In this document: one piece after another, positions 1-64,000 of the stretch
Layout: every line of letters begins with the position of its first letter
How positions within the stretch are numbered: position 1 is the stretch's first letter
Source of the DNA: Eledone cirrhosa
Taxonomy: Eukaryota
Assembly (NCBI GenBank): GCA_964016885.1
Contig: OZ024743.1
Coordinates: 325,934,001-325,998,000, forward strand
DNA length: 64,000 nt
Direction of reading: 5' to 3'
Translations under genes and position numbers: made by a program
The notes under the pieces: generated by a model
The model's database searches: none
Told to the model about the DNA's origin: nothing
What the model saw: the letters and a program-made list of their open reading frames with translations, nothing else

Positions 1-2929
1 TAAATACTAGAAATAACAGTCGAAGTTTCCCTAAAATCATACTCTACTATCTTACTGGAAGTACACGTTGAATAATGTAATCATTTGTGTCTAGGAATGT
101 GGACACAGCAAGGTCGAATAGTTAAGATCGCTCTGCAGCCATTTTGGTCCTGGGTTCGATCTCACTGCGTGACATCTTCGGGTAAGTGTCACTTAACATT
201 GCAGCGAGTCGGCTCATGCCTTACGAGCAAAATTGGGTAGATGGAAACTGCTTAGAAGCCCGTTGGATGGAATGAACCTGTAATTAAAAATGATAGCTTG
301 GTCTCAACTGTGTCGCGCTGAATTTCCCTAAGAATTACGTTACGTGAACATGTGACTGTAGATTGCTTAGCCACTTACACATTAATTTCATGAGCAAGTT
401 GACCCTTTGATCAAACAACTAGAACACCCATTGTCGAAACAAACACTAACTCATCCACAAAGAGGGGAAGATTGATACTGTATATGTTTGGATTTATTTG
501 TATTAACCAAAGCTAAGACTTATAAGTAGGCAAGCCAACGACGGGGTCTCTACAGGATCACTTGATCTGCCAGGACATACTACTAAATTTCCTCCAAATA
601 AATCCTTAACCTCCGATTAAACAGATCTACGATCAAAAATGTTTCAGCTATGACCATCCGAACTTTGTTTTTAGTACTGCTGCCATGTGTACAGTTTGTA
701 CAGCTGCCTGAAATTATTAGTGACGATCTTTCCCAGTCAACTTTATCCCAATTTCTCTCTTCCTCCCTCACCCTCTCTCACCTCTCACTTTCTATATATA
801 TATATATATATATGGGTGGGTGGGGGGTGTAACTGAGTGAGTGAGTGAGTGAGTGAGTGAGTGAGTGAGAAGATAAGGGAGTTTTCATTTTATGTTGGTA
901 AAATCGAATTTGTGCGGAATGATTATGTAAATAATTGTTTCTACTTTTGGCATAAGGCCAGCAATTATCCCAGTGTATTACTGGTACTTTATTTGATCGA
1001 CTCCGTAAGGATGAAAGGCAAAGTTAACCTCGGCGGGATTTGAACTCAGACCATAAAGGGGCATAACTCTTTGCTGCAAAGCATGGCGTCCGACCCTCTA
1101 CCGATACTGCCAATCCAATAATGAAAGAACAGTTTACCAGAGATTTTTCTCAACGTATTTAATGGAATTATATAATATAACAAGGTTCCAAGAATTCACG
1201 AAACAATTTAGTATATAATGTTACATTAGGAAAAACAGGCAAGGAGTGAAGAGAAATTTGAAGAGAGATTTATTTGATTAAATAATCTAACTCGTGTTTC
1301 TTTATTGATTTCATAATCATCTACGAGAGCTGCATAGGAATATTTTTTCTATTCACTCACTCGCATTATGTTTGTATTCGATAATTCATCAAAGATTAAT
1401 GAAATAGTAAATATTGTTATACTTTGGGAGGGTCATGTTGCCAATAAGCCAAAATAGTAAATATTTTAGGTATATTTGTGTAGAAAGGAAAGAAGGAAGA
1501 AGTGAAGTAGACAGTAGCCAATGGGCTTTAAGTATTCATGGTAATGCCGGAGTAAGAAATGTTATTGACTGAGAGGAATTTATTCTATAATTCAAAGAGG
1601 CCCACTTTAGAACGAACATCTTAATTCTATTCTCCAGCCGATTTAGCCGTTAGCTCAATATGCAAATAAAAATAATCAGCCCATGTATATAGGTGTCAAA
1701 ACTATATGTGTTCGCTTATATTGAGATCCAGCAGAGATCATGGTAAGGGAGCAGTGTCTTGATAACGACTAAAGTCAGAAATGACGTCGTCGACGGTTAC
1801 TCACCCTTTGCTTCTGCTGGAATCCGCTATATAGCGCTATGTCACCAGTTTCCAAATTCATAGCTGAAGGCTTTCAAAATGTTTGTTTATAAACATACTG
1901 TATATCATTAGATATACAAAATACTCATACTTATATACAGCTATGCTAGAGTGAACATCTTAATTATATATATTGTTTCCACCCCCAGACATATGCCAGA
2001 AATATATTTAAAGGAAGACCTAGATGAGAAATACTAATGGGAAAATTGAATGAGCAAGGAACTGTAAGATCTGATCAAACTCTGGGTCACTAAAGAATAG
2101 CTACAATTACAATTTGTAAAACAATAACATTAGAGAATAATAACCATCAGAAAAGAAATTCTTATCATTTTGGAAATGTAATATAATATGATATAATATG
2201 TGCGTGTGTATGTGTGTGTGTCTGTGTTAAGACGCGCAGTGAGTTCATTAAGAGTGAAGGACCTGAAACTGTTACAGCATTCTTCTAAGAGAGGAAAACT
2301 CTGAAGTGAAACCTATACGTTACCTGATTACGGGTTGTCTTGCTTAAGCTTGTCATCAGATAATAATCATTATGACTTAAAGAGTGGCGCTTGTTCTGTA
2401 TAAGCATTTGTCACTAGAATCTTTGCGATCTTCTCATCTGCTGTTCTATCTCTCAAGCCGATGCAAACCCAGAACTTTGAATTCTTGGCGCCGTATTGGC
2501 ATAGGGCCTATTTGCTGCGGTTATTGGAGCGTCACGAGAATTTACGCCAACGCAATGCCGCCGCTTCTGTAGTTTCGTTACCTCAGAAGAGGTAGTATTG
2601 ACGGGAGCCGTCACGTTTCCCTAGTCACCCATACTGACGTGTTTTATGATTGACTGTGGTCAGTGCCTGGGGGTGGGATCTAGGTCGTCTTCTGTTGTTA
2701 CACCTTCCTCTACATGTGAGGATGTAGACAGGCAGGGGTTATTGAAGTAATGCTGAAGCGGCTATCATCTGATAAGATGAGGAAAACAACATATATATAT
2801 GTATGTGTATGTGTGTGTGAGTGTATGTATGTATATATGTACGTGTGTGTGTGCGATATTATATACATAAATATATCGTATATGCTTTCATATAACCACT
2901 ATTACGAACCACGCTATGTTAGTGCTATG

Positions 2930-3074
<145 letters not shown>

Positions 3075-3187
3075 TATGTTATATTGTTTATGAAGGGGTA
3101 GAACTGGTGGTTTCGGTTAGTAAATAATGATACAATAAATTAAAGCACTCAACGTTATGCAAATCATCCATCGTAGTCGTGGTATCT

Positions 3188-3261
<74 letters not shown>

Positions 3262-3475
3262 CAAAATGTCGGTATATGTAGCAGGATGGTGTCAGTATTT
3301 AGAATCTTGGTGTTAAAACTTTCATTTCTATTCTTTTGTATGACGAACAGAAATATGAAGATATACCACGACAGCTAGAGTAAGTGGTTAAATTAACCAA
3401 ATATAAAGTTTACTACAGTATATAATTATATGTTAGGAATTAACGAAAAGGTTGCTGCAATATGCAACCGACATT

Positions 3476-3548
<73 letters not shown>

Positions 3549-3678
3549 GTATATATATACATGTATATATATGTATTATATGTATATATACATATATATA
3601 TATACATATATAAGTATATATATATACATATATATATATCTGTATATGTATGTAAATATATATATATATATGTGTATG

Positions 3679-3729
<51 letters not shown>

Positions 3730-3776
3730 GTGTATGTATATGTATGTCTATATATATATATATGTGTGTGTGTATG

Positions 3777-3842
<66 letters not shown>

Positions 3843-4360
3843 TATACGTATATATATAAATACTTATATATTTAAATATGAATATATATATATAATATAT
3901 ACGCAAGTAATTAGTTAGTACTTAACCGATTACTATATATTTATATATATATACATACGTATATATATGTATATATACATGATGGCTGCCCCCTCGATAT
4001 CGAGTATCGCCATTGCACGATATAACATTATTAATAATTAATTAATTCTATCGTGCAATGCGTGTGCGTGAAGATACAATGTGTGCATGGTCGGGTCGTC
4101 GGTGACTAAACCGGCAACCCCACCAAGCTTGTATATAATATTATATATATATATATAACCCGAAAAGAAGAAAAGATCAACATCGCCGATAACTACTGAG
4201 CCGCAGGTTTTATGTCGGAGTTATCCCAGTTTCCTGAGTTACCTTCTCCTAGAAGAATGCCCCGACAAAGGCTAGGGGTCCTTCACTGTGGTTCAATCGC
4301 GCGATCGGGTATCCAGCCCGATTATTTCTATGTCCCCCCCCCCCACACACACACACACAC

Positions 4361-4438
<78 letters not shown>

Positions 4439-4678
4439 GCATACATGTATATACATATTTACACATTTTTGGATGGCCGTTGGCTCTTATGAGTTCTTCC
4501 GCCCTTTGTCAGGTTGTCTTTTTTGTCCTGCAGGGTGTCCAAAATCACCCTCCTCGCCAAGTTTACTTGGTGGGGTTGCCGGTTTAGTCGCCGACGACCC
4601 GGCCGTGCGGCAGATTGTATTGAGTTACATGTTACCAGTAGCACTTAAGAGCACATACATACATATATATATATATAT

Positions 4679-4714
<36 letters not shown>

Positions 4715-5008
4715 GGGTATAAATATATATGTATATGTATGTAGTGAAGAATAAGTACGCAAAATATGCATATATGCTCCGCCTGAACTACCAGACGTAA
4801 GCTATGATGCATTAGGATGTTGAGTGCTTACCTTAGGATACTTCGAGATCTACCAGTTACAATACCGCAACTGGTCGTCTACCTGTATATAATATAATAT
4901 TATATATATATATAGAGAGAGACAGATAGAGAGATATGTATATATATATATATATATACATACATACGAATATATATTTGTAAATATACATACATACGTA
5001 TATATGAG

Positions 5009-5062
<54 letters not shown>

Positions 5063-5683
5063 CATGTACATATACGTATATATTCATATATACATTCAAA
5101 TATACTAATCGCAACGCTAGTAATGGGTTAAGTACTAACTAATTACTTGCGTATAATGTGTGTAACCTTACACATACATACATACATACATACATACATA
5201 CATACATACATACATACATACATACATACATACACAGACATATATATATACATACATACATATTCATTTATTCGTAGTTGGTGCTTCACATTTCTCTCGT
5301 TTATATGCATATATATATGCATTATCTATCTCACTAATAGGGTTGGGTCAAATTTGATTTCGTCAAATTAATTCACAATTGTCTGTTGAAGTAATCACCG
5401 GATATCCGTATAATGATCGTTCACCTCTGACGTAACCACGTGTTTCTATGGTACTAAAGTCTATTTTGTTACTCTGTGAGAAAGAAATTCACCGGAAAAC
5501 GAATTTGCACTAGGTAGATAATTGAGGTGTTATGTGCTGGGACGTTTTCGAACCATCTCACACTGACTTACTGACTTTTTCACATATCTTCTATATCTCC
5601 TGTATATTTCACACTTTTGTCAATAATTTTATGCCTTCATTCATTCATTTATTCATTCATTCGTTCTTTCATTCGTGCATACG

Positions 5684-5714
<31 letters not shown>

Positions 5715-5749
5715 GTGTGTGTGTATTTGTATGAGGTAGGTATGTATGT

Positions 5750-5940
5750 CCTGGTCGCTCTTCAGCGGTACTGGTAACATGTAACCCAGTACAATGTGTG
5801 CATGGTCGGGTCGTCGGTGACTAAACCGGCAACCCCACCAAGCTTGTTTGATGAGGTGGGTGGTTGTGGACAGCCTGCCGTATGAAAAACAAAACCAGTC
5901 AAAGAGCGGAGGAACTCAGGAGAGTCAATGGCCCTCCAAT
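5750..5940 (+). mobile_element. Dispersed repeat family C, likely a LINE 5'-end or SINE fragment. Other copies 4075-4130, 4470-4645(-), 26945-27075, 60770-60958(-)
   Basis: Shared ctggtaacatgtaacccagtacaa...ggtcgggtcgtcggcgactaaaccggcaaccccaccaag. Confidence 0.7.
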
Positions 5941-6519
5941 AAAGTATTCCTATTTATTTTATTTTTGAGGAGGTTGTGGAGTGAGAGATCCTTAATCTTC
6001 ATTAAGACATCTCCTTAGAAGAAGGTCATTATGATGTAAAACCTGCAACTTCGTTTGCATCCAATGCATTTGATGTTCAGAGAGGAATTGTCTCCGCGCA
6101 AAGCCTTTCCTCACTTAAAAAAGCTTCAAGCACAGGCATCGCTTGATATGTGAGATCTTTTGTGTTGCATGGCACTGTTGGATCCAAAGCATGCATCACT
6201 CGTACAGAGTATCTTTTAGAAAAAAAATTTTCACGAGTTTTATTTTTTCCATCTAGTAAAATGTCCAATATACCTGCTAAAGGTAAAACCGATGTTTCAT
6301 TGACAATCCTATTCATTATAAAAAGTGTTATCATCTCTCTGAAGAGAAAGAATATGTCTCAACAGCCGTATATCTACGCCTATAGATAGGCATAAATTCT
6401 GCGAAATATTTCTCAACACTTCAAAGAAAGGAATACATATATCTTTCGAAACATGTGTAAGAGAATAAACATGGTTTTTGAATGAAAGAAATTATATTTT
6501 CCATTGAAACTATGTGCGC

Positions 6520-6628
<109 letters not shown>

Positions 6629-7170
6629 TGTGTATAGAGAGAGAGTAAGAGAGAGAGAGAGAGAGAGAGGAGAGAGCAAGAGAGAAAAAGAGAGAGAAAG
6701 ATATGACCCCCTTCTATTAAACGAATTTTCCGTATTAACGGACGCACCTTCTCCATCATTACAGAGAGTGCGTGTGGGAAAGAGGGAGAGGGAGAGAAAG
6801 AGAGAGAGATAGAGATGACCCTAGATTACATTCGATTAAACAAATTTTTCCATATTAAGGGACATACCTACCCCATCATTAGTCTGTTAAACATTTTGAT
6901 ACCAAAACAGCAAGAAACTGCCCTTAGATGTTTGTTATAAAACTGCTCGTTTGAAAATACGTATATCAAGACCTCCCATCATAATTATATTTTAAAAATT
7001 TAAAGCAATGTTCCAAACAGGCTTACTCAGAAATAATTAGTTATTTTACTGAATTCCGCTAAACATTTGATTATTTTAAAATTAGTTTAAAGAATATTGG
7101 CAGTGTATTTCATTAGAAATACGATATGAAAGGGTTAAACCAATAGTTCACTGATCGTATGTGTATATAA

Positions 7171-7226
<56 letters not shown>

Positions 7227-9075
7227 AATGACCCTCCGTCGGTTTCATCAATAAGTGTTCCAGTTACTTGATCAACGAAACAGCCTTCTTATGAAATTAC
7301 CGTGTAAGTAGCTGTGCATTGCACAGACACGTGTATCTTTAAAGTCATATTCAAAGAAATTCAGCGTGGGACAATGTGTGACAAGGGTGTCCCTTTGAAT
7401 TACAGGTATAATCCATCCGACGAGCTTCCAAACAGTTTCTGTCTACTCAGTTTCGCTCACAAGACATGGGTTGAACCGTGGCTATGGTAAATGACATTTT
7501 CCCAAGATGTTACTTGGTGAGATTGAACCCGGAACCTAATTATTACAAAACCAACTTCATAACCATTCAGTCTTGCTGCGTTGGCAATACGTAGTGAGGT
7601 TCAGCGTTGCACAGTGTGTGACAAGGCTGGCCTTTTGAATTACCAGACTATTTTCGTCTACCCCATTTCACTCACAAGGTATGGGTCAACCAGAGGCTAT
7701 GGTGAATGTCACTTGAACAAGATTCCATTAGGTGCGAATAAACTCAAGATCTAATGAATGCAAAACGAATTTCTTAACTATTTGGTTATGCTGCGTCTAC
7801 ACTTTATTTCACGGTGCTCCAGTCTACTCAGCTGGCAAAAATAAGTTGTACATGGAGTTGAACGAGTCAGCCATGTAATATTGTGTCACACTTGACCTCT
7901 ATAAGAACTATATTAAGATTATAGTAAATGACGTCACGTATTGGGATTGAATCCGAGACCTATTGATTACGAACTGTATAAGTGATTCGCTTACTGTATG
8001 GTTATTTTAAGAACTGTTTGTGTGAGACAAGTAAACATGGAGTTTTGTCTGTGCAACTTACGGTCATTACCCTGTTAATGGATAGAAGCAGAGATAGTGT
8101 TTGGGGAGATAATCTCTTTATTGTATATATGTATAGGCGTTGAATTGGCTGAGTTGTCAGCACGTAGGATAGAATGGTTTGCAATATTCGTTCCGGCTCT
8201 CTGAGCTCTGAGTTCAAATTCGGCCAAGTTCAACTTTGCCTTTCATCCTTTCGAGGTTGATAAATAAAGTACCATTTGATTCTTCCTCTATAACTCTTCT
8301 TTACTCTCCCACACTTTCTCTGTCTCTCAAAACACGTCGTGTGTGTGTGTGTGTCTATGTATGTAGGTAGGTAGGTAAGTAGGTATATATGTAGGTAGGT
8401 AGGTATGTATGTATGTATGTAGGTGGGTAATTAGGTAAGTAGGTAGGTATATATGTATGTATGTGTATGTGTCCCACTCACGATCGAAAGGTCGTGCAAG
8501 CAATTTCCGCCGGCGCGTTGTGTCCTTGGGCAAGACACTTTATTTGACATCGTTCCACTGCAGCTGGCAAAAATGTGATTCAAAGGGCAAGCTTTGTCAT
8601 TCTAGGCCACGCTGAAGCTCCCTGAGAACTACATTAAAGTCTCACGTGTCGGTGGAATGCTCAGGCACTTGCACTTTATTTCAGGAGCGTGCTGGTCCGT
8701 TGTTCGAACAATTGGAACACTCATTACCCATCGTTGGAACTGACGAAGGTTCAACACACATACATACACACACATATATGTATGCATATGTGTTTGCGTT
8801 TGTATTTGTATGTTCTTGAATGCATGTATTTAAATATGAGTACATATGTGCATGTATTTGTATATGTTGTATATGCGGGATGAATAGAAATGTGTGTTCG
8901 TGTATATGTGTATGTCAAACGTTGCCAAACGTTGCGTGCGAGGTGTTAGTGTTAAACCGGATGGCCAGTTACGTCAAACATTCACTCAAGTAGGCCACGG
9001 CTGAACTTAAAATCAGAACGCAAAGAACAGGAACAGATACCGCAAGGCATTTTGCCCTACTCACTGACTTGTATA

Positions 9076-9965
9076 CGAGGTGTGTCAGAAAAGTTCCAGG
9101 ACTGATGTCACAAACAATTTATTTCAAACCCAAACTTCACACTAAGAGTTTTCTCCTTCAAAGTAATCCCCCTGGATAACTGTAATGTTAGCTCTCAGCA
9201 GCGATCAAACTTTTTTCTTCATAATTTATATACATGTCCTCTGTTTCAGGTCGTCAAGCAATGAGCACAGAGCAACGAACAAACTTGAAAACTCCGCCAG
9301 AAGCACTGGGATTGCTGCAGCAAGTGTATGGAGATGAGACGATGTCACGCTCACGTGTTTTTGAGTGGTGCAAGAGGTTTAAAGAAGGACGCGAGGACGT
9401 GGAAGACGACCCCAGAAGCGGAAGGCCCTCAACAACCAGGACTGAGGTCAACGTTGAGCGCATCGGGCAGATGGTGCGTAGCGATCGTCGGCTGACTGTT
9501 CGACTGATGGCAAATGAGCTGGGCATGAATCGGGACAGCGTCTGGAAGATTCTCACTGAAGATTTGGACATGCGGAAAGTCTGCGCGAAGATGGTGCCAA
9601 AACTGCTGAACAATGACCAGAAGGGTCGACGCATGCAAGTGTGTCAGGACATCTTCGAGCGTCTTGAAACCGAACCAGACTTGCTAGGGACAGTCATCAC
9701 TGGTGATGAGTCATGGATCTTCAAGTACGACCCGGAGGGGACCCGTTTTGAAGACGTGGACGACATCAAAAAGACCGTGACGACGGAATTGCGGAGGATC
9801 CCGGAAGAATCCTTCCAGGACTGCATGCAAGCGTGGCAGAAAAGGATGGAAAAGTGCATTAGACTCCAGGGGGATTACTTTGAAGGAGAAAACTCTTAGT
9901 GTGAAGTTTGGGTTTGAAATAAATCTTTTGTGACATCAGTCCTGGAACTTTTCTGACACACCTCG
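9076..9965 (+). mobile_element. Non-autonomous mariner (Tc1/mariner) with ~101-bp TIRs and TA TSD
   Basis: TA-cgaggtgtgtcagaaaagttcc...ggaacttttctgacacacctcg-TA; TIRs 9076-9176 and 9865-9965; transposase motifs SGRP, KMVPKLL, TGDESW, GDYFEG. Confidence 0.95.
9234..9899 (+). pseudogene. Mariner transposase with in-frame deletion of most of the DD34D catalytic domain
   Basis: HTH region and TGDESWIFKYDPE join directly to the C-terminal GTRFEDVDDIKK; the second and third catalytic Asp segments are missing. Confidence 0.9.
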
Positions 9966-11643
9966 TATGTATGTACAGGCGGTGAATTGACAGAATGGAG
10001 ATTTTCTTGTCGAATAGTATGTTTAATTTATTGTTGTTGCTGCTGCTGCTGTTGTTTTCATTGTTGTTATTGTTGTTGTTGCTGTTGTTGTTCTTGTTTT
10101 CCTCGTTGTTATGGTTGTTGTTGCTGCTGTTGTTGTTGTTTTATTGTTGTTATCGTTATTGTTATTGTTGTGTAACCAGAAGTGTCTCTGGTTTAGACAA
10201 CGTATGATCAAATACGTCGCAGCTGGGACCAATTCCACCTCCTTGTATATTCAAGACAACTTTATTCAATGTCCATATGGACGCAGTATGACTGAATGGG
10301 TAAGGTGTTCGCTTCTCAATCATTAGGTCCTTGGTTCCAACCCACTGTGTGGCAACTTGAGCAAATGTCATTTACCTAGCCACAGGTCGACCCATGCCTT
10401 GTGAATGAAATTGGATTGACTGAAACTGTTTGGAAGCCCGTATAATGGACTTTTCCTATAATTCGTAGGGTCAGCCATGCCATACAGTATGTCACGCTGA
10501 ATCTCCCTAAAAATTACGCTCAGGGCACACGTGCCTGTGGAATGCTCAACCACTTACACGTTAATTTCATGAGCCAACTGTTCTGTTGATCGAAGAACTG
10601 GAATAGTCATCGTCGAAACAGACGTAGCTTCATACCATTTAACATCCAACTTTGTTTTTAAAACAACAGATCGTGTCCTAATTGAGATTTAGTTGCTATA
10701 TTTAGAAGGTCGAGCGACCGTGAGGAAGTTTCTTTTGTTCGTTTTTGTGAATGACGGGGGTTATTTGATGGGTTGCTCATATATTATCGTAATAGTTGTT
10801 TTATGTTCTTTTTTTGCTGATATTGTTGTTTTATGTTCATGTTGTTGTTAGTGGGGGTGGTTCTTGCTTGAGGGTATTGTTTTTTTTGTTTTGTTTTTTT
10901 GCTGTAGTCGTTAAGATAATTTTACAGTTTTTAATTTTCAAGGTTTTGCTTATTAACATTTTGCTCACTGATTTTTCCGGTTGCTAGTTGAGTATTGTTG
11001 ATATATCGCTGTTAATATATTTTAATAAGATGGTTATACCACAATAATGATGTCTAATTTAAGCTCAATTTGGGGTGGGGCAGTCAATAATATTGACCCC
11101 ATTGCTTGACTGGTACTTTATCTTATCAAAGGATGAAACACAAAGTTAATTTCAGTGGGATTTGAAACGTAAAGAGGCGCAACAAATACTGAAAAGCATT
11201 TTGTCCGGCGCTCTAACGATTCTGCAAATCCACCTCCCCCAATCATACAATAATAACAACAATAGTAATAATAATTGTTTCTGATTTAGGCACAAGGCCA
11301 GCAATTTGGAGGAAGGAGGAAGTCGATTCAATTGACCTCAGTGCGTTACTGGTACTTTATTTTATCGAACCCGTAAGGATGAAAGGTAAAACTAACCTCG
11401 GCGGGATTTGAATTCAGAAAGTAAACTCTATGCTGCGAAGCATGGTACCCGACGCTCTACCTATTCGGCCAGTCCATCGCCCTAACAATAGTAATAATAA
11501 TAATAATTGTTCCTTTATTTGCCACAAAGGGCTCAAGCATACAATACAATATTCGTTAAAAAATCAGATACTGCAATGCATTTGGGGCTGGACAAACGAA
11601 GTTATATAAAAATAGAGGTTGTAGGGTGGGGGACAAAAATGTT

Positions 11644-11716
11644 ATACAAGGGATGAGCTAAATACAAGGGATGAGCTAAATACAAGGGATGAGCTAAATA
11701 CAAGGGATGAGCTAAA
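11644..11716. repeat. 18-bp tandem repeat, 4 copies
   Basis: tacaagggatgagctaaa. Confidence 0.9.
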
Positions 11717-12559
11717 AAATGTTGATGAAAGAAACACAAAAACACATAATGAGTAAAATAAGAGATAATCAAAATAATTGTTTCTACTTTTGGCACAAGG
11801 CCAGCAATTACCCAGTGCATTACTGGTACTTTATTTTATCGACCCCGTAAGGATGAAAGGCAAAGTTAACCTCGGCGGGATTTGAACTCAGATCGTAAAG
11901 GGACGTAACTCTATGCTTCAAAGCATAGTGTCCGACCCTCTACCGATACTGCCAATCCACAAAATAATGACCTTCAAAAAACATTTAGAGTTAACCACAC
12001 ACGAGTGAGAACACAGCAAAGTTAGGGCAGAGCAACTGCATGACTCAACCCTGTCACTACTGCTCATATTGAGTTCTAGTGTACTCAAAGTCGCCTGTCA
12101 TCATTTTCTTTGTTTGGGTGACGTAGAAAAGAATTCAAAAGTGTTCGGGTTGACATTCTTTTAAAAATTCGTAGCAAACTGGCGAACATTTTATGATTAA
12201 TCTATTATCCAAATATCTTAATGCATTTTCTTGTATAACATCTCCGGCGAATATCTCGTCCTCGAAGTCTGCACTGAAGTTCGCATAGATATGTCTTTTT
12301 ATCCTATCTCTGTTGCTGAGTAGCACAACAGTGAATTTAACAGCGTTGTTTCAAAGACACAATTTCCTCACACTTGATTTGTTTCATTTGAGGACTTATT
12401 CCTTTGTTTCTTATAGTGCTTTCTCCGTAGTTCTTTCGTCTCACAAGACGATGGAATAGTGCTGTTCGGATGAAGTGGGATGCTTCGTTATTATCCTTTG
12501 GGAAGCCGAGAATAAAGTGGGTTTTCCGTTCACTCTCAGATCTGCACCTGATGGTGCCA

Positions 12560-13060
12560 GGTATACTGCTGCTGCAATTTCAACCTCCGAAATTGTGACT
12601 CATGATGCTATGAAAACTAGAGCCTCTTACTCTCCACCGTCTTTTCTTTAGCTTTCCTAGATTTTCAGGCCCAAAATCCATTAGGTGGTCCTTGCTATCA
12701 CAACAATAACGGTTGGGTATTTCGCCCCGCACCTTCACTCTTATTCCCTGCGTTTCTGCACCTTCAACAGGACACATCTCCAGTATGGCTCTATATTGTT
12801 CACGAGTCGTTAAAACTTATAAATGCATGTTGACGCTTTTCGATAGCACATCTATTGTCAAATCTGCACGGATCACCCACCTACCCATACAATGATACAA
12901 AGAAAACTTCGTACCAAGTATCAATGTCATAGACGATGCCCTTCATCGTTACCTTTGTGCTTTCTCTGGCCCCAAAAATTGGGACACAAAAGTAAGGACA
13001 GATGTGTACCTCACAATTTCAGCTTAGCTCTTAACTATTTTCTCGGTTCTAAATACTAGA
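12560..13060 (-). pseudogene. Degenerate LINE ORF1/gag-like fragment with zinc-knuckle remnant
   Basis: YCCDSKDHLMDFGP resembles a decayed CX2CX4HX4C; a related LLCGNKGHLGALCP occurs at ~14215-14257 (-). Confidence 0.35.
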
Positions 13061-13525
13061 TAGACATTGTCAGGGGTTTTCCTTCGTTGAATAGCAAGTA
13101 TATTCTCCTAAGCGTCAACGTGACGCTTATTTCATCTATTGTTTCAAGAGTATCGGGAAACTTCTGTCATTTTTTAAATAAATATAAATTGCCAATTTTT
13201 GGATACATTCATCGGGTGAGGAGGGTCGCACATAATTTTGCCAATATAATGTTGATGTTTTTTTTTTTGCGAAATTTATTTAAATCTAGTTTTTCTATCA
13301 AACTGACAGAAGAAAAATTATTGTTGTTTTTGTTGTTTTATTTTTGTTTTTGCTGTTCTTGTTGTTGTTAATGCCATCGTCAACATACTGTATTCCAGTA
13401 TTTAGAAGTCACTATAGAAAGGTGGCTAAATTGTTAGAGCCGTTAGAGCGTCAGACAAACCCTGCGACGGTCAACTATATTTTTCTTTCTTTTGGTGTCG
13501 ATAAACAAAGTACCAGTCCAGTATC

Positions 13526-13588
<63 letters not shown>

Positions 13589-15161
13589 CCTTTTTCTCTC
13601 TCAGAAAGGAATTGGCTGTGATAAGACCTAGAGTGAGATGAATCCCACCAGGCGTGAAATAGCCATCCCAACGTCCCAACGTTTCCAAAAGGAGTTAAGG
13701 AAAATATCTATAAATTAATGATTTATTTTCTTTATTTAGTGATTTGGGCATTTTTGACTGTTCACTTTCAATTTTTGTTTGTAAATCGATTTCTGTAAAA
13801 AAAATTTTATTTACTTTTTTTATACTTTTCCCAAGTATTGTTGTTGCTGTCACCGTATTTGCTAAGTGTATGTCAACAAACTACGGAAAAGAAATAGATA
13901 CGCTTTTTTATAAAAAACAAAATCTTTCTCGTTTATCCCAGGTTAATAACGCTAACCTCTTCAGTCTCTTATTTGCAAATACTCAAAAAATTAAATGAAA
14001 CGTGATATTTTTTTAATACATAAGTAAAAGATACTACTTTTTAAAAAAATACATGCTAAAACATTTATGTTTGCCCTCCAACAGTGGTTGAGAAACGAAC
14101 GATCCGGTAAGAACACACCCCTCCACGTCTCTGCCCATATATCATTGCTCGTACTAGACCTCTCTATTACCCTCAACCACATTCCTTTCTTTTTATCTTC
14201 TCCAGCTTTTTCAGGACAAAGAGCCCCTAAATGACCCTTGTTCCCACAAAGTAGCAATTAAACTTCGGAGGATGGCCCTACAATAGTTACGGTGCTGAAT
14301 AAAAGCGGTCATGTTTCTAGGGGCCAGTGATTTTTCTCAAAAAATTGAAGGCCATGTTCTTTGCCCGTGAACTGAAGCAGCTCAGCTCTAAATATGCTAA
14401 TTGGAGGGATCGATGTTGTGAGTTTTGGTTGTGTGTGAGATATGAAGGAACATGCCCTGTATGATGATATCAGCTACCCGCCTAGATCTTTCTAATGGGC
14501 GTTTTAATCACCTAATTGGTATTCTATCAACTCGAATTTCCTCTATCTGACGAAGATGTTCCTACAAAGCTTCAAACTTTAATAATCTCATTTGTACAAC
14601 GTACGTGACATTCTTCTAGGTCACCTTGTTGCATAGATGACATTCTTTAAAACAAAGGTTCTCAACTCATTTCGGCCAAACGCCCCTCGAAATCACGAAA
14701 CGCCCCCCTACCCTATTTTTCCATTTTTCAATATACTACTGATTTTGATATCAGTAGATTACTGGGCCAAATCAAGTTATCTTAGAATCTTTGAAAAATA
14801 CTCGTACGAATTAAATACAAAAAAGTTTCAGTCCAAAACAAAAGCAAGCTATTTCAAATTATATAGTTTTGAATAAAAAAAAAAAAGATTTGATCTTAGT
14901 CGAAAAATCTTTTTTTTTTAAATTCTATATTTCACTGTTAGCTGTTGTAATATTTTGAGTGGATAGACAATTGAAACTGTAAAGTCAAAATACAAAAGAT
15001 GGAAATTATGAAGAATTTCTTACCTTTCTCTGAAATCACAAATTCGGGGGGGGGGGGGATAGTACCTTGCAAAATAATATACCTCGTAGCAAAATAAAAT
15101 ACTTAGTAGCAGGGAATGAATTGAGAAGCTTGGTGACTGAGAAAGCAATATCTGTATCCTT

Positions 15162-15217
<56 letters not shown>

Positions 15218-15590
15218 TGTGTGTGTGTGCCTTGGTTTTGGTACAGAAAGAATTTTGACTCCAGTTTGTATTACCAGGTCAAAGGCCACTGTTCTTTTCA
15301 ACAACGCCATATATATATATATATAAATGGAAAAATTAAACGAAATTTCATTTCTCACTCTTAGTACAGCTGTTACTTAAATATAAGTATGTATACGTAC
15401 ATTTATATATGTATACAGACGTACAGTAGTATATATATATATATACATACATGCACTCATATATACATTTACGTATGGATTTACCGAACATTTATTATAA
15501 TGCTCGGTTTGTTTGTAAATAAACATCCCAAATTAAGCCGTACAGTGTTTATCAACCATCGTTGCTCTTTTGTTCAACACTGACAAAGGA

Positions 15591-15633
15591 ACGATGTACT
15601 AGTTTCAAGCTTATTAGCTATCGTCAGCACCGT
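15591..15633 (-). ncRNA. Type I hammerhead ribozyme (family X)
   Basis: Reverse complement of the 15984 motif. Confidence 0.9.
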
Positions 15634-15983
15634 ATACCTACCTGCCAGATGATTGAGCGTCTGAAAGTATATACTTTCCTTATGCATATTAACGGCTGAG
15701 CAGTCTAATTTGCATATCGAGTGAGTTAATCGGCCGGGCGCACCGAAAACGATAAATGGAAAAAATGAAACGAAATTTCATTTCTCACTCTTAGTACGGC
15801 TGTTACTTAAATATAAGTATGTATACGTACATACATATATGTATACAGACGTACAGTAGTATGTATATATATACATACATGCACACATTAACTCACTCGA
15901 TATGCAAATTAGGCTGCTCAGCCGTTGATATGCATAAGGAAAGTATATACTTTCAGACGTTCAATCATCTGGCAGGAAGGTAT

Positions 15984-16026
15984 ACGGTGCTGACGATAGC
16001 TAATAAGCTTGAAACTAGTACATCGT
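15984..16026 (+). ncRNA. Type I hammerhead ribozyme (family X)
   Basis: acggtg CTGACGA t agct-aata-agct t GAAAC TA GTA catcgt: intact core, stems I and II, palindromic ACTAGT stem III. Confidence 0.9.
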
Positions 16027-16607
16027 TCCTTTGTCAGTGTTGAACAAAAGGGCAACGATGGTTGCTAAACACTGTACGGCTTAATTCGGGATGTTTGTTT
16101 ACAAACACACCGAGATTTATAATAAATGTTCGGTGAATCCATACGTACATATATATATGTGTGCATGTATGTATATATATATACATACTACTGTACGTCT
16201 GTATACATATATGTATGTACGTATACATACTTATATATATATATATATAAATTAAGAGAGAAAGAAGGGGTTGCAGAGCGAGTAAGAACTGTGTGTGTGT
16301 GTGTGTGTTTGGTAAACGTATATCTATCTATCTATCTATCTCCAACAGGGGGTTCAAACATGGTAGACCAGACTGAAAAAAGAAAGTATATATATGTGTG
16401 TGTGTGTATAATATATATTGATTCTTGTGAATTCTATATAACTGCTCTGTAGAACGACTGATGTTATTACATTGAGCTATTTATCTTACTGGTAATAAGG
16501 TAGTAATAAATTACCGACCTTCACTGTTTAAGGTTTAAAATATACATAACTATAAAAAGTTTAATATATACATAACCATAAATAGTATCCTTAATATTAT
16601 ATATATA

Positions 16608-16797
16608 TATAGTGCAAATTTATATGGGAACAAAACAGAGAGGCAGAAAAATAAAGATTTATTAGGTTCACGCTTTTGAGAGTGGGGGGGGGGGGACAAC
16701 GTTTCGGGCATAATCCCTTCTTCAGGAGTATGTTCCCGTATAAATTTGCACTATACTATACACGCTTACACGGCTCCACACCACCTCGGAATACTAT
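16608..16797. mobile_element. Small fold-back element containing a hammerhead core (16695-16725, -)
   Basis: Arms tatagtgcaaatttatatgggaaca / tgttcccgtataaatttgcactata; minus strand CTGAAGA a ggg-attatg-ccc GAAAC gtt GTC; ~40-nt tail. Confidence 0.7.
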
Positions 16798-17212
16798 ATA
16801 TATATATATTAGAAACACACACACATATATATATATATTCTTACACACTTAAATATATATGCATGTATATATACAAATGTATAAATGCATAGCTATATAC
16901 ATACGTAAATGTATGTATGAATGTAGATTTATATATATATATGTGTTTGTGTAGATTTATATATATATATATGTATGTGTGTATGTAGATCTACATATGT
17001 ATATATATATATGTGTGTGTGTAATACAAGTGGAAGCTTAGTAGAATCGAAGCTTTGGCTGTGGGCAAACAAATTCGACCTACAATAGGAATGAGTTAGG
17101 AAAGCACTCAATAAGGGTAGGTCTTTAGAGTAATAACATACGTTTAAATAGCTTGACAAATTGAACATTGCGGAAGCCAAAACCCGACCATACAATACCA
17201 AAGTTACGAAAG

Positions 17213-17280
<68 letters not shown>

Positions 17281-17286
<6 letters not shown>

Positions 17287-18145
17287 GACGTAAAATAAGA
17301 AAATTATAAAAGTTAACTTACTAAAATTTCACTCCAACTAATTAGTTTCTGAAAGGGAATAAACATGGTTTCCAAATGGAAAGCATGGAGAAGCCATTTC
17401 GTCATCAGGAAGTCTATTCTCAGCTAAGTTACCAGGCGATGCGTGGACACAGGGAACTTATACAAAAATAATTCAGTGGATGGAAAAAAGCAAGCGTGGA
17501 CTAAATTCCAAGACATTGAACAAATCACTGCCTACTTCGTCGGTGGCAAATTCAAAAGAATCAATCACGTGACATCGAAGTTAATCAGTGAGGACTGGGT
17601 GTTAAAAAGACAGTAGCCGAGCCATTACTATGAACTATAGTAGCAGTTTTGGCAAATTTTAGCTCAACAAAATAATTTGGAGATAATTATAAAGAATTAG
17701 TATATCTACCAACATATATATACAGATGCATACCTATGCTAGCAAATATATAGGTTGTGTCTTAGTAACTTTGTGGTTCAATGCAAGGGGATGCAGAACA
17801 ATTATATGAAAGACGTAAAATAAGAAAATTATAAAAATTAACTTACTTACTAAAATTTCACTCCAACTAATTAGTTTCTGAAAGGGAATAAACATGGTTT
17901 CCAAATGGAAAGCATGGAGAAGCCGTTTCGTCATCAGGAAGTCTGTTCTCAGCTAAGTTACCAGGCGATGCGTGGACACAGGGAACTTATACAAAAATAA
18001 TTCAGTGGATGGAAAAAAGCAAGCGTGGACTAAATTCCAAGACATTGAAAAAATCACTGCCTACTTGGTCGGTGGCAAATTCAAAAGAATCAATCACGTG
18101 ACATCGAGGTTAATCAATGAGGAGTGGGGTGTTAAAAAGACAGTT
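17281..18145 (-). mobile_element. Partial tandem hammerhead element family Y (period ~529 bp)
   Basis: 17281-~17620 is repeated at ~17805-18145; abuts (TA)n; hammerheads at 17331-17413 and 17860-17942. Confidence 0.8.
17331..17413 (-). ncRNA. Type I hammerhead ribozyme with long stem II (family Y; second copy 17860-17942)
   Basis: acttc CTGATGA cgaaatgg...ccctttca GAAAC TAATTA GTT ggagt. Confidence 0.75.
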
Positions 18146-18706
18146 GCTTCTTTTTGTTGTCATTTCTGTTGAAGTTGTTCTTGTAACTGTTGTCAAAATT
18201 GACATCCTTATGCTCATTTTCTTTGATTTCTTTCGTTTTTTTTATCTCCCTAGGGAATTCGTTGACAAGCTTCTTTTATTTATTTTCTTCGTTTTCTTCA
18301 TTCAAATGCATTCACACTGGCTATCTAAGAGACGTACAAATATGACTTATAAAACTTACCAAACTAAAAAACTAAAGGGGCTTCCAGCGCTCCCCCAAAG
18401 CTTCAAACGCCCCCTATCGCCCCCTTGCTCCCAAACGCCCGTCTAGAGCTCCGAAACGCCCCCCCCCCCATATAAAAACGTACTCATGCTTTATGGCTTG
18501 GTCTTTTCATGTTGATCATATCGACTTCTATTTTCAAACTCAATTAAACCTACTTAATATTATTAGACATATATGTTACATGTACCCCAGTATTTATAGG
18601 GCATTTCATTTCGATCGGATGGACAATATTCAAGAATGTGATGTTTTCACCTGTCATCAAATTTCAAACACCGTGTTTATGAGCTTTGAACACACACGCA
18701 CACAAT

Positions 18707-18763
<57 letters not shown>

Positions 18764-18843
18764 CACCTCCACTACTACTACTACTACTAATACTACTACT
18801 ATTACTGCTGCTGCTGCTACTACTACTATTACTGCTGCTGCTG

Positions 18844-18895
<52 letters not shown>

Positions 18896-19265
18896 TACCA
18901 CCACCACCACCACTACTACCACCACTACCACCACCACCACCACTACCACCACCACCACCACTAGTACTACTACTTAGCACGTGTCACGTTTGAATGCATT
19001 TCTACAGTCTGTTTCTTATCAACAAAAGAAGAACTGAATTCATAACTTTTTTTTTTATTACGGTATTCATAACAAAATCTTATTTGCTACCTAAATAATT
19101 GAACTGGCATGCTGCTAGCACGTACACCAAAGACCTTTTGTTTTGTTTATTTCTTCAATTTCCAATCCAAAGAGATATCAGAACTGTTTGTGCTATCATA
19201 AACCTTCCAAATATGAATATAGCTGTGATCTATATTGTTTTTCATACGTTCAGGAGACCGGTGAA

Positions 19266-20355
19266 GTATTACGATATAATCTTTCCTAACTTCAGATGAC
19301 CAGTAAGGTATTACGGTATGGTCTTTCATAACTTCAGATGACCAGTAAGGTATTACGATATGTGTCTTTCATAACTTCAGATGACCAGTAAGATATTACG
19401 GTATGGTCTTTCATAACTTCAGATGATCAGTAAGGTATTACGGTATGGTCTTTCATAACTTCAGATGACCAGTAAGATATTACGGTATGGTCTTTCATAA
19501 CTTTAGATGACCAGTAAGGTATTACGGTATGGTCTTTCCTAACTTCAGATGACCAGTAAGGTATTACGGTATGGTCTTTCATAACTTCAGATGACCAGTA
19601 AGGTATTACGGTATGTGTCTTTCATAACTTCAGATGACCAGTAAGGTATTACGGTATGGTATTTCATAACTTCAGATGACCAGTAAGGTATTACGGTATG
19701 GTCTTTCATAACTTCAGATGACCAGTAAGGTATTACGATATGTGTCTTTCATAACTTCAGATGACCAGTAAGATATTACGGTATGGTCTTTCATAACTTC
19801 AGATGATCAGTAAGGTATTACGGTATGGTCTTTCATAACTTCAGATGACCAGTAAGGTATTACGGTATGTGTCTTTCATAACTTCAGATGACCAGTAAGA
19901 TATTACGGTATGGTCTTTCATAACTTCAGATGACCAGTAAGGTATTACGGTATGGTCTTTCATAACTTCAGATGACCAGTAAGGTATTACGGTATGTGTC
20001 TTTCATAACTTCAGATGACCAGTAAGGTATTACGGTATGGTCTTTCATAACTTCAGATGACCAGTAAGGTATTACGGTATGGTCTTTCATAACTTCAGAT
20101 GACCAGTAAGGTATTACGGTATGGTCTTTCATAACTTCAGATGACCAGTAAGGTATTACGATATGTGTCTTTCATAACTTCAGATGACCAGTAAGGTATT
20201 ACGGTATGGTCTTTCCTAACTTCAGATGACCAGTAAGGTATTACGGTATGGTCTTTCATAACTTCAGATGACCAGTAAGGTATTACGGTATGGTCTTTCA
20301 TAACTTCAGATGACCAGTAAAGTACCACATTTCTTTTCATAACTTCAGAAGACCA
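19266..20355. repeat. 42/43-bp minisatellite, about 25 copies
   Basis: Unit ggtattacggtatggtctttcataacttcagatgaccagtaa, head-to-tail with no spacers. Confidence 0.97.
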
Positions 20356-20785
20356 TCACACTTGATTTCTTATATTGGTCAATCATTAAATCAAATTCCC
20401 GTAAAAGGTGCAGCTAGTCACCAAACCACATTCTATTTACTCTGGTGTACCTCAGGGTCTCCGACAGTCTTCCTTCTTATAAATGCATCCCCCTCATAAT
20501 GCTACTTCTAACGAAACATTTTCCTCCCCATCACTAAACAGACGAACAAATAGAAATATCATGATTTAGTTTACCTATTAGTAAATGTTACGTAACTAAT
20601 AATTAAACCGAATTTTACTGACGCAGTTGTTGTTGTCGTTGTGGTTATTGTTGTTGCTTGGTAGACTTCGCTCGATAAAGAATATCCCAGGGTGTAGCCA
20701 ATCAAACTATTGCTAATACATCTTTCCTCAAACAAGGTAAATCAAATATACCCTACATTTTGATTTAAAGTAATAATGTATACAA

Positions 20786-20870
<85 letters not shown>

Positions 20871-21312
20871 AATGTAATCTGAGTTTTTCGAATATTAATA
20901 ATAACATTCGATTCGTTTGCAATTGTGCAAACAAGCCTCATTTTTAAAGCCATGTAATATATATATATAATTTCTAGGTGCAAATCCCATGGTCACCAAA
21001 GACCATGGGATTTTCACCTAGAAAGTTTCCCTCTGCGACATAATTCCGAGCAAAGATGTTTTGTGGAAGACCAACAGTCGCCCATGCATACCAGCCTCCC
21101 CTCTCCACGCCACCGATGATGTCCAAAGGAAAGCTTCACACCGGTGACGTTGCAACTCATTTCTACAGCTGAGTAAACTGGAGCAACGTGAAATAAAGTG
21201 TCTTCACCTGGTCCGAGAATCGAACTCACAACCTCCCGATTGCAAGCCCAATGCTCTAACCACTAAGCCATATATATATATTTCAGAGCACCAATCCTAA
21301 TATATATATATA

Positions 21313-22293
<981 letters not shown>

Positions 22294-22579
22294 TGTGTGT
22301 GGTATATACAAAGTTTCATACACTTAACATATATTGGTTTCGAGTTCCTGTTATGGCCACTGTATATTGGACGAGGCACCTTTAAACTGGTCCTTCATTC
22401 GGCACTTGGACGGTCTTATGAAATGGGAAGTACTTTCCACCGACGATATTTTCTCCGAGCAGTGGAGATCTTCATATTTGAAACAAGGGAGGTAAATCTG
22501 GCTTGAAATCTGTCTTTAAAGTAATTTTTCAATTAATTGTTAATCAAGCAAAACCAGATGAGATTTTGGTACCTTTTGG

Positions 22580-22670
<91 letters not shown>

Positions 22671-23836
22671 TACGTGCGCGCATGTGTATGCGTATTAATA
22701 GTTTGAATTATTTCTGCATTACTTTTGGTTTCATAGAAGTAAGCATAGACGTCTAACCTGTTCTAGAGCATCTGACGAATGAGACGTATATGCTGACGTC
22801 AACGAAACCAACGATAACTTATTGAACGAAACGCGATCATTTAAGTTAATGTGAAGAGATCCTTGAATATAAACCCAAGCCACAGATTCAAATAAACATA
22901 TATACAATATACTCAGTCTTCAAATACGATGCGTTTCTAGTAGTTAAATGCTCAAAATAGTCTATAGTCATTTAAAAACCATCCTTAGCGGTCGTAAAAA
23001 TGGAATCGTAAATGCTTGCTGTTGTTTTTATACACTACAGCAAAGGATCCGTTGATACACGAAAACAGCCGAAAATATCACAACTTCCCTAGTAATACAT
23101 ATTCTACAAAAAATACATTTTCGGAGATATAGATGAAAATAATTTTATTCTTTTTTGTATGCAATTCCTGAATGTTGAAATAACATTGCGTTCCTATAGA
23201 AAATATATGACATTACCCTAATTTATATTATACATTAGCAACATGAAACTAGAAGGCATGGTAAACAACTGCTCGTCTTTACGTTTGGCCCTTTTTTAAA
23301 ATTTCATCAGCATAATCGTGGTCTAAACCCTTGAAAACATATCTGCGTAGAATTTCTTTAAAAAACGGGCATTATTAAAAAGGTAACGAGGAAACAAATT
23401 CGTGTGTTATTGGTATAAACTGTAGTTGCGCTTTATTGGTCATGTAAGATAGACTACATACCTAAAATATCTAAATCAATCATTGGAAATCATTTGGAGA
23501 AATGTTCTTCTGTTTCAGCTAAATGTAAGACAGGAGGGTTTAAAATACCTGATTTTTAAAGGGAAAAAAATCAAGGTGGTTTTCGCACAATTTCTGTTTG
23601 TCCAGTAATCGTGGCACGTTTATTAAATTTTACAAAAAATAATGCTTCCATAAATCAGGAACCACAAATAGCTGCAGTTTCCATTATTATTTCCATCTAC
23701 ATATACATTAAAGGAATATATATAATACAATATCAATGCAAAACACACTATCTTCAAGATGACGTGTTAGCACTAATATACATACATACATACCTACATA
23801 CCTACATACATAATACATATATACATACACACACAG

Positions 23837-24860
<1,024 letters not shown>

Positions 24861-25242
24861 GTGGTACACGAGATGGTTTGGGCGAAACTGAAGGTCTTTT
24901 ATGTCAGTTTACGTGATGGATTGCTAATTAGCCATTTCGAGACAGATCATCTACTGTCACACAAAATAAGAATCACTGGTGAGTCGTAAATCTGGCGGAT
25001 TGCTTACAAACAAGGTTATTGTGATACTTTCTTTACATATATTTTTTCCTGTAGCATATTTCAGTTTCATCTATCGAAGTATATGTTTCATATAGACGTA
25101 TGTCATAGCTCATGCTGAGTAGAGTATGTATTTTTATTGAGGATATATGAGGTATAATGTTTAAGATTTACGGACCAGTTTCATTCTAATGGAGTTTCGA
25201 TATACATACATACATACATACATACATACATACATACATACA

Positions 25243-26020
<778 letters not shown>

Positions 26021-26325
26021 TTCCGAATAAAAGATAAAGGAAAGAAGAGTGCTCTATGTAGAGTAGAGCTATTTAATTATATAATAGACAACACAATATA
26101 TTTATTCCATTACCTAAGGTTTCATGAAGCTAGACGATCTTAACAGAAACGTCTAGTACGCTCATCAGATGAAATATTTAAGTTATGGATATAAGATTTG
26201 AATATATCGATAACATAAATATTTCATCTGATGTGCGTACTAGACGTTTCTGTTAATATCGTCTTGTTTCATGAAACCTTAGGTAATGGAATAAATATAT
26301 TGTGTTGTTTATTATATAATTAAAT
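26021..26325. mobile_element. Fold-back hammerhead element; related copy at ~44970-45165
   Basis: Arms ~26069-26180 and 26216-26325; ~48-nt tail at 26021-26068. Confidence 0.8.
26103..26176 (-). ncRNA. Type I hammerhead ribozyme; inverted copy 26220-26293 has A9>U
   Basis: tatttcat CTGATGA gcgta ctagacg...cgtctag cttcat GAAAC CTTAG GTA atggaata. Confidence 0.75.
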
Positions 26326-26485
26326 ATATATATATAAATGTGTGCGCGTGTGTGTGTGTGTGTGATATGCCGCCGGCAGGAAAAACACGTCCTTCTGCTC
26401 GTGAACCCGGCAGACATATATATATAACAAAATCGAATTTCATCTGAGGATTCCGTTCTCATAACAACAACAAATACATGACCCT

Positions 26486-26557
26486 GTTGTGTTGGTGTAA
26501 ATGGTAGCACAGTGGTCCGGATAACCAAAGATGTGGGTTCGACTCCCATGTACGTCA
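26486..26557 (+). pseudogene. tRNA-like sequence (pseudo-tRNA or SINE head)
   Basis: A-box TGGTGTAAATGG, D-arm, tggt/acca anticodon stem, T-arm gtgggTTCGActccca; acceptor stem is imperfect. Confidence 0.5.
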
Positions 26558-26788
26558 ATACTCATCTTTTTCCATTTCTCCGAGGGTTCTTAACCCCACT
26601 ATCAGGCTAAATAATTTCTTTAATTTCTTTAGTCAAAATACGGCGATAGCTTACATTTCTAATAATTTCAAACCCGCTTGCTGTTTCGAAAATATTCTTA
26701 CTATATATATTTATAGTAATAATAAATGCGAAGACTAAAATCAGAAGAGGGCTCGATAAAGATTATATATATATATAAACCCGTGGAG

Positions 26789-26918
<130 letters not shown>

Positions 26919-27252
26919 TGTGTGTTTGTGTGTGTTATGTCAGGTCTCTTTCGGGTGCTACTGGTAACATTAACCCAGTACAACCTGTCTCATGGTCGGG
27001 TCGTTGGCGACTAAACAGGCAACCCCACCAAGCTAGCTTGGTGAGGAGGGGGATATTTGGACACCCTGTGGGATGATGCTTGTTCAAGATATGTTACAAG
27101 TTTGTGTGACTGGCCGTAGCCTAAACGTGCACCAAACTCTATAATCTGACAAGCGATTGCAGTACTCTTAGCAGAGTTTGCAGCCATCATGTATGTATGT
27201 ATTTGTACGTATTTGAAAGAAATTAACCAACTTTCATTAAAAACTGTTTAAT

Positions 27253-27335
27253 CACTTACAATTGTTTCTAGTGTATTGTGAAATAAAATGGTCCGTTTGT
27301 ACAAATCCATAAAACTTTACGCCGTCGTCAGAATG
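27253..27335 (-). ncRNA. Probable type I hammerhead ribozyme, stem II degenerate
   Basis: catt CTGACGA ... GAAAC AATT GTA agtg, with palindromic ACAATTGT stem III. Confidence 0.5.
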
Positions 27336-27562
27336 GAAAAAAATTATTTCAATAAACAGTCACTTAAAACATAAACTCACATCAAACTCTACTTATTTCC
27401 TATATGCTTCACTAACATTTTCCAGGCTCTAACCAAACTCATCTCTTAACACTTGTTTTGCATGTTTTGTCTTTCTGTGGCTGGCAATTACAACCTATAT
27501 GTCTGTCTCTACTCTCTTTTGAGATTTGATTGTATACTTCCATTTTTTATATATATATATAT

Positions 27563-28383
27563 ATATACTATAAATTATGTCCATAGGATCATTTGATAAG
27601 ATATATACACCATTTCCTCTCCCAATCATCATAATCAACCACACAAAAAAACAATTAAACCAGGCTATAAGATTAAAAGGCACCTATAAAGAAATAGTAG
27701 ATAAATAAACGACAGCCATCTATTTGCGATCAACAGCTATCGAATATTTACCCAGCATTTCAATAGCACGTGGAAATCGATTAAATATATCGTCAACCAT
27801 ACACAATTAGGTATAAAATTAAAGTTAGAAGAAAAAATGCATATAAACATACCAGGATTACGTTTCTACCCAGTTCTTAGCCATTTTGAATTCGTTTCTT
27901 GCGGGGATCATTTAAGAAAAATCTTCGTCCAAGTGAGTTTGTTTCCTGATGATTTCGAAGCTCGAGAATTTATCCTTGATCGGATATTTCCAAAAGCGAA
28001 TGAAACCCTAAGGGGTAGAAACGTAATCCTGGTATGTTTATATGCATTTTTTCTTCTAACTTTAATTTTATACCTAATTGTGTATGGTTGACGATATATT
28101 TAATCGATTTCCACGTGCTATTGAATGGTGGGTAAATATTCTATAGCTGTTGATCGCAAATAGATGGCTGTCGTTTATTTATCTATTATTTCTTTATAGG
28201 TGCCTTTTAATCTTATAGCCTGGTTTAATTGTTTTTTTGTGTGGTTGATTATGCTAATTGGGAGAGGAAATGGTGTATATATCTTATCAAATGATTTTAT
28301 GGACATAAATTATAGTATATTGCTCTGATTATTTAATTTATTAATTCATCATTGAGCCACATCGTAAATGGTTGCCAAAAACA
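27563..28383. mobile_element. Fold-back hammerhead element, ~308-bp arms
   Basis: 27563-27871 inverted to 28013-28320; ~62-nt tail. Confidence 0.85.
27941..28022 (+). ncRNA. Type I hammerhead ribozyme
   Basis: gtttc CTGATGA t ttcg...cgaa t GAAA ccc-taag-ggg TA gaaac. Confidence 0.85.
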
Positions 28384-28546
28384 TATATACCTATGACTTT
28401 GTCTAGTTTGTGTATATGTAAATCTTTATATATATGTATATATATATATTTATATATATATATACATAAAGATTTACATATACACAAACATATATATATT
28501 ATGGAATACTGTTGGCTTTTCGCTACAGTGTTTTCTATACCTTTTC

Positions 28547-28643
<97 letters not shown>

Positions 28644-28665
28644 CGTGTGTGTATATATATATGTG

Positions 28666-28707
<42 letters not shown>

Positions 28708-28910
28708 ACGAAGGAAATGTGGTAAGGAACCAGGTGGACCATAACGCACCAAAGTACTCAATACTTGAGGTAGTAGAGTGGGTAATAGGAACCAGTAAGA
28801 CCCCGACAGCTGAGCTCAAGCCGTTTCGACGGCTAATTCTGGACTCAGAATTAGCGTCCAGAATTAGCCGTCGAAACGGCTTGAGCTCAGCTGTCGGGGT
28901 CTTACTGGTT

Positions 28911-29056
<146 letters not shown>

Positions 29057-29071
29057 TATATATATATAAAT

Positions 29072-29114
<43 letters not shown>

Positions 29115-29163
29115 CTGCACATGGAACGCTCCTTTGCAAGGCGCAAGCCTGGGTAAAGTTATG

Positions 29164-29203
<40 letters not shown>

Positions 29204-30599
29204 CATAACTTTACCCAGGCTTGCGCCTTGCAAAGGAGCGTTCCATGTGAAGATACATGACTTTAAGAGACATAGAGGCAACGCGTGTATGGAGGTGTAT
29301 AGGTTTGTGCATGAGTGTACTTGCGGAATCATTCACAGATTTCACAAATCTTGTTCATCATATTAACTTTTACTGAAATCCTCGCCATAAAAAAATATAC
29401 ATTTTTTTTAAAATATATCTTAAAATATAAAACTAACTCTTTGGTGAATCGATAAAATTTCAATTCTTGCTTAAATTATTTCATTTCTCTCTCACGTCTC
29501 CATAATAAAAACATGAACATCACATAGAGTGCGGCGGACCAGAACGAATACCACAAAGTATTCTATCCGAATTCTAACGTCTCTGCTAATTCGCCGCCCG
29601 TGGTACTTATTTTACCGATTTGATTTACCGAATTGTTAAGATATTGTCTGTAATATATGTTTTATCTTCAATGGAATAGAACAACAGGAGCAACAAGAAG
29701 AATATCTCTACGCAGTAATTGAATTTGCTAGAAATAGCAACCATATCTTTACGAAACTGTGTCATGGAGTCATACTCCCGACTGAGTAGTAGTGGGGGAT
29801 GGGGTACGTAGTGATATATTGTGCATTTAAATCACATGGATCCCATCTCTCTCCGGGTGGGATCCATGTGATTTAAATGCACAGATAGTTTGATACTTTT
29901 CTGCTGGCTAAATAATTCTTTATTTCTAACATAGACACAAGGTCAGCAATTTGGGAGGAAGGAGAAAGCCGATTAAATCAACCCTAATACAGAATGCAGA
30001 CAGCCAGAACGAATTCTGCAAAGTATTCTATCTGACGGTCTAACGATTCTGTCAACCCACCGCTCTTTTCTGCTGATTGATTAAGTTTTCAAACGCACGA
30101 AAAATAATTGATGATAGAGGTTACTTCCCTTTGACATACATATTAAAACTTGTGGAAGAGGGTTTGTTGTTTATGTTGGTTAAAGTCAGTAGGTTAGTAT
30201 TTACCTGATATATATTTGTTACACAATCGCTGTTATACGTATTTCGATGGTAGTCGTTATATAACAGTTATTACATAAAGAGAAAGTTATATGAATAAAA
30301 TGACATGAACAAAATAACAAACACTCGTGTAGTTTCCATTCAGTGCTATGCCATGGGCGGGTTATTGGTGTTATCCCCTCAAACCCCTGCTGACATAATA
30401 TTTGTCTGATTATGTCGTAACTGTTACATAACAGCAACCATCAAAATACGTGTAATAGGGATTGTGTGAAAACAGATGAGAAAAATTTAATAATCCAAAG
30501 TACACAGACCGACGTGTATACACATCGAGTGCCCTAGCCTGCGCACACTAGTATTGGTTGATTAGTTAACACAAATGATACCAAGAATATATATATATA

Positions 30600-30639
<40 letters not shown>

Positions 30640-30689
30640 AGTATGTATGTATACGTACATACATATATGTATACAGACGTACAGGAGCA

Positions 30690-30751
<62 letters not shown>

Positions 30752-30908
30752 TACATACAGGTACACATACATATATGTACGTATCAGTTTAGCGGACGCT
30801 TATTATAACGCCCGCTTTGTTCGTTTGTAAACAAACTGAACAGCCTGAATTTATGCCGTACGGTGTTAAGGCAACCACGTCACCTTTTTGTTCAACACTG
30901 ACACAGGA

Positions 30909-30951
30909 ACGATGTACTAGTTTCAAGCTTGTTAGCTATCATCAGCACCGT
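30909..30951 (-). ncRNA. Type I hammerhead ribozyme (family X)
   Basis: CTGATGA core, same stems as 15984. Confidence 0.9.
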
Positions 30952-31390
30952 ATACCCTTCTGCCAGATGGTTGAACGTTCGAAAGTATATACTTTCCTTA
31001 TGAAAATTAACGGCTGAGCAGCCTAATTTGCATATCGAGTGAGTTCGGCCAGGCGTACCGAAAACGATAAGTTGTAATAAAATGAAAACGAAATTTCATT
31101 TCTCACTCTTAGTACGGCACTTAATTAAATGTAAGTATGTATGTATACGTACATACATATATGTATACAGACGTACAGTAGCATGCATATATATATATAT
31201 ATATACATATATACATACAGGTACACATACATATATGTACGTATCAGTTTAGCGGACGCTTATTATAACGCCCGCTTTGTTCGTTACGCCTGGCCGAACT
31301 CACTCGATATGCAAATTAGGCTGCTCAGCCGTTAATTTTCATAAGGAAAGTATATACTTTCGAACGTTCAACCATCTGGCAGAAGGGTAT

Positions 31391-31433
31391 ACGGTGCTGA
31401 TGATAGCTAACAAGCTTGAAACTAGTACATCGT
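31391..31433 (+). ncRNA. Type I hammerhead ribozyme (family X)
   Basis: acggtg CTGATGA tagctaacaagctt GAAACTAGTA catcgt. Confidence 0.9.
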
Positions 31434-31614
31434 TCCTGTGTCAGTGTTGAACAAAAAGGTGACGTGGTTGCCTTAACACCGTACGGCATAAATTCAGGCT
31501 GTTCAGTTTGTTTACAAACGAACAAAGCGGGCGTTATAATAAGCGTCCGCTAAACTGATACGTACATATATGTATGTGTACCTGTATGTATATATGTATG
31601 TGTACCTGTATGTA

Positions 31615-31654
<40 letters not shown>

Positions 31655-31768
31655 TGCTACTGTACGTCTGTATACATATATGTATGTACGTATACATACA
31701 TACTTACATTTAAGTAAGTGCCGTACTAAGAGTGAGAAATGAAATTTCGTTTTCATTTTATTACAACT

Positions 31769-31801
<33 letters not shown>

Positions 31802-31843
31802 ATCACAGTTGAAAATTGCAAACTCGACTGTCACCACATATTA

Positions 31844-31882
31844 TGAACCTGAAGATTGCGAAAGCATGAAAGTACTTGTTCA
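31844..31882 (+). ncRNA. Minimal 39-nt type I hammerhead ribozyme
   Basis: tgaac CTGAAGA t tgc-GAAA-gca t GAAA GTAC TT gttca. Confidence 0.8.
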
Positions 31883-32149
31883 ATTAACACTTAGAATTTA
31901 ATATTCTATCATACTATTTCATTATAATACCATTATATATTTTAAAGGATTGTAAATAAAACGAGTAAATCAGACAAAGTTGGAATTCCTCTTATTAATA
32001 TAATCTTCTATACACAATCATACACACCCGTGTATATTTACCTATCTATATACATATATATATATGTTCCTATTACCCACTCTACTACCCTAAGTATTGA
32101 GTACTTTGGTGCGTTATGGTCCACCTGGTTCCTTACCACATTTCCTTCG

Positions 32150-32190
<41 letters not shown>

Positions 32191-32191
<1 letters not shown>

Positions 32192-32922
32192 TAGACTACC
32201 CGTGACCCGTTGGGTCACCAATAGTTTAAGGTACCCGAAAAAACCGCGTATCTGTGTAAAGAAAGCTAAAATATAAATACTTACTGTACGAACAACTTTC
32301 GAAATCACATTCACTTAAAAATATTTCTAAATAATTAAAATATTCTGTTTAACAAAGGCAAAAATATAAACTTTTACTATAAAAACAACTTGTATTTTTT
32401 AGTCATATTCACTTTAAAATGTTTTTTTAATAATTAAAATATCGTCTGTTTAAAGAAAGCTGAAATATAGACTTAATGTACAAACAACTTGTATTTTTGA
32501 AATCATATTCACTGAGAAATCACTGAAAAGGTTTTTTAATGTATTTTTTAACTCCTATACACTTAAAACTATTTTTTGAATAATGAAAATATTGTCTATG
32601 CCAAACTTGTTTTATTCCGTATTTCGGAGTATTTTCCTGTTATGCAGCGTTTAGGCTATTTATGAAGGTTTGCAGGGTTATGTTACTTTCGGAGTATTTT
32701 CCCATTATGCACCGTTTTGGCTATTTATGGAGGTACCCAGAAAACCCCATATCTCAGGAACCCGAACTCCGATTTACGCTATCTTGTTTTATTCGATTTG
32801 AATTCGCATTTCAGGGTCAACTTGCTTTCAAAGTATTTCCCCATTATGTGCTCTTTTGGCTGTATTACATTACAGACAAACAATCAATCACAGAGTTTTA
32901 GTAGTAGTAGTAGTAGTAGTAG
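32191..32922 (-). mobile_element. Non-autonomous Helitron
   Basis: Minus-strand 3' end has hairpin gtgaccc-aac-gggtcac followed by gggtagtCTAG|T; 5' end lies in (TAC)n/ctaaaactc; internal degenerate AT-rich repeats. Confidence 0.65.
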
Positions 32923-32933
32923 TATATATATAT

Positions 32934-33450
32934 AAAAGAAAATTTTCGCTCTACATGGTTGAATACAATAAATGTAATCTGAGTTTTTCGAATATTAATA
33001 ATAACATTCGATTCGTTTGTAATTATGCAAACAAGCCTCAACTTTATAGCCATGTCAGTAGAATGAACCCTTCATTCTTGCTCTTGTGCTGGTATGTGAA
33101 CAGAACTGCAGACACTAATGTTTCTGGATATCACCCTTCATCAGTACAGCTCACTGTTCACCTGCCTAACCGTCAGAACTAGTGAAAATATATGCTATTT
33201 TCAAAAATACACAGGGACTGATCGGCCTGATTTGCATATTAGCAGACTGGTTGATCAGTCAGATTTGCATATCAGCAGACTGGCCAATCAGTTTCCTGTA
33301 TACGAGCGATAAGTGGCCGGCTTTGCCAAATTCAACACAAGAGCAAGAATGAAGGGTTCATTCTACTGACATGGCTATAAAATTAAAGCTTGTTTGCATA
33401 ATTGCAAACGAATCGAATGTTATTATTAATATTCGAAAAACTCAGATTAC

Positions 33451-33454
<4 letters not shown>
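32934..33454. mobile_element. Fold-back hammerhead element; arm fragment also at ~20868-20955
   Basis: 32969-33089 inverted to 33336-33454; ~35-nt tail; TA flanks. Confidence 0.85.
33106..33149 (-). ncRNA. Type I hammerhead ribozyme
   Basis: ctgta CTGATGA agggtgatatcca GAAACA-ttag-TGTC tgcag. Confidence 0.85.
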
Positions 33455-33531
<77 letters not shown>

Positions 33532-33620
33532 ATATCATATATCTATATACATATATATATTATATATATTATATATATATATATATCATATATCTATATA
33601 CATATATATATTATGTATAT

Positions 33621-33653
<33 letters not shown>

Positions 33654-33711
33654 ATATTTGTGTGTGTGTATATATTATATATGTATATTATTTATAATAT
33701 AATACCTAATA

Positions 33712-33900
33712 TAGGCGGTGGATTGGCAGTATCGGTAGAGGGTCGGACGCCATGCTTTCCAGCATAGTTACGTCCCTTTACGATCTGAGTTCAAATCCCG
33801 CCGAGGTTGACTTTGCCTTTCATCCTTACGGGGTCGATAAAATAAAGTACCAGTAATGCACTGGGTAATTGCTGGCCTTGTGCCTAAAGTAGAAACAATT
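33712..33900 (+). mobile_element. tRNA-derived SINE family A (Meta-domain-like). Other copies ~933-1117(-), 8135-8275(+), 11085-11240(-), 11272-11482(-), 11773-11960(-), 29920-30065(-), 39160-39280(+), 58230-58355(-), 59019-59230(+)
   Basis: A-box ggattggcagtatcgg, B-box gagttcaaatccc, conserved gcctttcatccttacggggtcgataaaataaagtaccag. Confidence 0.85.
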
Positions 33901-34292
33901 ATTTATAATATAATATATATATAATATTTACACACATATATATATATATGTAAATATATATACATACATCCATACATACAAACATACATACCTACATACA
34001 TACATACATACATACATACATACATACATACATACATACATGCGTGACTGTTTACTTTCCATCATTAGTCTTTCGATTGATCTCAACTATTGTGCCTGTG
34101 TCAATGCTAACTCTGCAGTCATTAGGTGCATTCGTGTTTTTCTCTATACCTCCACTGTTTTTTGCTTGCTATACAAATACATACACACAGACATATGGAC
34201 ATATGTATATATGTATGTGTGTATGTATGTATGTACGTATGTATATGTGTGTATATACACTCATATAATATACATACATACGCATACGCATG

Positions 34293-34384
<92 letters not shown>

Positions 34385-34551
34385 TTTGTCTCTGCTTTTC
34401 AGTCCCATGGATTTTGTCTATTATATTCCTTTGTTAAATTTCGAATACCTGATGATGTCACCGGTTTCATACTGAACGCGGTCACTGATATGATCATAGT
34501 ATAATAAACCTTTTAAGGAATTACACCAGTCCTGCCTCCTATTATTTTATA

Positions 34552-34631
<80 letters not shown>

Positions 34632-35284
34632 GGTAAATTTCTTTGTCGTTTGGAAGCCTCGACAATGCAGATGGGTAAATCTCCGGGTAACAAGATCCGG
34701 TGGTGGAGAGAGAGATGTAAGTGGGTGTACGTTGAGATGCGTGGCGTGTATAAGACGTGTAGAGGAATGAAGGAAAGTGCGAAGGATAAAAATAAAAATA
34801 ACAACACGAGAGAGAGTTACCTTGGGAGAGATTTAATTGTCCCTATATATTTCGTATTCACATCCAACAACTGGGGTTTTTTCCGGGGGAGGGGGGAGGT
34901 TGTCTGTCGGAAAGGTGCGAAACGTGTCCGCTGTTCGTTGTTTTACGTTTCGCACCTTTCCGACAGACAACCTCCCCCCCCCCCCCCCGGAAAAAAACCG
35001 AGTTGATGGATGTGAATCCGAAATATATAGGGACAATTAAATCTCTCCCAAGGTAACTCTCTCTCGTGTTGTTATTTTTATTTTTATCCTTTACGCTCTT
35101 TCCTTCGTTCCTCTACACGTCTTATTAACGCCACGCATCTCAACGTACACCCATTTACATCTCTCTCTCCACCACCGGATCTTGTTACCCGGAGATTTAC
35201 CCATCTGCATTGTCGAGGCTTCCAAACGACTTAAAGAAATTTACCTTATTATTCCACAATGCTTCAAGAAAACTTCAATACTCT

Positions 35285-35290
<6 letters not shown>
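34632..35290. mobile_element. Near-perfect ~615-bp palindromic element with tail
   Basis: 34632-34925 inverted to 34945-35246; ~20-nt spacer; ~43-nt tail; (TA)n flanks. Confidence 0.85.
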
Positions 35291-35320
<30 letters not shown>

Positions 35321-36504
35321 GTTATGCAAGAAATGCTTAGGATTATCCTGAATGCAGTAATGGTTAATTACTACACTAGATAGAGTCGACGTACGGTGAG
35401 GGGTTACTCAACGAGTTATAAAAGAACAGTTAAAGAAACTTGGTTTCCGATTCTTCTATATTCCGGCGTGTAGATAAAGAATGATTAATAAAACAGGTAG
35501 ACATCATAAAAAGGTAATTTATTCCAAGTGTTTACAAATGTTTCCTTAGTAGTTACACAGCCTAGTCATGCTATATGCAAATTGGTAGTTATTAATTTGC
35601 AGATACTCAATTTTCAAATGCTTTTCGTACCACCAATTCTTCAGAACTGAGTTCTGAAGAATTGGTGGTACGAACAACAGATCAACCTCAAATCACACAC
35701 GACAGTTTTGATGTCGTCTTAGATACACTGGTGCCTGAAAAGAAAGTAAAAATGGCCATGAGTGAAGTGCCTTTTATCATAGTCATAGGTCCCCCCTGGA
35801 TTAGAGCGAAACAACAACGATTTTGCCACCGACTGCTCTCCTACGAAAAGCAATATTATTATTGCGTAACTGCCTACATTCTTGCATAAGTGACAGGTAA
35901 AAGGTAAAAGGATAATCGGGCCCCCAGAGGCAAAAATCGATATTTTCAGAATTCATCCGATTTCAATGAAATTTGTTATTACCACATAGATCCACAATAA
36001 TAGATCCATTAGGAGTTACTCCAAGGCTGCAAAAATTCAGAAAGTTTTTTTAAACTCATAAATCATGCGTTAAATGAGACCTTTAAGAGTTAGGGCAGAC
36101 AATTATTCATAGTTTAATTATCAATGGCGCAATATCTTCTACCCTGGGGCCAATTCTCCGTGCAGAGCCTTAAAGCATCCCTTCCCGCACGCCGTTATCT
36201 ATCAGCTTCATTGAGCATCACCATCCGGCAACCGAAAAACGCCATTCTTCTTGCTTCCATTTGTCGCGACTCCCGCCATGCAAAAAAACGTTCAATCTAT
36301 CAGGATTATCCACAATAAGTCTCTTTAAATTAACGCTCACCATATTCAGCAAACCTTTTATGCCGATTCTTCCATTTCGTATATAAGGACTATCAAGACT
36401 ATACCGCCGCACATCATCCTGTCTTGCGCCCAGTCTTCTCAAGCGATCATCGAGCCTCCATGCGCTCTCTTCATTCCCGTGGTCCCACTACCGTAGTATA
36501 ATGA

Positions 36505-37485
36505 GGCATCCGTCAACCCCTGCCCTCTCCCTTCTCTGCATGCCGTCGACCCACTGCATCGTTGTGCATCACCATGCGCATCTCTGCCCTGTCAGCCGCA
36601 ATTCATTCCCCGGCCCTTTCCATTGCCTTCCCTCCGTGGTCCCTAAGGACTGCCACGGCTCAACATGCCGAATCCCTGCCACCGTCCACCCCTGCCCATT
36701 TCCATTGCCTACACTCCGTGAGAGCTCAAGACTTCCATGCCTGACCAAGCCCCATCCCCGCCATCGTCTACCCCTGCCCTCTCCCTTCCCTGCACGCCGT
36801 CGTCCCACTGCACCGTCATGCCTCACCATGCCGCATTACTGCCATGTCGGCCACCATCCCCTCCTCAGCCCTTTCTTTTTCCTGCCCGCCGTGCTCCTGC
36901 CTTGCACCCGGTTTTCTCAAACAATCATCGTGCCTCCCGGTGTTCTCTACATTCCCGAGGTGCAACTCAATTGGCATGCCGCATCCACGCCCTGTCAGCC
37001 GCCATGCACCCTGCCCTTTCGTCATGCCTCATCATGTTTCATCCCTGCCCTGTCAGCCGCCATCCACTCCCCGACCCTTTCCACTGCCTAGGCATGGCAG
37101 TCTTGAGGGACCAAGTCGCATCCATGCCACCGTCAACCTGTGCCCTCTCCGTTCCCTGCACGCCGTCGTCCACTGCATCGTCATGCATCACCATGCCGCG
37201 TCAATGCTCTGTCAGCCGCCATCCCCTCCTCGGCCCTTTCTTTTACCTGCCCGCAGTGCTTCTTCAAGACTGCCATGGCTCACCATGCGGCATCCTTGCC
37301 ACCGTCCACCCCTGCCCTCTTTCTTGCCTGTTGGCCGTCGTCCCACTGCATCGTCATGCCTCAGGATTCCGCATCCATGCACTGTCAGCCACCATCTCCT
37401 CCTCGGCCCTTTCTTTTGCCTGACCGCCGTGCTCCTTCAAGACTCCCATGGCTATCTATGCTGCACCAATTCCTTGCCACCCGCT
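36505..37485. repeat. GC-rich degenerate tandem repeat (~170-bp unit and sub-units)
   Basis: Recurring ccgtcgtcccactgcatcgtcatgc, gtcagccgccatcccctcctcggccctttc and ccacccctgccctct. Confidence 0.75.
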
Positions 37486-39289
37486 TAAACGTCATCAGCA
37501 TGGCTTATTGTTTCCCTATTTGACCACCGATTTTTGCAGGCTAAACACAATACCAACGTGCACGATAGTCCATGGTAAATCTTTTTAATTACATGTTCAT
37601 CATGCTAAGCAAAGGATGAATAGCAACTCTTTCATTTCTCTTGACATGCCTTTCTGTCAATTATGGCCGAGAAGCATCCTGTGTAGCATCGCGTCTTCTC
37701 AAGCGATCAGCGTGCCTTTCACTGTCCTCACAATTGACTCACAACGCCGCATCTATTCCCTGCGACGCCCCTAAACATCATCAGATGGCTTATTTTTCTG
37801 CCGCTTTTAACTGGCCCTCATTCTAGGCCATAAACAACAAAACCGCACGATGATGCTGCGTAAGTCTATTTAAATTAATGGTCAACATGTTCAGCAAAAC
37901 AATTGTACCAATTCTTCCTCTTCACCTCCAAGGCCTATCCATTACATCTTAGAGGTCGGGATTCGTAATTTCTACGATTTCAATATTGACACAACAGTCC
38001 GTCAGGTTTTTCGGCACATCTTGCTCCGATAGGAATATCAACCTGATTTTCACTTAATTCGTAAGTGTTCAGTCTTCCGTATGCTTTTATTTGTTATTGA
38101 TACAACACCGACTACAATCATCTAACTTCACTTTGTAGGCTAGATGTGAATCACAAGGAAAACAATCCTCTGATATACAACCCCACGAAATTCTTTGGTC
38201 TACCTAGATTTCAATGGATATATCCTTTGCTTTTGTACGGTTGTACATTTGACAATGTCGCAAAACATTATTCCACTTGATTCCAACCTTTCAGCTATGA
38301 ATTGGGCAGTGCCTTAAAATCCCGGTTTATTTGCGTGTAATTTTTTGGTATCTTATGAATGAAGAATCGAAAATCCTTTTTCTCATAACCTGATACATGC
38401 GTTACACATGCTCCATGGATGTTTGTGGACTATTTTTTCAAAATACCAATATCACAGATTGGAGCACAAAAAGAAACGTTTGTTCTTCATTTATTTCGGT
38501 TAAAGCATCCTGCTGGAATTTAGCGCAGACCCGTTTAAATCCAGCGCCTTATAACTCCGAGTGTAACCGGGTACACCAACTAGAAAGACAAATGGAAACA
38601 TTGTTTCCTCGGTCCGATTTGACGAAAGTCGATTTAGTTCCACAACAAATTAACAAACCATACTTGAAGACACGTTGAGGCTGTTGCAAAGGGCAATAAC
38701 CCTAGACACAATTTTGATCAACTTTTTTTCACTTATAGCCAATTTACTGGGACAGGTTTTTAGCTACTCAAATCTACTTCAGAGGTCACGCATTCATGTA
38801 AAAAATCAATAAAACTGAAGCGGGGGTTCGACTTTGCGCAAAAAACAAGGCAAAGTTGCACATGGGAAAACCTTTTACAGGAACGTCCGATTTTCTTGAA
38901 AACTGTCGCAAAAGACTGGCCATTATGCCGCAGTTCAGATAAAGTCCCTTTTATTTCTTCTTCTGCACATGTGAAGGCGAAAATAGTAATAAAAAAAAAA
39001 ACTGTGAAAAAAATCGACTTTTTCACCCTGCTTTAAAAATCAACTGAAAATTCAATTTTAAGTGAATTTGACTTCCGTCAGTCGTGCAAAGAACAATTTC
39101 AACGATACACTGTGTACCTACAATTGATCCATTGACGCATAGAGTTACGGCCATTGCAATTCTGAGTTCAAATCCCGCCGAGGTTAACTTTGCCTTTCAT
39201 CCTTACGGGGTCGATAAAATAAAGTACCAGTAATACACTGGATAATTGATGGCCTTGTGCCAAAAGTAGAAACAATTATTTATGCTCAA

Positions 39290-39437
39290 TTACACACCTG
39301 CGTCTACTAACCTCTGTTTTCTTTCCTTGAGGTTCGAAGGTTTTTGCACCTGTGATGCGCGGGAATTAACTTTCCCACATTTTAACAACAGAGCAAAGGT
39401 CGACTTACACCCGGGCAATGCCGGGTACTTCTGCTAG
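39290..39437 (+). mobile_element. Helitron 3' terminus
   Basis: Hairpin cccgg-gcaatg-ccggg followed by tacttctgCTAG|T. Confidence 0.6.
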
Positions 39438-39639
39438 TATGTTTATATATGTATATATGTTTATATATATCGAAATAAGAGGCATATATCATAAGTATAG
39501 AGGAGACGGATCTATGATATAATATATTAGATGCAAAGCATGCACAATGCTTAGAGATGTGATGTTAAATATTATAGTGGAGTTAATATTTAAGGAGTGT
39601 TAAGTGCAGAAGATAAGCAGAGCGGGTATAATCAGAAAT

Positions 39640-41294
<1,655 letters not shown>

Positions 41295-41504
41295 AGTATG
41301 TATGTATGTATACGTACATACATATATGTATACAGACGTACAGTAGTATGTATACATATATGCACACACATATATATGTACGTATCGGTTTACCGAACAG
41401 TTATTATAATGCTCGGTTTGTTTGTAAACAAACAAACAGCCGGAATTACGCCGTACAGTGTTTAGGCAACCACCTCACCTTTTTGTTCAACACTGACACA
41501 GGAA

Positions 41505-41547
41505 GAAATGTACTAGTTTCAAGCTTATTAGCTATCGTCAGCATCGT
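41505..41547 (-). ncRNA. Type I hammerhead ribozyme (family X, stem I partly decayed)
   Basis: acgatg CTGACGA tagctaataagctt GAAACTAGTA cattt. Confidence 0.75.
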
Positions 41548-41868
41548 ATACCTTCCTGTCAGATGGTTGAACGTCTGAAAGTATATACTTTCCTTATGCA
41601 TATTAACGGCTGAGCAGCCTAATTTGCATATCGAGTGAGTTTAGTAGGACGATAAATGGAATAGAATGAAACGAAATTTCATTTCTCCATCTTAGTACGG
41701 CAGTTACTTAAATGTAAGTATGTATGTATACGTACATACATATATGTATACATACGTACAGTAGTATGTATATATATTTATACACACTGCAAATTAGGCT
41801 GCTCAGCCGTTAATATGCATAAGGAAAGTATATACTTTCAGACGTTCAACCATCTGACAGGAAGGTAT

Positions 41869-41911
41869 ACGATGCTGACGATGGCTCATAAGCTTGAAAC
41901 TAGTACATCGT
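41869..41911 (+). ncRNA. Type I hammerhead ribozyme (family X)
   Basis: acgatg CTGACGA tggctcataagctt GAAACTAGTA catcgt; perfect stem I. Confidence 0.9.
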
Positions 41912-42102
41912 TCCTGTGTCAGTGTTGAACAAAAAGGTGACGTGGTTGCCTAAACATTGTACGGCGTAATTCGGGCTGTTTGTTTGTTTACAAACAAACA
42001 AACCGAGCATTATAATAAATGTTCGGTAAACCGATACGTGCATATTTATATGTGTGCATACATACATACATACATACATACATACATACATACATACATA
42101 CA

Positions 42103-42133
<31 letters not shown>

Positions 42134-42214
42134 GTATGTACGTATACATACATACATACTTACATTTACGTAAGTGCCATACTAAGAGTGAGAAATGAAA
42201 TTTCGTTTCATTCT

Positions 42215-42264
<50 letters not shown>

Positions 42265-42308
42265 CATATATATTCCTACATACACAAACACGTATACACA
42301 CACACGTG

Positions 42309-42389
<81 letters not shown>

Positions 42390-42527
42390 ACACACAATGC
42401 ACGCATACACAAACACAAACACGCAGAGACACACACACATGCGCAGAGACAGAGACAAGAAGAAATAAATTAATTAATTAAATAAAAATGGCGTAGATAT
42501 TACAATACAATGGGAGGAAACGTAATA

Positions 42528-42573
42528 GTACCACTGATGATGTCACAGATGTGCGACGAAAAAACTTTGATAC
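42528..42573 (+). ncRNA. Possible degenerate hammerhead
   Basis: gtacca CTGATGA t gtc..gac GAAA aaactt tgatac. Confidence 0.4.
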
Positions 42574-42803
42574 ACTTTACGTATATATTTATATCTGTAT
42601 TTTTAACCGCTGGTCAAACAATAATAAACATTGATTGCCAAATAAATTAACTATGGAGATGTAAAAGATACAGAAGCGCAAACCAACCCAAGCAGTGAGT
42701 GTGTTCTGTTATTATTTCTGGCAATATTATAACAATATGACCCTCCCCAAATATAACAATATATATATATATATATATAACAATATATATATATATATTA
42801 TAT

Positions 42804-43586
<783 letters not shown>

Positions 43587-43734
43587 ATATATTTATATAT
43601 ATTAAAGATTCAATGAGTATATCAAAGAATGAGTTTTACAGTAGATTGGAAGCACTCTATGGAAAATAATTTTCCACAGTTATTAATATTAAAATACAAA
43701 TATTAATAAAATAGATGTTCTTTTGGTCAATTAA

Positions 43735-43787
43735 ATTTTATTATACATATTTCAGAGGTACAACAGTACGTCCTCATCAGACAAAAT
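43735..43787 (-). ncRNA. Type I hammerhead ribozyme
   Basis: attttgt CTGATGA ggac gtac-tgtt-gtac ctct GAAA tatgt ATA ataaaat. Confidence 0.65.
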
Positions 43788-44843
43788 ATAATGATACATG
43801 ACATACCCTGAGATGTTAAATGGTTAAGATTTAATCAAGGTAGTGATTAACCCAAGAGAAAACTCAACATTTATACCTTAATAATGAGAAAATGCGAAAA
43901 CGTAATAAATTCAATAGAGGGTGTATGAGTAAGAAACACGTTGCTTAATGTGACAGTTATAGAGATTTTAAAATGTGGGATACTACAAATTGAGATTATC
44001 TAGGAAAACGTCTCTTGAATTATAAAGGCAACTGATAGAAGATTTAAAGAGAGGGAGAGATATATGCAGAAAAAAAAATATATATATATATATATATTTC
44101 TGCTTTCACCATGATGCGGCATCTTCTGAAATTGAGAGATTTCGAAAAAATTACGCGTAAATATTGCTTTTAAAAAATTGAAAGACATAACTGTAACACA
44201 TGAATACGTCCATTTGAGTTACGGCTATTTGTATGCAAAGAGAGTAAAAGAGATTTAATTACATCATTTAGCGAAGCAGGAAGAACAAATTTGTGCTATG
44301 AAAAATATCAAGAGGCTAATTTGGTTATTTTAAATTAGCCGAATATTTTCCTGCATATTAATAGTTACCTTCTTGATACTCTTCGTCTGAGCGAAGTCGC
44401 TTGGCTCTAGGTTTATAATTCATTTTATCTCACCTTCCTTCGTCTTCGTCTTCACAGTCCGATAACTCTTCATCCATCATGAACCTCTTGTCACTGGCCC
44501 TGACAGTTGTCAGGGTTTCATTTAGGGACACATAGACATACAAATGGAGCGGCACAATACAATACAAAAGCAACGACGTTTACAGATAAATATAAACACT
44601 TTAAACCTTTCGTTCTCATATTTCTAATGAAAGACATTATCTATGGTTTTGAAATAATTTTGAAAATAATCCAGAATTTGGAGGTAGTTAGAACAATGGT
44701 TCTTACATAAAGTCATGATGGAAGGTTTTTAGATAAATAGAAACACTTTAATATTAAGTTTTGTATCAAACAACCAGAAATGTTTAGAACATAACAATGG
44801 TTCTTATTAAGATAGAGGAGTTTTAGATGAATATATATCAATG

Positions 44844-44875
<32 letters not shown>

Positions 44876-44920
44876 CGCGTGTGTATATATATATATGTGT
44901 GTGTGTATGTGTGTGTGTGT

Positions 44921-44970
<50 letters not shown>

Positions 44971-45159
44971 AGTATTTCTGTAGAAAAGTTAAAGGAAAGA
45001 AGAGTGCTCAATGTATAGTACAGAGCTATTTAATTACATAATAAACAGGCGATCCTTACAGAAACGCCCAGCCCGTACATATGAACGGGCTGGGCGTTTC
45101 TGTAAGGATAGTTTAGTTTCTTGAAACCTTTGGTAATGGAATAATTATATTGTGTTGTT

Positions 45160-45199
<40 letters not shown>

Positions 45200-45201
<2 letters not shown>

Positions 45202-45485
45202 TGCTGGTGCCACTACAGAAGTACCCAGTCCACCCTGTAAGGTAGTAATGCAGGTGCCACAACAAAAAGCATCCAGTCAACCATGTAAAGTGGTCAAGCT
45301 GGAGTCACGATAAAATCCTCCCAGTTCACCCTGTAAATGGGTTGGTGTTAGGAAGGGCATCTGCCCATAGAAACCAAGACAAAACAGAGCGTATGAACAG
45401 GACTTAGTCAACTGACCAGTCACGCCTCAGCCTGACACAGCCGTCTAATCTATGAAAGCATGGACATTAGACATTAAACAGTTAT
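45200..45485 (+). mobile_element. Dispersed retro-repeat with short internal tandem units
   Basis: Three gtgcca..aaag..ccagt..accctgtaa units followed by ggttggtgttaggaagggcatc..tagaaacc. Confidence 0.5.
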
Positions 45486-45502
45486 GCTATATACATATAT
45501 AT

Positions 45503-45603
<101 letters not shown>

Positions 45604-45838
45604 GGAACGATCGACTTTCGTCAAATCGGACCGAGTGAACAATGTTTCCGTTGGTCTTTCCAATTGCTAATACTATCTATCGGTCGCAACTCCAGGTAGA
45701 AGGAGCAACGTGAAATAAAGTGTCTTGCTCAAGGACATAACGCATCGCCTGGTCCAGGAATCGAACTCACAACCTTACGATTGCGAATCCAATTCTCTAA
45801 CCACTCAGCCACACGCCTTCATATATATATATATATAT

Positions 45839-45889
<51 letters not shown>

Positions 45890-46010
45890 CACAGACATAT
45901 ATATATAAACATATATACACATATATATACATATGCACACATATATATATTATACATACACATATATACTTACACACACATATATATTATACACACATAT
46001 ATATATATAT

Positions 46011-46162
46011 CCGTAAGTGATTGACGACTGAGAGAAAAGAGTACTCAATACCAAAGTAGAGTTTTAATATTCATTTTATCAAGGTTTATCAAGGTTAACT
46101 ATGGAGTTTCGCCTGTTTATTCTATATTAAAAAGGCGAAACTCCAGAGTAACAAGACTCACT
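46011..46162. mobile_element. Mini fold-back element retaining the 3' half of a hammerhead
   Basis: ggagtttcgcc...ggcGAAActc-ca-gagTA hairpin; tail with GTACTCAATAC; TA-flanked. Confidence 0.55.
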
Positions 46163-46332
46163 ATTTATATATACATGTATAGATACACACACACACACAC
46201 ACACACGTATATATATAACAAAGGAATTGTGGTAAGGAACCAGATGGACCATAACGCACCAGAGTACTCAATACTTAGGGTAGTACAGTGGGAAATAGGA
46301 AAAAGTATTACCCCGACGGGGTCATACTTTTT

Positions 46333-46388
<56 letters not shown>

Positions 46389-46454
46389 AATATATATATA
46401 TATATAAATATATATTTATACAAATATATATATATATATATATATACAAATATA

Positions 46455-46558
<104 letters not shown>

Positions 46559-46559
46559 C

Positions 46560-46601
<42 letters not shown>

Positions 46602-46603
<2 letters not shown>

Positions 46604-46790
46604 CGAAATATATATATATAACGAAATTCACGGGGTATTAAAAAAATTCGTTGTAACGAAAAATTCTTTAGATCGAGATTGACCGAAACAAATCGTGCGT
46701 TTGTTTGTATTACCTCGGGGATTTAAAAAAAATCTCGTTATACTGAAAAATTCGTTATAATGGAATTCGTTATAACGGAATTTTACCTGT
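46602..46790. mobile_element. pogo/Tigger-like MITE end
   Basis: Repeated ttcgttataac subterminal motifs ending ...ggaattttacctgt. Confidence 0.5.
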
Positions 46791-46986
46791 GTATACATAC
46801 ATACCTATACGCTATGTTCATATATTGCAGATGTCAACAGAAACGAGGAGCTGGCTGGAATCTGAAACTACGATGACAAATAAAGAACTGAATACTATAT
46901 AGAATTCCGAAGAAAAAATATATATACACATACATATATATATATTTACGCCTGGTTAAACGTTTAAACGGAGAGCGAAACCCGCC

Positions 46987-48925
46987 ATGAATGACTGCGA
47001 AACTATGTTAAAGCGCAGCGTATTGTTGCAAAATGCAATCAAAAGACGAAACTCATTACATGAAGAGGATGGCACCAACGATCCACATGGACACCTTACA
47101 AACAACGCTAGCAACGACATCGTTAACAACGGTAGCAACGACATCGTTAACAACGGTAGCAACGGCATCGTTAACAACGGTAGCAACGACATCGTTAACA
47201 ACGGTAGCAACGGCATCGTTAACAACGGTAGCAACGGCATCGTTAACAACGGTAGCAACGGCATCGTTAACAACGGTAGCAATGGCAATGCTAACCCCGG
47301 TAGTAATAGCAATGTTAATATTCACCACGCTGTCAACGGTAACAACAACAACGTTAACAACGCTAATAATGAATTCTCAAACTGGGTCCCCGCTCACATT
47401 GTGACCCATTCAATACATCCGGGTGTTAATATAAAAAAACCTCTCAGTCGTCTGGACTATCCAGTTCGGCACACACCCATAGGATCGATGCCTGGGAGTC
47501 ACTCAGACCTGTGGACCTTGAAAGAACAAGACGAAGTCGATGGCGAAAATGATGTCGGCGACGTCGACGACGATGATGATGATGATGATGATATTGATGA
47601 TGATATCATTAACGTAAACGGGGTGGTATGGGAGGGGATAGTAGAAGTAGAGGAAGCGAAGAAGAAGAACTTCTGTGTAGATGTTGTGAATGGAAGCGAG
47701 ACGGAGACAGTTGGAAAGACGTGTAAAAAAGGCTGGGGTGATGGTGTTTACAGAGGAGGAAAAGAGAAAGAGAATGAAGAGAATGAAGAAAAACAGAGTG
47801 GCGACGGTGGTGACAAGGAAAGCGGTGGGGAAGCTATGTTGAAAGAGGAAAGTAAAGCAGCTTGTGAGGAGAATGGGGAGAAGAGGGAGGAGTGGGAGGA
47901 AATAATAGAAGTGAGGGAAGAGGAGAAGGAGGAAAAGAAAGGGGAAGAGCAACAGACAGTGAGACCGAATTATTATTCTTCGAATGAGTATGAATTCGAG
48001 ACAGCGAGTGAGGAAATAGGTTTGCTTGAAGTTAAGGTGGAAAAGCAGTGGCGTGGTGCTAGTGCTTGTGGTCCTAAAATGCTACGTTCGGATACGACAA
48101 CTACGACATGCCATGATTCCGTACCTACAATTTTAGCTTGGCCAGATTCCTGCCGGAACCAATCGGACAGCAAAGAGTTGGGACATAAATCAAAGAAAAA
48201 CTTAGAAACAAATGCAATGCCGAAACTGCTTGAAACGAAACTCAACATAGACAATCTGTGTGACGAAACTGTACCTTTAGTTGACACGGGTACATCACAG
48301 CAACAATCTACCGACCCAGCACTTCCTTCGCCGTTGTTACCATCTCCACCCCCTCCACCAGTTACCTCTTCTGCAGCCTCTTCAAGTCCTCTGCACTCTA
48401 ATCATTCTAACCATAATCATCATCATCAGATTTTCCTTCAACAACAAAAGCAGCAACAGCAGCAGCAGCAGCAGCAGCAACAGCAACACCAACAGCAGCA
48501 ACAACAACAACAGCCGCAAAAGTCCCATGCACACTTTACATGTTCACCTCCTACCAGTCTAACTGTTTCCACAAGTTCCATTCCACCATGTACCAGAAAA
48601 AGTTCATCCGTTTCTACGTCTTCGTCTACTTCTTCGTCTTCTTCTTCTTCTCCGACGACACACTCTGCTGTCGTTGTCGAAGGCGACACAACTACAATAG
48701 GAAAGGATCCCTTCCTCACGGAAGTTCTCGATCCGAACCCCGACTTCCCAACGACAGGTCATTCTATCAACGACATTATTAAGATGTCTCTAGAGGATTA
48801 CGTCGAGCTGAAAGACGAAGAGAAGAGACGTCGCCTCTCAGTTGATGTGTTACCCATTTCTAATAAACCAAGGCAAAGTTACTCTAAGATGGTAGCACAT
48901 CAGGCGATCAATGAATCAGAAACTG
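46987..48925 (+). CDS. Large coding exon of an unidentified host gene; low-complexity, probably disordered N-terminal region (NNGSNGIV repeats, poly-D, E/K-rich, poly-P, poly-Q, S/T-rich)
   Basis: 648-codon open frame that is not dinucleotide-microsatellite derived. It ends in AACTG|GTAAGT (canonical donor at 48926, phase 1). An upstream acceptor-like TATATTGCAG ends at 46830. Confidence 0.75.
47101..47283 (+). repeat. 24-bp coding tandem repeat (about 7.5 copies) encoding NNGSN[D/G]IV
   Basis: aacaacggtagcaacg(a/g)catcgtt repeated in frame inside the large ORF. Confidence 0.9.
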
Positions 48926-49918
48926 GTAAGTGACATCCTTTTGTTGATTTGTTGTTATTGCTGTTTTCTTTTGTTCTTCTTGATGCTTTTTGTTTCTTTA
49001 TTTTTTGGTTATTTTTGTTGGTTGTTTTCCAAATATTAACATTTGTGTTAATGAATGTGTGTTTCCTTGAGTGTGTAGTATATGTGTGCATCACGTGTGG
49101 CGGTTATACATGAGTGCATGGGTATATGTACGTATATGTACAGGGTGGCCACAGCATGGCCTATTGGTTAGGGGGTTCGCTTCGCAATCATTAGGTCCCG
49201 TGCATGACATCTTGAACAAGTGTCGTTTTCCATAGCTTCAGGTGGACCCATGGCCCGAGTCGTGTCGGGCAGAAGGAAACTGTTTGTAAACCCGACGACT
49301 CTACCTGTAGTTCAAAGTGCCTTGTCACGCTCTGTGTCATACTGAACTTCCATGAGAATTACGTTAAATGTACACATGCCTGTGGAATGCTCAGCCACTT
49401 GCACGTTAATTTTACGAGCAGACTGTTCCGTTGCTCGACTAACTGGAACACTCATCGTCGAAACCGACGGAGGGAGCAGACTTCCATTCTCTATGTTTGT
49501 GCATCATATATATATGTGTGTGTGTAAGAGAGTGTGTGTGTGTGTGTGAGTGTAAAGGCGGGTAACAGTAATAATAGTAGTAATCCGGTTGGTCTATGTC
49601 AATGTAGTAGTACAACAGCTAAACGAACGACAACAATAGTATATTAAAGTATATAAAAATGCAGGCATAGCTGTGTGGTGAAGAAGTCGTAACCATATGA
49701 TTCTGGCTTCAGTCTCGTTGTGCATCACGTTGGTCAAGTGCTGTTTACTATAGCTTTGTGTTGACCGGAGACTTAAGAGTGGAATTTGGTAAGCAGAAAC
49801 TGCAAAAACCCGCAATGCATATATATATATATATATATATATATTCCACTTCCTCCAGGCGTGAACCTTATATAAATGTGCTTCTTGTGTTTTGTTTGTT
49901 TTATTTATTAACTATAGA

Positions 49919-50009
<91 letters not shown>

Positions 50010-51020
50010 CCCGGGTTGCCCCAAAACAGGTCGATAAAATAAATACCTGACTTGTACTGAGATCGATGTGATCAACTAAATCAAGACCGTGCCCCAGCAT
50101 GACCGCGGTCTAGAGAGTAAAGAATAATGTATATAACGAGGCTGAGACTGGGGAATTATGGGGACAAGAGGCTTGTGAAGCTGTAGTAATGGTTAGCTTT
50201 CATATCTAAAACGGTTTCGAAACTCGGTGTGTATGTGTGTGTGTGTGAGTGTGTGTGAGTGTGTGTGCACGCGAATGCTTTATTATGCAGTAATGCGTGT
50301 CTATATCTAGACATATCTGTGTGCATTGGATGCGAATGTGCATTCATCTTTCAAGAATTCAACAGCTATGTTTCTGTACATGCCCCCATCGTACATGTAT
50401 GTGTGTATGTATGTGTGTATGTGGGTGTATGTGTTTCTTTCTCTCTCTCTCTCTTTGTGTGTATGTGTTTGCCTGTGTGTATTCATATGGTTGTATGTGT
50501 ATGTGTGTGTGTGTGTGCTCTTAATTATGCCTTTGTATTTGAGTGCTTACATCACGTGCATATGTATATATAAATATCTGTACACAAATATATTCAAGGT
50601 CTACTTTGTTTTTCATCCTTCTGATATCGATTAAACCATCACAAATCGATAAAATTAGGACTATATTCCGAAATTTGTTCATAGTTCAGTTACTTAAACT
50701 AGTTAGAGAATTTAAAAAATAATTCAATGACTTAAATGAAAATTAGAGAACGAAGGAATGAGTGTTTGAATATTCATAACGGTATGTGAGCGCGGGAATC
50801 TAACTTGTTCAAGTATGTTTGAAACATGTGTTTTAATTTAGTTGTGTGTGTGTGGGGGGGGGGGGGGGTTGTGTCGCTGTGGATGTGAATACATCATATC
50901 TATATATATGATGTTGAAATATGTTTGCGTACACTACACGTATACATTAGCTATAATATATTTCATTATATCATAAGTGTTTTACTTTTTTTAACATGTG
51001 CTTAAACATATATATTACAT

Positions 51021-51092
<72 letters not shown>

Positions 51093-51097
51093 TTATA

Positions 51098-52366
51098 TGA
51101 CGGAGGAAATGTGGTAAGGAACTATATGGACCATAACGCACCAAAGTACTCAATACTTAGGGTAGTAGAGTGGGTAATAGGAACAAGTATGACCCCGACG
51201 GCAGAGCTCAAGCTGTTTCGACGGCTAATTCTGGACTAAATAAGAATTTTTAGCCTGGTAAATAAATAGCCGAACTTCTCAGGGGGTAATTCCTTATATG
51301 GGAAGATAGTAATTGTCAAAAGGATTGGTCAAAAATTTGTTGTAAAGACAGATGATTCTATCATGGCATTTAGTGGGAGGTAGGGGTGGCTGAACTTGCC
51401 GGTAGAACTTGCAGGGAGTGGGGGGAAACCCAGTCAAGCGTTGAAAGTGAAATCTATACAGCAGATTCTAAGGATAGTGTATCGAAGGTCGAGAAAAGTG
51501 TACTGGAGAAGGGGAGGGGGGGGAGAATAGGTAAATCGAAAGGGAGTAAACAAAAAAAACATTATAAAAATAAGGAAATAAATATATAAAAACAATTTCT
51601 GGTTACTGCTCCATCCCCACAATTACCAAATCTCTCATTGGTATTGCTAACCTATAGAAAAGTTTAATAGGTGGAGAAAAATACTAAATACGAGATTGTA
51701 GTGAAAGAATTTTATAAAGCCGGCTTTACAGGGGGTCTAACACCACTGCTATAGTTAGTTAGTAATCAGCCAATGCTATCTTCCAATGACAGGTTAATAA
51801 GTTGAGAACAAAAATATTAAAATACTACTACAAAAATACTAATACGAAATATTAATTCAGCATACTAATACAGAAATACTAATACAAGAATACAAAAATA
51901 CCACTAAGAAATTTAGAAATCACAGAAATGGAGCAGCAACCAGAAAGAAAACAATTTACTGGGGTCTAACACATCTGCTATAATGGTTTTTTTGTTTACT
52001 CCCTTTCGATTTACCTATTCTCTCCCCCCCCCCTTCTCCAGTACACTTTTCTCGACCTTCGATACACTATCCTTAGAATCTGCTGTATAGATTTCACTTT
52101 CAACGCTTGACTGGGTTTCCCCCACTCCCTGCAAGTTCTACCGGCAAGTTCAGCCACCCCTACCTCCCACTAAATGCTATGATAGAATCATCTGTCTTTA
52201 CAACAAATTTTTGACCAATCCTTTTGACAATTACTATCTTCCCATATAAGGAATTACCCCCTGAGAAGTTCGGCTATTTATTTACCAGGCTAAAAATTCT
52301 TATTTAGTCCAGAATTAGCCGTCGAAACGGCTTGAGCTCTGCTGTCGGGGTCATACTTGTTCCTAT
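51098..52366. mobile_element. Fold-back element family Z, ~390-bp arms. Shorter copies 28707-28915, 46217-46336, 32066-32152, 55085-55131
   Basis: 51177-51565 inverted to 51979-52366; ~80-nt tail at 51098-51176. Confidence 0.9.
52256..52351 (+). ncRNA. Hammerhead-like motif with non-canonical 5' core (family Z; mirror copy 51192-51287 -)
   Basis: acccc CTGAGAAGTT cggcta...tagccg tc GAAA cggc-ttgagctct-gctg TC ggggt. Confidence 0.65.
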
Positions 52367-52914
52367 ATATTTATATGTATAGTTGTATGTGTGTACAAAT
52401 ACATTATACTTATATATTTATTAATATATATATATCATAGATATAAACACATATATAAATATATGTACTTATATATAAACATATATATATATATATAAAT
52501 ATGTATACATATAAACACATATATATAATTATATATACTTACATATAAACACAAATAAAATATATATTTATATATCGACATAAATACACACACATGAGTG
52601 TACTTATATTTTGTTTTTAAATGTGTGACCTGTTTTCTTGTACGTATTCAAACATAACATACTTAGGAAGAAAGAAGGAAAAAAGAAAGAAAGAAAGGAG
52701 TCGAGCACATAAATCTACATATTTCAAGGATAAAAAAACGGAAAGGACTTCCATCGGTTTCGTCAAAGAGCGTTCCAGTAGTGTGATCAATGAACAGTCT
52801 CCTCGTGAAATTAGCGTATCAGTGACCGAACAAGCCACTAACGTGTATTTTTGGTGTAATTCTCAGCGATATTCAGCGTGACACTGTGTCAGTCAAAGTT
52901 GGCTCTTTGAATTA

Positions 52915-53078
52915 CAGGGGCTCCAAGAGAAATTTTGCAAGGCGGTACAAAACCCCTTTGGGCCCCGAGGCAGGCAAAGATTTTTCTCAAAATGGATGTT
53001 GTATGGTTGCTGTGGGGGCCTTCTTAGCTCTTGGGCCCCGGAACAATTTACCGGCTGGACCCCCTCTCATAGGCTCTG
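52915..53078. mobile_element. Small hAT-like MITE inserted in a SINE
   Basis: cagggg..gaga / tctc..ctctg ends, internal gggccc motifs, interrupts the SINE consensus gaattacag|gtata. Confidence 0.45.
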
Positions 53079-53157
53079 GGTATAGTCCATCTGACGGGCT
53101 TCCAAACAGTTTCTCTCTACCCAGTTTCGTTCACAAGGCTTTGGTCGACCCGACGTT

Positions 53158-53647
53158 ATGGTAAATGACACATTCGCAAGATACCACGCAGTTGGATCAA
53201 ATTAAAGACCTAATTATTGCAAAGTGAACATCTTAACAATTCAGCTATGCTGCCTCCACATCCACATATTACATCAAAAGCTTCCCCATTTAACATGACT
53301 ACCGCTCAAGTGCAATCAAATATATTCATTGTCTTAGTAGCTGGGTCACAACGTGACATGCAAGAGAGATTTCTCCTCGACCCTCAACTATATTTGTTTT
53401 CTGTCATTGAACTGCGGCCATGCTGGGTTACCGGTCTCGAAAAGTATCAGCAATAAAGTCGACCTGAACATAAACAGAGATGATCAGGATGTGAAGGGAT
53501 CTGATTCTGTCAACTCCTGCCGATTTATATAAATATATTTAACCGATGGACTTCTTTTTCGGGGCTATAATAGAAGATACTTACTTGCTCATGTTGGCCA
53601 CATAATAAAATCGATCGCAGAAACACAGCCATATATGTGTGTGTGTC

Positions 53648-53737
<90 letters not shown>

Positions 53738-53895
53738 TCATGTTTATATGTACGTGTGGTTTACTTATATATACATTACTTATACATATATGACTATTTT
53801 ATGTAAATATAATATTATATTTACATAAAATAGTCATATATGTATAAGTAATGTATATATAAGTAAACCACACGTACATATAAACATGAGCACAT

Positions 53896-53955
<60 letters not shown>

Positions 53956-54445
53956 GACACACACACATATATGGCTGTGTTTCTGCGATCGATTTTATTA
54001 TGTGGCCAACATGAGCAAGTAAGTATCTTCTATTATAGCCTCGAAAAAGAAGTCCATCGGTTAAATATATTTATATAAATCGGCAGGAGTTGACAGAATC
54101 AGATCCCTTCACATCCTGATCATCTCTGTTTATGTTCAGGTCGACTTTATTGCTGATACTTTTCGAGACCGGTAACCCAGCATGGCCGCAGTTCAATGAC
54201 AGAAAACAAATATAGTTGAGGGTCGAGGAGAAATCTCTCTTGCATGTCACGTTGTGACCCAGCTACTAAGACAATGAATATATTTGATTGCACTTGAGCG
54301 GTAGTCATGTTAAATGGGGAAGCTTTTGATGTAATATGTGGATGTGGAGGCAGCATAGCTGAATTGTTAAGATGTTCACTTTGCAATAATTAGGTCTTTA
54401 ATTTGATCCAACTGCGTGGTATCTTGCGAATGTGTCATTTACCAT
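53158..54445. repeat. ~1.29-kb spacerless palindrome (inverted duplication of ordinary genomic DNA)
   Basis: Arms mirror about 53813/53814 (gtaaatataat|attatatttac); an identical 79-aa spurious ORF appears on both strands. Confidence 0.9.
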
Positions 54446-54933
54446 GTGTGTGTGTGCATATATATATATATATATATAAATGTGTATGCATATATCTACA
54501 TGTATGCATGTGTCAATATGTATGTATGTATAAATGTATGCATGCATGCAACATGTGTGTATGTATGGCTTACTTTCCAAAATTTGTGAGAGGGAACCAA
54601 TTATAAATGAATGAGTTCTATCTTTTGACCGTCTGAATGACGATAGGATTTCATGAAATCCAATCGAATTCTTCAATCTTTCTTGGACATCAATACATGT
54701 CATTGTTTTGATATTACAAAAAATTATTTACTTTCTCGGTGTTGGCATGATTCGATCCAATAGACGAAATAAGATTCTTCTTCTTGTTGGTCCATAGTTC
54801 AGTCGTACTATCAGCTAAGGTTAATCTAGCTGGCTGTATTGATATATAGTGACAAAACAGGCTTTTTGACAGTTGCTTATTTAGGTCATGTACTAAATAT
54901 AATACGTATTTTATATTTATATATACAGTATAC

Positions 54934-54980
<47 letters not shown>

Positions 54981-55168
54981 GTAATATAGCATATATATAC
55001 ATATATATATAAAATGTAATATAATATATATATATATATATGTAATTATGTATGTATATATATATATATATATGAAAATGTTTAACCCCGACGGCAGAGC
55101 TCAAGCCGTTTCGACGGCTATTTCTGGACTATATATATATATATGAAATATATGTATATATATATATA

Positions 55169-55284
<116 letters not shown>

Positions 55285-55770
55285 GCACATACACACACAC
55301 GCATCAAAGAACGTATGTATTCCTTTGTATACTCCCATATGTTTCTCTTTATTATTCCCTTGAGTATCAGTATGCTTCTTTGAACATGTGTAATTTTACG
55401 CACCCGCTTTTGTATTTCGTGTGTGCGTATTGTGCGTTTGTGCGTAATTAAGAAAACGAGAGAGGAGGGTTGGGGTATTTATTCGTTTTCTAAAATGTGT
55501 GACTATTTAAGCAAAAAAAGCAAAAATGTCACACAAGAAGGCCGACTGCTTTGTTTTTAACTATTTCGCTTATACTCTCCATCCCATTCATTCATTCGTT
55601 CACTCACAAAACTCTAGCTACACCCTTCCTATCTGTCTGCCCTGTTCTGTATATCTTGTTCTGCCTGTTCCGTTCTGTATCTTATGTTTTCTTTGAAAAT
55701 AAAAGGAAGGAGGACAGAGAAAAATACATGATAGACAACTGTTCCACTGACATTGTTTTTTTGTTTTCAG

Positions 55771-55784
55771 CTCTTACTAGAAAC
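55771..55784 (+). other. Candidate microexon
   Basis: Branch-like CACTGAC, polypyrimidine tract and TTTCAG acceptor, then 14 nt, then GTAATG. Confidence 0.3.
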
Positions 55785-55994
55785 GTAATGATGTTTCATT
55801 ACAACTGGTTTTGAAATAAAACAAAAATAAAAAAAAATAAATGTTTTAGCTGCTCTGCTGCTGGTAGTGTTAATGGTAGTGGGAATTATGATATTTTAGA
55901 AAGTTCTTTTGTAAAAAGAAAAAAAAACTGGGGGGAGAGAAATAGAAAGAAAGAAAGGAAACTGAAAACGAAAGAGAAAGAGAGTGGCGGGTGA

Positions 55995-56030
<36 letters not shown>

Positions 56031-56131
56031 AACCCAAACAACATTATCTCGTTTCTTAAAATGACACACTGAAGTCAAAATTTACTCTAATGTCCTTGTA
56101 CAATATCAACCAAATGTGAATTGTTTTGCAG

Positions 56132-56163
56132 ATGTCACTGAACTCAGAGACGTCTTTACGAGG
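56132..56163 (+). other. Candidate small exon; phase-1 reading gives DVTELRDVFTR, like an EF-hand entry helix
   Basis: TTGTTTTGCAG acceptor, phase compatible with the 48926 donor; donor GTCGGG is weak. Confidence 0.3.
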
Positions 56164-56573
56164 GTCGGGAGACAATCGTGTGTTACATATAAATATATTA
56201 CATTGTTTTGGTGTTGTTGCTGTTACGGGGTTAAGGTGTTTGCTTGAGTGGTTAAGGTGGTTGGCTGACGGTTGTAAAGTCGTGACTTCGATTCCGCGCA
56301 ATACGTTGTGTAGTTGAGCAAGACACTATTTCATTCTGTTACAATTGATCAGCTGGCAAAAATGCGTTGTGGTTCTTAACCATTCAGTCGTGCTTTGTCC
56401 ACTGCAGTCAGTGGAACTACTACTAGTGCGGTTGGAAATTTCGCTTGGCAACCATATGTTTCTGGGTTCAATTATACTGTGGGGACTCAGTATCTTTTAC
56501 CATACTCTCGGGCTGACCAATACCGTATCAGTGAATTTGGTAGCCGTAAACTGTGCGGAAGTTCAGCCTATCG

Positions 56574-56674
<101 letters not shown>

Positions 56675-56681
56675 TCACACA

Positions 56682-56874
56682 CGAAGGGGTGCTGCAAGTT
56701 ACTGAAGGCTCAGTTAATTATGATTTTATTCAACATATTTCCCTCTCAGATTTACACCCTTAATGCAGCGGTCCTTCAGTTTTTCTAAGCCATGTAAAAA
56801 GAACTCGGACGGTTGGGCCTCCAACCAGGCCTCTATAGCAGCGATCAAGCCAGGAACTTTTCAGCACCCCTTCG
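56682..56874 (-). mobile_element. Mariner-derived MITE (different family)
   Basis: TIRs cgaaggggtgctg...cagcaccccttcg-TA; interior minus strand reads like a mariner C-terminus (FFLHGLEKLKDRCIKGVNLRG..YVE). Confidence 0.75.
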
Positions 56875-56924
<50 letters not shown>

Positions 56925-56969
56925 GAAGGGAAAGAGGGAGATATATATATGTGTGTTGTGTGTGTGTGT

Positions 56970-57013
<44 letters not shown>

Positions 57014-59262
57014 AGAGAGTGAAAGAGGGGAGAGTAACAGATAACTACACACACAGTGATAGGTATACTAAGGAAAAAAATAGCGCTCAACATATGTCAT
57101 AGAGATTAGATATGTGCTTTAACAGTTTGATTCAGAAATGCATTACTTGAAGTTTCACAGATTGTGAAATATCAAGCACAGCATTTCTGAATCAAATTGT
57201 TAATATGAAGCGAACTTCTTAACCATTCAACTAAACTGCACACAAAGTTACAACACGAACATGCTAGAAAAAGGTATGAACGCCATTTACTCAAATGTTT
57301 TTAATCCTCTAAGGATTTATAACGGTTGTAAAAAATGAACCAAACAACAGAATACAGCGATGGATCACTCATTCGTTGTATTTAGATCGTTCGGCAGCAC
57401 TGGCGAATGGTTAAAATGTTCGCTTCGCAATTTTTAGGACACGGTTTAGATCCTGCTGCATGGCATCTTGGGCAAGTGTCATTTACCATGGCTTCGAGTG
57501 GAATTCGTTAAGCGGAAACTGTTTGGAAGCCCGGCAGATGGACTTCTGTACCTGTAATTCAAAGGGTCAGCTACAGACCTGTCAACTCCCGTCCGACGGG
57601 GGGATGTCCAACCCACTTTGGGGTAGGTGAGAGATGTCTTCTCTTGTGAAAATGGGTATAGCTTTCATTTTGTAAAATCTTCCCATTTTGCCTCATTTCT
57701 CCCCATTTGGGGGCACCTTTTTCATGGGTTTTTAGAGGTTGGCAGGTCTACAGCTTTGTCACACATTGTCACGTTCAATCACCCTGAGAATGATGTTAAC
57801 GGTATACGTATATGTGGAATGCTCAGCCACTTACACGTTAATTTCAATAGCGGACAGGTCTGTTGATCGAACAAGTAGAATGCTCATCGTGGAAACTGAC
57901 GGAGGTTCGTCGATCGATTCAATCAGTTCGGCAGGATACCATTCTGAATTTAAATCCCATTGCAATTTCACTTTTTAAGTTTCAATAATAATAGATTTTC
58001 TATTGTAAATCAGAGGAAGGAGAGTGTCTATGTCTCCTTTCCGGGCCTTCAAGATTGGTGGGATGGAGGGAGTTAGCCTCAAACTGGAGTAAGTAATAAA
58101 TGGCCCTTAACTTCTGAAGGAATCGTCCTGATACAGGGCGTGTCTTGGGTATTTTAAATCTTATGGAACCCATCCCTCTCCAGGTCGGAACCCACCCGAT
58201 TTCTTCCAGTGAGAGAGCGGGGAAGAATTGACCCTAGTATTGGACTGGTATTTTATTTATCGACCTCGAAAGAATTAAAGACAAATTTGAACTCAGAGCG
58301 CAAGAGCCGAAAGAAATACCAATGGATTTTTTAATACGGTGCTCTAACCATTCTGCTAGGAGAGCAAATGCTTGTGTTAAACTGTGTGACTTAGTAGATT
58401 TAAATCTTAAATTTAAATCTACTAAGAAATTGACGGAGGTCCATCGATCGACTTCCACAATTCAATTGAATGTGAGACCCACATTTTTCATTGACTATTT
58501 GCTGTAATTTTTATGTAAAGATTTCTGTGGCTGGATGAATTGGAGGTTATGAAACTTACTGTAGCCAATATAATCGACTGTCCCACAGCAATTTCTGCCT
58601 TGGATCTTTCGATTGTTTGGTCAACGGAACTGCCTGCTTATGAAATTAACGTGTAAGTTTCTGTCTACCAGATTTCACTCACATGATATTCGTCTACCCA
58701 GATTTACAGTTGAAGTCACCTACGTAAGGTGCCGCGCAAAAGGTCGATCCCAGAACCCCACGTGTTTGCAAAGAAAACTTAAGAAAACAGCGATTTAGAC
58801 ATCTGTTTGTTTAGAATATTTTAGAATATTAAATCGTTACATAATTCCGACTAGAAACTTACTACATGAACTAATGAGAAAACCAGAAAGAAAAGCAATC
58901 AAAATGAAGTTTTAAGTCAGTATAGGAATGCAAAAAGTAGAAACAATTTTTGTCTAAAATTACAATCTACTGTATTAAAAAAATAAAAGAATGCGTTGGA
59001 TTATGTAGTTGTTGATAAGGCGGTGGATTGGCAGTATCGGTAACGCATCGGACAACATGCTTTGCGGTATAGAGTTATAGCCATTTACGGTCTGAGTTCA
59101 AATCCCGCCGAGATTAGCTTTGCCTTTCATCCTTACGGGGTCGATAAAATAAAGCACCTACAATGGGGTCGATTTAATCGACTTTCCCCTACCTAAAATT
59201 GGTTGGCCTTGTGCCTAAATCAGAAACCATCCTGTAGCTCTTGATAAACAAAAAGAGTGAAT

Positions 59263-59625
59263 GTGCGTGGCTCAGTGTTTAGGGTATTCAGCTCACGATC
59301 GTAAGGTCGTGAGTTTAATTCCCGGCGGTACGTTATGTCCTTGGATAAAACACTTTATTTCACCTTGCTCCAGTCTAAATCAGTTGTACCTGTAGTTGGA
59401 AGGGCCAGCCGAGTCACATACTGTGTCACGCTGACTCTCGCCGAGTCACATACTGTGTCACGCTGACTCTCGCCGAGTCACATACTGTGTCACGCTGACT
59501 CTCGCCGAGAACCGCGTTAAGGGTACACGTGTTCGTGGAATGCTAAGTCACTTGTATATTAATTTCACGAGCAGGGCGTTCCGTTGATCGAATCAGCTCA
59601 CTCGGCGTCGTAACAGGCGGAATGC
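59263..59625 (+). mobile_element. tRNA-derived SINE family B (CORE-like). Other copies ~110-445(+), 7225-7580(-), 8475-8750(+), 10285-10630(+), 49150-49475(+), 52745-53250(-), 57395-57905(+), 59760-60060(-), 63150-63470(+)
   Basis: tRNA-like head, gtgtccttgggcaagacactt core, shared tail gtggaatgctcagccacttgcacgttaatttc. Confidence 0.8.
59408..59510. repeat. 32-bp tandem triplication inside a SINE
   Basis: gccgagtcacatactgtgtcacgctgactctc x3. Confidence 0.9.
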
Positions 59626-61265
59626 CAGTATAGTATAGTATATTTTTAAAGTGTTAGGATGGTCAAGGCTGGAACGCTTTTCTTATAACACTGCTGGATC
59701 AGTGATGACTCGAAGCTAAACAAGTAAAATAACAGCTGTTTATCACAGAGGAATATTGTAATTGGGCCTCCGTCAATTACGGCGAGTATTCCAGTTAACA
59801 GCCTGCTCATGAAATTAAAGTGTAAATGGTTGAGCATACCCTTAATGTAATTGTCAGGGAGATTCAGTGTGACGTGGTGTATGACATAGCTGGCTCTTGG
59901 AATTACAAGTTCAGTCTTTCTGACGGGCTTCCAAACAGTTTCCAAACAGTTTCTGTCAAACCAATTTCTCACACAATGCATGCCCGAGATTCCACACAAT
60001 GGAATCGAACCCGGTATATAAGGGTTGCGAAGCGAACTTTTTAACCATTCGGTCATACTGTGCCCATAACGCGGTAAAATTTATATTTATAAAAATATAT
60101 CACTTTGTCAAGCATAGACATGTTTCATATAGATAAAGTGAATTCCATTAGTCATTCAGATAAATCTAATTACAATGGTGGTCCCAGTTAAGGTATTAAG
60201 GGATATTGTAGCATGTGACTAGTGCAGATAAACTAAACAGCTTTCAGTGGATTCGAGCTTTCTGTTGGGTTTTTTTTTTTTTCGTTTGTTTGTCAAATTG
60301 ATGGGAGTGTCATTCATATTCAAATAAAAAAAATTATATATATATATATATATATGGTGGCTGCCAACTCGTTTTCGAGTACGGCCACTACTTTATATCC
60401 ATGTAGGAGAACCCCTACCGATACGCTGAACGAGTGTGACTTTTTAGTCCAGCCAATCGACTTGAAAACTCTGGTACAAACACTACACTTGTGACAATAA
60501 GACACATAGGGCATTGCCTTTGGTACCATGTGACGACAAGTGCAGAGAGATCTCCAGATATAAAGCAATGCCTGTGCCGTGAAGCTTTTATAGTGAGCAA
60601 AGGGACTGCACAAAGCCAGTCCCACTCTCTTAACCAAGATGATATTTACCAAAAAGAAGAACAAGTCAACATCATTGGATACCATCGGGGTTGCAGGTGT
60701 TATATCAGAGTTTTCCTTCTCCTAGAATTCTGCCTTGACAAAGGCTAAGGGGTCATCTCTCCCGGTGATTTTGGATGGCCATTGACTCTTAAGAGCTCCT
60801 TTGCCCTTTGACAGGTTTTGTTTTTAGTCCTGCAGGATGTCCAAAGTCACTCTCCTCACCAAGAAACCTTGGTGGGGTTGCCAGTTTAGTCGCCAACGAC
60901 CCGACCATGAGACAGGTTGTACTGGGATACATGTTACCAGTAGCACCATCTGGTAACAGACATATACATATATATACATGTATATATACATGTATATATA
61001 TACATGTATATATACATGTATATTTATCATATATATATGTATATATATATATGTGTGTGTGTGTATGTATATATATATATATATGTGTGTGTGTGCATAT
61101 ATATCCATAAGAGAGAAAGAGAGAGAGAGAAAGAAAGAGAACTATGACCGTCAATTGCCTTAACATGAACGAAAACAAACTAAATTTACACACAACCCCA
61201 CCCACTAGACATATACCACACACGACATAAAGTAAACCAATCACGCCCTTATGCATATATATATA

Positions 61266-61307
<42 letters not shown>

Positions 61308-61319
61308 AATATATATACG

Positions 61320-61831
61320 TATTGTTATACTTTGGGAGGGTCATGTTGCCAATAAGAAACACACGCACCAGTTGCTTTCACTCCAATTTATTATAAATTT
61401 AAAAATTTATAAATTTCCGGTTGGTTGGTTCCACAACCGGACGGTTGTTCATATATCGTCAAAGTTCCTTCGTCACACATTCTGTGACCGCTTCATTGAC
61501 TGGGGATTCTTCTCTATGTTTTGTGCCTCTCCTTTGTTCAGTCCTACGCCATCTTGTTTTTGTGAGAAGAATCCTCAGTCACTGAAGAGGTCACAGAATG
61601 TGTGATGAAAGAACTTTGAAAATATATGAACAACCGTCCGGTTGTGGAACCAACCAACCAACCGGAAATTTCTAAATTTCTAAATTTATAATTTAATTTA
61701 TAATAAATTGGAGTGAAACAACTGGTGCGTGTGTTTCTTATTGGCAACATGACCCTCCCAAAGTATAACAATATCGGTTTCAACACACGTTTTCAGATAA
61801 AGAATCTTGCTAAACAAATTCAGAAACGAAA
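61320..61831. mobile_element. Fold-back hammerhead element; arm end also seen at ~1412-1448
   Basis: 61320-61514 inverted to 61563-61772; ~58-nt tail. Confidence 0.85.
61578..61620 (+). ncRNA. Type I hammerhead ribozyme
   Basis: gtca CTGAAGA g gtcaca-gaatg-tgtgat GAAA gaac TT tgaa; the mirror arm supplies stem I partner tgac. Confidence 0.7.
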
Positions 61832-62074
61832 TATATATACACACATATATATAAATATAAATATATATCTATATAAATATAAATATAAATATAAATATAT
61901 ATCTATTTGCATATATATATACATATATATATACACACACACACTTATATATATATAAACAAATTCAGAAACGAAATATATATACACACATATATATAAA
62001 TATATATCTATATAAATATAAATATAAATATATATCTATTTGCATATATATATACATATATATATACACACACA

Positions 62075-62133
<59 letters not shown>

Positions 62134-62336
62134 AGTTATACTATTTATGGTTACGTAAATACAAAACCTTATGCAGTTATAAGTATTTTTTATATACACC
62201 CTAAATAGTGGTAGGCAGTAATGTATTACTACCTTATTACCAGTAAGTTAAGTAGCTCAATGTAAAAACATCAGATGATTTACAGAGCAGTTATATGAAA
62301 TATAAGAATCAAAGAACTGTTCAAAACATTATTATA

Positions 62337-62393
<57 letters not shown>

Positions 62394-62396
<3 letters not shown>

Positions 62397-62560
62397 AAAG
62401 GCTTCTACAGAACTAGAACTGTTTCATTCGTGAGAAATCATGAGGAAGCCCGAATGAAACAGTTCTAGTCTTGTAGAAGCCTTTTCTACATTAAATATTT
62501 ATACTCTGCTTTGTATTGAGTACCTTACTTACTGTGGTTACCCCCGATAGAACTCGGGAG
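62394..62560. mobile_element. Mini fold-back element with tail
   Basis: agaaaaggcttctacagaactagaactgtttcattcg / cgaatgaaacagttctagtcttgtagaagccttttct, then a ~70-nt tail containing GTATTGAGTAC. Confidence 0.65.
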
Positions 62561-62630
<70 letters not shown>

Positions 62631-62693
62631 AATGTCAAGACAAACACAGAGATGCAAATATACAAAGTTTTATTAGTATCAAGTTTTAGAAGG

Positions 62694-62740
<47 letters not shown>

Positions 62741-62745
62741 TACAT

Positions 62746-62803
<58 letters not shown>

Positions 62804-63962
62804 GTACTCACAAACATGTGTGTGCGTGTGTGTTTATTTGTATCCTAAACAAATTAGTAATCCTTTAATATCTTTAGAATCTTTAACAAACCTTAATAGC
62901 TTCATTTAATTTAGCAATTGAAGTATTTTGTTTGTTGTTTTTTTTGGGGGTGGAGGGGGGAGACTGGTTGATTGGTTGGCTGGTTGGTTATGTGGTGATT
63001 GTTGTTGCTGTTGTTGTGGTTGTTGTAGATGTTGGTGCAGCTGCTGCTGTTGCTGTTGCTGTTCCTTCGATCATTCGTTTCCGTTTCTTCCATTCTATAT
63101 TGTGTCAGTGTCGATAAAACAAGGAATTTTTTGTCGAATTATTGATACAGCATGGCCGACTGGTTAAGAAATTCGCTTCGCAATCATTAAGTCCTGCGTT
63201 CGATCTTACTTTGTGGTACTTTGGCCAAGTATCATTTACCATTGCCTCAGGTAGACCAAAACGTAAACTGTTCAGAACCCCGTTGGATGGATTATAGATG
63301 CAATTGAAGGGCCCAGCTTTGTCAAACACTATCATGTTGAACCTCCATAGGAATTACGTTATAAATTACGTTTCTGTGGAATGCTCAGCCAGCCACACAT
63401 TTATTTCATAAGCAGGCTGTTCCGTTAATGAAACAACTAGAACACTCATCGTCGAAAGTGAAGGAGGTCCATCCATTCCATCCCATATCCGAAGAAAAGA
63501 CTGGAATGCCATTGATGATGGCTACTAACATGTTGCTAAGACAACAGCACCAATAACAACAGCTGGTCAAATAGTTGGCCATGTATATCTCATCACCTTT
63601 ACCGACGCGATGCTAGCTTTATAGTAAAGACATATAAATCTCAACGGCTATTCTACCTGGCTGTAAATAGGTTTCACACGGTGATAGAATATAATGTTGT
63701 AAGCAGTAAGCTAAACCTCGACCACATCAATATGTGTGTGTTTAAGTACAATAAAAAGTTTTGCTGGGACCAATAAGTTCTGCTTCTCACCCAACAGCTG
63801 TTGTTTACAATTTAAAGGCTAGTCAGATTCCAGTGTGTCAGCTTGTATTGAGACATTTCTCGTAGTCATAAATAGAGAGTGGATTAGTTTGAAAAGACCC
63901 CCCCTGTACGTACGGAAGGCGGTTCTCCTGCGATTAGTCGACTTAATAAACATGACACACAC

Positions 63963-63993
<31 letters not shown>

Positions 63994-64000
63994 AATATAT

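What the first reader, a model, noticed from the sequence alone, without database searches (positions are those of the whole stretch)
15323..16232. Family X: ~430-500 nt non-coding unit with a minimal dimer-type hammerhead, tandem and circularly joined, at three loci
Seen: at all three loci (15323, 30636, 41291) the unit runs through a unit-end/unit-start junction (gaaaacgat|aa.tg at loci 1 and 2, ggacgat|aaatgg at locus 3) into a second partial unit, then inverts. There is no coding capacity. All six hammerheads keep the catalytic core; changes fall at N7 (C/T), in the stem II loop, or convert G-U to A-U in stem I (acggtg to acgatg), and only the 41505 copy has a partly decayed stem I. Stem III is the palindrome ACTAGT. 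Established: such short-stem-III hammerheads are thought to cleave as dimers in tandem transcripts. Inference: a retrozyme-like unit whose monomer RNA may circularise and be reverse-transcribed more than once around.
Basis: partly seen in the sequence, partly recalled or inferred. Interest (0 to 1): 0.75.

Follow-up and report, generated by a model that had tools for sequence, protein, structure and literature searches.

The report
Penelope-pasted ribozyme repeat with snRNA promoter
A 430-500-base non-coding repeat with a hammerhead self-cutting motif has over 20,000 copies in this animal genome, often as back-to-back arms ending at two fixed points; it is likely copied from a small, probably circular RNA by a Penelope-type jumping-gene enzyme, and it carries a predicted promoter that matches the host's U6 genes.

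Summary
The three loci belong to a family with more than 26,000 exact matches genome-wide. It is a non-LTR retrozyme (non-autonomous, type I hammerhead) whose insertions carry the Penelope-like (PLE) footprint: (TA)n targets, head-to-head arms and two fixed outer ends, A and B, about 60 nt apart. All 50 classifiable inverted pairs have one A and one B end. Copies run across the predicted cut site (99 of 100 unbiased matches), and the arms and tandem units of one insertion share rare variants. The template was therefore one RNA continuous across the cut: a re-ligated circle (favoured) or an uncleaved multimer. A roughly 66%-identical sister family keeps the fold and core with re-paired stems. 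Each unit carries a 12-mer found at -77 to -79 of the host's U6 and U6atac genes. None of 95 sampled PLE loci has the unit as its pseudo-LTR. No RNA evidence was obtained; cleavage, circles, transcription and the partner enzyme are untested. No window arm has two same-strand hammerheads. The scan noted the same footprint and promoter before, on other DNA.

The parts
15323..15888 (-). Locus 1 long arm, about 1.3 monomers; outer (3') end at site B against (TA)n; reads through site B at about 15752-15755
15887..16236 (+). Locus 1 short arm, about 0.8 monomer; outer end at site A (exact base ambiguous within TA); 94.6% identical to the other arm
15591..15633 (-). Type I hammerhead motif; predicted cut after 15597
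15984..16026 (+). Type I hammerhead motif; predicted cut after 16020
15705..15716 (-). Octamer-containing 12-mer shared with host U6/U6atac upstream regions (predicted promoter element)
15901..15912 (+). Same U6-like 12-mer in the short arm
15663..15678 (.). Palindromic TATA-like box, 43 nt downstream of the start of the 12-mer (predicted); a second copy lies at 15939-15954
15323..15381 (-). Tail between sites A and B (about 59 nt, with a hairpin), present at one outer end only
30635..31285 (-). Locus 2 long arm (subfamily X1), about 1.3 monomers; outer end at site A; reads through B at about 31064-31070
31286..31771 (+). Locus 2 second arm; outer end at site B; 98.1% identical to the other arm over 423 nt; start read by eye, script start 31297
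30909..30951 (-). Type I hammerhead motif; predicted cut after 30915
31391..31433 (+). Type I hammerhead motif; predicted cut after 31427
41290..41786 (-). Locus 3 long arm, about 1.15 monomers; outer end at site A; short-junction variant
41788..42223 (+). Locus 3 second arm; outer end at site B (end read by eye within TA); begins inside the 12-mer, so lacks a full copy of it
41505..41547 (-). Hammerhead motif with partly decayed stem I
41869..41911 (+). Type I hammerhead motif; predicted cut after 41905

Best explanation
This is a high-copy, non-coding hammerhead repeat (non-LTR retrozyme) that inserts into (TA)n with two fixed outer ends and is likely transcribed from its own snRNA-type promoter, likely cut to monomers and ligated into circles, and likely copied into both ends of a nicked target by an endonuclease-bearing Penelope-like reverse transcriptase. 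SHOWN: copy number; (TA)n target; outer ends at sites A and B; one A and one B in each head-to-head pair; read-through of the cut site; shared private variants within an insertion; conserved fold and catalytic core across families; a 12-mer shared with host U6/U6atac upstream DNA. INFERRED, step by step: (1) transcription would start about 5-10 nt upstream of stem I, if U6 spacing applies; (2) only tandem copies with two hammerheads downstream of a promoter (11 of 158 sampled arms) could give a monomer that contains its own promoter; (3) two hammerheads would pair through the ACUAGU palindrome and cut at GUA|C; (4) a host ligase would close the monomer, whose predicted fold hides the core; (5) a PLE RT-endonuclease would nick both strands of (TA)n and prime once at A and once at B on the same RNA, copying upstream through the ligated cut, sometimes for several turns; (6) the two 5'-truncated cDNAs would join head to head. 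The three window loci are then likely dead-end products.
For: Exact genome counts of 23,291, 17,440 and 26,677 for three short motifs, with reversed controls 0. Of 115 unique insertions, 158 of 184 outer ends lie at A or B, and 140 of those 158 are followed by (TA)4 within 25 nt; of 70 head-to-head insertions, 50 are A+B, none A+A or B+B, 20 unclassified. An autonomous PLE in the same genome (L093) shows the same anatomy, as do the papers (PMC8557442, PMC3846280, PMC11167929). Read-through: 23,332 of 26,677 matches (87.5%) extend exactly 6 nt across the cut; among the first 100 listed, 99 read through and 1 begins at the cut. Rare variants shared per kb: arms 6.3 and 1.75, tandem units 5.9 and 2.4, between insertions 0.07 and 0.14 (X1 and X2). 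Young arrays are near-identical internally. Seven of 85 B arms stop 54-58 nt in, at site A, as twin priming on one RNA predicts. Circular fold z -10.2 and -7.8; -4.5 and -5.6 without the microsatellite. Stem I position 3 occurs as GU 15, AU 11, UG 10 of 39; the terminal hairpin has double changes in 6 of 9 pairs. Sister family X' keeps the core and fold with re-paired stems. The 12-mer lies at -77 to -79 in three separate U6 loci and the best U6atac locus, against a background of 0.001 per 100 nt.
Against: No RNA evidence was obtained, so transcription, cleavage and circles are untested. The partner PLE was not identified; no sampled PLE family shares sequence with the unit. In the one PLE tested in vitro, cleavage was not needed and uncleaved RNA was the main template (PMC11167929), which fits read-through equally well. 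Stem II starts with U.U and stem III is 2 bp, so activity may be low; only 1 of 9 predicted Xenopus retrozyme dimers cleaved in vitro (bioRxiv 10.64898/2026.07.22.740005). In the L110 array one variant alternates A,G,A,G,G with matching unit lengths, pointing to a two-unit duplication or a dimer template rather than a pure monomer circle. RNAalifold did not recover the hammerhead and Rfam did not match. The 12-mer-to-TATA spacing is about 5 nt shorter than at U6, and T6-T8 runs near site B would stop Pol III, so the polymerase is unresolved. Covariation counts are inherited events, not independent ones. Most B arms run well past site A, which needs strand displacement or a second sibling RNA.
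Confidence: 0.6

Rival explanations
1. Same non-autonomous PLE-mobilised element, but the template is an uncleaved linear multimer transcribed from tandem source loci; the hammerhead does something else (trimming, regulation) or acts rarely, and arrays are rebuilt by template jumping or local duplication.
For: Read-through and the A/B geometry are explained equally well. Cleavage was dispensable and no RNA-seq ends were found at the cut for the anole PLE (PMC11167929). The two-unit periodicity at L110. Weak predicted ribozyme.
Against: Internal initiation plus 5' truncation shortens linear templates every generation, yet arrays of 3 to at least 7 units occur in X1, X2 and X' with array-private variants in all units and in the inverted arm. 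Core, allowed NUH triplets (GUA, GUU) and stems are kept across subfamilies and a roughly 66%-identical sister family. Comparable axolotl repeats, one with the same U.U stem II base, form circles in vivo (PMC7229834).
Confidence: 0.3
2. The unit is merely the pseudo-LTR plus tail of an autonomous Penelope-like element, and these loci are its 5'-truncated ends.
For: The insertion anatomy is that of PLE ends. Only 95 of 10,597 GIY-YIG candidate loci were examined, so a rare parent is not excluded. Xenopus retrozymes are often homologous to pLTRs.
Against: In 94 tail contexts the sequence after site B was target DNA or the unit itself, never an ORF leader (one joined a different PLE's 3' end). 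Long copies become unit-only arrays. Autonomous families sampled have unrelated pLTRs, and their site B runs into an ORF leader.
Confidence: 0.06
3. A DNA-level satellite or MITE-like repeat spread by recombination or DNA transposition, with a vestigial hammerhead.
For: Tandem arrays and inverted arms exist; microsatellite slippage changes unit length.
Against: Fixed asymmetric A/B outer ends with variable inner ends, dispersal in (TA)n, and conservation of RNA pairing rather than sequence.
Confidence: 0.03

Closest known systems
Metazoan non-LTR retrozymes (coral, mussel, axolotl; PMC7229834, passages and Discussion read; bioRxiv 10.64898/2026.07.22.740005, parts 1-3 of 5 read)
   Same: Non-coding, low-GC tandem monomers with one type I hammerhead each; monomers to multimers; highly self-paired predicted circle; axolotl HHR_Amex2 also has a 2-bp stem III and a U.U at the base of stem II.
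   Different: 430-500 nt, above the 170-400 nt RNAs measured in that paper. Here most sampled insertions are head-to-head arms with fixed A/B ends; the word 'inverted' does not occur in the main text of PMC7229834, which names PLEs only as strong candidates for the mobiliser. RNA not shown here.
Endonuclease-bearing Penelope-like elements, Neptune/Nematis type (PMC8557442 and PMC3846280, passages; PMC11167929, parts 1-2 of 4; PMC4209133, parts 1-2 of 4)
   Same: Partial tandems, inverted 5'-truncated arm, tail at one end, two internal RT start sites, AT-rich targets, hammerhead with palindromic stem III.
   Different: No ORF; the tail is about 59 nt (74 in X') against 30-40 in the papers; site B reads back into the unit, not into an ORF leader; no sequence similarity found to the sampled PLE families of this genome.
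Newt satellite 2 (seen only as cited in PMC2220036 and PMC6765202; the primary paper PMC308520 was not held)
   Same: Hammerhead tandem repeat with an internal snRNA-type promoter.
   Different: Reported as Pol II; here the element matches the host's U6/U6atac upstream 12-mer, which the sampled U1 and U2 genes lack, while a TCAG-to-TATA spacing resembles U1/U2. Polymerase unresolved.
Schistosome hammerhead SINE-like repeats (PMC6765202, passage)
   Same: The promoter lies at the 3' end of the cleaved monomer, so only tandem copies can propagate.
   Different: Described as Pol III-transcribed SINE-like repeats; no PLE-type A/B footprint is mentioned in the passage read.

Membership tests
Non-LTR retrozyme | [quoted passage not shown] | tested here: met
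   Monomers 420-540 nt; arrays of 2 to 7 units with a hammerhead each. Not met by the three window loci on their own (one motif per arm).
Non-LTR retrozyme | No protein-coding capacity, low GC; no long terminal repeats | tested here: met
   Longest ATG frames 68-72 codons, differing between subfamilies; region GC about 0.31-0.36; ends are A/B sites in (TA)n. PBS and PPT were not searched for.
Non-LTR retrozyme | Hammerhead core and helices conserved | tested here: met
   Against: RNAalifold and Rfam did not recover it.
Non-LTR retrozyme | Self-cleavage in vitro or in vivo | not testable with these tools
   Needs in vitro transcription of monomer and dimer.
Non-LTR retrozyme | Expressed as monomeric linear and circular RNA | not testable with these tools
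   No raw RNA reads were available to lay.
PLE-type insertion (works like) | Inverted 5'-truncated arm with a tail at one end only | tested here: met
   50 of 50 classifiable pairs are A+B; 20 of 70 unclassified; 8 resolved pairs in X' are also A+B, counted by eye.
PLE-type insertion (works like) | AT-rich or microsatellite target | tested here: met
   140 of 158 A/B ends followed by (TA)4 within 25 nt.
Autonomous Penelope-like element | ORF with RT and GIY-YIG endonuclease flanked by the repeat as pLTR | tested here: not met
   0 of 95 PLE loci and 0 of 94 tail contexts; the sample is small against 10,597 candidates.
U6-type (type 3 Pol III) promoter | Host upstream element present | tested here: met
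   12/12 identity with L262, 11/12 with L261, L263 and U6atac L331.
U6-type (type 3 Pol III) promoter | Element-to-TATA spacing as in host U6 genes | tested here: not met
   43 nt in X against about 47-49 nt in U6/U6atac, counted by eye; whole-block alignments to U6 upstream DNA were mostly not significant.
U6-type (type 3 Pol III) promoter | Drives transcription | not testable with these tools
   Needs reporter, ChIP or 5'-end mapping.

The most novel reading that the evidence does not exclude
A superfamily of viroid-like RNA circles that carry a captured host snRNA promoter inside the circle, process themselves as dimeric hammerheads, and are twin-primed at two fixed sites by a Penelope RT-endonuclease dimer that rolls around the circle. 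The genomic footprints would then be a direct record that PLEs mobilise animal retrozymes, with the unit an independent parasite rather than a detached pLTR.
Probability: 0.4. Interest if true: 0.7.

Novelty: new variant of a known kind. Interest (0 to 1): 0.5.

Why it matters
Which enzyme moves animal retrozymes, and whether their circles are the templates, is open: PMC7229834 names PLEs as candidates, and the 2026 preprint gives co-occurrence and homology but says the mechanism remains to be elucidated. Here the insertions themselves carry the PLE two-start-site signature in 50 of 50 classifiable pairs. They predict exact start sites, a cut site and a promoter, and a very young autonomous PLE family is present in the same genome. 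That makes the question directly testable with the existing in vitro PLE assay, using circular against linear monomer. It also adds tens of thousands of predicted ribozyme and snRNA-promoter cassettes to this genome's non-coding inventory.

Tried and rejected
RNA evidence: no RNA holder listed. Contigs of four runs were laid on window 15460-15800; one held the family at very high depth and three held only 4-13 short contigs, which I do not use as evidence of presence in other organisms. Rfam over the whole window returned mainly microsatellite-driven miRNA matches in the 150 of 279 rows shown and no hammerhead on 15930-16110. RNAalifold on 39 aged copies gave a weak consensus without the hammerhead. 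Search for an autonomous parent: GIY-YIG search and 65 loci examined; an N-terminal protein query returned a single young family; none carried the unit as pLTR. An ORF next to the L110 array is a separate PLE copy into which the array inserted. Apparent peaks of 5' stops at unit positions 235-355 are not used, because the loci were ascertained by motifs that exclude short arms. Lower copy-level divergence in the core (1.3% against 4.4%) is not used for the same reason. The 'nearest other insertion' comparison did not show within-insertion copies to be closer than the nearest outside copy; it takes a minimum over many copies and was replaced by the rare-variant rate. Paper searches showed no description of this family; the term 'octopus' rested on my untested guess about the host. 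No supplements were read, and repeat libraries such as Repbase or Dfam are not available here, so the family may already be named there.

Full report
OBSERVATION. The three loci are as described. Each is a pair of arms joined head to head, with the hammerhead-sense strand pointing outwards. The six hammerheads have a 6-bp stem I, CUGANGA, a 4-bp stem II opened by U.U, GAAA and palindromic ACUAGU, with a predicted cut after GUA. The monomer is 429 nt at locus 1 and 420-540 nt elsewhere, the spread coming from an internal TA-rich tract. The longest ATG frame is 68-72 codons and differs between subfamilies. Rfam does not call the motif.

SCALE. The window lies at G000:C4:325934001-325998000 in a 3.0-Gb genome. 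Exact matches number 23,291 for a tail 23-mer, 17,440 for a hammerhead 21-mer and 26,677 for a 25-mer just 3' of the cut; reversed controls are 0. These count units, not insertions. Twenty-eight cut-to-cut monomers fall into a young subfamily X1, an older X2 and one outlier; units differ from their consensus by 3.9% and 4.6%.

ENDS. I mapped all arms in the 210 loci held at that point plus the three window stretches, dropped insertions touching a locus edge, and removed duplicates: 115 insertions. Numbered from the cut (434-nt X2 frame), 158 of 184 outer ends fall at site A (about 221) or site B (about 268-280); 26 are elsewhere, some being alignment breaks in expanded microsatellite. 140 of the 158 run into (TA)n. 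Of 70 head-to-head insertions, 50 have one A and one B end, none has two alike, and 20 have an unclassified end. After site B the sequence is either target or the next unit (94 family contexts of 96 printed). This is the PLE anatomy: an inverted 5'-truncated arm with a tail at one end (PMC8557442 and PMC3846280, passages), where the tail is the stretch between two internal RT start sites (PMC11167929, parts 1-2). A full-length autonomous PLE of this genome shows the same layout in (TA)n, but there site B continues into the ORF leader (L093).

TEMPLATE. A linear monomer cut at the hammerhead would force cDNAs to stop at the cut. They do not. In the sample there are 2 stops against 4.0 expected over 135 crossings, but that sample is biased towards hammerhead-bearing arms. 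The unbiased test is genome-wide: 87.5% of 25-mer matches extend exactly across the cut. Of the first 100 listed, 91 extend exactly (lists compared by eye), 8 read through with point changes or a small deletion, and 1 begins at the cut. Arms and tandem units of one insertion share rare variants 13-90 times more often than separate insertions do. Young arrays are nearly uniform: L134 has three identical 466-nt monomers, and the 6.4-mer at L110 shares rare variants with its inverted arm. Seven of 85 B arms stop 54-58 nt in, at site A. One insertion thus comes from one RNA, or from siblings of one locus, continuous across the cut: a re-ligated circle or an uncleaved multimer. I favour the circle because internal initiation plus truncation erodes linear arrays each generation, yet arrays persist in three lineages (inference). 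PMC4209133 (parts 1-2) proposed circles for PLE tandems, and axolotl retrozymes form them in vivo (PMC7229834, passages and Discussion). Against it: cleavage was not needed by the anole PLE in vitro, and L110 shows an A,G,A,G,G alternation that suggests a two-unit step.

RNA-LEVEL CONSTRAINT. Circular folds lie far below shuffles (z -10.2 and -7.8 against 25 shuffles; -4.5 and -5.6 for the non-microsatellite part against 40). Stem I extends by about 14 bp, and the monomer fold pairs the core CUG with the UAG of stem III, which would silence a lone hammerhead (prediction). On 39 copies my named structure, derived from the consensus fold, is 92.5% paired, with 40 double-change cells against 13.8 in shuffles; pairs with double changes are 9 against 6.4, reached by 31 of 500 shuffles, and related sequences inflate these counts. 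RNAalifold did not find the hammerhead. The stronger evidence is the sister family X', found by chance: about 66% identical over 240 nt, collinear fold (z -10.3), the same core and palindrome, three double changes in stem I and a wholly different stem II (pairs counted by eye). In the copies I read, the cleavage triplet varies between GUA and GUU.

PROMOTER. The block best kept between X1, X2 and X' is an octamer-containing 12-mer followed by a TATA-like box, upstream of the hammerhead. The host's U6 genes at three separate loci carry this 12-mer (11-12 of 12) at -77 to -79. Three other distinct U6 upstreams lack it there: L267 and L275 have it near -272 and -276, L274 not at all. The best U6atac locus has it at -78; the other 11 U6atac loci, probably pseudogenes, lack it at that position. 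The sampled U1 and U2 genes lack it near their starts. Background is 0.001 per 100 nt. Spacing to TATA is about 5 nt shorter than at U6, X has TCAG 26 nt before the TATA as U1/U2 have TCAGT, and T6-T8 runs lie before site B, so the polymerase is open. Newt satellite 2 is reported to have an snRNA-type Pol II promoter (seen only as cited in PMC2220036 and PMC6765202). If the promoter is real, the start lies just upstream of stem I, and only tandem copies can yield a monomer that contains its own promoter: 11 of 158 sampled arms are long enough (counted), and none in the window.

PARENT OR PARTNER. The genome has 10,597 GIY-YIG candidates. Fifty loci clustered into 8 families, five with the cysteine linker of Neptune/Nematis type (clade assigned by motif as described in PMC8557442, no tree built). 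Fifteen more loci and 30 5' regions of a very young family were also read. None has the unit as its pLTR; copies nearby are separate insertions. A rare parent is not excluded, and the mobilising family is unidentified. Naiad elements also favour (TA)n.

COMPARISON AND VERDICT. By structure it meets the sequence criteria of a non-LTR retrozyme and fails those of an autonomous PLE; it works like a PLE passenger. A 2026 preprint already argues that animal retrozymes are non-autonomous PLE derivatives (parts 1-3 of 5). What the papers read do not show is the strict A+B footprint on retrozyme insertions or a host U6-type element inside the unit (searches; supplements not read). My end and promoter analyses came before the look-ups that showed the scan had noted both on other DNA (one search found nothing by sequence); those notes are not independent support. 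Verdict: new variant of a known kind, interest 0.5; best mechanism 0.6, uncleaved-multimer rival 0.3.

Noticed in passing
L223:1-900 minus (G000:C1 near 192592400); L231-L260: Sister family X': 466-nt monomer, about 66% identical over 240 nt, same predicted fold (z -10.3), canonical G-C at the base of stem II, GUU triplet, same 12-mer; very young (99%), arrays of at least 7 units, same A/B ends.
   Followed up: partly
window 32968-33456; also L100, L041, L103: Another hammerhead family in a head-to-head pair, with a near-identical 12-mer (two copies) and a TATA-like box about 94 nt upstream of the core.
   Followed up: partly
window 17278-18147 and 40375-41260: Another hammerhead family ('Y', about 529-nt tandem, palindromic stem III) without the 12-mer, directly beside locus 3.
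   Followed up: no
L092:7500-8420; L110:8100-9900: Further tandem hammerhead units of 459 nt and 310 nt, without the 12-mer.
   Followed up: no
L008:1820-1900: A family X tail joined at a T-run to the 3' end of the young Neptune-type family (L091 type) and then (TA)n: a possible template-switch chimera and a single weak hint at the partner enzyme.
   Followed up: no
L091, L181-L210: A very young autonomous Neptune/Nematis-type PLE family: at least 150 copies 96-100% identical in an N-terminal stretch, tail about 61 nt, (TA)n target.
   Followed up: partly
L343, L346, L347, L350: A third X subfamily with a GUU cleavage triplet and C at the base of stem II.
   Followed up: no
L261-L263, L331 against L281-L283, L301-L316: Host snRNA promoter grammar: U6/U6atac have the octamer-containing 12-mer at -77 to -79 and TATA near -30; U1/U2 have TCAGT near -57 and a TATA-like box near -32, without the 12-mer.
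   Followed up: partly
window 31795-32040: 3' end (pLTR with a hammerhead-like motif) of another autonomous PLE family (L094 type) directly after locus 2.
   Followed up: no
window 16640-16790: Penelope-type hammerhead core on the minus strand (16702-16725) in a short repeat.
   Followed up: no
window 9075-9975 and 21303-22178: Two inverted copies of a Tc1/mariner-like transposase remnant (224-aa frame; family name recalled from the peptide, not searched).
   Followed up: no
window 46960-48933: 657-aa open frame, probably a host exon.
   Followed up: no
window 26070-26326, 27563-28320, 34566-35317, 53158-54445, 61320-61773: Several more long inverted-repeat insertions, probably other PLE-type footprints; 26486-26557 also scores as tRNA-like in Rfam.
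   Followed up: no
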